Positions 1 through 64,000 of a DNA stretch of 64,000 nt are shown here, piece after piece. Below the pieces are notes generated by a model. That model was given only the letters and a program-made list of their open reading frames with translations. It was not told where the DNA came from and made no database searches. The stretch's first letter is position 1; every line of letters begins with the position of its first letter. A program made the position numbers and the translations under genes. Source of the DNA: a virus; IMG/VR virus record IMGVR_UViG_3300020139_000001, positions 1 to 64,000 of that record; one strand, given 5' to 3'.

Positions 1-873
1 AAAGAGTTAGGATCAAAGGTGTTCGAACTGCTTGGTGGCGCTATCAAGAAGTTAGTGTCTTTTGTAGTTAATCTACCTGACCAGCTTTCTCGTCTGCTAA
101 GTGGTGAGGGAGGAGTCTTTGAGAGAGTAGGCGGATTTCTTGGTGAGTTAGTTCCTTATGCGTTAGCTGCTGGCTTAACCTTTGGCACTTTAGGACGTGT
201 CTCTAGAGGCATACGGACTACGTACAGAGTTGCACGTGGCGCAATGGGGAAGATTGGGGGAATGTTTAAAAGAGAAAAAGGAGGTCCACCAACTGCAGCT
301 CCTTCCGCACCAGTAACGCCACCGCTTACTACAACCCCAAAGGCTCTTACACGCATAAGTGGTACTTTTGGACGTACATTACCAAGAGTTACGAGAGTAG
401 CAAGGTCAGTACTAAAGGGTGGAGGACTCGCAGGTCTTGGTTTAGCAGCTACAGACCTACTACTTCCAGACGAAGGTACTATAGGGGAAGCAAAGGGTGT
501 ATTAAGTGGTGCCCTTACGGGGGCAGCAATAGGCTCAATGATTCCTGGGGTTGGTACCTTGATTGGTGCAGGAGTAGGAGCAGGACTTCCATTGCTGTAT
601 AAGTTGGGCAAAAAACTTTTTGGACCAAGTCAAGCAGAAGCTACTGTTGCTCCACTTCCTATACAACGTGTGGAAGCTATTCCTATCCTTGGTCTGAAAG
701 ATCGGAAGGATCTGGTGAATGTAATAAAAGAAGGTGTGAGTGAAGGAATACAGGATGTACTTCTGAAACTAACACAGTTACAACAGCAAGCTAGAGGTGG
801 GGGAGTCACTCTTGCAATATCGCTTCCTTCTCCTCCATCAAAAGCTCTTTTTGCACCGGAGGGTACATGGTAA
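1..873 (+). CDS. C-terminal part of a tape-measure-like / glycine-zipper virion protein (open at left edge)
   Basis: The frame is open from base 1. Amphipathic Gly/Ala-rich segments and a glycine zipper GALTGAAIGSMIPGVGTLIGAGVGA are typical of tape-measure C-termini. Confidence 0.5.
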   Translation, partial: KELGSKVFELLGGAIKKLVSFVVNLPDQLSRLLSGEGGVFERVGGFLGELVPYALAAGLTFGTLGRVSRGIRTTYRVARGAMGKIGGMFKREKGGPPTAAPSAPVTPPLTTTPKALTRISGTFGRTLPRVTRVARSVLKGGGLAGLGLAATDLLLPDEGTIGEAKGVLSGALTGAAIGSMIPGVGTLIGAGVGAGLPLLYKLGKKLFGPSQAEATVAPLPIQRVEAIPILGLKDRKDLVNVIKEGVSEGIQDVLLKLTQLQQQARGGGVTLAISLPSPPSKALFAPEGTW

Positions 874-1419
874 CTATTAGATGCTTTCTTCATGAAGTTC
901 CAAGGCCCCTAGAGTTTACCTCGAAAGGTACACTGTCTGAGATACCTGCACCTACAGATATGCACCACCTCCAGTTTCCTCCACACGCCTTCTTCTGGAC
1001 TCCAAATGATAGCCGTATAGAGGCTCTCCATATATTTGACGATACTACGAAGCGGAACTCAACGTTTAAGATTATCATTCAATTATATACTCACAAAATT
1101 GTCCTCTCTTCGGATACAAACACCCAAATCTCCTCCTTACTAACTCAGTTGGAGGAAGCTAGTGCGAGATACCAATTTGTTGTCTTTAGAACCTCGAGCG
1201 ATCTTTTGGTGCTGAACAGTCGATACTTGTGTGGTGTATTAGCGCTTGACTCTAGTGGGCTCGAGTCAAATCAAGTGGCTGAAGGACAGAGTCCTAGTCA
1301 GAAGTAGTGGGTGCGGTCGGAGAGGTGTATAACAGCATCGAAACTCCGAGTGGGGTGATTAGCAAAATTAAGAGGATGGAGAACAATAGAAGTAGTAATC
1401 TATCTAAAGGAGGAGTCGC

Positions 1420-1890
1420 ATGACAATTGACGAAATCCTTGAAAGCCTCAAAACATTCGACACCGAAGAGCCTGAGTCGATCGTGAAGAAGAATCCATTC
1501 ATGAAAGGTGATAGGCTCAAGTCTCTTTCTCTGGATGAGGAGCAGGTACTTGAGAGCTCTTTCGACTTGCTTTCTTCTCTTAACGGCGACGAGAGTATCC
1601 TCGACTGGTCACTGTTCGAGGGCGACGAAGCTGAAACAGAGAACGAGGGTATTGAGGATCTCGACGTTGGCTTCGTTATAGGGTCTCAGCTTTTCGAGAG
1701 CATTCTCACAGAGCAGTGTCCTGAGGAAGAGGAAGAAGAGGAGGAGATGCCAGAGGAAGAAGAGGAGGAGCTTGAAGAGCCCGAAGAGGAGATACCAGAG
1801 GAAGAAGAAGAGGAGTTTGAAGAGCCCGAAGAGGAGATACCAGAGGAAGAAGAAGAGGAAGTAAGAGAAGACGAGCTTTTTGAGTTTTAG
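1420..1890 (+). CDS. Highly acidic protein, possible prohead core/scaffold component
   Basis: SD AAAGGAGGAG precedes it. It has a Glu-rich repeat tail and several (I/L/V)xE motifs (ILES, VLES, LFES, ILTE), and lies just upstream of the portal gene. Confidence 0.55.
   Translation: MTIDEILESLKTFDTEEPESIVKKNPFMKGDRLKSLSLDEEQVLESSFDLLSSLNGDESILDWSLFEGDEAETENEGIEDLDVGFVIGSQLFESILTEQCPEEEEEEEEMPEEEEEELEEPEEEIPEEEEEEFEEPEEEIPEEEEEEVREDELFEF
1741..1860 (+). repeat. 45-bp tandem repeat (~2.7 copies) encoding EE(M/I)PEEEEEE(L/F)EEPE
   Basis: Units start at 1741, 1786 and 1831. Confidence 0.9.
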
Positions 1891-1941
1891 ACTTTGACAC
1901 AATTCCCGTAACGCTATCTGTTCTCTGGATGTCACGAGTAC

Positions 1942-2328
1942 GTGATAGGAGGTGAAGGGGTGCTTGTTTTCATTGGATTGGGTATATGTGCCTTTTGTTT
2001 TATTTTTTGGTATCTCGCTAGAGTGCTCATTTATGGCTTGGTAGCAGAGAAATACTTAAAAGTCTTAGTGTTTACTTGTGATAGAGCATGGAACACCTTT
2101 GTAGTACATGAACTTACTCCACTACTGACGGCCGCAGGAGTGGAAGCACAACACTTAACAAAATACAGACAAGTATTTGTACAATCGGTACTATCTTACA
2201 TAAGTCCATTTCAAAAGCGTATCCTGTTGCATTACTTTTCTCCTCAAGGCCTAATAGCGCTCATAAGCAAAGAGTTTGACGTGCGTGTTACACCTTTACT
2301 CACTACGTCAACTAAGACGACCACATAA
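1942..2328 (+). CDS. Hypothetical membrane-anchored protein
   Basis: N-terminal hydrophobic helix; fills the gap before the portal gene. Confidence 0.55.
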   Translation: MIGGEGVLVFIGLGICAFCFIFWYLARVLIYGLVAEKYLKVLVFTCDRAWNTFVVHELTPLLTAAGVEAQHLTKYRQVFVQSVLSYISPFQKRILLHYFSPQGLIALISKEFDVRVTPLLTTSTKTTT

Positions 2329-2336
2329 GGAGAGCT

Positions 2337-4148
2337 ATGGATCTTAAAACACTCAGAAAGTTGGTGCTAAAACAGTCTCCTACTAGTGAGGAGATTGAGA
2401 AAGCTCTTGCCGATCTTGGCGCTAGTGTCATCGATTTTGGATCTGTGAAAACTGAGACGTTGATGAGAGTCTTTAGCTCGCTCTCGTCAACACTCAATGG
2501 TAAAACAAGCTCTACTTTGTCAACGCTAAACTCTCTCTTGCAAGGTGTAACTGTAGAAAGAGAGAGGCTAGAAAGGTACAGACTGATAAGAGAGTTGTTG
2601 AGTAGACTACCTGAGCTTGGACAAGCACTATCAGTATACATGGATGACGTACTGTCACCTGATGATTATCTTAAGGAGTCACTTGTCGTTTATAGTCCTA
2701 CAGATGATTCTGCTGCAGTTAACTATGTAAGCGACCTCCTTAAGAAATACAATTTAGAGGAGAAGATACCCATTCTAGTAGGTAAGACTCTGTTGTATGG
2801 CGATTTCTTTGTAGAACTAAGGGAAGCAGCTCTAGACTGGGGCAATCTGAGAGAGGAGCTAGTAATTAGGAAAGAGATCGCCAACAAGAAGGTAGTGATG
2901 GAGTCGTTCATACAGCAGAATGAACATGTCTTGACAGAAGAGGAAGAACAGAGGAAGACACTATTGTTACTGTTTTGGGAACCTGATAGAGTTGTACCGC
3001 TGATCTATCAAGATATGGTATTGGGCTACGTTGTAGTGAGACCTTATACGTCACCTTCAGCATATACATTGAGTACGAGCTCTCCAATCCCAGATGTCAA
3101 GCAAAACGAGGAAATAGTAAGAAGGGTTGTAGAGTACTTGTTGTCTAAGAAACCAGAGTTAGAGGCTGCAGTAAAGGATAGTCCTCATTTGTTCGACGAC
3201 CTCGCTGCTTTGGTGACGAATTACGCAGTATCAAAGCATCTAGAAGCGAGTGTATACTTCGTCCCACCAGAGAGGATGGAGTACTTTCGTATACCGTCTG
3301 CAAAACATTATCCATATGGTGAATCCATATTTTCCAACAATCTAATTATTGGGAGGTTGTTAGCAGTATTAGAACATTCTCTTGCTATCTATAGATTGAC
3401 TAGAGCTCCTGAGAGACGAATCTTTAAAGTGGAGGTAGGCGAAGAGAGGGACGTCACTGGTTACATCGAGAAGGTTATTAGGAAGACCAAACAAAAGGAA
3501 GTATTCCTCCAAGATCCTGTTAGTGTAGACACATTGATCTCTGAGCTCTCCTTATTTGAGGACTATTACGTGCCAACCAAAGATGGAAGGGAGTTCTTTA
3601 CCATCGAGAGTATACCTGGAGGAGAGTTGACTGCAAAAATTGAGGACATAGAGTACTTGAGAAAGAAGTTGGTAAGTGGTACAGGTATTCCTGCAATTTA
3701 TCTTGTGCAGGAGGACACCCCCGAATCAAAGTTCACATTAGCTCAGGAAAACGTGAAGTTTGCACGTACTATAGTGAAACTGCAAAAAGTGTTTACACAC
3801 CACCTTACTTCTCTAGTAAAGAAGATCTGTGCTCTTACCGATCCAAATATGTTGTCGAAAATACACAACACAACTATTACACTGAAACCACCTATTGCTA
3901 TTCAGATTGCTATCTATCAGGAATTGTTTGCTTCTATCCAAACTGTAGTCGAGAGCCTTTCAAATCTCGTTCCTGAGGTAGATAAGAAGAAGTTCGCTAG
4001 ACGTTATCTCACGCATCTCATTTCTCCACAAGAGCTTGACGACCTCATTCGTACGAGCAAGCTTGAAAAGGCTGCATCGACGAAAGTAAAAGCAGAAGCA
4101 GCGGAAGGAGAGGGAGAAGCTGCAGGTGTAGAGGAGGTTGAATTCTAA
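2337..4148 (+). CDS. Portal protein (T4 gp20-like)
   Basis: Motifs YGDFFVE, PYGESI, IYRLTRAPERRIFKVEVG, EDYYVP, IEDIEYLRKKL and ENVKFAR match gp20-family portals. Confidence 0.9.
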   Translation: MDLKTLRKLVLKQSPTSEEIEKALADLGASVIDFGSVKTETLMRVFSSLSSTLNGKTSSTLSTLNSLLQGVTVERERLERYRLIRELLSRLPELGQALSVYMDDVLSPDDYLKESLVVYSPTDDSAAVNYVSDLLKKYNLEEKIPILVGKTLLYGDFFVELREAALDWGNLREELVIRKEIANKKVVMESFIQQNEHVLTEEEEQRKTLLLLFWEPDRVVPLIYQDMVLGYVVVRPYTSPSAYTLSTSSPIPDVKQNEEIVRRVVEYLLSKKPELEAAVKDSPHLFDDLAALVTNYAVSKHLEASVYFVPPERMEYFRIPSAKHYPYGESIFSNNLIIGRLLAVLEHSLAIYRLTRAPERRIFKVEVGEERDVTGYIEKVIRKTKQKEVFLQDPVSVDTLISELSLFEDYYVPTKDGREFFTIESIPGGELTAKIEDIEYLRKKLVSGTGIPAIYLVQEDTPESKFTLAQENVKFARTIVKLQKVFTHHLTSLVKKICALTDPNMLSKIHNTTITLKPPIAIQIAIYQELFASIQTVVESLSNLVPEVDKKKFARRYLTHLISPQELDDLIRTSKLEKAASTKVKAEAAEGEGEAAGVEEVEF

Positions 4149-4393
4149 TGAGACCTGATCAAGCAAATAGACTTCTCCAACTGAAAAGATACTTTGCGAG
4201 TATCAGAGCGTACATCTCACGTCTCCACTTGGATACGGAGTATGAGTCACAGATGAGAGACTTACTTGATCTATGGACACTAACAGTTGATAACTCACCT
4301 CTCTATAATGAAAAGGAGCTAGATGATATTATACAGGGGCTGGAACAAGCTACTAAAGACTTAGTCACAAAGATCAAGTTGGAGGTAAGCTAG
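4148..4393 (+). CDS. Hypothetical protein in head module
   Basis: Translationally coupled to the portal gene (TAATG overlap). Confidence 0.6.
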   Translation: MRPDQANRLLQLKRYFASIRAYISRLHLDTEYESQMRDLLDLWTLTVDNSPLYNEKELDDIIQGLEQATKDLVTKIKLEVS

Positions 4394-4395
4394 TA

Positions 4396-5046
4396 ATGTT
4401 TCTAATACAAGAGGTCACCTCCGTTACTACTCCTGAGCTTTTGCGTGAGCAAAAGGAAGATGGACGTTGGAAGATACACTTTCGTGCTATCCTCCAAACA
4501 TGTGACGAAACCAACAGAAACAAGAGAATCTATCCCAAACAAGACTTGCAAGAGGCTATCGAAGCTGTAAGAGATAGAGTTGAGCAACGTGCTTTTTTAG
4601 GAGAGTTAGATCACCCAGCTATGACTTCTGATATGTCTAGGCAAGCTACTGTTCTTTTCAAGGAAGCTTCTCATGTGTTCACGAGGATCTGGTTCCAAGG
4701 CAAAGAAGTTTGGGGACAAGGTGAGACGTTAGCTACTCCTAATGGACAAATCCTAACTGCTCTGATAAAAGATAGAGTACCTATTGGGTTCTCTCTAAGG
4801 GCGTTAGGACAAGTGCAGGAAGGCCCTAGTGGTGTAAAAGTTGTTAAGAAGCCAATTCTAGTGGTCGCATATGATGCTGTGAGTAAACCCTCCCATGAGA
4901 AAGCCCTCCTCAAAGAGATTGTTTCGGAGAGCGTCTTTTGTATAGGCGATGTATGTGGAGTGTCTAATAGAGAGACCATAGAAGAGTTGAAGTTCATTCT
5001 GACTTTGAGAAATGAACTTCAACTTCTTTCTAGAAAGAGGAGATAA
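4396..5046 (+). CDS. Prohead core protease (T4 gp21-like)
   Basis: Motifs NRNKRIYP, FLGELDHP, TPNGQI, IGFSLRALG and YDAVSKPS. Confidence 0.9.
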   Translation: MFLIQEVTSVTTPELLREQKEDGRWKIHFRAILQTCDETNRNKRIYPKQDLQEAIEAVRDRVEQRAFLGELDHPAMTSDMSRQATVLFKEASHVFTRIWFQGKEVWGQGETLATPNGQILTALIKDRVPIGFSLRALGQVQEGPSGVKVVKKPILVVAYDAVSKPSHEKALLKEIVSESVFCIGDVCGVSNRETIEELKFILTLRNELQLLSRKRR

Positions 5047-5198
5047 TTAAAAGATAGTAAGAATCTAAGCAACTCCCTCCACTCCTCGGGGGTGCTGTGT
5101 GTTATGTTATACCTCTCATGAACAATTCATTCAGAATGGAAGTCATTGGAATGGAGTTCTCTTTAAAAACTCAAATCTTTCAAAGGAGGTAATTGTAG

Positions 5199-6674
5199 AT
5201 GCAAATCCTGTCTGAGTTCGACGTCAAGAGCTTACTGAAGGACACCTACGCTGTCGTTCAGGAAAGCTATGGTATTCATCCTGTAAAGGAGTTTAGAGCA
5301 GCTCTTGAGAGCGACGAGACATTCAACACATATGTGGATGCTCTTTCTCAAGGACTCTCTCCAAAGGATGAGATAGTATTTAAGAAATTAGCACAAAACT
5401 TGAGGGAGACAGTTCTTACGGAATCAAACTTCACGACAGCCTATAGCGCTTACAACTCACTTCTTCTTCCACTTCTGAGGATCTTCTTCCCGAGACTCGT
5501 GGCAAGAGAGGCTGTTAGCGTTGATCCAATGGAGAGGCCCTTCATCGTAAGATACTTCTTAAGAGCCGTTGCTAAGAAGCCAGATGGATCAATGACAGAG
5601 CTTCCTGACTACAGTGGTACAGCTTCTACAGGTCCCATGATCCCTGCATCGACAGTAATTACACTGACTGGTGGTCAGGGTTCTGGAAACCTGATTACTC
5701 TTGCGGGATACACTTCTGGCTCTCTCCAGAGGGACCTTACAGTCGTAAGTGTAACAGACGGCACTGATACAGTAGCCGTCAATGTTCAGCCAGATACTCT
5801 CACAGGCTCAGCTGAGTTCTCCGTAACCTATCCTACTAGTGGAAACACCGATAGGATTATAGTAAAAGTTAACTACGACACTGGACAGGTTGACATCCTA
5901 GCGGTAAATGGAGATACTACTGGTGTCTACTTCACCGGTACACTTACAGTGGAGTCCAATGCCCCCGATCAACTTACAACTGTAGAACTTAAGTTGGAGC
6001 CATATCAGATTGCAGCTGTAGCAAGAAAACTCAACATCAGATGGTCACCTGAGTTCGAGCAAGACGTGAAAGCTCTGTTTGATATTGACGCTCAGTCACA
6101 GTTGCTTTCACTTCTTGGTGCTCAGATAGCTACAGATGTTGATAGGGAGATACTAAACGATCTTACAACTGGTGCAAGCTCAGCCTACGCAACACAAGCT
6201 TCCTTCTCAACTACACCACCTGCTAACTTCGCATTCGGTCCAAAACAGTGGTATGAAAACATAGTGGTACAGATCAACTACCTTGCTGGACAGATCTACC
6301 ACAAGACTGCTATCGCTCCTGGTAACATCATCATCACAAGTCCTAAGAATGTTGCTATTCTCCAGAGCACAGGCGAGTACAGCAAGTTAGGAGATCTCAC
6401 AACTGGTGTGCTTGCTGGTACAACACCTTATGCTATTGGAGAGTTCTCCAACGCATATAAGGTACTTGTGACTCAGCTCATGCCAGATTCTCACATGCTC
6501 GTCATCCTGAAGCCTCAGGAGCCTGCAGCCGCCGTCTACGCTTACATGCCGTACATACCTACTTCAATCTATCCTTGGCCGATGATGAACGTGCCGAGCC
6601 TCACATTCATGACCAGGTACGCAAAGAGACTCTTCAGGCCACAGGGACTTGCAAGACTGGATATCACATCATAA
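5199..6674 (+). CDS. Major capsid protein (T4 gp23-like)
   Basis: Motifs LLPLLRIFFPRLVAREAVSVDPM, ARKLNIRWSPEFEQD, IATDVDREIL, YMPYIP and MTRYA. Strong SD, followed by a terminator. Probable propeptide cleavage at VLTE|S. Confidence 0.92.
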   Translation: MQILSEFDVKSLLKDTYAVVQESYGIHPVKEFRAALESDETFNTYVDALSQGLSPKDEIVFKKLAQNLRETVLTESNFTTAYSAYNSLLLPLLRIFFPRLVAREAVSVDPMERPFIVRYFLRAVAKKPDGSMTELPDYSGTASTGPMIPASTVITLTGGQGSGNLITLAGYTSGSLQRDLTVVSVTDGTDTVAVNVQPDTLTGSAEFSVTYPTSGNTDRIIVKVNYDTGQVDILAVNGDTTGVYFTGTLTVESNAPDQLTTVELKLEPYQIAAVARKLNIRWSPEFEQDVKALFDIDAQSQLLSLLGAQIATDVDREILNDLTTGASSAYATQASFSTTPPANFAFGPKQWYENIVVQINYLAGQIYHKTAIAPGNIIITSPKNVAILQSTGEYSKLGDLTTGVLAGTTPYAIGEFSNAYKVLVTQLMPDSHMLVILKPQEPAAAVYAYMPYIPTSIYPWPMMNVPSLTFMTRYAKRLFRPQGLARLDITS

Positions 6675-6694
6675 GTGACGGGATAGCACCTCAC

Positions 6695-6733
6695 ATCTCT
6701 AAGCCTTCCGATGAGGGGGGCTTAGAGATTTTT
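6695..6733 (+). terminator. Rho-independent terminator after the major capsid gene
   Basis: Stem ATCTCTAAGCCTTCC...GGGGGCTTAGAGAT followed by a T tract. Confidence 0.85.
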
Positions 6734-6737
6734 ATAG

Positions 6738-7394
6738 GTGATGGATATGATGAGACTCTTTAAGGCACTTACGGTCGTAGGAATTAGCACTTTCATTGCA
6801 TTTCACTCTCAACAATTTCTAAGGTTGCTAGAGCCAAATGTAGTGTTTGCTTGGTTAGCAGCTATCTTGATCGAATGCGTGATCATTATACTAGCTCTAG
6901 AGTCCACTAAGCTTAGCAAACTCTTACTCATTTTAGTAGTATGTATAAGCGTAGGAGCTGCTACAGGATCCTTTCTCTCGAGTCATGGCGATCTATTAGA
7001 GAAGTTACTAGTTAAGAGGGCAGCAGTCGAATTGTTGGAGAGAGATGTTATGTTAACACAACAAGAAGGAGCTTTGAAAGAGAAGTATCTCACTAAGTCT
7101 ATCAGGAGAAGTAGAGCTCTGAGAGACGAACTCTATAAATGGATTACACAGAGTGAAGGCACATATACAGTAGGCTATAAGTTAGGTGCGTTCTTTCTCC
7201 TCATATTCATCCTTCAAATCTCAAATGTTTATATTGCTTCTTCTTTGAAGTCGGGAAAGCTTGTAGGTCCAAAAGAAGTAGCGCTCTCAAGCCTAGCAAT
7301 GAAGGCTCGGGCGTCTAAGCCTATAGTACAAAGAGTACTGTCTGCTCTACAAAAGGACAAAGTACTCTCGCCTAGAGACTTCACTTTCAAGTGA
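6738..7394 (+). CDS. Hypothetical multi-pass membrane protein with a coiled-coil segment
   Basis: Three N-terminal hydrophobic helices and one C-terminal helix. Confidence 0.65.
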   Translation: MMDMMRLFKALTVVGISTFIAFHSQQFLRLLEPNVVFAWLAAILIECVIIILALESTKLSKLLLILVVCISVGAATGSFLSSHGDLLEKLLVKRAAVELLERDVMLTQQEGALKEKYLTKSIRRSRALRDELYKWITQSEGTYTVGYKLGAFFLLIFILQISNVYIASSLKSGKLVGPKEVALSSLAMKARASKPIVQRVLSALQKDKVLSPRDFTFK

Positions 7395-7400
7395 ACAAAT
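7391..7400 (+). promoter_or_regulatory. Putative late promoter motif GTGAACAAAT
   Basis: An identical 10-mer lies upstream of the tail sheath gene (34910-34901, minus strand). Related motifs precede other structural genes. Confidence 0.6.
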
Positions 7401-7435
7401 TCTAGAACAGTTAAACAGGGCTAGGAGGTATTTGC

Positions 7436-8476
7436 ATGACTTATTCTGCATTGTTACTTGAGGAAGCTACACCACGTGGACCTGTTAAATCTCGAGCTCT
7501 AACTTTACTAAGAAAGCTCAAGGACCTCGCTAAAGGTGGTGTTAGACGCGTAATAGGTCGAGGTGTGGTTAAAGCAGGTATTGGTTATATAACAGGTGAG
7601 AGAGGAGAGATAGGTAGCGCTGCTGCGGAAGCGGCAGCTGTCGCCGGAGTTGGAAAGCTCATTGACAAGGCTATGGACGCAGCTATACACGTTGTTGCTA
7701 GAACGCCCGCAGACAAGATCACTGTTGTTGATCCTGCGGCTAGTACCCAGCTCTCTATTCCTGCGGGGGCTGTTAAGCTTGAGGCAGAGCTACTCGAGCA
7801 GGAAGATGAGGAGATGGGTGTTCCAGAAATACGCGCCGGAGGTAGTTTTTGGAGCAGGATCGTCTCGCTGTTTAAGTCTCTCTTGAGTGGGGGCGTACTA
7901 CGCGTACTCCTCTTTTGCGTGGGACTAATCGTATTCTTTGCCTTTGTGCTAGGGGTTGTGAGCGAAACTGTGTCCACTTGGCTAGAGAGTCAGCTTACTA
8001 AGTTCGCCCAAGGAGCACAGAACGCTCTCGCAGATTTAGCTAAGAGACAAGAGGAAGCGGCTAAGGCTGCAGGAAAGGAGAGTCCGGGGGAATACAGGCG
8101 TGGGTTTGTGTCTCCGCTAAAACTTATTTTCGATCAAACGCGCAAACTGTTGGAGTTTATACGTGTACGTATGCGTCTGATGAGAGAGGCATTCCAGAGA
8201 TTTGTGGACGAAAACAGGGAGAAGGAAGGATACGAAGGTTTCTTTGGAAAGGTAAAGCTGTACGCAGTAGCCTATTGGAGAGCGATCAAAACATTCTTTG
8301 TTGGCCTAAAGGGCAAGGAGGGAGCTGAAGGACCAGCAAGTATTGGAGACTTTCTTCGTCTGTTGTTAGCACCCATAATACTAGCGCTCTACATCTTTGG
8401 ACGTGGTGTGAAAGGATTGTTTAGTGGATTGGTGCTGAGATCTTCGTTGGGAGATGAGAAAAAAACTAAAGCGTGA
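7436..8476 (+). CDS. Membrane-segment protein with N-terminal YSxxLxE propeptide-like motif (candidate internal head protein)
   Basis: Starts MTYSALLLEE, has an internal ELLEQE, two hydrophobic helices and an amphipathic SFWSRIVSLFK. SD GGAGG. Confidence 0.6.
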   Translation: MTYSALLLEEATPRGPVKSRALTLLRKLKDLAKGGVRRVIGRGVVKAGIGYITGERGEIGSAAAEAAAVAGVGKLIDKAMDAAIHVVARTPADKITVVDPAASTQLSIPAGAVKLEAELLEQEDEEMGVPEIRAGGSFWSRIVSLFKSLLSGGVLRVLLFCVGLIVFFAFVLGVVSETVSTWLESQLTKFAQGAQNALADLAKRQEEAAKAAGKESPGEYRRGFVSPLKLIFDQTRKLLEFIRVRMRLMREAFQRFVDENREKEGYEGFFGKVKLYAVAYWRAIKTFFVGLKGKEGAEGPASIGDFLRLLLAPIILALYIFGRGVKGLFSGLVLRSSLGDEKKTKA

Positions 8477-8664
8477 CGTAAAGGAACTGAAGAAGGACGC
8501 AGAGGGGGAAACTAAAAGAATCAGAAGCAAAACCCGCAGAAGTAGTCGTCTACGTCTCTGAATTTACAGACTTGCTAAAGGCACAATCCGAGTGCTACGG
8601 GCACCGTTGTATTTCACATTAACATTAGCCTACTGCTTGCATTCGTCGCATTAGCAGAGTTTAC

Positions 8665-8678
8665 TAATACATATATTT
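8665..8678 (+). promoter_or_regulatory. Putative early/middle promoter motif TAATACATATATTT
   Basis: Exact 14-bp copy at 62025-62038; core ACATATATT also at 29118. Each core lies 70-80 nt upstream of the first ATG of a non-structural operon. Confidence 0.55.
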
Positions 8679-8748
8679 TTAACTTTGACATAGATCGTTG
8701 TGTTAGCCCCCTTGGAGGTTACAACAATATTTTTTGATGGAGGAGAAT

Positions 8749-9351
8749 ATGTCTAGGTCTCTAGAAGCGCGTCTGGAGAGAGCTCTCTCGAAAGGAGACG
8801 AGGAAGTACTACGTATTGTTGAAGGTGCACTTCTTCGTGAGAAGTACGACTTCATTCGCCACTACACCCTACCTGCGATGATAGACAACACGTATGCCCC
8901 TGCGTTCGGATGGTCTGCTGAGTTCAGACGGAAGAATGACTACCTAGAGTTTGTAGATAGTCTGATGGGGGAAGATTGGGCTTACAACACGTTAGTAAAG
9001 TATGTACGAGAGAACATCGAGGATTACACTACTCCAGACGAGATAGAAGAAGCGGAGGGATACTACGATAACGGAGTAACTGGCCTAGCAGAGGAGATCG
9101 TAAGTAAGCTCTCGTTGAAGGAGGTGATCGATATATTGAGTTCGGACCTACATTCTTATGTAAAAAGCCATAGAGACGAGGTTGAGCAGTGGATCGAAAA
9201 GAACTTCGACTATGGTACAATAGTGTACGAAATCGAAGCAACTCTTGAGGAGATGAGTACGGAGGGTATGATAGATATCGTAGAGGCTCATGGATCTCTA
9301 ACAGACTTAGAAGAAGCGTTGAATAGGTTCGAGGAGAAGGAGGAAAAATGA
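8749..9351 (+). CDS. Acidic hypothetical protein
   Basis: SD GGAGGAG before the ATG at 8749; about one residue in four is Asp/Glu. Confidence 0.7.
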   Translation: MSRSLEARLERALSKGDEEVLRIVEGALLREKYDFIRHYTLPAMIDNTYAPAFGWSAEFRRKNDYLEFVDSLMGEDWAYNTLVKYVRENIEDYTTPDEIEEAEGYYDNGVTGLAEEIVSKLSLKEVIDILSSDLHSYVKSHRDEVEQWIEKNFDYGTIVYEIEATLEEMSTEGMIDIVEAHGSLTDLEEALNRFEEKEEK

Positions 9352-10355
9352 AGCTAACACTCAAGAACTTCCAATGTCATAGACATTTGTCTCTTGAGTT
9401 AGGGAAGGTCACTGTACTTGTAGGTCCTAGTAATGTAGGTAAAAGTGCGGTGGTACGTGCTCTTGGTTTCCTAACAGGACAACTGTCCGTAGGAGCCAAC
9501 AGACTAGTGACTAGAGGAGAAAAGCAGATGGTTGTCAGTCTCGAGATGGACGAAAAAGTGTATCAGCGAGAGTTCTCACCTTCAGGAATCTCTGTGAAGG
9601 TAGGGGATGTGATCTATCCTAGAATGGGGAACGTCGTACCTGAAGAACTAACGAGACTAGCAACTATACAGGGGCAATTTGATCCTCCATTCCTAATTAC
9701 GGACACTCCAACCAATATCTATAGAAAGGTAAGTGAGGAGCTCGAATTTGAAAAACTCCTCAAGATCATCGAGCTCGTACAGAAAGAGTGTTATCAGTGT
9801 AAACAGAGTCTAGAGTCTCTTCAGTCAAGGGAACAGTATCTTAGAAACAAACTTGCTACACTAGAGCCACTGGTAGATATCTCTAGACGTCTACTAGGCT
9901 TGTATTGTGTTGCACGCTTGTTGCAGTACAAACTAGCTATGCAATTGAGGGAACTGTTAGTTACCTCCCTACTAATCAGACTCTCATACTTATACAAATT
10001 GAGAGCTCGTTTATCACAATGGCAGAAACGAGTGTTGTTATACAGATTGCACATACTACAGCGGATGAGACAACAGAGGAGCATAGTTGAGGTATACAGA
10101 TTGCACATTCTGTGGGAGATGAGGAAGTGGAGAAGCATAGTTGAGGTATACAGATTGTACATACTACAGCGGATGAGGCAGCGGAGGAGTGTAGTTATTC
10201 TATACAAATATGGTGTATTGCGTTCTTTGTACTTTGCTCTTAGAACACAAAGAGTATGGGAGTTAGGTCAACGTTATCTAGCTCTTACGAGATTAGAAAG
10301 ATGTCCCACCTGCGGGCGTCCTCTAAATGAGTCCATTTGCGGAGGACAATCATGA
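9348..10355 (+). CDS. sbcC: SbcC/Rad50/gp46-like ATPase, N-terminal half
   Basis: MKLTLKNFQCH start, Walker A GPSNVGKS, Q-loop region IQGQFD, coiled coil, and a terminal zinc-hook-like CPTCG. Confidence 0.85.
   Translation: MKLTLKNFQCHRHLSLELGKVTVLVGPSNVGKSAVVRALGFLTGQLSVGANRLVTRGEKQMVVSLEMDEKVYQREFSPSGISVKVGDVIYPRMGNVVPEELTRLATIQGQFDPPFLITDTPTNIYRKVSEELEFEKLLKIIELVQKECYQCKQSLESLQSREQYLRNKLATLEPLVDISRRLLGLYCVARLLQYKLAMQLRELLVTSLLIRLSYLYKLRARLSQWQKRVLLYRLHILQRMRQQRSIVEVYRLHILWEMRKWRSIVEVYRLYILQRMRQRRSVVILYKYGVLRSLYFALRTQRVWELGQRYLALTRLERCPTCGRPLNESICGGQS
10039..10200 (+). repeat. 54-bp tandem repeat x3 (YRL(H/Y)ILxxMRxxRS(I/V)V..) inside the SbcC arm
   Basis: TATACAGATTG recurs at 10039, 10093 and 10147. 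Confidence 0.9.
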
Positions 10356-11155
10356 AGATAGCATTCATCGGTGATCTCCATATACAGCAACGACCCGTCT
10401 CTAGGATTGAAGAAGATTGGGATGGCGTTATACAGAAGAAACTGACATGGTTAAACAGTCTCGATGTCGAAGCCATAGTCTGTACAGGAGACATCTGCAC
10501 ACAGCGCCCCCTTACGGTATACACACTACTGTATGCAATCAACCACTTGAGAACCTTGCAAAAGCCGTTGTATACGATTGTCGGCAACCACGACTTAGTC
10601 ACCGAGTCAGAGAATATCATCTCACTCATTCCAACGCTGAGACATCTAGATGTTCTTCAAGTGGATGATGTAATCGTTTGGGGAGTTGATTGGGGTAGCA
10701 AGGTCGTACCTGCTGCTATACCTGGAAAGTACAATATTTATGTAATGCATGAACTCGTAGTCCCTTCCGCTGAGTATGAGTATATGGGTGAGTCGGTTAG
10801 GTATCAACCTTCGGCTAGAGACTACGATCTAGTAATTGTTGGCCACTTTCATTTGCCCTTCCGCAGAGGTAACGTGATAAATCCAGGTGTAGTATTCAGA
10901 TGCAGAAGAGACGAGGATATCATCTCTAACGTTGTGATTTTTGATACAGAAACGAAACAAATAGAAGTAACTCCCCTCCCTCAATCAGAGCATCCGTTCG
11001 TCTCTACTACATCTACAGAAAGTACTCTCGATATCGCACATCTTATTCGTTCTCTCACTCAACAACATACTGACGTATTGCAAGGTCTGCTAGATCAAGC
11101 TCCAGAGAGGTTGAGACCTATCTTGGAGGAATTCGTGAACTCATTAAGGAGGTAA
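10352..11155 (+). CDS. sbcD: SbcD/Mre11/gp47-like metallophosphoesterase nuclease
   Basis: Motifs GDLH, GD, GNHD, H, GHFH and NPG; SD GGAGG before the ATG at 10352. Confidence 0.88.
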   Translation: MKIAFIGDLHIQQRPVSRIEEDWDGVIQKKLTWLNSLDVEAIVCTGDICTQRPLTVYTLLYAINHLRTLQKPLYTIVGNHDLVTESENIISLIPTLRHLDVLQVDDVIVWGVDWGSKVVPAAIPGKYNIYVMHELVVPSAEYEYMGESVRYQPSARDYDLVIVGHFHLPFRRGNVINPGVVFRCRRDEDIISNVVIFDTETKQIEVTPLPQSEHPFVSTTSTESTLDIAHLIRSLTQQHTDVLQGLLDQAPERLRPILEEFVNSLRR

Positions 11156-11160
11156 GTGAG

Positions 11161-11358
11161 ATGAGATATTCTATTGACCAGATCAATACCGAAATATCCA
11201 TGATCGAGAAAGAGTTGGCTAGGCTCGGCGTAAAGAACATACAGGAGGAGTTGGAGAAAATACAAGGAACTGTGGATCTGAACGCGCTTAAGGCTGAGAT
11301 AGAGGCACTCGAGGCAGAGTACGAGCGGTTGCAGAAATTGTTTGAGAGAGGAGTATAA
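11161..11358 (+). CDS. Small coiled-coil protein, possibly a piece of the split SbcC arm
   Basis: Heptad pattern; SD present; lies between SbcD and the SbcC C-terminal half. Confidence 0.6.
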   Translation: MRYSIDQINTEISMIEKELARLGVKNIQEELEKIQGTVDLNALKAEIEALEAEYERLQKLFERGV

Positions 11359-11360
11359 AG

Positions 11361-11921
11361 ATGACACCTACCGAAGTACTCACTCTATATGAACATTTAC
11401 AAACTTCTCTACAAGAAGTACAGCGCGAGATTGATAAGACAGCACAGAGATGTGCTCTTCTACAAGAGACTCTCGACTACTGCAAAGCGTATCGAGCGAA
11501 GAGAGTAGAGGGGGTGCTCGCACAAGTGGCACAGTTAGTGAACTCTCTACTGGAGGTCATAGATCCTCATCTTAAGTTCTCTGTTGAGGTCAGCACGGAG
11601 AACGCTACCTGCCAGCTGAAGATTACCAAAGAAGGAGAACAGTTTGAGCCCAGATTCGAGTTAGGAGGCGGAGTAATTGACGTTGTGGCAGCTGGGTTGA
11701 GATTAGGATTGTGGAGTATGGGATCGAGAACTCCTCTATTGGTTCTTGATGAGCCATTTAGGTTTCTATCTAGGAATTACAAACCACTCATCGCGTCATT
11801 GCTAGAGGAGATAGTGAAGGAAATGCCTCACGTGTCTATCCTTATGGTAACACACGACCCCGACCTCATTCCGTCGGGCGCTCGTATCTACGACCTTACG
11901 GAGAAGCGATGGACTACGTAG
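11361..11921 (+). CDS. sbcC: SbcC/Rad50/gp46-like ATPase, C-terminal half
   Basis: Signature-like ELGGG, Walker B LLVLDEPF and H-loop MVTH. Confidence 0.85.
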   Translation: MTPTEVLTLYEHLQTSLQEVQREIDKTAQRCALLQETLDYCKAYRAKRVEGVLAQVAQLVNSLLEVIDPHLKFSVEVSTENATCQLKITKEGEQFEPRFELGGGVIDVVAAGLRLGLWSMGSRTPLLVLDEPFRFLSRNYKPLIASLLEEIVKEMPHVSILMVTHDPDLIPSGARIYDLTEKRWTT

Positions 11922-12409
11922 GATTAGCAACAAGAGTAGTGAAACATTTACAAAAAAAGTCTATGTTGTCGCCACTTCAGTTTGATGAGGCAATTGGAGT
12001 GGCTCTACTAGGAATCTCAAAACTGCTATACGAACTAGACTTCCACGAGGGGCCGGACTTTGTATATAGAGCTGTAGCTTGGGCACGTAAGGAGGTGCTC
12101 AACGAGAGACAGAAGCTGCTTGCTCAGAGTAGATCTTCGTACGAGGAATGTCCATTAGAAATACATATTGAGGCGAGTGGTTCGTTGGAAGACGATCCCT
12201 ATATAAGAGTCCTAAGACGAGAGTTGCGAAACCTCGTCCTAAGTAGTGTACTGTTGTCCCCCAAACAAAAGCAACTGTTTGTGTTGTTGGATTTCTTACA
12301 TCCAAAGAGTGACTTCAACGACCTTTGTAAGTTGTTAAAAGTAGAACCTGCTACTTTGAAGAGGTTGTTGGCAGGATTAGAGAAGTATTGCGAAGAGGTG
12401 TTGAAATGA
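11909..12409 (+). CDS. Sigma70-family-like transcription factor
   Basis: Region-2-like AVAWARKEVLNERQK and region-4 HTH-like LSPKQKQLFVL...DLCKLLKVEPATLKRLL; size similar to ECF sigma factors. Confidence 0.55.
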   Translation: MDYVGLATRVVKHLQKKSMLSPLQFDEAIGVALLGISKLLYELDFHEGPDFVYRAVAWARKEVLNERQKLLAQSRSSYEECPLEIHIEASGSLEDDPYIRVLRRELRNLVLSSVLLSPKQKQLFVLLDFLHPKSDFNDLCKLLKVEPATLKRLLAGLEKYCEEVLK

Positions 12410-15159
12410 GAAAGGTATTTTGGTTCATCGCTCTCGAGGTACGAGAGCCTCAAGTTGATGTGTATGCTCCACACGAACTTTTCACATATCATCCACATAC
12501 AAAGATCGGAGAAGTCAGCGTGGGTAGACTATTGCTGAACGCATACTTTGGGACACCTATGAGACTACTTACTGCTGTAGACATGCAACATTTACCTTCA
12601 GACATGCCATTCAATATAAAACTCCTGAGTGATACGGTTATTACCCACGTTTTACTTTCGTATAACCCAAATTTAAGTTGGGTTTTGTCGGCTCTACATG
12701 AATCTACGTTTTGGTCTTACGTCCAATGGTGTAAAGCGTTAGTAGACGGTATCTGCTCTGCGTGCTCTCTCCACAAAGAGGACACTTTTGTACCAAGTGA
12801 TGGTGCACTAGAGAATTGTGAACTAGTGATCGTAGGACAGGCGCCTGGAGCGGAAGAGGTGAAGCAAGGCAAACCATTCATAGGCCCTGCGGGCCAGTAC
12901 CTCTTCTCTAGGCTCTCAGAAATCGGAGTGCTCAGAGAGAGTTGCTACATTACTAACACGGTTAAGTGCAGACCTCCTCGTGATGCGGAACCAACGACAG
13001 AACAAGTACAGTCTTGCTCAGTGTTTCTGAAAGTGGAGTTGGCTCAAGTACAAGGACTTAAGGTGGCTGTAGGTAAGGTAGCTACTAGAGCACTCACTTC
13101 ACTAAAGACATTCAGGATTGACGATTACGTAGGAACACAAATAGAAGATGTCTTTGTCTTGAGACATCCAGCTAGCATTCTTCGGAATAGATCGCCTTGG
13201 TTGGAGAGGCAGTTTCGAGAGCACGTACAGAAGTTAAGAGATTTCAAACATGGGTCTCAACAACTAACATTCCCACGAGAGAAACATAAGGTTGTGACTC
13301 GTAAGGAAGATTTAGAAGAGGTATTGGATTGGATCAAACAACAACCATATGTAGCACTCGACATCGAGACTGCAGACAGAAGGATTTATTCCACAGTATT
13401 GACTATCTCTATAGGAACTGACGAGAGAGTGTACACGATTGATGTCGAAGGAGTAGGGGGTATTGAGAAGTGTATTGATGTGTTAAAGGAAGCAGATGGG
13501 AAGATAATCTGCCACAACGCCGAGTTCGATCTAAAGATTCTAAACTACCATACTGGATTGCAGTTGAAGTGTATGTGGGATACTATGTTGGTACAGCACG
13601 TATTGGATGAGGAGTCTGAACTTGGGTTGGGTCATCTAGCCACCCGTTTCTTGAACGCTCCACCATATAAACAGTTGAGTTTCTCGTGGGACGAAGTGTT
13701 CGTAAAGCAACAGAAGACTTCTCTGAGAGAAGCACTTACACCTGAACAGATCGACGAGTTATACTTCTACAACGCTATGGATACTTTTTATACTTATCAT
13801 TTGTTTTTACTACAACAACAGCAGCTCACGCCTGAGAACGGAGAGACATTCTTCAAACGTGTTATGCTTCCTCTCGTGCATGTATTCACCGACAACGTGT
13901 ATGGGATACCGATCGATGCCGCACGAATGATGGAAGTGGAAAAAGAGTTGAATATTCCAGAGGAAGAAGAGAGACTATACCAGATAGTAGGAGCGAGATT
14001 CAACTATAGGTCTACTAGGGAGCTCGAGCAGATACTTCGGACGTGGGGAGTGACGGAGGAGCAAACAGGAAAGACGGAAAGGACTGGAGCAATGTCTCTT
14101 ACCAAAGATGTGCTCAAGTCTCTTACTTCGCATCCTATTGAGAAGGTAAAGGAGCTGTCTACGCAATTGCTCAAAGTGCGAGAGCTGCAGAAGTTGAGGG
14201 ACACATACATCCGACAACTGTCAAAAACACTGTATGTCAACAAGTACACCGGAGTGGTATCTGTCTCTCCTTCGTTCAGATTGCACGCGTCCAAGACCTA
14301 TAGGATCAATACAGAGGAACCCAACATTCACAACATACCCCGAGACTCTGTCATACAGAAACTCATATATGCTCCTCCCAAATATGTTATACTTGGTGCA
14401 GACTTTCAATCAGCAGAGGCGTTCCATGCAGCCAGAGTTACTGGAGAGGAGAAGATTATCGAGTTCGTGTTGAATCCAGAGTTAGACCAGCATCGCTATA
14501 CAGCCTCTAGGATTTATAACATACCGGAGGACCAAGTAACTAAGACTCAACGGACGAACGCAAAGCTCGCATGGTTCTGCTTACAATACGGAGGTACAGA
14601 GTATGCGATCTCTAGAGACTTCGGTTTGACATTGGAGGAAGCAGCACAACTCGTGAAAGGGATCAAGCAAACCTACCCTAGACTGTTCCGAATGATGGAA
14701 GTCTTTGTGCAGAAAGCGAGAACAGAGAGGAGACTCGTTAATCGGTTTGGCGCTATCAGAAGATTTCCTTTGTGGACAAAAGAGTTTGCACAGTCTTTTG
14801 CTAGACAAGCGTTGAACTTCCCTTTCCAATCTGAGGTAGCAATCTATTGTCATCTATCCGCGATCGACTTACATGAAGTGATGAAAGTGGTGGGGCATCT
14901 GAAGTGGCGTATTCTGTTTACTATCCATGATGCGATCTACACTATAGTCAGAGAGGAACTGGCATTGATTGCAGCTGCAGTAATGAAAAAGATTATGGAG
15001 TTGGAGAGGGAAGGAATGTTCCTCCTGTCAGATCCGAAAGTTGGTCCTACTTGGTATGATCTTTCAGACATCAAAGATCCAACATTTCCTCAGCTCCTAG
15101 AGTTGGGGCTCGAACAACTAATTTCTGAGCTTGTGGAACAAGCCCAGAAACTTAAGTAG
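12406..15159 (+). CDS. Family A DNA polymerase with N-terminal family-4 uracil-DNA glycosylase-like domain (SPO1-type architecture)
   Basis: UDG4 motifs: CSACSL, VIVGQAPG..E..GKPFIGPAG, TNTVKCRPP, HPASILR. Exonuclease motifs: DIET, HNAEFD, YNAMD. Polymerase motifs: A GADFQSAE, B RTNAK...F..QYG, C TIHDAI. Confidence 0.92.
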   Translation: MRKVFWFIALEVREPQVDVYAPHELFTYHPHTKIGEVSVGRLLLNAYFGTPMRLLTAVDMQHLPSDMPFNIKLLSDTVITHVLLSYNPNLSWVLSALHESTFWSYVQWCKALVDGICSACSLHKEDTFVPSDGALENCELVIVGQAPGAEEVKQGKPFIGPAGQYLFSRLSEIGVLRESCYITNTVKCRPPRDAEPTTEQVQSCSVFLKVELAQVQGLKVAVGKVATRALTSLKTFRIDDYVGTQIEDVFVLRHPASILRNRSPWLERQFREHVQKLRDFKHGSQQLTFPREKHKVVTRKEDLEEVLDWIKQQPYVALDIETADRRIYSTVLTISIGTDERVYTIDVEGVGGIEKCIDVLKEADGKIICHNAEFDLKILNYHTGLQLKCMWDTMLVQHVLDEESELGLGHLATRFLNAPPYKQLSFSWDEVFVKQQKTSLREALTPEQIDELYFYNAMDTFYTYHLFLLQQQQLTPENGETFFKRVMLPLVHVFTDNVYGIPIDAARMMEVEKELNIPEEEERLYQIVGARFNYRSTRELEQILRTWGVTEEQTGKTERTGAMSLTKDVLKSLTSHPIEKVKELSTQLLKVRELQKLRDTYIRQLSKTLYVNKYTGVVSVSPSFRLHASKTYRINTEEPNIHNIPRDSVIQKLIYAPPKYVILGADFQSAEAFHAARVTGEEKIIEFVLNPELDQHRYTASRIYNIPEDQVTKTQRTNAKLAWFCLQYGGTEYAISRDFGLTLEEAAQLVKGIKQTYPRLFRMMEVFVQKARTERRLVNRFGAIRRFPLWTKEFAQSFARQALNFPFQSEVAIYCHLSAIDLHEVMKVVGHLKWRILFTIHDAIYTIVREELALIAAAVMKKIMELEREGMFLLSDPKVGPTWYDLSDIKDPTFPQLLELGLEQLISELVEQAQKLK

Positions 15160-15168
15160 GAGGTTTGG

Positions 15169-15543
15169 ATGAAGCCTAGGAAGTTGCTAGAGGAGACACA
15201 AAAATTGATCTTGCAAGACCAAAACTTATTCACTCACCTTCGCACAATATTGGCGAGACTGTTGTACGAAGAGTTGGGTCCTCAAGCAAAGCTATCGCCT
15301 ATTGTTGTTGAGAGGATATTGTTTAGGCTAGTAGGTTCGCTAACAAACAACAGGATGGAGGAGCAACTCTACATACCTTTGTGGAAGGCAAAGTTGTGTC
15401 TAAACTGCGATCAAGTGTTCAACTACGTGCCTTCGTTGATGGAAGAGAGATGGAGCAGTCCTATCGTGTGTCCTAGTTGTTGTAGCAATCAAGTAAAGGA
15501 CTTAGCACCTCTCGCACTAAAACAGGAGGAGCCATATGTGTAA
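15169..15543 (+). CDS. Hypothetical protein with zinc ribbon
   Basis: CLNC...CPSC; SD GGAGG. Confidence 0.65.
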   Translation: MKPRKLLEETQKLILQDQNLFTHLRTILARLLYEELGPQAKLSPIVVERILFRLVGSLTNNRMEEQLYIPLWKAKLCLNCDQVFNYVPSLMEERWSSPIVCPSCCSNQVKDLAPLALKQEEPYV

Positions 15544-15820
15544 GTATAGGTTTGATCATCTCCAGAAGGAGTTGGCTAAAGCGTGTAACCTTACAAAGGA
15601 CGACGAGGATAAAGCAGAAGAGATTTTCTCGTCGCTAGCTCGTGTTTTTGAACTCCCCCTAGCTAGAGAGGAGGCATACGAGAAAGTCTTAGAGATTGTA
15701 AAAGGAGTGGACCCCCTAGTGCTTAGTTATGTGATTCTTTCCGTGATCGAGAACGGTCTCGAGTTGAAAAAGACATTAGAGGACCTAGCATATCACTCTC
15801 CTCACACTAATGTACATTAA
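15536..15820 (+). CDS. Hypothetical protein
   Basis: SD GGAGGAG; overlaps neighbouring genes in the operon. Confidence 0.6.
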   Translation: MCKYRFDHLQKELAKACNLTKDDEDKAEEIFSSLARVFELPLAREEAYEKVLEIVKGVDPLVLSYVILSVIENGLELKKTLEDLAYHSPHTNVH

Positions 15821-15836
15821 GAAACTAGGAGGAACA

Positions 15837-16061
15837 ATGGAAGATGAAAGGCTTGTAGCGATCGCATTTGATTTGATAAACATAGTTCATAGTGCGCCGA
15901 AGCGCTCGATTGCGGTAGCAACTATGCTATCCTATCTCGAGCCCTTATCAGATGAGGAGAGAGCAAGAGTCATACAATACTGTGTACAGGTGCTCTGGAC
16001 TCTCGTAAGAGACCACTTCATCGGATCTTCGTGCTCCAACCGTCATGAGCAAACTCAATAG
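15837..16061 (+). CDS. Hypothetical protein
   Basis: SD AGGAGG before MEDERL. Confidence 0.55.
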   Translation: MEDERLVAIAFDLINIVHSAPKRSIAVATMLSYLEPLSDEERARVIQYCVQVLWTLVRDHFIGSSCSNRHEQTQ

Positions 16062-16719
16062 TCAATTGTGGAAAGTCTCTTCGCATCTGTGCAAGCACCG
16101 TGGGTTCCACTTCTGGAGTAGCCCAAGAACCGAAGTGGGTAAAGATCACGCGCTTTACACCTTTCATACGACACCACATCACTTGTTGATACATCGATGC
16201 ATGTCCAACATATCCCACTTCGCTAGTAAATCTCAGGGGATGTCGCACTGTGGCACCATCCCCAATATACAATTGTACGTTCTCTAGTACATCTAACGAA
16301 GGAAGGGCCAAAAGATCGGGAGCATAGACGAGCGTTCTGTTGCTTATCGTGACTTTTGGTGCAATGGTAACGAGCTTAGCATGTCTTACTCGTATTGGAA
16401 CGATTGTGACCTCTTGACTGCCTACTTGTGTAATCAGCTTCTCTGTGGGTACTCTAACGATAGGTGCTGAGAAATCCTTCCCCTGTAACACGTTGCTTAG
16501 TGTGCAACCACCATGATCCGGATGTTCGTGAGTAATGACTACTAGATTAGGATGTGGTTTAAATGTGTCGATCTTGTCCTTCCAGTCTAGTCCACAATCG
16601 AACAGTATTGACTCCCCTTCGTAGATCAACATCATTGCTGAGTGATACTTGTGTTGGGGAGAGGTTATCTTATGATAGCCCTTGGTGCCATAGAAAACTA
16701 ACTTTATCCCACTCATCAT
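16018..16719 (-). CDS. Metallo-beta-lactamase-fold hydrolase (RNase Z/PhnP/phosphodiesterase-like)
   Basis: Motifs LVFYGTKG, LFDCG, THEHPDH (HxHxDH), YAPD, GHAS and IFTHFG. Probable start MMSG at 16719. Confidence 0.85.
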   Translation of the reverse strand: MMSGIKLVFYGTKGYHKITSPQHKYHSAMMLIYEGESILFDCGLDWKDKIDTFKPHPNLVVITHEHPDHGGCTLSNVLQGKDFSAPIVRVPTEKLITQVGSQEVTIVPIRVRHAKLVTIAPKVTISNRTLVYAPDLLALPSLDVLENVQLYIGDGATVRHPLRFTSEVGYVGHASMYQQVMWCRMKGVKRVIFTHFGSWATPEVEPTVLAQMRRDFPQLTIEFAHDGWSTKIR

Positions 16720-16790
16720 CTTTTTGTTCAAGCTTCGTGCTGTCGGCTTCCATTGGAAGTCGAAAAACACTACTTACGGAGGTAAGGAAG

Positions 16791-17519
16791 ATGAGAACAA
16801 TTGTATCTTGTGCATTCCTCAGAGAGAGGAACATGAGTACAGAATGGTTCGTTACGAGATTCGGAGCTCACGCTCGGATTGAGCTCAATGCTTTATTAAA
16901 GCGGCTTGATGAGAGTAAGGACGGAGACATTGTCGAGATGCTAGTGGAGACTCTGGGACTCACATGCAAAGTGAAAAAGTACTACCCCAACGGTGCGTTG
17001 GAGAGTGTCACACCGTATGTACGAGGACAGATTCATGGTGTGGTAACAGTATACTCGAAAGACGGAAAAGTAGAGATAATGGACACCTTCTTTGGTGGTG
17101 AGCCTCATGGGTTATACAAGTACTACGACGAGCAGGGAAGGTTAGTAGAGAAAGGAAATAGGTATCGAGGAAAGCCGCACGGACTAGTACAGTATCACTA
17201 CTACCTTCCGACTACAATCGTAACTGTGAGAGAGCATTACAACCTTGGTGTGCTTTCTGGCACTAGCACAATCGTAGTCGGGAGTCGAGAGCTCATCCGT
17301 ATTCTGTATCGACTCAACAAAATCTGTGAGTTGAAGTGTTGGAGTCCACGCATGAGATTTGAGTTTGATGAAGAAGGTAACATGATTAGTATGGAGATCA
17401 GTAGCGTGGAGGGCTTACAAAAGATGTTAGAGATATCTGAATGTGTAAAGACTCATCCGGACCCACGAACCTTATGGAAAGAGTTCGACAAATTGGGGCT
17501 CGTTGAGCTCCAACCTTAA
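16791..17519 (+). CDS. MORN-variant repeat protein (YwqK-like)
   Basis: Repeats YYPNG, HGVVTVYSKDG, HGLYKYYDEQG and KPHG; SD GGAGG before the ATG at 16791. Confidence 0.75.
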   Translation: MRTIVSCAFLRERNMSTEWFVTRFGAHARIELNALLKRLDESKDGDIVEMLVETLGLTCKVKKYYPNGALESVTPYVRGQIHGVVTVYSKDGKVEIMDTFFGGEPHGLYKYYDEQGRLVEKGNRYRGKPHGLVQYHYYLPTTIVTVREHYNLGVLSGTSTIVVGSRELIRILYRLNKICELKCWSPRMRFEFDEEGNMISMEISSVEGLQKMLEISECVKTHPDPRTLWKEFDKLGLVELQP

Positions 17520-17533
17520 AAATGGAGGTGGCA

Positions 17534-17842
17534 ATGATCAAGTGTGTAGCTGTAGGAATCCACATACTGATAGGTGAAGTTATTCAAGAGAACGAGGAGG
17601 TTCTCGTTATGAGGAAACCTGCTGCGATGCTTCCCAATTCGTTGATGATGTTAGCACCCGGTGCAGAGGAAGATGCAGTCACAATCTACAAGAGGCAGAT
17701 TGTGTTCGAGTTCGTTCCAGGCAAAGCACACGTTGATGCATACCAAGAACTTTGTACTAGGTATGCAGCACAATCTGCAGGAATTGTGCTTGCGTCTGAT
17801 ACGAAGGTAGTACCGTTGACCAAAAACAAGACCAAAGACTAA
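17534..17842 (+). CDS. Small Sm-like-fold hypothetical protein
   Basis: ILIGEV...LVMRKPA...IVF...P...AYQ...SAGIVL pattern seen in T4-like phage conserved proteins. Confidence 0.5.
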   Translation: MIKCVAVGIHILIGEVIQENEEVLVMRKPAAMLPNSLMMLAPGAEEDAVTIYKRQIVFEFVPGKAHVDAYQELCTRYAAQSAGIVLASDTKVVPLTKNKTKD

Positions 17843-17854
17843 GGAGGTGGGAAA

Positions 17855-18796
17855 ATGATAATTAGGGAGACGATTTCCGGGAAAGAAGTAGTGGACATGT
17901 ATCCGTCTCTTTCGCCTACGGTAAAAGAGACACTAAAGAAGTACCTCGACCTGAGAACACTAGACCAAGTACTTCAGAAGTTTCAATCTGTATCATTCTC
18001 AGAACTAGAACTTCCTGTTCTAGTGGAAAACGACAGAATTCTCTGCTTCCCAAAGCACAACTTTGACACAGGTTATGTCAATGTGCTGGTTGATGAGCTA
18101 GTTCGTACGGGATACGTCCGGAGGGGGATGCACCTTATACGCGCAGTTGATGGCCTCGAGTCGGAAGTACTACCGAACGACATATACAAAAGCAGGATGC
18201 TATACGATGTAGACCTTTCCGATGGGATGTACTCTTATTCATATGAACTGCTTCGAATGGTTTGCACCAATCGAAGCTATGTGCCAGACGTTTCCTATAG
18301 GAGAGCAGCAAGAGTTCCGGCGTCGGTAGAGGTTCTCAGACATAGTCCTCTACTCAGCCCAGAGTCTCCAGCTTCATGGAGTGTTGTTGCAGTAAGACAG
18401 AAACTGTCTCCACTTCAGCACTTACCTATCACATGTAGCAACTTATTGAGAGCATATCAAATAAGCAAGATGTTCGAGCAAACCTCTATAGTACAGACGA
18501 AATACATTAAATGGACGGAGCAAGCAAACCTCATTCTATCAAAGTACGAGCTTATGTCATCAGGCCTACCAAGTGACGATATGTTCTCACTACTGAGTAG
18601 ACAGCCCAAAGGATGGAAAGACACCGCGCTTGGAAGTATGAGCGTATACGAACTTTGGAACGACTTGACAGAGATCATATCAAGAGCAGACGAGTCTGAA
18701 GACACGGATAGGACTCTTGATGCTCTCGTCAAGGCTGGTTCACTTTTGAACGAGAGTAAGAACAGGATGGTGGTTGCTCAACCCAAGAAGCTATGA
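17855..18796 (+). CDS. DUF932-like protein
   Basis: LLRMVCTN motif and a C-terminal SVYELWNDLTE. Confidence 0.5.
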   Translation: MIIRETISGKEVVDMYPSLSPTVKETLKKYLDLRTLDQVLQKFQSVSFSELELPVLVENDRILCFPKHNFDTGYVNVLVDELVRTGYVRRGMHLIRAVDGLESEVLPNDIYKSRMLYDVDLSDGMYSYSYELLRMVCTNRSYVPDVSYRRAARVPASVEVLRHSPLLSPESPASWSVVAVRQKLSPLQHLPITCSNLLRAYQISKMFEQTSIVQTKYIKWTEQANLILSKYELMSSGLPSDDMFSLLSRQPKGWKDTALGSMSVYELWNDLTEIISRADESEDTDRTLDALVKAGSLLNESKNRMVVAQPKKL

Positions 18797-19545
18797 TCCT
18801 CACACTATCACAAATCAAGCACCGACGCTTCGTCAAGAGGGATGAGTTCAGGACGAATTGCATCTTCTGTGGAGATAACAAGGAACATCTCTATGTGAAT
18901 ACTGCCAATCAAGTGTTCCATTGTTTTAAATGTGGGGCTAGTGGACGCGTCATGATTGATAGCGACATTCGTATAACTCCTTATACAGCTACATCCCCGC
19001 CAACATTTATTGATCCTACAGAAGATGCAATTCGCTATTTGTCAAGTCGTGGACTAACTATGCAAGAGATCCTCATCTTTTGTCCCAAGTCTAGTCCGCA
19101 ACTTCCACAGTACGTATTCTCCTTCTACTCTCGTACTGCTATTGTTGGTAGAGCTATTGTGGACGACGTTCCGAAGTATCGTATCTATGAGTCTCGAGGT
19201 ACTCGGCTTTGGGGAGTAGAGTACATCGACATACGAAAGCCGATCGTGGTAGTCGAAGGGCTATTCGATTTGTTTGCTGTACGTCGCACATATCTCAATG
19301 TTGTTGCTGTGCTTGGAAAAGCGCTATCGCCGCACGTGGAGAGCTACTTGTCTAACTACCCCTCTCGAGTATACCTATGTTTGGATGCAGATGCATATAG
19401 GGAACAGACACTACTAAGAGATCGACTCCGTAGGTACAAAGAGAACGCGTACTGTGTGTATTTATCCTCGGGTGATCCTTGGGACCATAGGGATAGGTTG
19501 AGGTTCGACCAGATCACACAAGAGGAGGGGGATGTCTATGTTTAA
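18793..19545 (+). CDS. DNA primase (zinc-binding + Toprim domains)
   Basis: CIFC..HLYVN..FHCFKC zinc domain, YLSSRGL, and Toprim motifs VVEGLFD and LDADA. Confidence 0.88.
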   Translation: MILTLSQIKHRRFVKRDEFRTNCIFCGDNKEHLYVNTANQVFHCFKCGASGRVMIDSDIRITPYTATSPPTFIDPTEDAIRYLSSRGLTMQEILIFCPKSSPQLPQYVFSFYSRTAIVGRAIVDDVPKYRIYESRGTRLWGVEYIDIRKPIVVVEGLFDLFAVRRTYLNVVAVLGKALSPHVESYLSNYPSRVYLCLDADAYREQTLLRDRLRRYKENAYCVYLSSGDPWDHRDRLRFDQITQEEGDVYV

Positions 19546-19819
19546 GGTCACCTATATTGGCGTACACGACTTCTTGCGACACATTCACAGTAGGGGTACT
19601 ATCAGCACAACGGTAGAAGAAGGAGAACAAACAGTAACGTGGTCTGCAGTCCTACAATCTATGCGTGATGGATGGTGTGCTTTCCTACGAACGCCTACGC
19701 ACGATCGAGAACTAAACAAAAAGCTGCTCAAGCAAATCGAGACAGAACTGAACAATCTCTATCCACTGTCGTCACTGCAGAAGCTGATCGACACAGAGAG
19801 ACCAATTCTGTATCCTTAA
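19532..19819 (+). CDS. Hypothetical protein
   Basis: SD GGAGGGGG; in operon. Confidence 0.55.
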   Translation: MSMFKVTYIGVHDFLRHIHSRGTISTTVEEGEQTVTWSAVLQSMRDGWCAFLRTPTHDRELNKKLLKQIETELNNLYPLSSLQKLIDTERPILYP

Positions 19820-19881
19820 CATAGCCCACCTCCTACATCTTTCCATTTTATATTATACAAAAAATTGTAGGAGGTACTAGT

Positions 19882-20172
19882 ATGGAAAAGATCCTTGAAG
19901 ATTTGGGCTCTCTCCTTCGACACAAGGGTCAGTACTATGGTGACACATTTGGTACGGTTCCGAAGCTGCTACGTATTCTTTATGAGTCACGCAGAAACGA
20001 ACAAGGCCAGTACGTGCTGGACGATAAGGATTGGGACAATATGGTTGCTGTAGTCAGAGTTCTCGATAAGATGTGTAGACTTGTCGCTGGAGACAGAGGA
20101 GAGGAATCTGCGTGGAAGGACATAGCAGGGTACGCAATTCTTTCTCTCAACAGAGCGTTACAAGCAAAGTAG
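19882..20172 (+). CDS. DUF1599 / nucleotide-modification-associated alpha-helical domain protein
   Basis: K..YYGDTF...RVLDKMCRL...DIAGYAIL pattern. Confidence 0.6.
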   Translation: MEKILEDLGSLLRHKGQYYGDTFGTVPKLLRILYESRRNEQGQYVLDDKDWDNMVAVVRVLDKMCRLVAGDRGEESAWKDIAGYAILSLNRALQAK

Positions 20173-20208
20173 TCGTTGACTACTGATCCTTTTATAGGAG
20201 GTTAAAAT

Positions 20209-20901
20209 ATGTCAGTATTACAAGAGTTCTTAGAGGGGACTAGAGTGAGCCCTGTAACGTCATACTTTGTCCCAAAGCTTGGGCAAAACCATTTGCGAGT
20301 TGTAGTCAAAGGAAAACCTGTACTAACGTACAGGAGCCACTTCTTGAAGTACTCGATGATGTGCGCCCTCGATAATTGTTGGGTTTGTCGTATTGCAGAA
20401 ACTTTCGACTTGCCAGACTTCAGGGCGAGAGAAATGCGTGCAATCTACGTCGCAGATCTCGATGATCCCAACCCCCTAATCAAGTTGTTTACGTTTGGCC
20501 CAAGCATTGCTGGGAAACTTAATCTTATAGCATCAAACACGGAGATCTTGGATGAGGCAAAAGGTGCTATCCTCATCCTACAGAGATCCGGACAAGGTAG
20601 GAATACTAGGTACGAGATAGTACCTTCTAAGATTCTTGACCTCAGGACCATACCTCAGTATATCGAAGAGTATAAAGAGCTACCTCCACTGCAGGAAGCA
20701 CTCCAGAACGAAAGAGTACCTACTCCAGAGGTGATCCTAAACGACCTGAAAGACATTGTGAAGCCGGATGTGTATCAAGCTATTGCAGACTGGATTAAGG
20801 AGGTTACAGCTCCACCAGAACAAGATGTTCCTACTCCAACTATTACTACACAGGCGCAAGTTGACTTACAGTCTATCTTACAGTCTCTCAAGAAGAAGTG
20901 A
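20209..20901 (+). CDS. Single-stranded DNA-binding protein (gp32-like)
   Basis: Motifs GQNHLRVV, H...C....CWVC and RSGQGRNTRYEI; located in the replication cluster. Confidence 0.7.
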   Translation: MSVLQEFLEGTRVSPVTSYFVPKLGQNHLRVVVKGKPVLTYRSHFLKYSMMCALDNCWVCRIAETFDLPDFRAREMRAIYVADLDDPNPLIKLFTFGPSIAGKLNLIASNTEILDEAKGAILILQRSGQGRNTRYEIVPSKILDLRTIPQYIEEYKELPPLQEALQNERVPTPEVILNDLKDIVKPDVYQAIADWIKEVTAPPEQDVPTPTITTQAQVDLQSILQSLKKK

Positions 20902-21455
20902 CTCGAAGACTAGAGAAGTTTCTTAGGCGTAGGAACGTCATCAGAGTCCTTAAGTATTTATCGTCGTACTTTGGCGTTCCTACGCCAAAACTTTCTATTG
21001 TGACAGACTGTAAGGAACTTGCGTGCTATGATATTGAGAAAAGGACTATAACACTAAGCAGCGATCTACTCGACTCCCCCATTTCCTCACCTCGTATGCC
21101 CCACTTCTTAGATTGCATTATTCATGAGTTCGCTCACCATTTATGCAATCTGAATGGGTTGATGAGAGTCAATGGTAGGGTACATCACTTTTGGTTTGCT
21201 GCAGAACTGTGGAGGACAATTGTTGCAATCTATGGAGTAGAAAATGTAAGGATGTATGGTACATCCTATGAGTCAAAACTAGTGCAGAAATATCTCCAAT
21301 CTCTGGAGGAAGAATATGAGAGTCAAAGTTTGTACTGTACCCCCAAAGCGGATGCTGAAACACTACGTACCACTAGAGTGGCACGAACTAGGAGGTCCCA
21401 TTCAGCCACCACTAGATCATCACGGAGAAAGCGCAGACCTACCTCCTCCCGTTAG
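20898..21455 (+). CDS. SprT-like HExxH zinc metalloprotease
   Basis: IIHEFAHH followed by a downstream HH.WF. Confidence 0.6.
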   Translation: MTRRLEKFLRRRNVIRVLKYLSSYFGVPTPKLSIVTDCKELACYDIEKRTITLSSDLLDSPISSPRMPHFLDCIIHEFAHHLCNLNGLMRVNGRVHHFWFAAELWRTIVAIYGVENVRMYGTSYESKLVQKYLQSLEEEYESQSLYCTPKADAETLRTTRVARTRRSHSATTRSSRRKRRPTSSR

Positions 21456-22152
21456 AAGAGCCTTCACAGAGCTCTTCGGTATCCACAAAAGAAGAAAAGT
21501 TACTTACATTTGCAATCACTTTGATTGCGAAATGTTGTTCACGATTGCGGGTCTGCAAGGCATTTATGTTCCCCAATCTTTGTGGGAGATAGTTGAGTAT
21601 AGAGACGTTTCGTTTTATGTTGGCGTACGACCTCTGTTTATAGAGACAGAACATCCACAAGGTTGGAAGATCGCTATCACTAATGCTATACTGTCTCAAT
21701 ATAGGCTGATCGGCGACATCACTCCACTCGTACGAGAGCTACTTCGATTGATCAAGAGTGAGAACATCTACGCGTTCGTACTGGATCGTCCTAATGTCGT
21801 GCTCTTTGCTGAAGAACCTCTACGTGTAGGAGTTGCTTTCCCATCGAAAAGATCTCAAGGATTCTCCTCTTTCTACATGTACGCAGATCTTGTGATTGCT
21901 TATGACGGAAGAAAGATTTCTATAGGTCTACGTTCGGAAGAGTACCTTCACCTTTTTGGTCCTACAGGACTGCTCTCCTTAGCAAGTATGTTAGGCGGCG
22001 GTTGGGGTGGTAGAAGCATGCTTATATGCTCTCCTAGATCGCAGAAGATGTCGCTTCCACAGCTTATGGAGGTCGTGTCTAAAGTACTGCGTTTTTTGAA
22101 GGGAGGACGAGATGTCAGATTTATTCGAAACTCTCGGCATCGCACCTGTTGA
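21316..22152 (+). CDS. Hypothetical protein, possible DHH-like fold
   Basis: N-terminal LDHH, NHFD and C-terminal GWGGR..ICSPR; SD GGAGG. Confidence 0.5.
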   Translation: MRVKVCTVPPKRMLKHYVPLEWHELGGPIQPPLDHHGESADLPPPVRRAFTELFGIHKRRKVTYICNHFDCEMLFTIAGLQGIYVPQSLWEIVEYRDVSFYVGVRPLFIETEHPQGWKIAITNAILSQYRLIGDITPLVRELLRLIKSENIYAFVLDRPNVVLFAEEPLRVGVAFPSKRSQGFSSFYMYADLVIAYDGRKISIGLRSEEYLHLFGPTGLLSLASMLGGGWGGRSMLICSPRSQKMSLPQLMEVVSKVLRFLKGGRDVRFIRNSRHRTC

Positions 22153-23116
22153 CTCCGACCTCAAAACAGATGTGAAAGAGGTCATTCCTACTAACATAAT
22201 TCCTCTCGACATAGCTACTGGAGTAGGAGGCATACCTAGAGGCAGAATGACCTCCATTATAGGAAAATACAGCACGTGCAAGAGTACTATTAGCATACTA
22301 CTTGCGCGCAGTAATCATATGTTAGGAGGAAAGACGATCATACTTGACACAGAAAATACATACGAATCCACGAGACTAAAGTCTCTGGGTGTTGACCCTA
22401 AGAGTGTAGCTATCCTCACTTCTTACAAAGAAGATGTTGGATTCACTATGGAAACTGCATCTGAGTTCATTCTTTCTGCAGCAAAACTAGCTAAACCAGA
22501 GGACAAGTTGCTCATTATTTGGGACACTATCAGTAGTACACCATTAGCAGCAGAGGTAGCAGAGGAAGTAGACTTTGATAGTTTGAAGAAGCTTATGGGT
22601 ACACACTCGAGAATGCTCTCGAGACTCCTTAGAGCAGTGCCTAAAACATTTGTAGATAACAACGTCACTTTTGTTATGGTTGTACAACCAAAGATTGATC
22701 CGATGACAGGTTCGACCACGTATCTGGGGGAGCTTCCTATCAAGTTCCACTCCTCTATGATCATTCAATTGTCCACTTTCTCAAAAGAGGAGAAGCGTAT
22801 GACTATACAATTCGAGATCGTGAAGAACAAGGTAGCCCCTCCTAGTGGAAGAGGCAAATTTATCTACTACTACAAAGAGGGAGTAGACTACGTCTCTGCT
22901 TGGGAGCCCGCTGTAGGAAAGTCTGCTGCACACTATACGTTAGACAACGTCTCTGTTAAGAGAACAGAGTCGGCTCTCCTTTTGCGAAAGAAGAAAGAAC
23001 TAATTGAACAATTAGTTCTTTCTTCCTTAGCAAGACCCATTCCTTATCGCGTACTTATTCCGGATATGGAACAGACTAGAACAACAGAGGAGGAGGAAAA
23101 TGTTCAAACTGTCTGA
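22112..23116 (+). CDS. recA: RecA/UvsX-like recombinase
   Basis: Motifs IPTNIIPLDIATGVGGIPRGR, Walker A variant GKYSTCKS, LDTEN, IIWDTIS, IKFHSS and VKNKVAPP. Confidence 0.88.
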   Translation: MSDLFETLGIAPVDSDLKTDVKEVIPTNIIPLDIATGVGGIPRGRMTSIIGKYSTCKSTISILLARSNHMLGGKTIILDTENTYESTRLKSLGVDPKSVAILTSYKEDVGFTMETASEFILSAAKLAKPEDKLLIIWDTISSTPLAAEVAEEVDFDSLKKLMGTHSRMLSRLLRAVPKTFVDNNVTFVMVVQPKIDPMTGSTTYLGELPIKFHSSMIIQLSTFSKEEKRMTIQFEIVKNKVAPPSGRGKFIYYYKEGVDYVSAWEPAVGKSAAHYTLDNVSVKRTESALLLRKKKELIEQLVLSSLARPIPYRVLIPDMEQTRTTEEEENVQTV

Positions 23117-23720
23117 GTTGTTCACTAGCATTCAAGGGGAGGTTCAGTGGGTAGGACGCTATAGTGTCTTCGTGCGATTTGCAGGGTGCAACCTGAATTG
23201 TCTTTTTTGTGACACACCTCAAAAAACAAAGATCGATATGGAGATTGATGTACCTCGCCTTTTGTCCTACCTCAAAGAGGCACAAGCTCAGCATGTAGTG
23301 ATAACTGGTGGTGAACCACTTCTCAATATCGCTGAGATTGATTACTTGCTTTCTGAACTTCCCGAAGAAGTCTCTGTTGAGATAGAGACCAATGGTACGT
23401 TACTAGAGAGAGTGCCTAATAAGTGGGTGGGCAAAGTATACTTCAACATCTCCCCCAAAGTACACTACAGAGAACTATATACATCGCTTCCCCCAGACTG
23501 GCCTCATACGGTATACAAATTCCCTGTAGACGAGACCAACTTACAAGAGACAAAGAGTTTCATTATGCACCATCAGATCCCAAAGAAGATAGTGTACTTT
23601 ATGCCAATTTCAAAAACATATACGGAGTATGTGCTAAATGCCCCTATAGTACTAGAGGAGGCACTCTCTTGGAGAGTAAACTTCTCTCCAAGACTTCAAC
23701 TTATACAAGCGGTAAAATAG
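23100..23720 (+). CDS. queE: 7-carboxy-7-deazaguanine synthase (radical SAM)
   Basis: ELFTSIQGE, FVRFAGCNLNCLFCDT (CxxxCxxC), VITGGEPLL, EIETNG, ISPK and SPRLQ. Confidence 0.92.
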   Translation: MFKLSELFTSIQGEVQWVGRYSVFVRFAGCNLNCLFCDTPQKTKIDMEIDVPRLLSYLKEAQAQHVVITGGEPLLNIAEIDYLLSELPEEVSVEIETNGTLLERVPNKWVGKVYFNISPKVHYRELYTSLPPDWPHTVYKFPVDETNLQETKSFIMHHQIPKKIVYFMPISKTYTEYVLNAPIVLEEALSWRVNFSPRLQLIQAVK

Positions 23721-23729
23721 AGGTGTGCT

Positions 23730-24542
23730 ATGATTGTATATCACCGAATTATGAAGTACGAAGTCCTGAGGTACTTACAACGACATTTGCCCGCTCCACT
23801 AGCGATCAGCATCTTAGATTATGATGTAGTAATGGACACTAACTGGCTCTCAGTTAGAGAGCACTTCCCTAGTCTGAGGATATTCTTTGATCGTGCTGTG
23901 TTCGAGAAGATCGAAGTCAGCACCGACCAATATCTTCGGTGGGTGGAAGTGCTGAAACCTGACTGTTGGGTACTTCCTGATGTAATCGACTCATTAGAAG
24001 ACACTATCCGTCTACTAGGAGAATACTCCTCTCAGATCTCGACTCTGAAACATAGAGGACAAAGAGTTTTGGTCTTAGCATCAGTACCCACTGATATGTC
24101 AATTGACGAAAAGATTAGAAAGTTTATCCAAGACTTCAGGATTACGCATATCGGTATTCCTTACAGAAGTGGACCTACTCCTACTTCGTTCTACAACCGG
24201 CTGGAAGCAATGTGGTACGCAGATCACCTCCGCTTGAGAAAACATTGGTTAGGTTTGGAGAGGATCACCGAGCTAGGATGTATATTCTTGACAAACGGAA
24301 GTTTAGATACTAATCTGTGTCTAGCTTCCACACTAGAGGGGTTCAGGATATCTGAGCACTACTCAAAGATAGCTATCCCAGAGAAAGTGGAGAGGATCGA
24401 TGTAGATCTTTTAAGAGAGAATATTCTGTTGTTGGAGAACTACATTAACTCCCTACGGAGGAAGTATGGCAGTACTCCATATACTAGACGAAAATTTTAC
24501 AAAGGTCGAAGACCATACCGAAGAGGAGTTCGCGTGTCTTAG
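23730..24542 (+). CDS. Putative DpdA/TGT-like DNA transglycosylase
   Basis: TIM-barrel-like motif order FFDRAVFE, LPDV, IGIP, KHWLGL, SLDTN resembles DpdA/TGT motifs. Lies directly downstream of queE. Confidence 0.55.
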   Translation: MIVYHRIMKYEVLRYLQRHLPAPLAISILDYDVVMDTNWLSVREHFPSLRIFFDRAVFEKIEVSTDQYLRWVEVLKPDCWVLPDVIDSLEDTIRLLGEYSSQISTLKHRGQRVLVLASVPTDMSIDEKIRKFIQDFRITHIGIPYRSGPTPTSFYNRLEAMWYADHLRLRKHWLGLERITELGCIFLTNGSLDTNLCLASTLEGFRISEHYSKIAIPEKVERIDVDLLRENILLLENYINSLRRKYGSTPYTRRKFYKGRRPYRRGVRVS

Positions 24543-25779
24543 AGAGCTCCTTTCTTACACACAATATTATATGATGTACGGTAGGTGGATAAGAGATACT
24601 AAATATCTCTTGTCCGCCACCAAAAAATTAATGCCCACCGGATTGGTTCCTTATGTTCAGTCACGTTTGACAATACCACTCAACATTATTGATGACAGAG
24701 TTCATTGGACTCTAGACATCTCTTCCATACAAGGCAAGCTAGAACCCTATCAGCAAGAGGTATTGAGTCAGATACAACAGAAGAAGAGATGTATTGTATG
24801 TTTACCCACAGGTAGTGGGAAGACTTACATGTACAGCGTCGTGAGTGCATTCATTGATAAGAAGGTAGCGATCGTCGTACCCGCAAAAGAAGTTCTGGAT
24901 CAGGTTGAGAGAACCTTGAGAGAGTATACCAATGACTTTGTTGTCTTCTGGGGGCCAAAAACTGACTTGGACAAAAGAATCGTAATATCTACTGCGGGCA
25001 CGCTAGCCGCAAGATTCAACTACATAAGGGAAGAGATGTCTACTGTTGAGGTGCTGTTTGCAGATGAAGCACATTACTATGGTGCAAACTCATTCTTCAG
25101 AGTCTCACACTTGTTTCCCAGAGCACACTATCGTGTGGGGTTTTCTGCTACGCCAGTAGGTAGATCCGATAAAGCTGATCTTCGTGTGTTAGGAGTGTTT
25201 TCTCCCGAGATGATCTATACGACACATAAGATAGATAGGATCGTACCCGTAAGCGTAGTATTTTTGGATTATACAAAGAATAACCCAGCGTTTTCTGACC
25301 CAGAAGACTATGAAGCTCTCTTAAAGGATCGTCGTAGGATCCAAGCTATCTGTTGGATTGCTTCCCAACTGCGGGATACACAGATCCCGTTTCTTATATT
25401 CGTAGACAGGCTTGAGTTAGGCGAGAAGATCGCCTTTCACTTGCAGATTCCGTTCGTTACAGCAAACTCCAACGACAGAGGCAAAGTCTTCCAACAGATA
25501 AGAGAGAATAAACTTATAGGTGCCGTTACAACAATTGGACACACCGGATTGGATATTCCGGTACTAATGGCTATTATCAACACCGTACGAGACACTACAC
25601 CTATAAGTTTGGGACAACGTGCAGGACGTGTAATGAGGAAACTGGACTCGAAGAACATTGGAGTAGTGTTCGATTTCTTAGATCGAGGAAGGTTACCTGC
25701 ACGTTGGGCTAGTAAAAGAATGAGAGTATATCAAGCGTTAGGATTTAGTGTTATGACTTTGGAGGTACCAATGTTATGA
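24466..25779 (+). CDS. Superfamily 2 helicase (UvsW-like)
   Basis: Motifs PTGSGKT, DEAH, SATP, GLDIP and QRAGRVMR. Confidence 0.9.
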   Translation: MAVLHILDENFTKVEDHTEEEFACLRELLSYTQYYMMYGRWIRDTKYLLSATKKLMPTGLVPYVQSRLTIPLNIIDDRVHWTLDISSIQGKLEPYQQEVLSQIQQKKRCIVCLPTGSGKTYMYSVVSAFIDKKVAIVVPAKEVLDQVERTLREYTNDFVVFWGPKTDLDKRIVISTAGTLAARFNYIREEMSTVEVLFADEAHYYGANSFFRVSHLFPRAHYRVGFSATPVGRSDKADLRVLGVFSPEMIYTTHKIDRIVPVSVVFLDYTKNNPAFSDPEDYEALLKDRRRIQAICWIASQLRDTQIPFLIFVDRLELGEKIAFHLQIPFVTANSNDRGKVFQQIRENKLIGAVTTIGHTGLDIPVLMAIINTVRDTTPISLGQRAGRVMRKLDSKNIGVVFDFLDRGRLPARWASKRMRVYQALGFSVMTLEVPML

Positions 25780-26447
25780 TTCTCCGTGTGACAAATCTAG
25801 AATTTGTACAGACGTGCGAGGTTCAGTTTGCTTTTGCTCATTCAGGAAGGTTCGTGTTCGAGTCCGCAGCGTCAAAACGTGGAAAAGAGCTGCATACGTT
25901 GTTCGAAAGTATAGTGAGGGGAGACCTAACAAAAGTGCCCTCTCACTATACTACTATAGTCAATAACTTACGACAATGGTGGGTATCCAAAGAACGTACT
26001 GTACTATTGCAAGAAAAGAGACTGCGAGTCAAGCTCGGAGAAGGTATAGAGCTCACCGGCAAACCTGACTTGGTAGTAAAAGAAGACGGTCTCGTAAAGA
26101 TCGTCGATCTCAAAACTGGACAGAATCCTGAGACCTATCTGTACTCACCACAACTCCCCTTGTATGCAATACTTATCATGTTGCATACATCATGTCAGGT
26201 TCAGCCACGTATGCTTGCTGTACTTGGTGTAGATGGGCGTTCATATGAGAAAGATATGACACTCGAGGATATTACGTTCGCTACAAAATTGATAGAGTTT
26301 GCAGTTGCGATACTCGAGAGAGGATACTTCCGAAAGGGATACAGCTGTAGTTATTGTGACTACTTCCCTCTGTGTTTCCAGATCAAGAAACACGTAGTAA
26401 CGATGGAGGATATCGACAAACTTTCACTACAGGAGGTGACAAAATGA
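25776..26447 (+). CDS. PD-(D/E)xK Cas4/RecB-like exonuclease
   Basis: GKELH, GKPD..IVDLKTG, QLPLY and C-terminal CSYCDYFPLC. Confidence 0.8.
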   Translation: MILRVTNLEFVQTCEVQFAFAHSGRFVFESAASKRGKELHTLFESIVRGDLTKVPSHYTTIVNNLRQWWVSKERTVLLQEKRLRVKLGEGIELTGKPDLVVKEDGLVKIVDLKTGQNPETYLYSPQLPLYAILIMLHTSCQVQPRMLAVLGVDGRSYEKDMTLEDITFATKLIEFAVAILERGYFRKGYSCSYCDYFPLCFQIKKHVVTMEDIDKLSLQEVTK

Positions 26448-27112
26448 GGTTCAGGTGTTGGGTAAGAGGAGATGACAATGTTTGGCACGACGAGGGACGT
26501 TGGACGGCGTCCGACTACCTTGACTGTTTCAATAAGATACTCACAACTAGAGCTGAGAGAGAAGGCCAACCCGTATGGCAGAACGCTGAGTTTCCTATTC
26601 AAGTTCAAGAAGATGCACTTATGGAGATAGACGATTGGTCACCTATTCGTGCTCCAGGACAAGCGCTGAGTAACTTCAATGCGGCGTTCATTATAGCCTA
26701 CGAAGAGACGCCATACGTTCGTTGGATACACACAGAGCTATCACTTCTTCGGGATAAGGATGTAGGATCTACATTTAGAGCTTATATTCGTGGAGAGAGT
26801 GGGAGGTGGATAGATGGAGGCTTTCTCTACACGAGTGATCCACGAGAGGCAGTAAAACTAGTGCTTTCTGGAGCACCAGAACAGTACGCTGAAGCTGGCA
26901 GAAAATACTACAAGTGGGACAATGCTTGGTTTGAACTAGGAGAGGAGTCTTCAATCAACGTGAGCTGGGAAACGATTTCCTCTCCTATTGACATACGATC
27001 TACCCCGGTATATTTTAGTGGAGACAACCACGTGATCGTTCTGTACGACGGACTGAGGTACATGAGATGGTTGTTACAAGAGTTAACAGCGAGATTGGCG
27101 TGTTGTAGTTGA
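26444..27112 (+). CDS. Hypothetical protein with an internally duplicated domain (paralog of 29188-29799)
   Basis: Two units: FRCWVRG..WHDEG...YVRWIHTEL and FRAYIRG..WIDGG...YMRWLLQEL. Confidence 0.7.
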   Translation: MRFRCWVRGDDNVWHDEGRWTASDYLDCFNKILTTRAEREGQPVWQNAEFPIQVQEDALMEIDDWSPIRAPGQALSNFNAAFIIAYEETPYVRWIHTELSLLRDKDVGSTFRAYIRGESGRWIDGGFLYTSDPREAVKLVLSGAPEQYAEAGRKYYKWDNAWFELGEESSINVSWETISSPIDIRSTPVYFSGDNHVIVLYDGLRYMRWLLQELTARLACCS

Positions 27113-27297
27113 AAAAGTGTGTCCAATGTGGTAGGAGTTTTAACAAGAGTAAGGGCAAGAACCTTTGCCAAAGGTGTTACTATAAACATATGATTTGGAG
27201 CAAGCACCGTAAGAAAGGAGGTACACATGTGCACTCTCTTAGGATGGTACAGCACTGTGCCAGTACGAACACCAAAGAAACTACTACCGTACGTTGA
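27109..27297 (+). CDS. Small basic zinc-finger protein
   Basis: CVQC...CQRC; TTG start overlapping the upstream stop. Confidence 0.4.
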   Translation: MKKCVQCGRSFNKSKGKNLCQRCYYKHMIWSKHRKKGGTHVHSLRMVQHCASTNTKETTTVR

Positions 27298-28699
27298 TGC
27301 CAGAGGACGAGATGCTTTTGGTGTCTACGTGGAAACACTAGGAAAATTTGTTTTCTCATCAAAGAAGGATCTCCTCCAGTTTCTACATCATTTACCTGGG
27401 CAAAGATTCGTATCGATTGTATCGAGAGCAATACCTGCAAGTGAGAGGCACGCTACGGACGTTGAAAAAGATACACAACCTTTTACAGACCAGAACTGGG
27501 TAGTAACACATAATGGTATTATCGCAAACGACGAAACCCTAGAGAAACAATACTCCCTTACGAGAACTTCAAAAGTGGACACTGCCGTAGTACCACCACT
27601 ATTACAAAAACTAGGAATCGAGGACACTCTTAAAGCACTACAAGGAAGCTTTGCGTTAACCGTCTACAAAAGGAACACAGGTACGTTGTACTTAGCAACT
27701 AACTTTATGCCTCTCTATTGGGCAGTATCCGGAGCCATGGTAATGTGGTCTAGTATGCCTATCCCAGGCTTTCAACCTTTGGAGCCCTACTCTTATTTGA
27801 CTATCAACAAAAGGAGTGACCATACGTTCAATGTAGTGTCCACAAGACTGCCTACCACATTGGACCAATCTAGAGTCGCAGTCGTATGTAGTGGAGGAAT
27901 GGATAGCGTTACTACATTGCGATTGTATCAAGTCTTAGGTTACTCACCTACCATTGTCCACTTCGACTATGGACAAGCAGCTAGCGAAGTAGAGGACTAC
28001 TGCACATCAAGAATAAGTGAGATCTACGGGATACCGAAGTTAAAGCTAGAAGTATCCCAAATATTCAAACACATGAAGTCTGTCCTTACTACGGCGAAAG
28101 CTGCCGATCCAAAGTATAGGCATTGGGATATGGAAAGCACCTACTCATACGTAGGTGCAAGAAACTTGATACTAGCATCTTTAGCTATGGGCATTGCAGA
28201 AGAACTGAACATTGGAAGACTTGCTCTAGGACTGAATCTGGATGATGGAGGAGGGTATCCAGACAACAACTCCCCCTTTGTAGACACTCTACACCAATTG
28301 AGTGCTTATGCTCTCAATTGGAACCATTACATGTACGTAGAAGCACCATTTGTACACCTTACGAAGAAAGAGATACTCGAAGTAGCTCTAGCTATAGGAT
28401 CTCCTCTACATCTCACCGCTTCGTGCTACTACCCCAAACTAGAGGGCTCACAAATTGTGTATTGTGGACAGTGCGGATGCGACAAGCTAAGGGAAGAGAG
28501 CTTTAGAGCTCTTGGTATTAAGGACCCTATCCCTTACGCTACCAACCCATCTTGGGAAGGTTGTTCAGAACTAGAGCAAACAGACTGGGTTCGGGTTAGA
28601 GAGCCCCACACAAGACTTAAGCTAGAGGAGATACCTTACCACAAGTATCTACAGCTTCGCTCAGATTTGTCAGTAGTAAACTCATTTACTACATCATAG
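27227..28699 (+). CDS. queC: Gat-QueC fusion (class II glutamine amidotransferase + 7-cyano-7-deazaguanine synthase)
   Basis: Ntn-GATase domain: N-terminal MC, RGRDAFG, TQPF, HNGIIAN, VDT. QueC domain: CSGGMDS, FDYGQ, YVGARN, YPD, SCY, CGQCGCD. Confidence 0.92.
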   Translation: MCTLLGWYSTVPVRTPKKLLPYVDARGRDAFGVYVETLGKFVFSSKKDLLQFLHHLPGQRFVSIVSRAIPASERHATDVEKDTQPFTDQNWVVTHNGIIANDETLEKQYSLTRTSKVDTAVVPPLLQKLGIEDTLKALQGSFALTVYKRNTGTLYLATNFMPLYWAVSGAMVMWSSMPIPGFQPLEPYSYLTINKRSDHTFNVVSTRLPTTLDQSRVAVVCSGGMDSVTTLRLYQVLGYSPTIVHFDYGQAASEVEDYCTSRISEIYGIPKLKLEVSQIFKHMKSVLTTAKAADPKYRHWDMESTYSYVGARNLILASLAMGIAEELNIGRLALGLNLDDGGGYPDNNSPFVDTLHQLSAYALNWNHYMYVEAPFVHLTKKEILEVALAIGSPLHLTASCYYPKLEGSQIVYCGQCGCDKLREESFRALGIKDPIPYATNPSWEGCSELEQTDWVRVREPHTRLKLEEIPYHKYLQLRSDLSVVNSFTTS

Positions 28700-28712
28700 A
28701 AGGAGGAATGCA

Positions 28713-29072
28713 ATGATACTACGAATATTGACGTTCATATCAGTATACTGGTGTGCACAAGCGAATATCTTGCGTAGTGTTGAGTTCGCATTAGCATTCT
28801 CAATCATAATACTTTTGAACGCAGTTCTGGGATCAACCTATTGGATCGCAAAAAGGATGCCACACGCACTTGATGTACTTGAGGTTCCACCGCAGGTGAA
28901 GAGAGAGTTGAGAGCCTATTTGGGTCCAGCTCCTCTGCTTTGGGTAGTTTGTGCAGGTGGGATAGATGCATGCATTATCTATCTTATCTACAAAACAATA
29001 CCAAACTACGCGATAGGGTACAGTATAGGTTCCGTACTCTACGTACTAGGACGTACTGCAGCTGTTAAATAA
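28713..29072 (+). CDS. Hypothetical membrane protein
   Basis: Three to four hydrophobic segments; SD AAGGAGG. Confidence 0.6.
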   Translation: MILRILTFISVYWCAQANILRSVEFALAFSIIILLNAVLGSTYWIAKRMPHALDVLEVPPQVKRELRAYLGPAPLLWVVCAGGIDACIIYLIYKTIPNYAIGYSIGSVLYVLGRTAAVK

Positions 29073-29187
29073 AATTGACGCTACTACAGCTGCAAATATC
29101 CTTCTAAGTTAAATACCACATATATTACTATAGACATCGACGAGCGCTTAGCGCTCTAAAAAAAATTTGATTCAAAGGAGGTGCGAA

Positions 29188-29799
29188 ATGTTCAGAGTCT
29201 GGCTACAGAGCGAGGGGGGCCTCCTCTGGGAAGATTTAGGCATCTTCTTAGGGGAGTTGAACGTCCTCCCTCAGTGGGCTAAGTGGAAGACAGGCCTCAA
29301 AATCAGAGGAGTATGGAGAGAAAAGATAGGAAGGCCCTTCGAGTTGCCTGCGTACTGGTACGATGCGTACGGGGGTTGGATATGGGCCTACCCCTTAGAG
29401 AACTACAAGGAGTGGGTAGACAAAGCCCTACTGGACGCAGTAGAGAAGGCATCCAAAGGGTACCAGAAGCTTTTTCTCCGTTCCAAAAGCGCTACATGGA
29501 AAGACCTGGGTTGGGTGAGAGGAGAATCTCTCTTACTGCACGAACTAGACAGGCTAGTTCGTGCAGTAAGGAGAAGGGGGGAGAAATTTCCTTCTCCTTA
29601 CCGGGTGACGACGATACCCGCCTTACACCCCTTTTGGGGATGTAAAGAGATGATGAGCGTCGTAGGACGACGGAGAGAACGTATCGCCCTCTTCGGGGGG
29701 GCGCAATACGTGAAATGGCTACAGAGCGAGGCGCACAATATCGAAGTGATGAGGTACAGGGGAGCTATGCTCCCCTCGCAGATTTGCGGTAACAATTGA
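29188..29799 (+). CDS. Hypothetical protein with an internally duplicated domain (paralog of 26444-27112)
   Basis: Two units: FRVWLQS..WEDLG...YKEWVDKAL and KLFLRS..WKDLG...YVKWLQSEA. SD GGAGG. Confidence 0.7.
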   Translation: MFRVWLQSEGGLLWEDLGIFLGELNVLPQWAKWKTGLKIRGVWREKIGRPFELPAYWYDAYGGWIWAYPLENYKEWVDKALLDAVEKASKGYQKLFLRSKSATWKDLGWVRGESLLLHELDRLVRAVRRRGEKFPSPYRVTTIPALHPFWGCKEMMSVVGRRRERIALFGGAQYVKWLQSEAHNIEVMRYRGAMLPSQICGNN

Positions 29800-31035
29800 A
29801 TGATGATGAAATGGAAGACACTTGCACCGCAGTTAGAGAAGATCGAGAGGACGAGAACGTTGTCTCAGAAGGAACAGCTTCTGAGACAAGTTGCGTCCGA
29901 TCCGCTTGGGAGAGAAGTGTTCAAGTATACTTACTCCCCAAAGCTGAGATATTACATCAAGTCTCCCCTACCAGAAAACTACGAGTCTGGCAAAGAGAGG
30001 CTTGATGTAGAGAGACTTTGGAGACTATATACTCAGTTGCTAGAAGAACTAGCACGCATACGCGTACGAACGATACAGATAGTCACCAAAGTCAGACAGT
30101 TCCTGTCGCAAGTTCCCCAACCATATTTAAAGTGGTGGGTCAGAATCCTCAATCGAGACCTAAGACTAGGTGTAGGAGAGGTACTCATAAAGAAGTACTT
30201 TCCTGGAGTACTTCCCGACATAGAAGTAATGAAAGCGTACCTAGTCACTCAGGTCAAGAAACTCCCACCACAAGTCTATATAGAACCAAAATATGATGGC
30301 GTGCGTCTTATCCTAATACAGGATGAGGACTCACTACGAGTATACACACGTAATGGGAGGAGGCAGGAACAGTTAGAGGATGTACTAGAAAAGTGTGGTC
30401 TTCCATTGGGAGTATATGACAGTGAGGGGTTTCTAAAAGATTGGAACACGACAACGTCTGCTCTAGTAAAGGAACCCCATAAGCTAGTCATATATGTATT
30501 CGACTATATCTCTCTGGAAGATTACAGACGAGGGAAAGGTACATCCTTACCACTCAAACGTAGGAAGAAATTGTTGGCTGAAAAGCTAAAGGGCGTACGA
30601 TGCAGGAGCGTACGTCTTGCGGAGTCGTACCTCATAGACTCTACGGACGTCAACAGGATGTATGAGAGGTTCATTAAAACAGGGTATGAGGGTGCTATGA
30701 TCAAAGATCCGGATTCACCGTACGTTCCGTACAGATCGACATACTGGTTGAAGCTGAAAGAAAGAGACGTTGACGTCTACAGAGTGATCGAGGTGCTACC
30801 TGGTACTGGAAAGTACCAGAATGCCCTAGGAGCGATTGTGGTTAGGGCAAAGGACGGGACTACCTTTCGAGTAGGCTCAGGGTTTACAGATAGACAGAGA
30901 GTGGAATTCTGGAGGAATCCTAACGAGATACTCGGAAGGTGTGTGGAAGTGGCCCTCTTCACTTCCGCACAAAAGATGAGTAAAGCCCCCTTCCCTACCT
31001 TCATAAGACTCCGCCCTGACGTAAGCTCCTGCTAG
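29800..31035 (+). CDS. ATP-dependent DNA ligase
   Basis: Motifs EPKYDGVR, YVFD, EGAMIK, WLKLK, VGSGFTD and FPTFIRLRPD. Confidence 0.93.
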   Translation: MMMKWKTLAPQLEKIERTRTLSQKEQLLRQVASDPLGREVFKYTYSPKLRYYIKSPLPENYESGKERLDVERLWRLYTQLLEELARIRVRTIQIVTKVRQFLSQVPQPYLKWWVRILNRDLRLGVGEVLIKKYFPGVLPDIEVMKAYLVTQVKKLPPQVYIEPKYDGVRLILIQDEDSLRVYTRNGRRQEQLEDVLEKCGLPLGVYDSEGFLKDWNTTTSALVKEPHKLVIYVFDYISLEDYRRGKGTSLPLKRRKKLLAEKLKGVRCRSVRLAESYLIDSTDVNRMYERFIKTGYEGAMIKDPDSPYVPYRSTYWLKLKERDVDVYRVIEVLPGTGKYQNALGAIVVRAKDGTTFRVGSGFTDRQRVEFWRNPNEILGRCVEVALFTSAQKMSKAPFPTFIRLRPDVSSC

Positions 31036-31289
31036 TACCAGTCCTCTCGTGTGCATGAGGAGAGAATGCTCATGTCGCACTGCCCCTTCGCGGCTTGCTG
31101 CCAGTCGCGATTGACCGAAGGCGGTCCAGGTAAAAAGGAGCCGTAGTAGTTTGCTTGTGGCTGAAGTACAATGACGGAGCCGCCACAAGTACACTGAGGT
31201 CTCCCGTGGGGGAGTGATCGTCTATACCTTGGGTATAGACCACGTCCTTAACTACTACACTCCTCTGCACAATTCGAGGAGGACAGGTA
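31036..31289 (+). ncRNA. Unclassified ~255-nt highly structured RNA element (ncRNA or long 5' UTR)
   Basis: Long-range pairings 31041-31062/31260-31284, 31143-31151/31250-31258 and 31152-31161/31182-31191, plus several internal hairpins. No credible ORF. Confidence 0.7.
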
Positions 31290-31291
31290 GC

Positions 31292-31381
31292 ATGAACCCC
31301 AGGACCAAAAGAATTCTGGGCATCATTGCTTACGTGTGCATTATCATAGCACGTATAATACTAGAGATACTTCCAGCGTAA
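31292..31381 (+). CDS. 29-aa hydrophobic peptide MNPRTKRILGIIAYVCIIIARIILEILPA (not in ORF track)
   Basis: SD GAGGAGG at 31276-31282; basic N-terminus followed by one TM helix. Confidence 0.6.
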   Translation: MNPRTKRILGIIAYVCIIIARIILEILPA

Positions 31382-31449
31382 GCAAGATGCTCGAAAAAAA
31401 AGATCTTTCTATCTATAACTTTAACTTTGTAGACATCAGGCGACTAGTA

Positions 31450-31504
31450 CAAAAAAGTCTCAATATAGGAGAGCGTACAGCTCTCCTATATTGAGACTTT
31501 TTTG
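31450..31504. terminator. Bidirectional terminator between convergent transcription units
   Basis: Perfect 25-bp inverted repeat CAAAAAAGTCTCAATATAGGAGAGC-gtaca-GCTCTCCTATATTGAGACTTTTTTG. Confidence 0.9.
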
Positions 31505-31520
31505 CGTAAACGATCGTACT

Positions 31521-32345
31521 CTAATACTCTGACTCTACCTCTGAAGGCTTAGCTTGTCGTAGAATCGTTACAACACTCTGTACTAGATTATCGTGTTTCT
31601 TCCTCAAGACCTCTAGTACAGGACTACCTATTATTATACGATCATAATTAAAGGTGGTGGACAGTTTGCGAGTGTCATAAGAAGAGACGTCGAGGACCAT
31701 AGAAGACAGTGGCACAGTAGACGGATATACCCCTACTAGCAAGATAGCATATGTTAAGTGAATACTGGGTGTGAAAACCAAGACTAATAAGTTTGTCTTG
31801 AAGACGGGAGAACTAGCCACTGTCTTCAAGTCTGGATTCACTGTACCAACACCATAGTACGCAGTCGACCTATCACGATCCACCCTATATAGAGCCCGTG
31901 GAAACTGTCTATATTGTGGAAGACTGTAGTGCCACACTGTGAGCAAATTCAACACTCTACTATACTCGTCATCTACCAATATGAGTTCCACAGAAGAATC
32001 ATACACTGCGCGTGTAGGCATATGGTATGCAGTATCGTTGAATCCTCTCCACACCATTGTGCTCTCTACATTGATATTTTGAAATGAAATTTGTTGTATG
32101 CTAGATAAGAACCACCACCCATAAGAGTCAGCTTCTAATATCCTACCCACTATAGAGTTTTCTGGCACTTCTAAGAGAGCACAATAGAATCCATCTATAG
32201 CAGGAGTAGCTATCTCGGAGGTAACACCTAACTGGTACTCGTGGAAGGATTCCTGAGGACTACTACTAGGAGTAGCAGTACGTACTTCGCTAACATAATA
32301 GGGATCTCTTCTAAGAGAGATACTCTGAAGAATAGGAAAGTCCAT
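31521..32345 (-). CDS. Tail-tube-fold protein (gp19/gp54-like paralog)
   Basis: Aligns by eye with 43847-44521 (..W..., L.GV(Y/W)P..(V/L)P.S...DV....(L/F)..T...D). Adjacent to the sheath gene. Confidence 0.6.
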   Translation of the reverse strand: MDFPILQSISLRRDPYYVSEVRTATPSSSPQESFHEYQLGVTSEIATPAIDGFYCALLEVPENSIVGRILEADSYGWWFLSSIQQISFQNINVESTMVWRGFNDTAYHMPTRAVYDSSVELILVDDEYSRVLNLLTVWHYSLPQYRQFPRALYRVDRDRSTAYYGVGTVNPDLKTVASSPVFKTNLLVLVFTPSIHLTYAILLVGVYPSTVPLSSMVLDVSSYDTRKLSTTFNYDRIIIGSPVLEVLRKKHDNLVQSVVTILRQAKPSEVESEY

Positions 32346-32354
32346 AGCTCCTTC

Positions 32355-34868
32355 TTAGCTTACAATAAAGTTCAGCAGAATACGCTCAACCACTCTTGTA
32401 GGTTTTATGTAGACGTTCACGTGGAATGTCTTCCGAACTAGCTCGTACTCGTTTGCACCTACCTCTACAGAGTACTCGTACAGTCCTCTCCGAGATTGTA
32501 CATCAGCAAGCACTCCTTCTACAGCCACTCTTGCTCTATTCCAAGTAAAGCTATCATTCTGTTCAAAGAGGAACTCACTTAGCGTTCTAGAGATAACCTT
32601 TCTGAGGTACAGTATCAATCTCACGATGTTGACATCAGACAACGCAGACTGCTTACGTTGAGTAGTTAGTTGGCCGTAGACCATGTATCTCTTATTCTTG
32701 TATACTATGGGATTGACTTGGTTGAGATAGAGCAGGTCCAACTCCCCACTAGTTGCATTGAACAGCAACTGTTCTGGGGGAGCAATTGTACCTCTCTGTG
32801 GACCTGCAGGTGCGAACCATATCTCTGCCACCATATCATTATATGGTATTACTCGTGAGAGGAAATAGGATGGAGCAAGAGTTACAACTCTACCTTCGAA
32901 GGTAGAGTATACTTTTACGAATGGAGTATAGAGAGCACAGAGCCAAGAGTTATAAGCATATGCACCATTCCTCTCTTCAATTGTCTGGTCTACGTCTATC
33001 GTTTTGGGGAGATCGAGTATAGCAAAACAATCTCCTCTAACCTCACACAATTCAATAAGAGCATTCTTGATTGGTTTGGAGAATCCTGCATCTAGAACTA
33101 TAGAGATGTCGTTATCCTCTGAATCGATAACTCTAGGATCATACAAGCCAGTAAGAGCATTAGCAAAGACTTTGTTCATAACTGAGGGATTTGCATGAAT
33201 GCCATCGACGGAGATCATACAACCCTCATGTCCTCCTCCAAGTTGTAGTACCTGACCACTAATGGCTTTTGAAGTTTGAGCATCGATCAATACGAGCTGT
33301 GACACAATCCTATCTAACATGGTAGGTGCAGAGTCAGGATCCAAAGGAACGAACTTAGTACTAGGAATTGGTACACCATCGTAGTTGTAGTAAGTGGCTA
33401 TAGGATCGTAGGTAGTTCTAAGCATATTCAGCAATGGACGGTTGCAGTAAACTTGTATGTATTTGGAGTACCTATTAACTACATCCTCTATGAAAGTGCT
33501 GTTGCCCATACCGTCAACAGCAGTGGGATCAAAGCTAACTGTAAACTTCTCTAGATCGATAGAGGACCGTGTAAGTGGATCCTTTGATCCAACAGTGAGT
33601 TCAACATGTCCTGGCATACGCGCATCTCTAGAGAAATACACGTACAGATCGTTGTAGTATTGTCCTCTCCCTTTGGCTGCAATTATGAACACAGGATCAA
33701 CATACTGTGTACCTTGTAACGTACGAGAGCCATAGCTTGTGTCTAGTACTTGTGAGGTTGTCTGAAGAGACTGGACATAGTACGTTGTAGTCGCCGTTGC
33801 CCTAATGTTGTGATCAATCTTAGTGTCTGTCTCAGGATCTAGGTACTTCTTCCTAGTTCTGGTAAGGAGGATGGGGCCCGATATGTTGACGACAATAGTA
33901 GAGGGAATAGGTATATCCACTAATATAATCACACAGTCTCCACTAGGTCCCTCTTGCCACTCTCCAGGTCCAAGTTCGTTTCCGTTGAGGAGAACTGTGA
34001 CTTGTCCTTGTCCAGGAACGAATCTGTTGGACAGGTCAATCGTTGTAGGCGCAGGTATAATGTCTCCTTCTGTAAAGGTAAATGTCTCTGTGACAAAGTG
34101 TGTTAACTGCTGATGCTCTGCAAGTGTTCTAGTAGGAGTAGCACTAAAGTAGACAGGTACGTAACGCTCGAAAGGACTACCGATTTCAAGAGTTCTAGCT
34201 TGAGGAGTAAGCTTGAATACGGCAACTACTTGTCCTGCGGTATAACTACCAGGTAAGAAAATCTCATTGGATACCGAACCTTGGCTACCAACAGGGCTCC
34301 ACTGTACAGGTCCGCTACTGTCTACATATACATGGAACTCACTCTCACCTACAACATAGTTCATGTTAGGATTAGAGAAGGTAATGGTGACGCCTTCAGG
34401 ATAGTTCCGTGTTAATTGAATACTTTCGTTCGCTGCAAATAACTTTTTCTGAAATTCGAGCCCATCATAGCCGTTAACATCAGAAAATACTCTAATACAG
34501 ACGATAGCATTTGCAAACGTAGCCGGTTTATCGATCCAATAGTGTGAAGGAGATGTTGGGTGTGTTAACGTACCTGCGTCTAGTAGTTCTGCGGTGTCCT
34601 CAAGTGTAGGTAAGGGACGAATCACATATAAGTTTCCACTGAGACTAAGCCAATTGAAAGCATTATACAGTGATTGTCCGTACTTCTCAAGATTGGGTGA
34701 GCCGAAGTCGTTGATGAGTTCGCTCTGAGAAGCAACAAAGGTTAATGTGTTGTCTATACCGTAAGGGGACAGTATAGGAATGAAGCCTACTGTTCCTGGT
34801 ACGGGAGTTGCAAAAAGAGACTGATCGATGATCTTAGTATATACACCAGGGGCTATTTGTGTTGGCAT
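32355..34868 (-). CDS. Contractile tail sheath protein (gp18-like)
   Basis: APGVYTKIIDQS start, AKGRGQYYN, RGDCFAILD, WFAPAGPQRG, QVNPI, VNIVRL and FLFEQND. Confidence 0.93.
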   Translation of the reverse strand: MPTQIAPGVYTKIIDQSLFATPVPGTVGFIPILSPYGIDNTLTFVASQSELINDFGSPNLEKYGQSLYNAFNWLSLSGNLYVIRPLPTLEDTAELLDAGTLTHPTSPSHYWIDKPATFANAIVCIRVFSDVNGYDGLEFQKKLFAANESIQLTRNYPEGVTITFSNPNMNYVVGESEFHVYVDSSGPVQWSPVGSQGSVSNEIFLPGSYTAGQVVAVFKLTPQARTLEIGSPFERYVPVYFSATPTRTLAEHQQLTHFVTETFTFTEGDIIPAPTTIDLSNRFVPGQGQVTVLLNGNELGPGEWQEGPSGDCVIILVDIPIPSTIVVNISGPILLTRTRKKYLDPETDTKIDHNIRATATTTYYVQSLQTTSQVLDTSYGSRTLQGTQYVDPVFIIAAKGRGQYYNDLYVYFSRDARMPGHVELTVGSKDPLTRSSIDLEKFTVSFDPTAVDGMGNSTFIEDVVNRYSKYIQVYCNRPLLNMLRTTYDPIATYYNYDGVPIPSTKFVPLDPDSAPTMLDRIVSQLVLIDAQTSKAISGQVLQLGGGHEGCMISVDGIHANPSVMNKVFANALTGLYDPRVIDSEDNDISIVLDAGFSKPIKNALIELCEVRGDCFAILDLPKTIDVDQTIEERNGAYAYNSWLCALYTPFVKVYSTFEGRVVTLAPSYFLSRVIPYNDMVAEIWFAPAGPQRGTIAPPEQLLFNATSGELDLLYLNQVNPIVYKNKRYMVYGQLTTQRKQSALSDVNIVRLILYLRKVISRTLSEFLFEQNDSFTWNRARVAVEGVLADVQSRRGLYEYSVEVGANEYELVRKTFHVNVYIKPTRVVERILLNFIVS

Positions 34869-34900
34869 CTAGAGAGCACCTCCTTATGATACTTTCTGTT

Positions 34901-34910
34901 ATTTGTTCAC
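34901..34910 (-). promoter_or_regulatory. Putative late promoter motif GTGAACAAAT
   Basis: Identical to 7391-7400; ends about 32 nt upstream of the sheath ATG. Confidence 0.6.
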
Positions 34911-34924
34911 TAAAGTAGTAGATA

Positions 34925-35416
34925 CTAGAAGAACAGGTGCCAAAAGATCTTTTGAGATCTGGAGGTATCTTTCGTGATGGAGGGGAATGTAATACGTGCA
35001 AAGAGTTGAAAGCTCGTAGGGTTAGATAAACTGTTAGTTACAAACAATCCAGCTTCGCTATATTTAAAGAGAGGAGGTCCATCGGTTGTGCTAATATCCA
35101 ACGCTATCACAGACTGTAGATCTGTAATATGTGTAACGCTCGTGATAGCTTTCTTCCTACCACCATCAGGGTAATTAGCATCGAGTACGATGGGTGAATA
35201 CAAGTCAGTGTCAGATTCTTGTGGTGCTATCGGAATGAGATCGTTACTAGGATCTACACCACCGCTACCTATACCAAAGAAGCCGAACTTCCAAGTACGG
35301 TAGGTTCCATGATTAGTCACCACATGTTGCGTGAACCTTCGTCCGTGCAGGACAACCATATTGTATCCTTCGTATATGAGTTTACCTTCCTCGTATATCT
35401 GTACTAAATTCCTCAT
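34925..35416 (-). CDS. Baseplate / tail-fibre attachment protein
   Basis: NMVVLHGR, FGIGSGG, EAGLF, LFARITFPSITK pattern typical of myovirus baseplate and fibre-proximal proteins. Confidence 0.6.
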   Translation of the reverse strand: MRNLVQIYEEGKLIYEGYNMVVLHGRRFTQHVVTNHGTYRTWKFGFFGIGSGGVDPSNDLIPIAPQESDTDLYSPIVLDANYPDGGRKKAITSVTHITDLQSVIALDISTTDGPPLFKYSEAGLFVTNSLSNPTSFQLFARITFPSITKDTSRSQKIFWHLFF

Positions 35417-35432
35417 TCTTTTCCTCCTAAAC

Positions 35433-37730
35433 TTAGTTCTGGAACACTAGGAAGTTGTATTCGGGTTCTCCGTTCCTATAGCTTTGTATAATCACTAAAT
35501 CGTCTCCATAACGTGCGTAATAGGATACATCAGAAGAGAACACTAGATCTCTCAACACACGTTGTCCATAGAGATCAAACGATCGTATCCTAAGTTGTAC
35601 TTCCTCAGGATAAGAGGATGGTGGAGAATCAACTATGGGGTAGTTCACACCATCACTTCCTCTTACGTAGCCAACTTGAGGTGCCAATAGTGATTTGATG
35701 GATTCAGCAAGTGTAGCTTCCACTAGATGCCATGTCCACGCTTCGTGCCTATAGGTAGGACCTACTGTTACCTCCGTCTCTGTTTCTGATACTAGAGGCA
35801 AGGTTTGGAGAGGAGCATAGTGTGTAGTATCTAGTTCCCATATAGGATAGGCTGTCCTTTGGTCATGTATGGGATAGGTTCTTGTTGATATATGAGGAAA
35901 CATTATGTAGGAGCCTTCGTTCAACTGCAAGCCTTGGTTTAAGCTTGTCCAATACTGATCCAAGTTGTACAGTTCCTGACGAGTTATCTTAGGAAAAGTA
36001 TAGGGGGCCGAGAGATACTTCTGCTGTCCTACCACTAATGCAGAATCGAAATATACCATCTCTTCAATCCTATCGAGAGGTGCTTTAGTTCGTAACCAGT
36101 TCTCCACTATATTATCAACTACGAGCCAATACACAGGAATGTCTCCCAAAGGTCTAGCATACACAGGTTTTAGGAAGTGTACAATCTCTTGGAACCCTCT
36201 CAACGTAGGATGCAAGTACACTAAAGCAGATAGGGATAGTGACTGAGCCAACACACTTAGTATAGTGCCTATCCAAGAAGAGATTTGTAAGGCTACCTGA
36301 TCTTTGATCCAAGGATCAGTGATTGTGGAGAACTGAGATTCGATATGCACAAGAAAGTCCCACACGACAGGACTGAGCCTCTTTACCAATTCCTCGAAGA
36401 TCTTCCAAGGATCACGATACTGTGGCTTCCAATTCAGTCCCAACTTGTCTATCCAGAATGGTAAATAGGAGTCAACCTCAACTTGAGTTTGCTCTCTACT
36501 CTGTGGAAGCACAACGTTGTAATACTCGTCGTACGTAGTAGATAGTGAAGGTGTAGGATAACTATCATAAAACAATTGTACCATACTACGAGTTCTCGCG
36601 AGTATCAACCAAGCAGGTGCAGACTCAAGAACAACGGCAGCAATTGAATGCAAAATAGGATCTTTTTCTGGTGAGTAGCGCTCCCAATGCTGTACTATGT
36701 ACAGATAAAGGTCAACAGGCTTAACTTGACGTATGGACACTTGATGAGTGTATAAGAAGTCGGTAATGACCTCATACAAAGATGCATCAGTGAGAGACAA
36801 CTTCTGCTTGAGTACTTCCAACAATACGTTCCTCGATAGAGGAGCTTCATCGATAGAGGAGACCTTAGGATAAAAGAGATAGTACAGATGTACGTTCAGA
36901 TTACCTAAGTCCTCATAAAAGAACTGTACGTCGTTCCATCGAGTGGCGTCATAGTGATAGTACTTATTTAGGATGTAGTAGAGTCCCTTACAAAGAAAGA
37001 CGCATTCGGAGACGCTTAGAAATGTAGGCCAGAATGGTATTGTAATAGACCTAACGGGTGGATTGCCTGTTTCCAAAGTCTCTAACACTTCCAAGTCTGC
37101 AAACACTTGAAGAGTAAGTACTTCAACACAAACATCGAGGAAGTGCATAGGATATAGTACGGAGAAGTAAGAAGTACGAACAGGAAAACTATGAATAGTG
37201 TCTAGTGGTATTCTCCACAGCGGATCTCCCAAAAGTACAGAGGTTGGATACTTGAGCTCAGGTAGTTTCTCACCTTTATATACTCCCATCAACCAATCGG
37301 GGCTAACTAACTCAATCTCAACCAATTGGACTTCTTTCATAGTGTACAAGTAAGCTATCAACTGTTCCAGAGTCTCTAGTGTTCCTTTTTGTTTATAGAC
37401 AGAGGCTAATAATGGTGACAAGCGCTTAACATGTGTATCCTCTAGAGAGGGGGTAGGTGTGAAGCCGAAACTTCGTAGCCACTCTCGCAAGTAGTCTATT
37501 CCGCCTAAGGCCTTACGTGCAGAGAAGTCTGTGATCGTTTTGAGAGTAGCTATCCAAGTAGCGATGTTGGAAATAAGTGTGGGATTCTCGTAGGAGGGTA
37601 TAACAAGCTTCTCTTTGATCAGTCTCTCATGAGTGTCTCTATGTATTAGGAACCAACGATATATCTCATCGTCCTCTCTAGCTTCCTCTACAGATCTCAA
37701 CACACGTTTGACAACCTTAGAGAGATCCAT
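35433..37730 (-). CDS. Putative baseplate wedge protein
   Basis: LRSFGF...YKQKGTLETLEQL and HFLKP motifs; tail context. Confidence 0.5.
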   Translation of the reverse strand: MDLSKVVKRVLRSVEEAREDDEIYRWFLIHRDTHERLIKEKLVIPSYENPTLISNIATWIATLKTITDFSARKALGGIDYLREWLRSFGFTPTPSLEDTHVKRLSPLLASVYKQKGTLETLEQLIAYLYTMKEVQLVEIELVSPDWLMGVYKGEKLPELKYPTSVLLGDPLWRIPLDTIHSFPVRTSYFSVLYPMHFLDVCVEVLTLQVFADLEVLETLETGNPPVRSITIPFWPTFLSVSECVFLCKGLYYILNKYYHYDATRWNDVQFFYEDLGNLNVHLYYLFYPKVSSIDEAPLSRNVLLEVLKQKLSLTDASLYEVITDFLYTHQVSIRQVKPVDLYLYIVQHWERYSPEKDPILHSIAAVVLESAPAWLILARTRSMVQLFYDSYPTPSLSTTYDEYYNVVLPQSREQTQVEVDSYLPFWIDKLGLNWKPQYRDPWKIFEELVKRLSPVVWDFLVHIESQFSTITDPWIKDQVALQISSWIGTILSVLAQSLSLSALVYLHPTLRGFQEIVHFLKPVYARPLGDIPVYWLVVDNIVENWLRTKAPLDRIEEMVYFDSALVVGQQKYLSAPYTFPKITRQELYNLDQYWTSLNQGLQLNEGSYIMFPHISTRTYPIHDQRTAYPIWELDTTHYAPLQTLPLVSETETEVTVGPTYRHEAWTWHLVEATLAESIKSLLAPQVGYVRGSDGVNYPIVDSPPSSYPEEVQLRIRSFDLYGQRVLRDLVFSSDVSYYARYGDDLVIIQSYRNGEPEYNFLVFQN

Positions 37731-38880
37731 AAATGTCCTCCAGCACCTTTACTCCTACACTATACAGAAATAACATCTCTAGCCAATTGCTGGTAGCAGG
37801 AGTCTGTGTAGGTAGTTCACGCTGTGTGACCCATAACACATACATGTTGTGGATTTGCGCCAAAGGATGTGGATCTAAGAGTAGAGACCAATCCTGAGAC
37901 TGTTGTTGAAGAAGTATCTGATCCGCTAGTGCTGCTACTGAAGCAGAAGTATTAGGGTACAGAAGATCCCATATTGTAGTTCCTGTAGAAGAGTCCACAG
38001 TAATGTATATCCCTCTATTCCACCACCGAGCTAGCACGAACACATCAGGATTACTTAACACTGACTCCAATGGTCTAACATATTGTGATCCTAGACCTGT
38101 AAATGTACATAGTCCTGAAATCACAGACTGTGCTAATTGTGGAGGGTTAAGAGACTCATAGATTGGCCTTTGTGTAGTAAACCTAGAGGAAAATAGGACC
38201 TCACTGACATACAATACATCAAGTACAAAAGGAGGCCAGCAACTCGTGGTTCTATCCAAAAGCAATAGGAGTGTCTTCTCTAGAGTGGAGAGCATTTCTT
38301 GCATCCTCACCCATACAATACTGTCTTGGGGGGAGAGGAAAATGTTGAACCTGTCGATGTATACCTTAACTTCCTCCACTTTAGACTCAATTGTACTTAC
38401 AGGATTGTTGTCCACAATGAGTGTAACTTTGAATGCTTGTAATTGCTCCGTAAACGGATTGGGAGTGAGGAAGACTGCTGGCTCGACATTCATTACCTGA
38501 TAGAGCGAACTATCTGAGTACCTGTCCGAGAACACAGGAAATGTTAGGTGGTCATCTGGTTTGGGGATCACTCCAAACATTGAGAACATTGTGATTGTAC
38601 TCTGGTCACCTCCTAGTATCACACCTCGAGAGTCAAAAGAGGTTACAGAGTACGTCATTACATCGGAGTGAAATACAGGTACACCAATGTATTTTGTAAA
38701 CCTATTGGGTGAGAGTACGCCGGAAGGTGCAGTGTAACCTGAGCGAGAGGAAGCATCAAACACTACAGGACGATTCTGATAATAGTTTACAAAAATAGGA
38801 GGGACATATTTTGCAAAGTGTCCTAGCGTTACGGACAAGTATTCCTTGAAGTAGTTTGCATACCACTCGAAGTTTATCAT
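37717..38880 (-). CDS. Virion structural protein (possible neck/head-closure protein)
   Basis: Context, plus FVNYYQ, IPKPDDHLTF and YQVMNVE. Confidence 0.4.
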   Translation of the reverse strand: MINFEWYANYFKEYLSVTLGHFAKYVPPIFVNYYQNRPVVFDASSRSGYTAPSGVLSPNRFTKYIGVPVFHSDVMTYSVTSFDSRGVILGGDQSTITMFSMFGVIPKPDDHLTFPVFSDRYSDSSLYQVMNVEPAVFLTPNPFTEQLQAFKVTLIVDNNPVSTIESKVEEVKVYIDRFNIFLSPQDSIVWVRMQEMLSTLEKTLLLLLDRTTSCWPPFVLDVLYVSEVLFSSRFTTQRPIYESLNPPQLAQSVISGLCTFTGLGSQYVRPLESVLSNPDVFVLARWWNRGIYITVDSSTGTTIWDLLYPNTSASVAALADQILLQQQSQDWSLLLDPHPLAQIHNMYVLWVTQRELPTQTPATSNWLEMLFLYSVGVKVLEDIYGSL

Positions 38881-39272
38881 GAGCGTACTCTTACGTCGAC
38901 AGGCAGTACATACGTCTTATCCTCAATCGTGAGGTGTACATTTATCAACAGAGTCTTCTTCTCTGGATCACTATGTGTTTGTACTTTTGTAACACGTACC
39001 CCACTAATCTCAGCATTCAAATCGGTCACCAATTCGGAGGTTAACTGGGCTGGAAGAGCTTCCTCATAAGGAGCAAACAAATAGTTTAACACAGTGGAGC
39101 CAAGCTCTCTCGCTTTAAAGATGGTACCCTTGGGCGTATTGATAAAAACACCGATCTCATTCTGAATGCGTGTCTTACCTAGTACTAGTGTGTTGAGATT
39201 CTCTGGATCCCAATCTAGGTGTACATCCGAAGTATGCAAACTAGATACTTCTTTAGCAAAGAACAGACTCAT
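38877..39272 (-). CDS. Baseplate gp25-like protein
   Basis: INTPKGT..RELGS..YLFAP pattern; 131 aa. Confidence 0.8.
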   Translation of the reverse strand: MSLFFAKEVSSLHTSDVHLDWDPENLNTLVLGKTRIQNEIGVFINTPKGTIFKARELGSTVLNYLFAPYEEALPAQLTSELVTDLNAEISGVRVTKVQTHSDPEKKTLLINVHLTIEDKTYVLPVDVRVRS

Positions 39273-39475
39273 TTCAGATCTCCAAAATAAGATTTCAACA
39301 GGTTTAAAGCACCTTTCTGCTTCAGGTCAATCTTGCGTCTTAGGAGCCCACCCTTCTTCGTAAAGGACTGTACCAACCAATAGGGTACCAATTGAGACTT
39401 CACCAAACCAACCTCCTCTTCTAGTTTGTTAAGTGACTCAAGCAGCGAGTACGCAGCAAGTGGTGTCAATTCCAA
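39269..39475 (-). CDS. Small ORF, probably reached by frameshift from the upstream gp26-like gene
   Basis: TTG start lacks an SD, and the frame stays open back into the 3' end of 39540-40334. Confidence 0.5.
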   Translation of the reverse strand: MELTPLAAYSLLESLNKLEEEVGLVKSQLVPYWLVQSFTKKGGLLRRKIDLKQKGALNLLKSYFGDLK

Positions 39476-39539
39476 TGCTATTAGACCAGCGTCAAAGAAA
39501 TACTGTAACGCAGCTAGTACACTCGTATCCGGTTTCTCG

Positions 39540-40334
39540 CTATACCAAACGCTCCAACAGATAGAGAAAAAAGTTAAGCACTTCTGAATGTTCCTCTCCG
39601 CACTCAGGACAAGGATACTTGACTTGGAAGCTTACTTGTGGTGGTTCCTTCGGATCCAGAGCAGAAATTGTAGACACAGGTGCTTGTCCCAACACCTCTT
39701 GTAATCTCATGAACCATTCTCTGAGTTTTCCTACAGGAGCAGTACAAGGTGGACGCTTGAAAGTTCCCATTTCTGAGGATATCTGAATCACCGTTGGAAC
39801 CTTTAATGAGAATAACGAGAGCTCATCTCTAGACATGTTAGTAAGATCGAGAGACAGTCCTGTAGTAGCGTAGATGCATAATTGGTCTTCCAACGTGCGA
39901 TAAGGCCTGAATGTAATGGTGAAGATACGCGAACCTATTGCTAGTTCCAAATCTTGCTTCTGCGTAAGATCCACCGGTGTGTCCTTATCAAAAGATACCA
40001 ACAGTTGAGTGTCTAAGTTGACCTTTAGGTTGAAAGATTTCTGCTTATTGGGACAAGTGAGAGGCAACTGCAGTTCCGGTCCAAAGGTGTCCCTATAAAG
40101 TGCAAACACCAAGGCATGTAGATCTTGATCGCTTATGGTACTAACCCACTCCTCGAACGTTAGAGACACAGTTATCGATTGATGTATAAGTTTTGCTAAC
40201 TTTGTGAGGACTACATAGAGATTGGTGTGTTCTAAAAACACACTGCTCTGTAACTCTACAAGCTGCCGTAGAGTTAGTCCTCTTACCTCGACTCTTTCGT
40301 GAGAGGACGGCAACAAAGATTCATACATAGACAC
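39540..40334 (-). CDS. Baseplate hub assembly / tail chaperone protein (gp26-like)
   Basis: LLPSS..VEVRGLT, D...L..ALY..TFG, TCP and C-terminal CPECG...NFF. Confidence 0.7.
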   Translation of the reverse strand: MSMYESLLPSSHERVEVRGLTLRQLVELQSSVFLEHTNLYVVLTKLAKLIHQSITVSLTFEEWVSTISDQDLHALVFALYRDTFGPELQLPLTCPNKQKSFNLKVNLDTQLLVSFDKDTPVDLTQKQDLELAIGSRIFTITFRPYRTLEDQLCIYATTGLSLDLTNMSRDELSLFSLKVPTVIQISSEMGTFKRPPCTAPVGKLREWFMRLQEVLGQAPVSTISALDPKEPPQVSFQVKYPCPECGEEHSEVLNFFLYLLERLV

Positions 40335-40386
40335 CTCCTATAATGGAGACCGATACACAAAATTGACTCTCAGCTCGAGAAGTCTC

Positions 40387-40557
40387 TTACTTAGACTGTA
40401 CTTTTGTTCGAAGTATTTCTACTTGTCTTTGTAACGAAGACAGTCTCCTTTGTCTGCACTTCTCATATTTCTTTACAGTACTCTCTTCTTCACCACAATC
40501 AAGACACCTATCGTCATAAGGATTCCAAATAGAAGGACAATTGCTGGTTCGTTTCAT
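40387..40557 (-). CDS. Small Cys-containing hypothetical protein
   Basis: SD AGGAGG before MKRTSNC. Confidence 0.5.
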   Translation of the reverse strand: MKRTSNCPSIWNPYDDRCLDCGEEESTVKKYEKCRQRRLSSLQRQVEILRTKVQSK

Positions 40558-40567
40558 ACTACACCTC

Positions 40568-40945
40568 CTAAGTTGTTTCACTAGCACTCAATTTATTTAC
40601 GAACTCAACCATAGGGGAGTTCACACTTATGAACTGTCCACTTACCTCATCTTTGTAAAAAATCTCACCCAAATACCTTCCGTAAACATCTGTCTTGTAA
40701 GATTTGACTACCAACGCAGATCTATGTGACAATAGGCACTCTTCAAGATAGGTTTTACACTTTAAACCTGCAAGTTTCTCTTGCTCGCTAACAGGACGAT
40801 AGATCTCGGGAGTGTTTACTCCTAGTAACCTAAACCGTTGGTTAACACAAACACGAAAGCCTAGATCTACTAACAAGTCGACCGTATCTCCGTCTACAAC
40901 TTTCGTAACATCCAAAACCCTATACACATAGCTTACTTCCACCAC
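40568..40945 (-). CDS. Thermonuclease (SNase-like) family protein
   Basis: KVVDGDTVDLLVDLGF, RLLGVNTPE and DVYGRYLG. Confidence 0.88.
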   Translation of the reverse strand: MVEVSYVYRVLDVTKVVDGDTVDLLVDLGFRVCVNQRFRLLGVNTPEIYRPVSEQEKLAGLKCKTYLEECLLSHRSALVVKSYKTDVYGRYLGEIFYKDEVSGQFISVNSPMVEFVNKLSASETT

Positions 40946-41087
40946 TTCCTCCCAATTGTACTAATAACGTCTGAATAACACCCCACTGGAACCGAATTTG
41001 CATTTTATCTATTCGATAAAATCGAATAGATCACACACCGCGGGAAGGAACCTTTATATTGGCACTTTTGTAAAATTGTAAAACTAT

Positions 41088-41798
41088 CTAGAAGTCTACT
41101 ACCTGTTTACCGTTTGCCACGCACCAACATTCGTCTCTCAGTGGATTTCCATTTATATCGGTTACAGGTATATGTGCAGATAGGTAGATCTTTATGTACT
41201 CCCCCAAACTACTCCTCAGAATAAAGGGGGAGCCAGCTAGAGTATCGGGATCTGCATACTTAAACATTATTTCTATCATCTTATCATCACTTACGTCTGG
41301 AATCACATCTATTGGGATCTCCATAGGTATATTTGTCTTCTTTACTAGTTCTCTCAACGAATTGTACTCAAGTTTTATGCGGGGTGTGGTAGGTGGGTTT
41401 ATTCCATCTACGCTCAAGTATACTTCAAACACTAGTCTATTGTCAGCTGTTAGTTTCAGGTTTTTGGGAAAACGTACAAGTAAGTAGCTTATGATGAATT
41501 TCATACCTGGGGAGGGAGCTATGAGGAAAGTACTATCGTTTGGTCCGTTTACCCAAGAATTTCTATCTCCAAAGTTGTGGGTTACTATTCTTTTATCGTA
41601 AAGTTTTATGGGCGTATTGACAAATGGTCGGACAGCTTGCCATTTCTTGTCGTACATATCGACTTCAGACTCAAAAACTATACCTTCGCTCGCTTGTACA
41701 TATAACCTAACCACTCTACCTGCATCTGCAAACAACTCAAGGTTCTTCTGCCTTCTATATTCCAATAGAGTGTCAATATCCACTTTAATATATCTCAT
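41088..41798 (-). CDS. Hypothetical protein (beta-rich, likely virion-associated)
   Basis: Long ORF coupled to 41802-43154. Confidence 0.55.
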   Translation of the reverse strand: MRYIKVDIDTLLEYRRQKNLELFADAGRVVRLYVQASEGIVFESEVDMYDKKWQAVRPFVNTPIKLYDKRIVTHNFGDRNSWVNGPNDSTFLIAPSPGMKFIISYLLVRFPKNLKLTADNRLVFEVYLSVDGINPPTTPRIKLEYNSLRELVKKTNIPMEIPIDVIPDVSDDKMIEIMFKYADPDTLAGSPFILRSSLGEYIKIYLSAHIPVTDINGNPLRDECWCVANGKQVVDF

Positions 41799-41801
41799 TT
41801 A

Positions 41802-43154
41802 CTACCCCCATGGTTTATGTCCCTTGACCACCCATAAAGTCTCAATATTCACCTTCCTCACACTAGAACTACTACTGTCATCTAAGTACATGAAGTTTAA
41901 CTTTCCACTTTTAGGAACGTGAGCCAAAGCATTGCTCACGTCGAACTCAAACTCGATCTTGTTCCTATTGCTAACCTCTACATCAATCAACTTTGACAAC
42001 AAATTATCATTAGCACCAACAGACACAACCACAATTCTACTACTGCCAGGATCCTGGTCGAACACGCAAGACAACCTAAGTAGATAAGCGCTATCATTAC
42101 TACTTACTATAAAGAACATAGACCTGCCGGTACTAGTTAACACTCCAGTATCGTCTACACTATACAAAACACCCTCTTTGTATGTTCGTACATTACTACC
42201 ATGTATATAGCACTTTGCAGAGGTAATTTCTTCCACTCCTATACCGTAATAGTTACCTAGTCGTAGTCCACTCTTTCTTATCGGAACGATTCTATAGTCA
42301 AAGTCAACATTCAAATTGACGTCAACATAGTCCATCCCATTATCAAACACCATAGGAGGAGGGAGTACACTTATTGAGCTATAATCTCCACCAAAGTCAT
42401 ACATTCTTACTTTTACACTACCGCTACCCGCGAATGCAACCAAGTAGTCACACCACTCCTCATGTTTCGAGTTACCGTCTATACATCTAAACTGAATCTT
42501 AGTTATGGCGTTCAGATTCACTATGCCTATATTATCCATACTCGACAAAGCAATCCTTTTGATCTCCCACGTGTTCGTACTTGATGCAGAAAACATTGCT
42601 GATGCCCAATTAACACCATCTCCTATCCTGAATTCCCAAAGGCCGGTGTTATTAGCATCAGCAGTTGACCTCCAAGCAAATTCTGCATACTCATAATCTC
42701 CCCAATTCTCAGCCACCATTGTCTTTGTAATAGTATCTCCATTACTCTTTTTACCTGATACTTGAATTCTCAGGCTCTTATCACCATTATACTTAATGTC
42801 ATTATCTAACGAAATTGGGGTGTTGGTTGCATCCGATGTTACCCAACTACTTCTCAAGTTCTCATCATCAGTATACTCAAAATCGTCCTTTATGTAAGAA
42901 GTTCCAACTCCAGACAAGAATAGGTTCAAACAATTTATGTTATCACTGCTTGCTCTGAAAACCTGTACAAACCTACTTGGAGGACTTACTCCGTACTCCA
43001 ATACTCCGACGACAGAGTCGGAGTGTAACATGCTCTCCGTTACTCTGCTTACCTCGATCTTTGTACTAACTGTAGCACCACGATAGGGTACACTTATCGT
43101 GGTGCTACTGTAGAAGCTCTCAGTATTGGGGAAAGGATATAACATGTCGTTCAC
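41802..43154 (-). CDS. Virion protein with a carbohydrate-binding-module-like domain
   Basis: IKDDFEY...KYNGDKSLRI...NWGDY..AEFAW...WEIKRI...NLNAITKIQF resembles CBM jelly-roll domains. Confidence 0.5.
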   Translation of the reverse strand: MNDMLYPFPNTESFYSSTTISVPYRGATVSTKIEVSRVTESMLHSDSVVGVLEYGVSPPSRFVQVFRASSDNINCLNLFLSGVGTSYIKDDFEYTDDENLRSSWVTSDATNTPISLDNDIKYNGDKSLRIQVSGKKSNGDTITKTMVAENWGDYEYAEFAWRSTADANNTGLWEFRIGDGVNWASAMFSASSTNTWEIKRIALSSMDNIGIVNLNAITKIQFRCIDGNSKHEEWCDYLVAFAGSGSVKVRMYDFGGDYSSISVLPPPMVFDNGMDYVDVNLNVDFDYRIVPIRKSGLRLGNYYGIGVEEITSAKCYIHGSNVRTYKEGVLYSVDDTGVLTSTGRSMFFIVSSNDSAYLLRLSCVFDQDPGSSRIVVVSVGANDNLLSKLIDVEVSNRNKIEFEFDVSNALAHVPKSGKLNFMYLDDSSSSSVRKVNIETLWVVKGHKPWG

Positions 43155-43313
43155 ACCTAAAAGAATTTTCTTTGTACATCTAAGTGATTAGTCTGTCCAC
43201 CTTCTTCTAATTCTTAACAGAAAACTTATTAACTCCGTACAACAACGTGATCAGTCCAACAACACCAACAGGTACAAAACTCTCTCCTTCCATCCTCCCA
43301 AACTGTAACCTCA

Positions 43314-43622
43314 TCAATATTCTCCTCCTGTAAGACTCAGTCCAGTGTTGAGACTAGTAGTTAGTATAAAACTGTTGGTACTAGACTCGACTTTAATGTA
43401 GTTTATGTAGATGGGAGTTGTACTAAACCTATCCCATCTAAACTCGTTTTCGTTACAATCGAAGGTTTGACTCCAAACACCTTTTAGAGCTAAGGTTACG
43501 ATGAAGGGGGGAGTGCATTGAACGCTAACAAACAGACGCAGTTCTGACAAGTTATGGTCTACTCCTGTAGGTAACGACTCAACTCGGGGATACCAAATAA
43601 ACCAGCTAGGAAACGTAGACAT
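43314..43622 (-). CDS. Hypothetical protein
   Basis: SD GGAGGTG upstream. Confidence 0.5.
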   Translation of the reverse strand: MSTFPSWFIWYPRVESLPTGVDHNLSELRLFVSVQCTPPFIVTLALKGVWSQTFDCNENEFRWDRFSTTPIYINYIKVESSTNSFILTTSLNTGLSLTGGEY

Positions 43623-43626
43623 TACT

Positions 43627-43764
43627 TTACACCTCCACAGAATCGGTTGATGCTACCTTCCAACTGACTCTAAAGAATGGGTACTTACTACCAAGCCCCC
43701 TAAACTTACTTGCATGCATCTTTCTAGTAATGAAAACAGGTGGAGAACTCAGTTGTAGGTGCAT
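43627..43764 (-). CDS. Small hypothetical protein (45 aa)
   Basis: ATG at 43764 with SD GAGGAG, just downstream of a GTGAACAAAC motif. Confidence 0.4.
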   Translation of the reverse strand: MHLQLSSPPVFITRKMHASKFRGLGSKYPFFRVSWKVASTDSVEV

Positions 43765-43783
43765 ACGATTGGTGCTCCTCTTA

Positions 43784-43813
43784 GTTTGTTCACTGTTATT
43801 TCTCGAACAAAAA
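43784..43813. promoter_or_regulatory. Back-to-back divergent putative late promoters
   Basis: GTGAACAAAC on the minus strand (43793-43784) and CGAACAAAAA on the plus strand (43804-43813), at the strand switch. Confidence 0.55.
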
Positions 43814-43846
43814 ACTGATGTTACCAAGAAGCTACTGAGGTGAGAT

Positions 43847-44521
43847 ATGGCAAACGTTTTCAATAGTGTCCTACGGTCTCCTATCACAAAAGATGGAACT
43901 TATGAGTGGGATCCACTCATAAGTGGTTACTTCTTCTTCCAATTTGTAAGAGTACCCAGAGCATTGGAGGATCAAAGTGCTCTCTTCGTAAAGCAGTCGA
44001 TCGCTTTGTGTACAGCAATCACGCTACCGGATGTAAACATAGGTACTGTTGAGAGGATCGGTTTAGGTGGTGTCAAGACAGTAGTACCCACCGCATTGGA
44101 CCAAACGACCACCTTCGAATTCAGGTTCATTGAAGTAGTGAGAAGTGATGCTTCTCCACCACTAATACAATACTTCGCAATGTGGCATAACTCGATCAGA
44201 AACCACTTCGCTGGAGTAGCTGATGCGGAGAAAGCTGCAACAATGAACTCCTATAAAGCTACATCTGTCTTTATCGCTGTAGATCCTGCTGTGAGTACAC
44301 TCGCTTTTGGCGTCAAGCTCTTTGGAGTATGGCCTACCATACTACCATATAGCGGATACACTGCGGATGTGGCCACCAACGATGTTGTTGAGTTCACCCA
44401 AACACTCTCAGTAGATAGAGCAGTACAAGTAACACTAGAGGATCCGGACACAAATGCACTCTTCACGTACGTAAAAGCACAGATCGATCAGTATAGAGGA
44501 TCTGTACCGTTCACGAAGTAA
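43847..44521 (+). CDS. Tail tube protein (gp19-like)
   Basis: CTAITLPDV, FEFRFIE, W, KLFGVWPT and NDVVEFTQTLSVD. Confidence 0.75.
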   Translation: MANVFNSVLRSPITKDGTYEWDPLISGYFFFQFVRVPRALEDQSALFVKQSIALCTAITLPDVNIGTVERIGLGGVKTVVPTALDQTTTFEFRFIEVVRSDASPPLIQYFAMWHNSIRNHFAGVADAEKAATMNSYKATSVFIAVDPAVSTLAFGVKLFGVWPTILPYSGYTADVATNDVVEFTQTLSVDRAVQVTLEDPDTNALFTYVKAQIDQYRGSVPFTK

Positions 44522-44544
44522 AATACTCATACTAAGAGAGGACG

Positions 44545-46932
44545 ATGCTAACTAGATATGCGTCCACTTATCCTGAGATTTTGGATCTGGTTCGGAGGGA
44601 GTTGTCAAAACAATTAGGTATTGAAGTCTCCCCCGACAGAATCTCTTTTCTAGGAAACTATTTGCACATACTCTCGGTATTGACCGAGGATATACTCTTT
44701 TACGTGCAAATGCTCTCTAATGAATCCTTCCTGTCTAGAGCTCTCCTCACATCCTCTATTCTTGAACATGCAAAGAGCTTGGGATACTTGCCTAAGGCTG
44801 TAGTACCTGCACGAGGATCACTCACACTATACATAAACCTGACACATTTTGATAGGTTAAGTTTACGTCCTACCACCTTAAGATTTGTAGGCAAAGATCC
44901 ACTAGTAGTGTACACTAGTGATGGACAATTGTCACTGACGTTGAACATAGGTAGGGGCATTAGGAGTGCATCTCTTACAACAGATATTGGTACACAAGAA
45001 TGTACTTCTTTCTTCACTACAGTTACTACACCACAAAAGACATTCCCTGCTTGGGGTATAATAGTACCAGTAAAGCAAGCGATCACTCATACTATTACTT
45101 ATGTACTCTCAGAGGCAGACGTTGAGGGCACCAAAGTACCTACTATTGAGATACCTCTTCACAACTATTTCTCGTCCGAAGAAGTAGAAAGATACCAAAT
45201 TGGAGATGTAAGAGTATCTGTAGATGGAATAGCCTACACGCCATATGACAGTTTGTTTTCCATTCCTAGAGGAGCTACAGGTTGTGTCCTTTCGGTAGAG
45301 ACTACTCGAGTTCTTGTGTACTTAGGAAATGGCATATTTGGAAAGAAGGAGAAAGCTGGCTCCGTAGTAACGATCTCTATCTCTGCTTCTCTAGGTAGTA
45401 AAGGAGATGTACCTGCTAATGAGCTCACACTTGCCGAGCCACTGAGAGATAATTATACTGGAAGCGTACTCGATGTGTATGTTAGTCATAGTTCTATCGG
45501 TGGTGGACAAGATGGGGAGACTCCTAATGAAGTAAGAAACAACACAATCCGATCGCTTAGATCAAGAGATAGGTTAGTTACATTGAGTGACTTTCTGGAT
45601 GTGACAAGACTGGTAGCTGCCCCATGGTTAGATGTGCTACCCATAGTAAAACAGGCTGACATTAGTGTTAACGATACAAAACTTTACATAGTGCCTACTT
45701 TGGGGAACACACCATGTCTAGTGAACAGCATATCCAAGTCTTGGTCTCCTATTCCTAGTCCAAACACCATTCTAGTACCACAAGAATCCACCCTTGTGGA
45801 CACTAATGGTAACCAATGGATATCCCCCTTTGAAATAGTGCTAGTATCACCTATAACAGATTACTACAGCGTAGAGTATCGTTACACATCTGACTTACAA
45901 ATTTTGACACCTGTGATTAGATCACAAACACTGCATTCACAAGATAACATAACTTCTGCGAAAGTGGATACCATGCAGTGGAGTTTCACACCAAGTACAT
46001 CAACTCTGACCAATCAATTATCGTTAAGTGTGACTTCCTCGAGCCCCTTGGATACAAGTAATTTCCTAACTCATTTCAAAGTCATTAGCATAGTTAGGAA
46101 CACACTTACTTTGGAAGAGATAGTAACTAACACGTGGACAGTCGAATCTGTAACTCCCCAACAAGGTAAGTACCTTGTCGTATTGAAGACAACTCATAGT
46201 AGTGACATTTTCAACACTAACACCTATACACAAACAATTGACATCTCCGCTACTGTGAACTCTATTGAGGAGACTGTGTACAGAGGTTATGTGACCTCCT
46301 TCCGGCTGAAACAGAACCTTAGTGAATGTTTCACTACTAGCGTAGAGCAAAGTGGAAATACAATTACTCTGTACGAAGTGCCAGTAGTGGAAAAATCTTA
46401 CTTTAACGCAAATAAAAACGAAATTTACACCCAGATCATTCCTACTCTACTCTCTTACTTGGGTCAGATACAATCTCGGAGAATGCTGACTAATAAAGTG
46501 TCTCTTGCGTTTGCAAAGACTGTTGGACCTATCGTGAACCCCCTCTACAATTCAAGTGGGTCTAAGGTGTACTATACGGGATGTACAAACGTAGGAACGC
46601 TCCCACTAGTACTCGATGTTGATGTTGTTGTTGAGAGCGGAGTGGATCCAGATGAGGTAGTCAACCAAATAAGGGAAAAACTAACTACTTGGACAAACGA
46701 AGCTAGAGGCATACATAGGAATTACACTCCGGAAGAAGTATACGCTCTACTGAGAGACATACCACATGTACTCAAATTGAGAGTGAATTCTCCTTCTACT
46801 CCTATCATTTATGACTTCTCTCTCTCAACACTTCAACCACAAGATGTGAAAACTCTCGTACCAGAGTACATCTGGTTTGATCCCCAAGCCATAAAGATAA
46901 CCTTAGTGGATCAAATTGAAGTGCAATGCTGA
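44545..46932 (+). CDS. Baseplate wedge protein (gp6/J-like)
   Basis: NESFLSRA..SSILEHAKSLGYLP, YLGNGIFGK, GGQDGET and RLVTLSDF. Confidence 0.85.
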   Translation: MLTRYASTYPEILDLVRRELSKQLGIEVSPDRISFLGNYLHILSVLTEDILFYVQMLSNESFLSRALLTSSILEHAKSLGYLPKAVVPARGSLTLYINLTHFDRLSLRPTTLRFVGKDPLVVYTSDGQLSLTLNIGRGIRSASLTTDIGTQECTSFFTTVTTPQKTFPAWGIIVPVKQAITHTITYVLSEADVEGTKVPTIEIPLHNYFSSEEVERYQIGDVRVSVDGIAYTPYDSLFSIPRGATGCVLSVETTRVLVYLGNGIFGKKEKAGSVVTISISASLGSKGDVPANELTLAEPLRDNYTGSVLDVYVSHSSIGGGQDGETPNEVRNNTIRSLRSRDRLVTLSDFLDVTRLVAAPWLDVLPIVKQADISVNDTKLYIVPTLGNTPCLVNSISKSWSPIPSPNTILVPQESTLVDTNGNQWISPFEIVLVSPITDYYSVEYRYTSDLQILTPVIRSQTLHSQDNITSAKVDTMQWSFTPSTSTLTNQLSLSVTSSSPLDTSNFLTHFKVISIVRNTLTLEEIVTNTWTVESVTPQQGKYLVVLKTTHSSDIFNTNTYTQTIDISATVNSIEETVYRGYVTSFRLKQNLSECFTTSVEQSGNTITLYEVPVVEKSYFNANKNEIYTQIIPTLLSYLGQIQSRRMLTNKVSLAFAKTVGPIVNPLYNSSGSKVYYTGCTNVGTLPLVLDVDVVVESGVDPDEVVNQIREKLTTWTNEARGIHRNYTPEEVYALLRDIPHVLKLRVNSPSTPIIYDFSLSTLQPQDVKTLVPEYIWFDPQAIKITLVDQIEVQC

Positions 46933-47981
46933 TTGATGATTGCCAGTTATCACTTCTGAGACAATGTTATGCCTACAATATTGTGGGTGTATATGTTGAA
47001 GACTTCAAGAGCCCCTCTTGTGTAGGCTATTTTGAGAGCGTGGGAACATACACCGAAGGATTTGATGGGATCGAGAGTTTCGGATATGTTCCTGGAGATA
47101 CGCTAGCAGGCTCTCAATACTTCATCTACGAGCAAGCAAATAGAGCCTATATCTCAGTGAAGGATGTTACTTGGGGTCCTTCCGTAATGCTTACGGAAGG
47201 TGTACGTCCCAGAATTTCTACTTTTGAGGACAAACTTAGTGTCCTCGTTCGGAGTACAGACAATGTAATCGAACTGTTAATGTTACCCTCTGAGATAGCA
47301 TATAGTCCTCTAGGAGTACAGCTTTGGTCATGTACTACTGTAAGTTGTAAAAGTGCAGGAGTGTACCAAGGACACTGGACAAGTTGCACAGGATCTAAAG
47401 GAGACGTACGCAAACAGATTGATGGCAATTATGCCTCATTTAACTATGACGAACGTGGTGTCGTACCTGTAGTGACTATTAGTTGGGGTGCAGGTAAAGC
47501 TAGCGTTACTTGGAGTGACGTAACTGTCGATGGTTGGAATAGAACCTATCTCGTATATCTGAATGATGTGCTTGTGAGTGAACAGACTAGCACGAGTTGG
47601 CTCACCGATGAGGTCACAACCAATGACAAGATTTATGTGAGAGTGAAGATATGGAAGAGGTTCGATAGTTTCGGAGATGTAGTGCTAATTGGATGTGCAA
47701 GCAACGAGTTGATTTACGATGAAGTGAAGATAGCAAGGATGGATGCTTACTCTGTCGACTCCGAGACTAGTGGGGTCCCTACTTATGTAAACTTTCAGAT
47801 ATCGACCCCTTCCTCATCTGACTCAACGATGTCCACTTCAAGCAGTGTTATGAGTGAAGGTGTGCACTTTGTACACTTCTACACACGAGAGACATTCCAC
47901 TCAGAGAACAGCAATAGACATGATAGTTTTGTTAACAAAGATATAGATTATGTGAGTTTCTTTCCTTCGCAATTGATGTAA
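46926..47981 (+). CDS. Putative tail/baseplate-associated protein
   Basis: Beta-rich; lies between the gp6-like gene and the fibre gene. Confidence 0.5.
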   Translation: MLIDDCQLSLLRQCYAYNIVGVYVEDFKSPSCVGYFESVGTYTEGFDGIESFGYVPGDTLAGSQYFIYEQANRAYISVKDVTWGPSVMLTEGVRPRISTFEDKLSVLVRSTDNVIELLMLPSEIAYSPLGVQLWSCTTVSCKSAGVYQGHWTSCTGSKGDVRKQIDGNYASFNYDERGVVPVVTISWGAGKASVTWSDVTVDGWNRTYLVYLNDVLVSEQTSTSWLTDEVTTNDKIYVRVKIWKRFDSFGDVVLIGCASNELIYDEVKIARMDAYSVDSETSGVPTYVNFQISTPSSSDSTMSTSSSVMSEGVHFVHFYTRETFHSENSNRHDSFVNKDIDYVSFFPSQLM

Positions 47982-47996
47982 AGGAGGTGAAAGAGA

Positions 47997-50900
47997 ATGC
48001 TTGAGATAGTGAGTTTAGGTGGAGCTGGTAGAAAGTTATTTAAAGGAGAATATGTTATTGAGGTAGTAGATAGTAAAAGTGGATTAATAAAGGATGTTAG
48101 GAGAGGGAGTAATTTATGGTTGGATAATGGAAGTAGGCTTTGTGTTGGTTCTGGGTCTGCTCCTTCTACTATTTATGTGTGTATAGCAAATACAGCTAAT
48201 GAGCCTTCGTATACTGATGTGAATGTCCCAGGTGTGATAGCAGGTGTTGGTGCAACGAGAACTTATCAAACAGCGGAGAATTATAAGAGACATCAGTTTG
48301 TGGCAAGCTTTTCACCACCAGCAAATGATAGAACTATAAATGCTGTAGGATTGGCACTGAGCAGTAATGGAAATAATGCGTATTGTTGGACTAAGTTAAT
48401 AGAGCCTGTTGTGCAAACTCCACAAGATACGCTATATGTGTATTACTTTGTTTATGTAAATCCGCCCCTCAGTGTAGGGTTTGGAAGTAATAGTTATGAT
48501 GACTTAGCTACATATATATTTGGGCTTAATAGAATTGTTTATCTTGTGCACTCGACTGCATCGGTTGATGGTGTGCTGGATGAGGTTATTAATGCAACAG
48601 GTAGAGAATCAGTATCTTCATCATTAACACTTGTAGGAAATAAGTATAAAAAGTGGTTTTATGGAAATGTCGGTAGTTCAGCTAATTTAGGAACTCACTT
48701 AGGTCAGTGGAAAACTTATTGGTTGTCAAATCAATATTTTTATGATACAAATCACACTCTTGCGAGAGGTTTTGGCAGAGACTTTCTTGGAAGGGTATGG
48801 GCTAAAGCAAAATCATCTACAACAGAGTTTTTTGATTCAGCAAATCTTCCTACAGGTTGGGGTAGAGCTGTAGAAGTTAGACCTGCAGGAGGTGGTGATT
48901 ATAATAGTGGCTTGGATTACAGTGGTTATGGTGCTATTGATGTAATGATAGAGGGAGATGGAGCTGTTGGTGAAGCTACATATAAGTTGGTTTATCGTTT
49001 ACCTTCGCAGTATATACTTATAAATAACATATGGTTTACAGCTTCTGGGGAATTGAAGAATATTTGTGGTAGAGATTGGTTAGTGTGTAGGTATAGTAGC
49101 ACTTACTTAGTGAATAAGCAAACTCATGGTTATGTTGTTGTTAGTAATAGTGGAGAGGATTTCTGTGGTCAGATAGGAAATGTTTTAATAACAAGAGGTC
49201 TTTTTAGTAGTTCAGCCAGCATGACTTTTGATAGGGTTATTAAGTATGAGTTTACTGATGTAAACAATATTAATAAGTTCAACAGAACAGAAATGCCCTT
49301 AGGTGTTTCAACTACTATTGGTTTTCTTGTCGGAAATGAGTTTTACTTCTGGACTGGTAGTAAGTTTAGAGTCCTGAATGTTGATACTGGGGTTATAACT
49401 GATAGCTGGATAGATGGAAATAATGTTTTCTTAACAGGAAGTAATAGTTGGGGATGTTATGATGAGGAAAAGGATTGGATTATATTTGTAGACCAGGGGG
49501 TAGGTGGATGGAGGGTATTTCACAGGCTGGGAGATGATGTTAATAATTTTACAGGAGTAACGGATTTTTCAACTACTGTGGTAAAAGATTGGTGGGAGGC
49601 TGATAGAGGAAATGCTAATGGAAGATTTTGGCAAGAGGGAGATGGTTTATTGAATTTGCAGACAAGCACTGGTAATATAACAGGAACAACTTGGACTCCT
49701 TGTGCTTTGTTACAGAAGGTTTTAAGTGGTCAGTTTGAAGTTACTATGTGTATAGAGAGTTTTAATCCTACAGTGAATTACCAAGAGATTGGTTTGGTAG
49801 TAAGGAATTATGGAACTACTTTTGGGGCACATAAGAGAATTGGATTGCGGTATAATGGTGGTAAAAAGTTAGAGGTTATTAGTAATAGCGGAGGAGGAAG
49901 TAGTGCTATTGAAGGTTCAGTTGCATTTACTGGAACTTATGTAAGGTTTAAGATTACAAGAGATGCAAATAATGTAATCAGGTGTTTTTATTCTACAGAT
50001 CCTATAACAACGCCTGATAATTTAGCTACTTGGACTTTGTTGGGAAATCAGACATATACTTTAGCAGGTGATGTGCTTGTTGGAATAGAAGCTCAGACAG
50101 GTGGAGGGGGAACTGTTGCTATTGGACAAGTGAGGGAGTTCAGAATAAATAACGGTTTTATTGATAAGAGGAGAAATTATATTAGAAGTGTAGAGGATAG
50201 TGTTACAGCAAACTGGTTTAATAAGCATGATGGTAAGTATGGTTTAATAGGAGTAGGGAATTTTGGTTACTATTTTAGGTCTTTGAATAAGCTGACCCAG
50301 ATTGATAAGAATGATTTTAGTGTTATTACACAGAGTAGTGTAACTCCTATAGGTGGTTCTAATATCAATGGAATACAGGTAAGAAAAGTTGGTGTTGATA
50401 AGGATGTGATATTGGGAATTAGTGTTAATGGATTTGCTGAGTATGCTACTTTAAGAGAGGAATTTGCTATTAACAATGTTGAGTTTGTATCTTTGGTAAG
50501 TAAAAGCAGTTATTATTTGAATCAGTGGCCATTTTTATCTGAGAATGGTAATAGCAAAGTCTGGAATGGTTATATAACTCCTATTGAAGTGAGTTTCGGT
50601 TGGGATGGGAGTAATTGGGTGCCTGGACATCCAGGAGAAAGACCTACGCATTCTGATTGGCAACCACTGCCGTTTGGAAACATAGAGATAAGGTTTTTGA
50701 ATAATCCCAATAATCCAGGAACTACATTCAGTGGTAATGATAAATATTCTTTCTGGTATTGTAAGGATGGTATTATCAAAGATAATCAGCAGTATTTGAC
50801 TAATGTTGGAGTAGCTTTGTATTATTGTGATGTGAGAGAAGCGAATGAGACTTACACAAATGTACCTCTCACGTGGACTTTGACCTCGAAAGCAGATAAC

Positions 50901-51365
50901 ACTAGCCTTTGGCTCACTACAGACTTTGATTGGCAATGGAGCTTCTACTTCAAAAGTGGTGGGGATTATGCTTATTGGAATGATGTAACTAGTACTTTCG
51001 TTGTGAACACAATAGAGAATACAACAGTGTTCACAACAGACGATCCCAACATACACTGGGTGTACAACTACTACAAAGGAATGTATGTTGAATTCACTTC
51101 AGGAGACAATACAGGACTGAGAAGAAAAATCGTAGAATATGACGGCTATCACAAGAAGTTCACTATAGAGAGTGCTTCCCCTAATCCAATACAGGTAGGA
51201 GACACTTTCAAAGTAGTCACTCCTGCACAAGCAACCAAAGTAGCTTCCATAAGCAATCCTAACCAGTTTGTAGTTAACGAGGGGGAAGGCACAATAACAA
51301 TACACGCTAGTGATGTCGGTAAAGATGTAGAGATGAAGTACCTATACCTGCTCAGGAGTTGGTAA
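47997..51365 (+). CDS. Tail fibre / receptor-binding protein with a concanavalin-A-like (DUF1349-type) domain
   Basis: 1122 aa, rich in G/N/S/T/W. Contains GQFEVT...YQEIGLVV...VRFKITR...FYSTD...WTLLG...VLVGI and C-terminal VEFTSGDNTGLRRKI. Confidence 0.65.
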   Translation: MLEIVSLGGAGRKLFKGEYVIEVVDSKSGLIKDVRRGSNLWLDNGSRLCVGSGSAPSTIYVCIANTANEPSYTDVNVPGVIAGVGATRTYQTAENYKRHQFVASFSPPANDRTINAVGLALSSNGNNAYCWTKLIEPVVQTPQDTLYVYYFVYVNPPLSVGFGSNSYDDLATYIFGLNRIVYLVHSTASVDGVLDEVINATGRESVSSSLTLVGNKYKKWFYGNVGSSANLGTHLGQWKTYWLSNQYFYDTNHTLARGFGRDFLGRVWAKAKSSTTEFFDSANLPTGWGRAVEVRPAGGGDYNSGLDYSGYGAIDVMIEGDGAVGEATYKLVYRLPSQYILINNIWFTASGELKNICGRDWLVCRYSSTYLVNKQTHGYVVVSNSGEDFCGQIGNVLITRGLFSSSASMTFDRVIKYEFTDVNNINKFNRTEMPLGVSTTIGFLVGNEFYFWTGSKFRVLNVDTGVITDSWIDGNNVFLTGSNSWGCYDEEKDWIIFVDQGVGGWRVFHRLGDDVNNFTGVTDFSTTVVKDWWEADRGNANGRFWQEGDGLLNLQTSTGNITGTTWTPCALLQKVLSGQFEVTMCIESFNPTVNYQEIGLVVRNYGTTFGAHKRIGLRYNGGKKLEVISNSGGGSSAIEGSVAFTGTYVRFKITRDANNVIRCFYSTDPITTPDNLATWTLLGNQTYTLAGDVLVGIEAQTGGGGTVAIGQVREFRINNGFIDKRRNYIRSVEDSVTANWFNKHDGKYGLIGVGNFGYYFRSLNKLTQIDKNDFSVITQSSVTPIGGSNINGIQVRKVGVDKDVILGISVNGFAEYATLREEFAINNVEFVSLVSKSSYYLNQWPFLSENGNSKVWNGYITPIEVSFGWDGSNWVPGHPGERPTHSDWQPLPFGNIEIRFLNNPNNPGTTFSGNDKYSFWYCKDGIIKDNQQYLTNVGVALYYCDVREANETYTNVPLTWTLTSKADNTSLWLTTDFDWQWSFYFKSGGDYAYWNDVTSTFVVNTIENTTVFTTDDPNIHWVYNYYKGMYVEFTSGDNTGLRRKIVEYDGYHKKFTIESASPNPIQVGDTFKVVTPAQATKVASISNPNQFVVNEGEGTITIHASDVGKDVEMKYLYLLRSW

Positions 51366-51925
51366 TGGATTGGTATAGGAGTACTTGTCCTGGAGACTGG
51401 CAAGACTACTGTAGGCTATCACACTACTATGTCTATCTCTATGCTGTTGATATTGACTTGTTATTAGCAGTTAAACCACAACTGAGATTCGATCCGGAGA
51501 GTCGTACAATCTTCCACTTTCCACTGTCACAGAATGCCCCATGCAAAGGAATAGATGCCCTAGAGAAAACAACTACAAAAGTGATAGTAGTTGCAAGTGG
51601 AAACTACGAAATACACTTATACACTTTCGAGCTTGAGGAGTACGGAGGAGTCCTAGAGAGAGTTACGGAGGAACCATTCATAGGAAAGCATCCCAGATTG
51701 TTCTCACATAGTGATGGTACCCTCTTACTAATGTATACAGACATGTACAACGCTCGTAGGTTTGTACTACTGAACAATGGGGGAGTACCTCAGACACAAT
51801 ATATGACATTCCGAAAGCTTACACAAACGCTAGCTAGTTACCATGAGTACATAAGAGGTGGAGTCCCACTAATGGAGTTCATTCAGACTATGGACTATTG
51901 GCAAAATGTAGGAGAGTATATATGA
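51359..51925 (+). CDS. Hypothetical tail-associated protein
   Basis: In the operon after the fibre gene. Confidence 0.5.
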   Translation: MVMDWYRSTCPGDWQDYCRLSHYYVYLYAVDIDLLLAVKPQLRFDPESRTIFHFPLSQNAPCKGIDALEKTTTKVIVVASGNYEIHLYTFELEEYGGVLERVTEEPFIGKHPRLFSHSDGTLLLMYTDMYNARRFVLLNNGGVPQTQYMTFRKLTQTLASYHEYIRGGVPLMEFIQTMDYWQNVGEYI

Positions 51926-52695
51926 ATCCAGGATGCAGATCAATCTCAGAAGTCGTAGACTTACCAAATTGGTCTACATATGTGGATCCTAGTGACAAAA
52001 TAACTGTGTCATTCGATTATGAGCAATTGAATATAGGGTTGATAAGTAACGATGGTGGCAAAGTAGTATTCTATCCTAAATGGGACTCTCCTAGTGTATC
52101 TCCATTAATGTGGCAATGGGGATACCAGATGCTGTTCTCATTCCAAGTCCACTCTCTTGAGCCATCTAGTGATGGACTACTAGAAGATTATGGTTACATA
52201 GGTATGGGTACAATAATACCGTCTTCTTACTCTACACCAAGTCAACCACTAAGTGGAGATATATTCGTAGGTTGTATGTTTATGCAGTTACGTGGTTTTA
52301 ATGAAACTGTTAGGTGGACACTATGTCATAGGATACTAAGAGATAGAGAGTTGTTAATAACAGAGTTGTGGGATCAGATAACAGACATTCGTTGGTTTGG
52401 AGAGGTGTACACGTTTGCAGACGATCCTTGGGTCATAGAGGATAACCTCACCGAGTATCTTCCAAGCATAAGGATCGTATATGATAGGATAATGGGTGGG
52501 CGTACAGTTATGTTAGTACAATATGGTGAGTCTCAAACACAAGCAAAATCACTCTATGTAAACGCTAATGATGATATCAGCACTCCTACAGTCTTGCCCT
52601 TCATAATTGCACTCAATGGAGGGAATGTAGGACACACTTGGTGTGTCAGCATAGATAATCTAGTATTGGAGGCTTATAGATGCGCAAGTCCGTAG
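51922..52695 (+). CDS. Hypothetical tail-associated protein
   Basis: In operon; beta-rich. Confidence 0.5.
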   Translation: MNPGCRSISEVVDLPNWSTYVDPSDKITVSFDYEQLNIGLISNDGGKVVFYPKWDSPSVSPLMWQWGYQMLFSFQVHSLEPSSDGLLEDYGYIGMGTIIPSSYSTPSQPLSGDIFVGCMFMQLRGFNETVRWTLCHRILRDRELLITELWDQITDIRWFGEVYTFADDPWVIEDNLTEYLPSIRIVYDRIMGGRTVMLVQYGESQTQAKSLYVNANDDISTPTVLPFIIALNGGNVGHTWCVSIDNLVLEAYRCASP

Positions 52696-53186
52696 TACTG
52701 CCGATAAAGAAACTACATATAGGGGACATATTGTTAACGTCCACTAGACATATCATAAGTAAGGTAATTGAATGGTGGACTATCAGCAGATGGTCTCATG
52801 TAGGTGTATATGTAGGAGATGGACTTGTCATAGAAGCTACTTTTCCTAGAGTAAGGAAAGTACCTGTATCTACGTTCTTGAAAGGCTGTACTGAGGTTTG
52901 CGTGTTAAGACACATACAGTGGGATACATTAGAGGATGTACAAAGGAAGTCTTTTTTAGAGTTCCTAGAGTCCAAAGTTGGGAAGCCCTATGACATCAGA
53001 GGATTGCTGTCGTTCGTATGTAGGAGAAGTATTCAGAATAAGAGTGGGTACTTCTGTAGTGAGTTGGTAAGCGAGGCATTCTCAAGTATTGGTATACCAA
53101 TCGAAAGAAAAAGGCCTTCTTGGACAACACCTGAAGACATACACTCTAGTTTGATATTAGATGTAGTAATGGTGAGGAGGATATAA
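52680..53186 (+). CDS. Permuted papain-like NlpC/P60 enzyme (YiiX/YebB family)
   Basis: GDILL, SRWSHVGVY, VGKPYD, YFCSELV and TPED (His precedes Cys). Confidence 0.85.
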   Translation: MRKSVVLPIKKLHIGDILLTSTRHIISKVIEWWTISRWSHVGVYVGDGLVIEATFPRVRKVPVSTFLKGCTEVCVLRHIQWDTLEDVQRKSFLEFLESKVGKPYDIRGLLSFVCRRSIQNKSGYFCSELVSEAFSSIGIPIERKRPSWTTPEDIHSSLILDVVMVRRI

Positions 53187-53188
53187 GG

Positions 53189-53521
53189 ATGCTTACAAAA
53201 ACAGATATTGTTAAAGTGTTGACATCAGATGAGTTTAGTGCTCTCCTTACGAAAGTTTACGCAGACGAAACTCTATCAACAGTATGGAAGTACTATGACA
53301 CGTTTGAGGGCTTGGTGGAAGAGAAACTAAGGAACTTGATCATGGAAGTATGTCCTGATTGGGGACTGAGAACACAAACGGTGACGTACTATGAGGTTCC
53401 ATTAGAGAGGCCACTTTCACAAATTTTGGAAGAGGTTGCACGAAGCTATGGAGGATGTTGTAGTTACGTCGCCGAGATCAACTACGTAAGAAACGTAGTG
53501 AAAATTGCAGTTGTTTCTTAA
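53189..53521 (+). CDS. Hypothetical protein
   Basis: SD upstream; last gene before the terminator. Confidence 0.55.
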   Translation: MLTKTDIVKVLTSDEFSALLTKVYADETLSTVWKYYDTFEGLVEEKLRNLIMEVCPDWGLRTQTVTYYEVPLERPLSQILEEVARSYGGCCSYVAEINYVRNVVKIAVVS

Positions 53522-53524
53522 AAA

Positions 53525-53564
53525 CAAAACTCTTAAGTGGGCCTACGCCCACTTAAGAGTTTTG
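53525..53564. terminator. Bidirectional terminator
   Basis: 18-bp inverted repeat CAAAACTCTTAAGTGGGC-ctac-GCCCACTTAAGAGTTTTG between convergent genes. Confidence 0.9.
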
Positions 53565-53583
53565 CTCTTATTTCTTACTGTGC

Positions 53584-54462
53584 TTAGCTGGTGCTGTTTT
53601 TTTGCTTCGCCTCTTCTCCCTTACTTGCTTCGTTTGCGACGTTGCCAGCAGGCTTACTAGAGTCTCCTGTAAATATCAGAATACCAAGCCCAGCAAGTGC
53701 AACCAAGATAGCCACAACGAGTGCTACCTTAAGAGCGGGGTTGACTGCCGCAAACTCCTTAACCCCTTGGAACAAAGACCCTACTGATCCGAGCTGTGCA
53801 CCCCTAGCCTTCTTAATCACGATTATCGCAAGGACTACAGCGGTGAGCAAACCTGCGGCGAGCATAATTGTGCCTACTCTGGATTTTGCCCAAGTAGCCC
53901 TTACTTTGTTAACTGCCCAAGCATAGACTTTCTTAATCTTCTCCCAGATACGCCTGAAGAAGCTAACTTTTTCTTGATCTCCTGCTTTCTGAGCCGTCTG
54001 CTGTTGAGGGACTGGTAGTAACTCTGGCTGTTGTAGCTCCTTTACAGGTTCCTCTTCAAACAGGCTCTCCCACTCAGTAACTTTACGCTTCCTACCTAAA
54101 ATCAGGAGAAGAAGGTTGACTATCCAAAGTGACCAAATCGCAATAAGAAGGAAGAATGGAAGTGGAGTTTTCTCTACCAGCTCACCTAAAGTTATCTTCT
54201 TCCAATCGGCAAGCTTCTTGTCGAGCTTCCTCAAAATAGCTTTAACACTAGCGACCGTTCCGATTACACCGAGAGCAGTGATCACGATAGTCCTAACGGA
54301 CTTCTTCCTTAGTACTGAGGATGTCCTCCTCTCGATTCCTGCGAACATCCGCTCGACACGAGGTTCTAGGGAAGATAACGAAGGAAGTGGTCCAGGAGCA
54401 CCTTCCAGTTCCTGCTCATTGAACAGTTGTGCTAATTCTTCTCTTAGTGTCTTTGAGTACAT
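53584..54462 (-). CDS. Four-TM protein with YSxxLxE propeptide-like motif (two tandem helical-hairpin units)
   Basis: Starts MYSKTLREE; the two units are separated by ESLFEEE; amphipathic SFFRRIWEKIKK. Confidence 0.65.
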   Translation of the reverse strand: MYSKTLREELAQLFNEQELEGAPGPLPSLSSLEPRVERMFAGIERRTSSVLRKKSVRTIVITALGVIGTVASVKAILRKLDKKLADWKKITLGELVEKTPLPFFLLIAIWSLWIVNLLLLILGRKRKVTEWESLFEEEPVKELQQPELLPVPQQQTAQKAGDQEKVSFFRRIWEKIKKVYAWAVNKVRATWAKSRVGTIMLAAGLLTAVVLAIIVIKKARGAQLGSVGSLFQGVKEFAAVNPALKVALVVAILVALAGLGILIFTGDSSKPAGNVANEASKGEEAKQKNSTS

Positions 54463-54490
54463 ATGATGTGATGCCTCCCTTTATTGAAAA

Positions 54491-55258
54491 TTATTTTGAA
54501 AGAGCTGCATAAGCAAGCGACCCTATGACGATGATAGCTAGAGCAGCAAGCACCACCATCGGAAAGATCACTCCTCTTTTCAACGCTGCTGAAGCCTTTG
54601 AAAGTATCTTGCTAGGAGAGAGTCTGATACCATAATATTTTCTGAGCCAAAGTAGGGAGACAATGGTTGCTGTAGCACATAGAACTATTGCGATGATCTT
54701 CTTAGTCGGTTTCTTCTTCTTCACTCTCAACTTCTCTGCTACCAGCTCTAGCACGTCTGCAGTTTTGTTTCTAATCCAGTTAAAGGAGTTCTCTATCTTC
54801 TCACCTACGCTACGTGAGAGACCACGGTCGTCTACCTTCTTTTCCTTTTTCTCGAACATGTCGAATAGTCCTTCCGACACGCTCTGTTTCTCCCTGTTCG
54901 TCAGAATTTGCACCCCTAGGATGATGACTGAAATGAGTGCTATCGCACCTATGACCCCATTAATAGAACGTAGAGTACCAAGAATAGAATGCCTCTCAAT
55001 TTCTTCCTCTGTCGTGTCTTCCTCTTCCGCTTTCTTCTTTACCGCTTTCCTCAAAAGAGCGTCTATCACTATCCCAACGATGAGTAACGCTAGTGCAAAA
55101 AGGAACCTAGACTTTCGACTTTTTAGAGCATTAGTAAACTGTGCTGCACGCCCTTGGAAAGCCTTATCGAAAGCAACAGCAGTTTTGTCTAGAGCAACTC
55201 GAACGTCTTGGAATGTAACATTCTCTGCTTGTTCTCTTAACGTCATAGAGTAACCCAT
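54491..55258 (-). CDS. Four-TM protein with YSxxLxE propeptide-like motif (two tandem helical-hairpin units)
   Basis: ATG at 55258 with SD AAAGGAGG; starts MGYSMTLREQ; units separated by SVSEG; preceded by TTGAACAAG. Confidence 0.65.
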   Translation of the reverse strand: MGYSMTLREQAENVTFQDVRVALDKTAVAFDKAFQGRAAQFTNALKSRKSRFLFALALLIVGIVIDALLRKAVKKKAEEEDTTEEEIERHSILGTLRSINGVIGAIALISVIILGVQILTNREKQSVSEGLFDMFEKKEKKVDDRGLSRSVGEKIENSFNWIRNKTADVLELVAEKLRVKKKKPTKKIIAIVLCATATIVSLLWLRKYYGIRLSPSKILSKASAALKRGVIFPMVVLAALAIIVIGSLAYAALSK

Positions 55259-55324
55259 TGTAACATAACCTCCTTTGTCTAGTTTTCTTACTAGAATCTT
55301 GTTCAAGAGCTAGTCTCCGAAAAA

Positions 55325-55813
55325 TCACCCCCCTAAGAGTCTGTCAGTCTTATGCTGTAGTGGGACACAAGCAAAAGCACAACCAAAGTTCTCCACTACA
55401 TGATCTACTGCAAAGGTCCACCCATATCGCAACGTCATTGATCTCACTCTAAAGCATTCTGTGAGCATTTCTTGAACTTTCTTTCTTGCGTAGTCTTTGG
55501 TTTGTCCTACAGCAGAATACTCTACAATCACTCCTCCTTTTCCCAATTCTTCCATGCCTACAGCCACAGCAGCCGTAATCAACGTTCCCGGAGTAGAAGA
55601 AGTTACTACAGCGTATGCAATAGGTAGTAGCATTCCCCACTCGAGTTTCAACTCCTTGGGTTCCACATACGAGAACTCTGGTGGAAGTACACTGGAGACT
55701 TTCACCAGGTTTGTATTCCCTACCCCTGCTGCGAGAAGAGCTCCATCAAATGCATTCAGCTCGCTAAGAGCACTATCATACGTACTACCAGTGAGGGTGA
55801 AGTAACCTGCCAT
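55325..55813 (-). CDS. pdaD: Pyruvoyl-dependent arginine decarboxylase
   Basis: SELNAFDGALLAAGVGNTNLVKVSSVLPP with the Ser-Ser autocleavage site, ITAAVAVG, GVIVEY and GCAFA. Confidence 0.9.
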   Translation of the reverse strand: MAGYFTLTGSTYDSALSELNAFDGALLAAGVGNTNLVKVSSVLPPEFSYVEPKELKLEWGMLLPIAYAVVTSSTPGTLITAAVAVGMEELGKGGVIVEYSAVGQTKDYARKKVQEMLTECFRVRSMTLRYGWTFAVDHVVENFGCAFACVPLQHKTDRLLGG

Positions 55814-55816
55814 CCC

Positions 55817-56284
55817 TTACCTCCAAAAAGAGTCAATTTGATCTTGGATCCATCTATAAGAGTTCACAGTTCTGCTTACAGGTAGACCCATATAGACATT
55901 CTTATCGAGGTCTTCCAACTGTGGCACAGAAAATCTCTCTCGTTTGGGTTCCTTAACAATAGACTTACTCACAATAGGAAGTAGTACGTCGATCGGAGGA
56001 ATGTATACCGTTCTAGGTCTTTCTAATAAGGAAAACAATCCGTTGAAGAACGACAGCACAGATGTGTTAATGTCTGACCGTAGATATGTGGAAGCCAACT
56101 CGTCCAAATCTCGTGTGTTCTGTCTTACGACAGTTGAGTTCATCCACAGATGGGAAAGCGAGTTCCAAACTTGGTCGTCTATCCAAAGGGATCTACATAC
56201 AATAACTCCATCGGTTATGTTTGGCCAAACGTAGTAAGTTAGCCACGGTGATCTCAGTACAGAGTCAAGATACCTCTTTAACAT
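55817..56284 (-). CDS. Hypothetical protein
   Basis: In a minus-strand operon. Confidence 0.55.
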   Translation of the reverse strand: MLKRYLDSVLRSPWLTYYVWPNITDGVIVCRSLWIDDQVWNSLSHLWMNSTVVRQNTRDLDELASTYLRSDINTSVLSFFNGLFSLLERPRTVYIPPIDVLLPIVSKSIVKEPKRERFSVPQLEDLDKNVYMGLPVSRTVNSYRWIQDQIDSFWR

Positions 56285-56751
56285 CCTGTATACCCCCTTT
56301 CGATCCTAGTATACACTCTAGTGAGTACATCTTCAGGTGGAGAGTACTTTTCTATCAGAACTTGCCATTGTCCTTGGATCACACTAGGATGTAAGTGTGT
56401 AATTAAGTTGTGTACACTTTCATGATGTGTCTTGCAAAGAGGAACCCAACCTACTATGCCTCGGAAGTGCCATCCCAATACTAACGTAGACACTACCAAA
56501 GTATTCAATCTCTTCATCTTAGAGAGGGCAACCTCGACCAAATCGAATAGCGTAAACGGATGATGGTGTACTTCTATGGTAGCTTCATAAGGCGACACGC
56601 CACACACAGCACATATTTTTTGAACACCATAAGTGGATGCAACCCACTTCCTGTATTCTAGTGAAGTCCTAATATGAGACTCGCAATTCCTTATAAACCT
56701 CTGAAGACTCTCTAATGTATAAAACTCTGTAGTCCAAAATCCTTCGATCAC
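56278..56751 (-). CDS. HNH-like zinc-binding protein
   Basis: CAVC...IEVHHHP...VPLCKTHHESVH. Confidence 0.6.
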   Translation of the reverse strand: MIEGFWTTEFYTLESLQRFIRNCESHIRTSLEYRKWVASTYGVQKICAVCGVSPYEATIEVHHHPFTLFDLVEVALSKMKRLNTLVVSTLVLGWHFRGIVGWVPLCKTHHESVHNLITHLHPSVIQGQWQVLIEKYSPPEDVLTRVYTRIERGYTGC

Positions 56752-57803
56752 TGTTTTGGTCCCCAGAAAAGAAGTACAGTTTTAGAAGAGAGATCCTCAT
56801 AACCTGGAGTGAGTATATCCAGAGTTACTTCTAGCCTAGTAGGGAAGATGTCACTCGTTTTGACACCTATGTTAGCTTCCAAAGGTCGGTTCTCGTTAGC
56901 ATCCCAAACTGCAAACGCTAACTCCGTAGTAGGAGTCCAAATGAGGAGTATTGCAGGAGTGGAAGTAATATATGCCCAGCCTGTAGGCCTAAATCCTAGG
57001 TCTGCATTCAATGCTAATGCTCCCGCAAGTAGTGGCAAAGTAGCGGTCTGGTCATACTTTACTGAATACCAGACATAGGATATTTTTCCTACATCCGACC
57101 AGACCATAGATACTGGGATTGAGGCCATATATTCAAATGGGAAAGAAACCTCGTACAACTGGTCTCCAGCTATACTATAGCTAGGTGCACTTGAGAGCTT
57201 CACTAAGGGCTTAAATTGTAGAGTGAAATAATAGTGCTCCTCACCAGTTATGCCCAAGTATGCATGACTGAGTTTGGGACTCTGCAGTAGGATATCTCTC
57301 CAGGTAGGCTTTTCTTGCTCGATCAATCTGATAGGCACGAGTAATGGAAACTCCAAAAACCCGATGTCCACATACCTGTTATTCCATCGAGCAAGCATAT
57401 TTATGATAATGTCGTGAGCAAACACTGGGGAGTGGGATTGAATAGTGATCTCAAAGGTCCCGTGTACTCGTAAGAAATGCAACCAGATCTTCAGATCGTT
57501 GGAATCGAAGAATGGTAGACCTAGAGAAGAGGACATTGGTATAGTTCTATATATACGCCAAGGCCAGTTAGTTCGCTCGTCGATTTCTACACTTTGTGGT
57601 CTAGCTACAATAGCTATGTCATCGGGTGCGAGCACTATATTATCTGGTACCTCTTCTTGTACTCTTAATTGAAATCCAGGCCAGAAACCTTCGATAGACT
57701 TCCAAGCTATCCTAAGAGGGGAGAGATCATCTCCAATGTAGTTCAACATGTAATAGTAGAGAGTGTAAAGAGGTCTATCAGAGAGAACTACATTAGTAAT
57801 CAT
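56748..57803 (-). CDS. Virion structural protein (possible tail completion protein)
   Basis: Context only. Confidence 0.4.
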   Translation of the reverse strand: MITNVVLSDRPLYTLYYYMLNYIGDDLSPLRIAWKSIEGFWPGFQLRVQEEVPDNIVLAPDDIAIVARPQSVEIDERTNWPWRIYRTIPMSSSLGLPFFDSNDLKIWLHFLRVHGTFEITIQSHSPVFAHDIIINMLARWNNRYVDIGFLEFPLLVPIRLIEQEKPTWRDILLQSPKLSHAYLGITGEEHYYFTLQFKPLVKLSSAPSYSIAGDQLYEVSFPFEYMASIPVSMVWSDVGKISYVWYSVKYDQTATLPLLAGALALNADLGFRPTGWAYITSTPAILLIWTPTTELAFAVWDANENRPLEANIGVKTSDIFPTRLEVTLDILTPGYEDLSSKTVLLFWGPKQ

Positions 57804-57805
57804 TG

Positions 57806-59008
57806 TTATTCCTCTGTTTGATCTGGGATCACTACTATCTCCCCTGTTCTTTCTAGTTCGTCTACTCGTACCTTTTTAGCTTCCCTACTGAGTATCCTTC
57901 TGTGAGATACTAAGGGTGCGAGCACCTCCGATGCTAATGGTGCACCAGTAGCAGAAGTAGTCTTTCCTATCTCACTATCACGTATAAAGGTAGCAAACAA
58001 TGGCGAAAAGGTAGCAACTACGTTCACGCCTAGCTGCAGTCCGTCATCCGTTGTAACCTCAGGACACGAGATACTTAGACTCTGCAAAAAACCTACGGGC
58101 ATGTAGAACAGCCCTGGCACAAAAATACGTACTTGTGGAGGAGACATGAGAGCAATACCACTTCCCATTAGTATAGGTGCAGTAAGGGTAGTAAGCACAC
58201 TAAGTGGTACCACTATGTCCTCCCAAACTTTCTCAACTGTTGGTTCGGAAGCGTAAAAATGAATAGAAAACTTAACGGTAGGTCTATAGGCTGTACCATC
58301 CCAAACGGTGGGAAGTTCGACTCTACCACCTGAAATTACGTTTGCAACCCAAGACTTACTTTTAAGAGCTTTCTCTTGCAATGTAGTGAACCAGTTTGAC
58401 ACAGTTACTCCAAACTGTTCCAATAAAGAACCTCTCACTTCTTGTCGCCTAGGAGTATATGCCAACAGTGTTCTCATCTTAGCACTTCCCCATTGGACTA
58501 AATGAGCAAAAGCGTTCTCCTCATAAGATACCTCTATATCTTGGGAGAACTCCTCTACGTCTACTACATAGACGAACGAGTTCTCCTTTAGAGAACCCTC
58601 GCTTATCTCCACAGGAAAGCTATCTGGTAAGCCAGCGATCTGTTTTATGTTTTTCAGAACGATAGACACTCTCTGGTTAAAGAACTCTCTAGCATCCACA
58701 GCGTCAAAGCCGCCAGAAGTGAAGTTCCAAAAACTGTTCATTCGAAATCTGCCCACTTGTATATACAGTTTACGGTAACGCTGCAATACGGAATCAACAT
58801 CCTGCCCCTCAACTAAGGTGGAAGACAAAATGACAGGTGGAGCTCCCCAGACAGTGGGTACTTTAAGGGTGGTCTTCGGAAGTGAAACCTCAGACAGTTG
58901 TGTAGGAACAGTACGTGGAGTTATAGAGGTAGTGTCACAAGGAGGCACTACACGAGGTCTATCTATTGGTGTAGGGATTGTAGACTGATTGCGTGCTATA
59001 GCTCCCAT
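57806..59008 (-). CDS. Baseplate / tail-tube initiator-like protein (gp48-like)
   Basis: RVELPTVWDGT.Y...KFSIHF...SPPQVRIFVPGLF..P.GFLQSLSI tube-fold pattern. Confidence 0.5.
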   Translation of the reverse strand: MGAIARNQSTIPTPIDRPRVVPPCDTTSITPRTVPTQLSEVSLPKTTLKVPTVWGAPPVILSSTLVEGQDVDSVLQRYRKLYIQVGRFRMNSFWNFTSGGFDAVDAREFFNQRVSIVLKNIKQIAGLPDSFPVEISEGSLKENSFVYVVDVEEFSQDIEVSYEENAFAHLVQWGSAKMRTLLAYTPRRQEVRGSLLEQFGVTVSNWFTTLQEKALKSKSWVANVISGGRVELPTVWDGTAYRPTVKFSIHFYASEPTVEKVWEDIVVPLSVLTTLTAPILMGSGIALMSPPQVRIFVPGLFYMPVGFLQSLSISCPEVTTDDGLQLGVNVVATFSPLFATFIRDSEIGKTTSATGAPLASEVLAPLVSHRRILSREAKKVRVDELERTGEIVVIPDQTEE

Positions 59009-59010
59009 AG

Positions 59011-59208
59011 TTATGGTTCCATCAGTTCTTGATAAACACTATCGAAGGTGTCTAATGCTTCCGGAGTATAAGTAGGCAACATTACTGGATCCACAGGATA
59101 AGGTACCACAAGCTCAAAAGCAGTAGGTATGGCGGTAGGATTTGCATCATACCATATGTTATAGATAAAGGTATATACTTCCTTCCAGTTCTTTGGTAAT
59201 GAGCTCAC
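59011..59208 (-). CDS. Small hypothetical protein
   Basis: In operon; SD present. Confidence 0.45.
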   Translation of the reverse strand: MSSLPKNWKEVYTFIYNIWYDANPTAIPTAFELVVPYPVDPVMLPTYTPEALDTFDSVYQELMEP

Positions 59209-61995
59209 CTATCCCTCCTTGCAAATCTCCACATCACTTGCTTTCTCGAACTTCACAAGATCCTCAGAGCCTCCGTCTGTACTAACGGGATTTAGGACGT
59301 TCTGAATGGAGTTTACCACGTTAGTAACAGCTTGAGCAACCTGCCCAGGTGTAGAAAGAATGGAATTGACCGCATTCTGAATAGCTGCAATTGATTGTTG
59401 TATTTGTGAGGCAATGTATCCTGGCATAGCCGCAAGAGAGTTCAGGTGCGAGACCATAGCGTTCAAACTATTAGCAATAGATTGGAACATTGCAGTAACT
59501 TGCTGGAGTGCACTCAATGCACCAAAAATAGGAGTAGTAACAACCGACAACAAGTTGCTAACTGTAGAGGTGATGTTGCCTATGGTGGCTGCTATACCGT
59601 TTGTCAAGCCTGAGAGTGTTCCTAGTACGCTACCTACAGTAGACACGACGTCATTATGGAGAGATTGCGACCACGCTTCCATACTGTATAATGCTCCAAA
59701 CTGCTGCCATGGTGTACTCGTTGTGTAGAATGATAGATGAGGATGGATGTTTGCACTTGCAACGCTTGGAGAAGATACAGTCTGATTCACTCGAGTCCTA
59801 ACTTCTGCTAGATCCGAGTCCAGCCTTTCTCTATCTGGTATCGTAAGAGTAGGTGGAAGCGTGTTCGCAACCGTAGTAGTGTTCACTACTTCCTCTATCG
59901 TTGGCTCTAGGACCGTGTTCAAGTGTGCGTATCCATTGGATACAACATTGTTTAGTTCTTGAATGTAATCCCTAAGTGCTCTTCCATCCAAAGGATCATC
60001 ATGAGATATCAAGCGCTTGTTCTTTAGAGACGTAAATCGCGAATCCAGATAGCTCTTGAGCGGAGTAAGCAAGTCTACATCTTTCAAATACCATCTTAAA
60101 AGATCTAGTACAGAACTTACAATAACTTCTATCGATTGTTGAGAGTACTCTTGTGCGGCTTGTTCTACTTCATTTGTGAGAGCTTTTAAAACAGCATATA
60201 ATGTGGGTCTTTCTACGTATGGTGTTATAATGGTAACCCAATCTGTACGTGAGGTAATTCCAACAGATACAATCTTATAAAGTTCCAATTTGTCTGGTCC
60301 GGAGAGATGTACATCAGAATGCTCCCCTAGATAGGTATCCACAATTTGGCGAGCAACCTCAGAAGCTGATCCAATTAAGTGTTTAGAGAGAGTATCCCTT
60401 AAAGATGCAGCTAGTTCCTCGTACAGTGTACCTAGATAAGAGTCGACTAACACTCTTGGCCACGATTTATAGGATTCCCATAAAGTGAGGCAACTTGTAT
60501 AGTGCTCCAAAAGTGTCGTGAGTGGAAACCCAGTAGGTAAAAGACGGCGACGAAGGTTCTGCAACCTACTAGAGACAACATTGACAACTATAGGAGTCCA
60601 ACTAGGGTTCCAGTAAGGTGTTATAGTTTCAGAAGAAAGGTAAGGCTGGAGATAGTCGGAGAATATGGAGTTAGCTAAACTTGTCTTTTCTGAGTCGCTA
60701 GCATCCCACCAAGCACAAGTAATACAGAACTTAATCATCTCTTTCCATTGTTGATTAGTACCTACATAAGAGGACCCTATCGAGTACAGCATACTGAATA
60801 ACAACTTTCTGTCGAAGAGTCTATCAGCTCCACCGACGACACTATATTCTTGGATATAGATATAGAGCTCCTTCATTAGTGTGGAATATCTCTCAGGACT
60901 ACGCTTGAAGGACAAGACAGTTCTAGGACTAGTGTAGTTGTTTATAGCTTGTTGTACCAAATTAGTTACATTAGGGCTCCAAACCACAGAAAATGATTGG
61001 ATCAAATAATCTCGCAAGTCGGTAAACGAAACTATGGTAGGAGGCATACTTTGGTTGAATACATCACATTGTGCTTCTAAGAGAGTGGCGTAGCTGCTTG
61101 CTATGAAAGCACTAATATGTTGTAGAGCAGACATAAGAGATGGATAATGTGCAGTAGGATAAGATTGCAGAACTCTTGCACTAGCCTCTAATGGTATCCC
61201 CACTAGAAGTTCTGGCAGATTGTATTGTAGGAAGAATGCTTCCACCAGCCCAAAACACTGTTTCCAAATTTGGGATAAGATATCTCTCTGCGTGTAAGTG
61301 TTGGATGGATGCCAAGCAGACTCCCAGAAGATCTCCATAATCTCTAGTTTGGGAGCAGCAAGCCTTGCGAGTGTATCGTCCTCCCCCACCCATTGACTTA
61401 AGAAATAGTAAGTCAGATAAAGATCTCCGCCTCTAATGATACTCTCTGCTTGAGTCTCAATAAATTGACTTACTAAGTAAGGAGCCAATCCCTTCTTGGG
61501 ATCCACTCCTTGATAATGTAGTGTGTTACACAAGTCTCTCCACAATGTCTTCAGTTGTTCAGGAGCTGAAATGGAGGCTTCAATGTAGTTGCCCAACTTC
61601 AGAAATGGAGCATCTTCTTCCTTCACGCTGTCAAGAAAAGTTACTATGTCACCAATCCACTGTTTAACATCTGCTACACTAGCGACTCCATTAACTAGTG
61701 GGTCTCGATAGTTCTCCCATACTACATGTTTAAAGATGGGAGTCCAAGAGGAAGGAATATCTACGTTTGGTTCCTCTTCTACAGAGTGCACTATGTTGGT
61801 TACAATAGCTCTGTTCAATCCATAGATGGATTTCAATAAGGAGGAGACACTTCCAGTGGAAGCAACACTAAGTAGAGCTCTAACGGAAGCCACTTTCGAT
61901 ATATCAAACGTAGGAACACCCCAAGTCAGTTTGTACTTGGAGTACAAGAATTCCGATCTCATATCTATTTTTGTTACACTACTTGGGACACCCAA
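59209..61995 (-). CDS. Large hypothetical virion protein with C-terminal amphipathic S/T/N/Q/A-rich helices
   Basis: 928-aa ORF; exact start uncertain. Confidence 0.55.
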   Translation of the reverse strand: MGVPSSVTKIDMRSEFLYSKYKLTWGVPTFDISKVASVRALLSVASTGSVSSLLKSIYGLNRAIVTNIVHSVEEEPNVDIPSSWTPIFKHVVWENYRDPLVNGVASVADVKQWIGDIVTFLDSVKEEDAPFLKLGNYIEASISAPEQLKTLWRDLCNTLHYQGVDPKKGLAPYLVSQFIETQAESIIRGGDLYLTYYFLSQWVGEDDTLARLAAPKLEIMEIFWESAWHPSNTYTQRDILSQIWKQCFGLVEAFFLQYNLPELLVGIPLEASARVLQSYPTAHYPSLMSALQHISAFIASSYATLLEAQCDVFNQSMPPTIVSFTDLRDYLIQSFSVVWSPNVTNLVQQAINNYTSPRTVLSFKRSPERYSTLMKELYIYIQEYSVVGGADRLFDRKLLFSMLYSIGSSYVGTNQQWKEMIKFCITCAWWDASDSEKTSLANSIFSDYLQPYLSSETITPYWNPSWTPIVVNVVSSRLQNLRRRLLPTGFPLTTLLEHYTSCLTLWESYKSWPRVLVDSYLGTLYEELAASLRDTLSKHLIGSASEVARQIVDTYLGEHSDVHLSGPDKLELYKIVSVGITSRTDWVTIITPYVERPTLYAVLKALTNEVEQAAQEYSQQSIEVIVSSVLDLLRWYLKDVDLLTPLKSYLDSRFTSLKNKRLISHDDPLDGRALRDYIQELNNVVSNGYAHLNTVLEPTIEEVVNTTTVANTLPPTLTIPDRERLDSDLAEVRTRVNQTVSSPSVASANIHPHLSFYTTSTPWQQFGALYSMEAWSQSLHNDVVSTVGSVLGTLSGLTNGIAATIGNITSTVSNLLSVVTTPIFGALSALQQVTAMFQSIANSLNAMVSHLNSLAAMPGYIASQIQQSIAAIQNAVNSILSTPGQVAQAVTNVVNSIQNVLNPVSTDGGSEDLVKFEKASDVEICKEG

Positions 61996-62024
61996 GGACT
62001 TTATTACTTATGGGGAATCTCGTA

Positions 62025-62072
62025 TAATACATATATTTATCTTTCTGCCTAAGAACGTAGAGCCTTGGCTCT
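62025..62072 (+). promoter_or_regulatory. TAATACATATATTT motif plus AGAGC-CTTG-GCTCT hairpin
   Basis: Same architecture as at 8665 and 29118. Confidence 0.55.
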
Positions 62073-62099
62073 GAAAACATTCATTTTTGGAGGTGTGTA

Positions 62100-63137
62100 A
62101 TGCTAAAAACGAAAGTCTCTTTTCAAAGTGCAAAGAGGATCGTAAAGACGGTCCTCTCTGCAAAAAGAACCGTCTTCCTATTTGGTCCTCCTGGTGTAGG
62201 GAAGTCTGCTCTTGGGAGAGAGATAGCTCAAGAACTCGGTGCAGAACTGTGCCTATTGGACGCTCCACTAGTGCAGCCGATCGATTATCTAGCTGCAGTA
62301 CCGAATCACGAGATGAAGAAAGTAATGCTGTACCCTACAGGTTTCATACCTGAAAAAGGTCCCGCAGTTGTGCTAGTGGATGATCTCCCCCATGCCAAAC
62401 CATATCAACAGGCCCCTCTACTGCAAATGGCACTAGATAGGAGGATAGGACCTATCAAGTTCAGCGACGATGTGTATTTCATCCTCACAGGGAATCGTGA
62501 GGAAGACTTAGCAGAAGTGAATCCCATAATCTCACCACTTTTGAATAGACTAGTTCAGCTTGAACTAGAACCTTCATTAGAAGAGTGGCTAGAGTGGGGT
62601 GGGGAGACCATCAGGGAAGAGGTGCAGGCCTTCCTGAAGGCCTATCCGACCGAGTTCGTAAGGGTTCCTCAAGAAGGTCAAAGTGCATGGCCCACTCCAA
62701 GAAGTTGGCACATCCTCAGCGACTGTCTCAACTACGCTGAGAGGTTGTCTAGTGAAGAGGTACGTGCACTCGCTTACGGAACAGTAGGAGAGTACACGGG
62801 TGGTCTGTTCTTTACATTTGTAGCCCACTTACGTGGGATCGACCCTACGAGAATTGTAGAGAAGGGGGAGATCCCGCAGGAGACAGCAAGAGAGAGAGTA
62901 TACGCATACATGTACGCGGTATGCTCCCTCCTGAAGGGGAAAGGAGTCGAATACTTGAATAAATGGGCGAAGAATATTGTCAAATTCTTCGACCAACTTC
63001 CTGGTGAGTTCAAAACTGCTATGCTAAAGGAGCTGTGCTCGGATCGAGGGAAAAAGACCAGCATGGACCTAGTCGAAGAGCTGCGGAAGCACAGCCCTCA
63101 AGTCGATAAGCACCTACTTTCGTTATTGAGGGGGTGA
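62100..63137 (+). CDS. MoxR-like AAA+ ATPase
   Basis: GPPGVGKS, LVDDL, TGNREED, PLLNR and WPTPRSW. Confidence 0.88.
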   Translation: MLKTKVSFQSAKRIVKTVLSAKRTVFLFGPPGVGKSALGREIAQELGAELCLLDAPLVQPIDYLAAVPNHEMKKVMLYPTGFIPEKGPAVVLVDDLPHAKPYQQAPLLQMALDRRIGPIKFSDDVYFILTGNREEDLAEVNPIISPLLNRLVQLELEPSLEEWLEWGGETIREEVQAFLKAYPTEFVRVPQEGQSAWPTPRSWHILSDCLNYAERLSSEEVRALAYGTVGEYTGGLFFTFVAHLRGIDPTRIVEKGEIPQETARERVYAYMYAVCSLLKGKGVEYLNKWAKNIVKFFDQLPGEFKTAMLKELCSDRGKKTSMDLVEELRKHSPQVDKHLLSLLRG

Positions 63138-63141
63138 GGAG

Positions 63142-64000
63142 ATGTCGGTATCAGTAGAGAAAATAGAAAATGCTTTGTCAAAAATAATGGTTTGGTTTCC
63201 AGAGTTCGCTGCCTTGATGTTGAAGTGGGAGATAATATCGCAAGAGGGTCTAGGGACTCTGGCAACCAACTACGAGCTGCTCCTATACGATCCCAAGTTC
63301 GTACAGGAGCTGTCTCCCAACCAGCTAGCAACAGGCATCATCCACGAGGCGGTCCATGATGCAATGTTGCACCCCACGCAGCTGACAGAAATCCAGATGA
63401 GTGGAAGGGACCCCAGTCTTTGGAGGGTAGCGGCAGAGGTCGTTACCAATGCCATAACACTAGACCTCATTCGGAAAACCCCCTTCTCGTTCCCAGGCGG
63501 CTTTTACGACCCGATTCGGGGTGAACGGGTGAGCGGCGTAAGCAACGGTCCTTACGTATTCCTCTACGCCCCTGAGGGACACGACCATACTGTAGAGGAG
63601 GTCTACGAAATCCTCTACAAAAAATGGGGCTCGCGAGCCTCTCAGAGGGCAAGCGAATGTTTGAACGCTAACAACGTCGCTTGTGTTAAAGACGTTTTAG
63701 CACCCAGCGGAAGATCTGAGTCTGGACAAAAAGAACGAGAGGAAACTGGAGGAGACAAGGAGAAGGCTTCAGAAAGTTCTGGCGGAAGCCAAGGTAGTAG
63801 TTGGAGGGATAGCACAGAGAGCGTACGTATCGATGACGCTACCTCCGTATTGGCAGCTATCTCCCAACGTCTTGCGGGGAGGGTCCCCGTAGGCGTCGCT
63901 CGCCTATTGCAAAAACTAGTAAGAGGACGGATTCCTTGGCAAAGAATCCTTCGGAGGTTCGTAGCGGAGGTACAGCAAGGCATGGACGAACCAAGTTGGA
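63142..64000 (+). CDS. DUF2201-type putative metallopeptidase / VWA partner of MoxR (runs off the right edge; not in ORF track)
   Basis: My translation: MSVSVEKIEN...GTLATN..LLYDPKFV...IIHEAVHDAMLH...WRVAAEVVTN...IPWQRILRRFV...EPSW. Contains HExxH. Confidence 0.8.
   Translation, partial: MSVSVEKIENALSKIMVWFPEFAALMLKWEIISQEGLGTLATNYELLLYDPKFVQELSPNQLATGIIHEAVHDAMLHPTQLTEIQMSGRDPSLWRVAAEVVTNAITLDLIRKTPFSFPGGFYDPIRGERVSGVSNGPYVFLYAPEGHDHTVEEVYEILYKKWGSRASQRASECLNANNVACVKDVLAPSGRSESGQKEREETGGDKEKASESSGGSQGSSWRDSTESVRIDDATSVLAAISQRLAGRVPVGVARLLQKLVRGRIPWQRILRRFVAEVQQGMDEPSW

Follow-up and report, generated by a model that had tools for sequence, protein, structure and literature searches.

A lineage-specific self-complementary insert between a DNA ligase gene and a 29-codon reading frame in a thermophilic T4-like phage

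In the genome of a thermophilic, T4-like phage, a block of GC-rich, self-complementary DNA follows directly on a DNA ligase gene and precedes a reading frame of 29 codons, and the locus raises the question of whether this block is an RNA structure that governs the small gene, an RNA or DNA element of another kind, or an insertion without function. The window, meaning the whole stretch of 64,000 nucleotides that was analysed, covers the first 64 kb of an IMG/VR virus record that is 77.7 kb long and has an estimated completeness of 37%, and near-identical contigs derive from hot-spring and sediment metagenomes, no RNA dataset being among those listed for the locus. The tail sheath, Gat-QueC fusion and ATP-dependent DNA ligase genes mark it as a large, contractile-tailed phage with a 7-deazaguanine pathway. 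A sequence-only reading of the locus had described the gap after the ligase gene as a multi-domain structured RNA, outside any known family, that buries the ribosome-binding site of a hidden membrane peptide.

Locus, predicted fold and mini-gene

The ligase gene is the last of a plus-strand early/middle block of replication and modification genes, and its TAG stop codon (31033-31035) abuts the element. A minus-strand tail operon, running from 31521, converges on the end of this block, and between the two convergent modules lie the 255-nt element (31036-31289), the 29-codon ORF (31292-31381) and a terminator (31450-31504). The element is a GC island, with a GC content of 0.54-0.555 against about 0.43 for the genome, and its G and C, like its A and T, are balanced, unlike those of the flanking coding DNA. 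It would be transcribed as the tail of the plus-strand early/middle operon, and the terminator is predicted to stop transcription of this operon and of the tail operon that converges on it. That the locus is transcribed, that the helix opens, that the ORF is translated and that its peptide has a role are matters that we infer from the features listed here.

29800-31035, plus strand: ATP-dependent DNA ligase gene (Pfam DNA_ligase_A_M and DNA_ligase_OB_2)
31036-31062, plus strand: 5' arm of the closing helix P1, whose helices in the minimum free energy (MFE) fold have pair probabilities of at least 0.9; it carries the anti-Shine-Dalgarno (anti-SD) segment GUCCUC-UCG and the SD-like GAGGAG
31066-31146, plus strand: possible second mini-ORF of 26 codons with three Cys, taken from the ORF list (from GTG 31051) and from reading of the sequence, otherwise unsupported
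31088-31126, plus strand: two adjacent hairpins, one of 8 bp with a 7-nt loop (31088-31110) and one of 5 bp with a 4-nt loop (31113-31126), probability 0.85 each
31143-31258, plus strand: central domain, in which hairpins H5 and H7 are robust while the 9-bp closing helix and the hairpin at 31201-31214 compete with an alternative fold
31260-31289, plus strand: 3' arm of P1, containing the SD GAGGAGG (31276-31282)
31292-31381, plus strand: 29-codon ORF (the mini-gene), with a basic N-terminus followed by a hydrophobic stretch
31326-31385, plus strand: hairpin inside the mini-gene that includes its stop codon, formed by an inverted repeat, pair probability 0.95-0.98
31450-31504, both strands: bidirectional intrinsic terminator, a perfect 25-bp stem with T runs on both strands

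P1 is an interrupted closing helix of 25 bp, formed by 31036-31062 with 31260-31289 and broken by small bulges, and it encloses a multi-hairpin domain; its arms amount to imperfect terminal inverted repeats, with 25 pairs over 27 and 30 nt. The segments that the sequence-only reading had assigned to this outer helix are all where it had placed them, as are GTAGTAGTT and AACTACTAC (31143-31151 with 31250-31258) and TGCTTGTGGC and GCCACAAGTA (31152-31161 with 31182-31191), and reading of the sequence likewise locates CTCCC and GGGAG, a 9-bp hairpin at 31220-31240, AAGGA at 31135, TCCTT at 31245 and two copies of GGAGCCG at 31137 and 31176. On the plus strand, 31036-31295 folds with an MFE of -106.9 kcal/mol and a z-score of -4.33 against 200 dinucleotide shuffles, which answers the proposed shuffle comparison with a better fold than that of the shuffled sequences. 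The closed multi-branch architecture that had been drawn lies only 0.5 kcal/mol above this MFE. The helix that was to close a first inner domain does not survive, having a probability of at most 0.1 and costing 5.5 kcal/mol when enforced. In the second inner domain, H5 (31152-31161 with 31182-31191, 20-nt loop) and H7 (31220-31228 with 31232-31240) stand, with pair probabilities of 0.95 and 1.0; the helix drawn to close that domain (31143-31151 with 31250-31258) has a probability of only 0.38, an alternative fold competing with it, and for the small hairpin at 31201-31214 the value is 0.27.

The closing helix keeps a probability of about 0.9 in contexts of 600-800 nt. In the longer context it is predicted to extend through pairing of UGCU (31028-31031) with AGCA (31289-31292), which would draw the end of the ligase coding sequence and the first base of the AUG into the helix. 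The helices are present in the sequence, are thermodynamically favoured and contain the SD, and by prediction P1 and the main hairpins withstand temperatures of up to about 75-80 C, which fits the hot-spring source. When the hairpin of the mini-gene and the terminator are added, folding is predicted along the entire mRNA stretch 31028-31504.

The ORF at 31292-31381 does encode the 29 residues that had been quoted for it, and GAGGAGG stands 9 nt before its ATG; SDs of the AGGAGG type precede most genes of this phage at spacings of 3-12 nt, and the modal spacing is 6-7 nt. The claim that this SD lies inside the 3' strand of the closing helix agrees with the prediction, in which P1 forms at about 0.9, the unpaired probability is at most 0.12 at five of the seven SD positions, and the AUG is free in the 260-nt fold. 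Set beside 48 ordinary genes with a recognisable SD that were put through the same calculation, the burial is not unusual: the mean unpaired probability of the mini-gene SD is 0.17 against a median of 0.25, and in 27% of those genes the SD is as deeply buried or more so.

The peptide has no match in Pfam or PHROGs and no tblastn match in phages, and its back-translated pattern is absent from viral contigs. When the frame is extended in phase to 55 residues, no protein match covers the peptide part, and three matches cover only the part outside it. The possible second mini-ORF, which has no family match in Pfam or PHROGs, lies 3 nt downstream of the GAGGAG in the P1 5' arm and has an in-frame ATG (31072) 9 nt downstream of that motif; two of its three Cys codons are adjacent, and the frame spans both 5' hairpins before closing with a double TAG. 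On the minus strand, an ORF of 66 residues was considered as a hidden gene and rejected, as it has no SD, no homologue and no family.

Genome background, relatives and strain variation

The minus strand of the element folds as well as the plus strand (-105.4 kcal/mol, z -4.89), and only 3 of the 79 pairs are G-U, so the fold does not identify the transcribed strand. A genome-wide RNALfold z-score scan gives the element -4.59 on the plus strand and -5.52 on the minus strand, which leaves it outside the top 40 when local structures are ranked without overlap, a set drawn mainly from coding DNA. Eighteen plus-strand structures of at least 150 nt reach z <= -4.6, against one in a block-wise dinucleotide-shuffled genome; at the score of the element about one false positive is to be expected on each strand, the genome as a whole is unusually structured, and the element is only weakly above chance.

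Non-overlapping local structures at z <= -5 number 37 on the plus strand, against 2 in the shuffled genome, and lie mostly inside genes; examples of stable local structure are found at 29830-30122 and 18836-19127 of the window and at 66300-66597, 70281-70469 and 71466-71761 of the full record. The best local structure of the record (z -9.7) is a perfect 17-bp palindrome with a 5-nt loop at 29532-29570, inside ORF 29188-29799, a GC-rich frame of 203 codons that has no match in Pfam, in PHROGs or among the relatives. This richness may be a thermophile trait, or it may come from repeat cassettes in the LRR gene region. Because the genome is so rich in stable local structure, strong folding z-scores and predictions of a buried SD are common in it and cannot alone nominate RNA elements; as both the folding energy and the SD burial of this element are unexceptional against that background, the interpretation first given to it is weakened.

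A 67%-identical ligase is encoded on a contig of 2,994 nt, and the loci compared here are those of relatives whose ligase is 45-46% identical. The ligase aligns end to end with these relatives, and an intron in the ligase gene was dropped from consideration, the gene being complete to an invariant last Cys. In all the 45-46% loci no more than 8 nt separate the ligase stop codon from an AAGGAGG, which precedes the ATG of an unrelated gene of 76 codons, and the element is absent from the relatives with a 45%-identical ligase. A relative record of 99 kb shares about 25 genes with this phage, and gene order against it breaks immediately after the ligase (31035/31036). Absence of the element from relatives, together with this break, points to a lineage-specific insertion at a rearrangement breakpoint. 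In the 99-kb relative the ligase sits in the middle of a block and is followed by four other genes. The tube-sheath junction of the same relative has no gap, and a search from the neighbouring tube gene brought up no viral loci related to it. The idea that the element is what is left, as a pseudogene, of the genes downstream of the ligase in the relatives was also dropped, as no tblastx similarity was found.

Variation within the population is slight. High-depth contigs from the source sample differ from the window at only two positions in 1,601 nt, both in hairpin loops (G>A at 31100 in the first 5' hairpin and G>A at 31166 in H5). A 97%-identical strain, whose contigs cover only 31191-31676 and leave 30796-31190 without cover, has no substitution in the last 100 nt of the element while its flanks differ by 2-3%, a weak signal (P about 0.08); it also carries an A inserted after 31234, in the stem of H7, the most stable hairpin, and keeps the frame of the mini-ORF open, with I12V as a conservative replacement. 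Within the terminator of this strain, the paired positions 31455 and 31499 have changed together from A-T to G-C, a compensatory change, with small indels around the loop. Structural constraint would be in line with this variation, which is far too thin to show it.

Much of this would suit a functionless palindromic insert or recombination scar at the rearrangement breakpoint, MITE-like or of the fold-back kind and made of foreign, higher-GC DNA, whose RNA fold would be a by-product of DNA inverted repeats. This is possible, and almost as likely as the cis-acting reading set out below. Relatives with about 25 genes in common with this phage lack the element, which sits exactly at the gene-order break against the 99-kb relative and has a GC content 11 points above that of the genome, but 255 nt of idle DNA would be unusual in a tightly packed phage operon. 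Its terminal inverted repeats of 27-30 nt are imperfect and begin and end in TA, as such an insert might have them, yet there is no clear target-site duplication, the flanks are not direct repeats, no second copy occurs in the 77.7-kb record or in 89 loci, and the terminal-repeat pattern has 0 matches in viral contigs and 2 unpaired ones in 185,579 prokaryote species genomes, as expected by chance. Finally, the element is an orphan in sequence, with folding statistics unexceptional for the genome and two strands that fold alike; against this stands its substitution-free 3' end in the 97%-identical strain, at the weak significance given above.

Possible roles of the element

The expectation that the element would match no known RNA family was borne out, with 0 matches at the gathering threshold over the whole window (Rfam 15). 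At E <= 10 over 30900-31550, Rfam returned only miRNA-type matches to the terminator hairpin and one match with E 8.7 inside the element, and no tRNA or tmRNA was found. Comparison by blastn with phage and plasmid collections gave no homologue of the element, searches with nhmmer, blastn-short and tblastx against the 89 loci and the rest of the record were empty or at chance level, and a covariance model built from the element found no further copy in the 89 loci or in the whole records of five relatives. As no homologue of the RNA or of the peptide was found in the collections searched, there is no covariation to count, and the element is at present a single sequence; were it conserved elsewhere, it would represent a new large structured RNA. 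A retron, an omega RNA and a bridge RNA were each dropped, no partner gene being adjacent.

Double-stranded stalks serve as processing sites in rRNA precursors, in 23S intervening sequences and at the intergenic RNase III sites of T7, and the element may be compared with these as a stable, stand-alone ncRNA of about 200 nt, cut from the tail of the ligase mRNA through the P1 stalk by a double-strand-specific RNase and acting in trans. The predicted P1 is a long-range duplex of more than 20 bp around a compact multi-hairpin domain and is as long as an RNase III stalk (about 20 bp or more), but the architecture inside it is split between two folds. A GC island of this kind resembles structural RNAs in AT-richer thermophile genomes, and the hairpins are predicted to be stable to about 75 C with the repeated GGAGCCG in single-stranded positions; yet no Rfam family was assigned even at E <= 10, the covariance model finds no homologue in the records of relatives, the element has no promoter of its own, and a single occurrence does not make a family. 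Such a processed ncRNA is unlikely.

In translational riboswitches the closing helix usually also sequesters the SD, and a closing helix that doubles as an SD-sequestering element gives the locus the same layout, with a size and branching within the range of large aptamers. Control of the mini-gene by a ligand or temperature switch (a riboswitch or an RNA thermometer), or by a self-cleaving ribozyme of a new class, is nonetheless very unlikely: no riboswitch or ribozyme model in Rfam matches, no conservation was found among the collections searched, the predicted melting of P1 shows no sharp step, the helix staying closed up to about 80 C, and the long, perfect, nearly all Watson-Crick stems look more like a repeat than like an evolved aptamer core. 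Nothing points to a ribozyme or a ligand sensor. It is distinctly improbable that the element is the first member of a new class of large structured RNAs from thermophilic phages, whether sensor or processed ncRNA, that gates a membrane-active mini-protein at the early-late switch.

Since both strands are equally self-complementary, and the site lies at the junction of convergent modules and at the rearrangement breakpoint, the element could also act as DNA, as a cruciform or protein-binding site for replication, recombination or packaging at the boundary of the early and late modules. The chance of this is very slight, as the element is GC-rich, with no iterons and no AT-rich unwinding region, and other long perfect palindromes lie inside genes of this phage, so that the feature is not specific to the site. 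A processed ncRNA is thus placed before a sensor or ribozyme, and these before a DNA-level site, and all are less likely than the cis-acting and insertion readings.

The reading preferred here, and held tentatively, is that the element is a lineage-specific, cis-acting mRNA structure that ties translation of the peptide to ribosomes terminating on the ligase gene, to processing or to an internal start. On this view some 254 nt of GC-rich, self-complementary DNA, particular to this lineage, would have been inserted into the spacer that parts the ligase gene from the 29-codon gene, and any action in cis would pass through the closing helix, in which the segment right after the ligase stop would pair with the SD of the mini-gene. 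P1 would fold 255 nt into a closed knob, with the stop codon (31033-31035) and the start codon (31292-31294) on either side of the helix base, and the helix would thereby restore, across the insert, the proximity of stop and SD seen in the relatives. On a folded read-through transcript the mini-gene would be poorly translated, and it would be translated when the 5' arm of P1 is opened or missing. Three routes may lead there: ribosomes terminating at the ligase stop could open the arm, which would amount to long-range translational coupling; the long duplex could be cleaved; or a transcript could start inside the element and so lack the 5' arm. The internal 200 nt of the element has no role in this model.

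Counted in favour of the cis-acting reading are the strong P1, both alone and in context, its predicted persistence at high temperature, the GC island, the AGGAGG SD, the strong terminator downstream and the confinement of the source-sample variants to loops, and counted against it are the missing homologues, the equal fold of the minus strand, the ordinary z-score, the 27% figure for SD burial, the insertion in the H7 stem and the 9-nt spacing. A promoter-like (sigma-70-like) site was sought in 31036-31290 and none was found, no late-promoter motif could be derived from the upstream regions of this phage, and no minus-strand promoter is predicted near the element; an antisense RNA could come only from transcripts of the convergent tail operon that run past the terminator. 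The element was also considered as the site of a T4 late promoter, an idea that was dropped, TATAAATA occurring once in the window, elsewhere.

Comparison with known systems

Type I toxin mRNAs such as hok, tisB and aapA1 encode hydrophobic peptides of about 30 residues on heavily folded mRNAs, with the SD occluded by a long-range helix. The element resembles them in its hydrophobic peptide of about 30 residues and in an SD placed within a predicted long-range helix. It differs from them in that no minus-strand promoter for an antisense RNA gene is predicted nearby, and in belonging to a phage operon instead of a stand-alone cassette; in Pfam, PHROGs and the tblastn search of phages, the 29-residue peptide shows no homology to a toxin family.

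Correia/NEMIS, ERIC and RUP are MITE-like palindromic elements of bacteria. In common with them, the element lies within 100-300 nt in length, has imperfect terminal repeats of about 26-30 nt with TA ends, is intergenic and co-transcribed, and folds on both strands. Unlike them it is single-copy, and its terminal-repeat pattern makes up no family in the viral and prokaryote collections searched, from which the host may be missing; terminal inverted repeats are thus present, and dispersed copies and a target-site duplication were not found.

Long-range translational coupling operates in the MS2 coat-replicase pair and in rpmI-rplT of the E. coli IF3 operon. There, as is predicted here, the downstream ribosome-binding site (RBS) is closed by a distant upstream segment, which in this phage begins 1 nt past the end of the ligase gene. 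The MS2 and E. coli arms form part of the upstream coding sequence that is being translated, and their pairing is both conserved and backed by genetic tests, whereas at the present locus a terminating ribosome would reach no further than the first 8-10 nt of the arm.

A parallel in layout is offered by T4, in which SD-sequestering helices silence the read-through transcripts of genes e (lysozyme), soc, 49 and I-TevI (PMC3014915). As in those genes, pairing with an upstream segment is predicted for the SD of a small gene that closes an early/middle unit. In T4 the structure is a plain local hairpin that itself contains a late promoter, whereas the arms of the element stand 200 nt apart around a branched domain in which no internal promoter was identified. 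With its SD in a helix, it would count, by prediction only, as an RBS-occluding structure of the T4 type. Should the cis-acting reading be correct, a thermophilic T4-like phage would be applying T4's device of concealing the RBS in read-through transcripts, here across a folded insert of 200 nt, and the locus would also point to a small membrane peptide whose timing matters to the phage.
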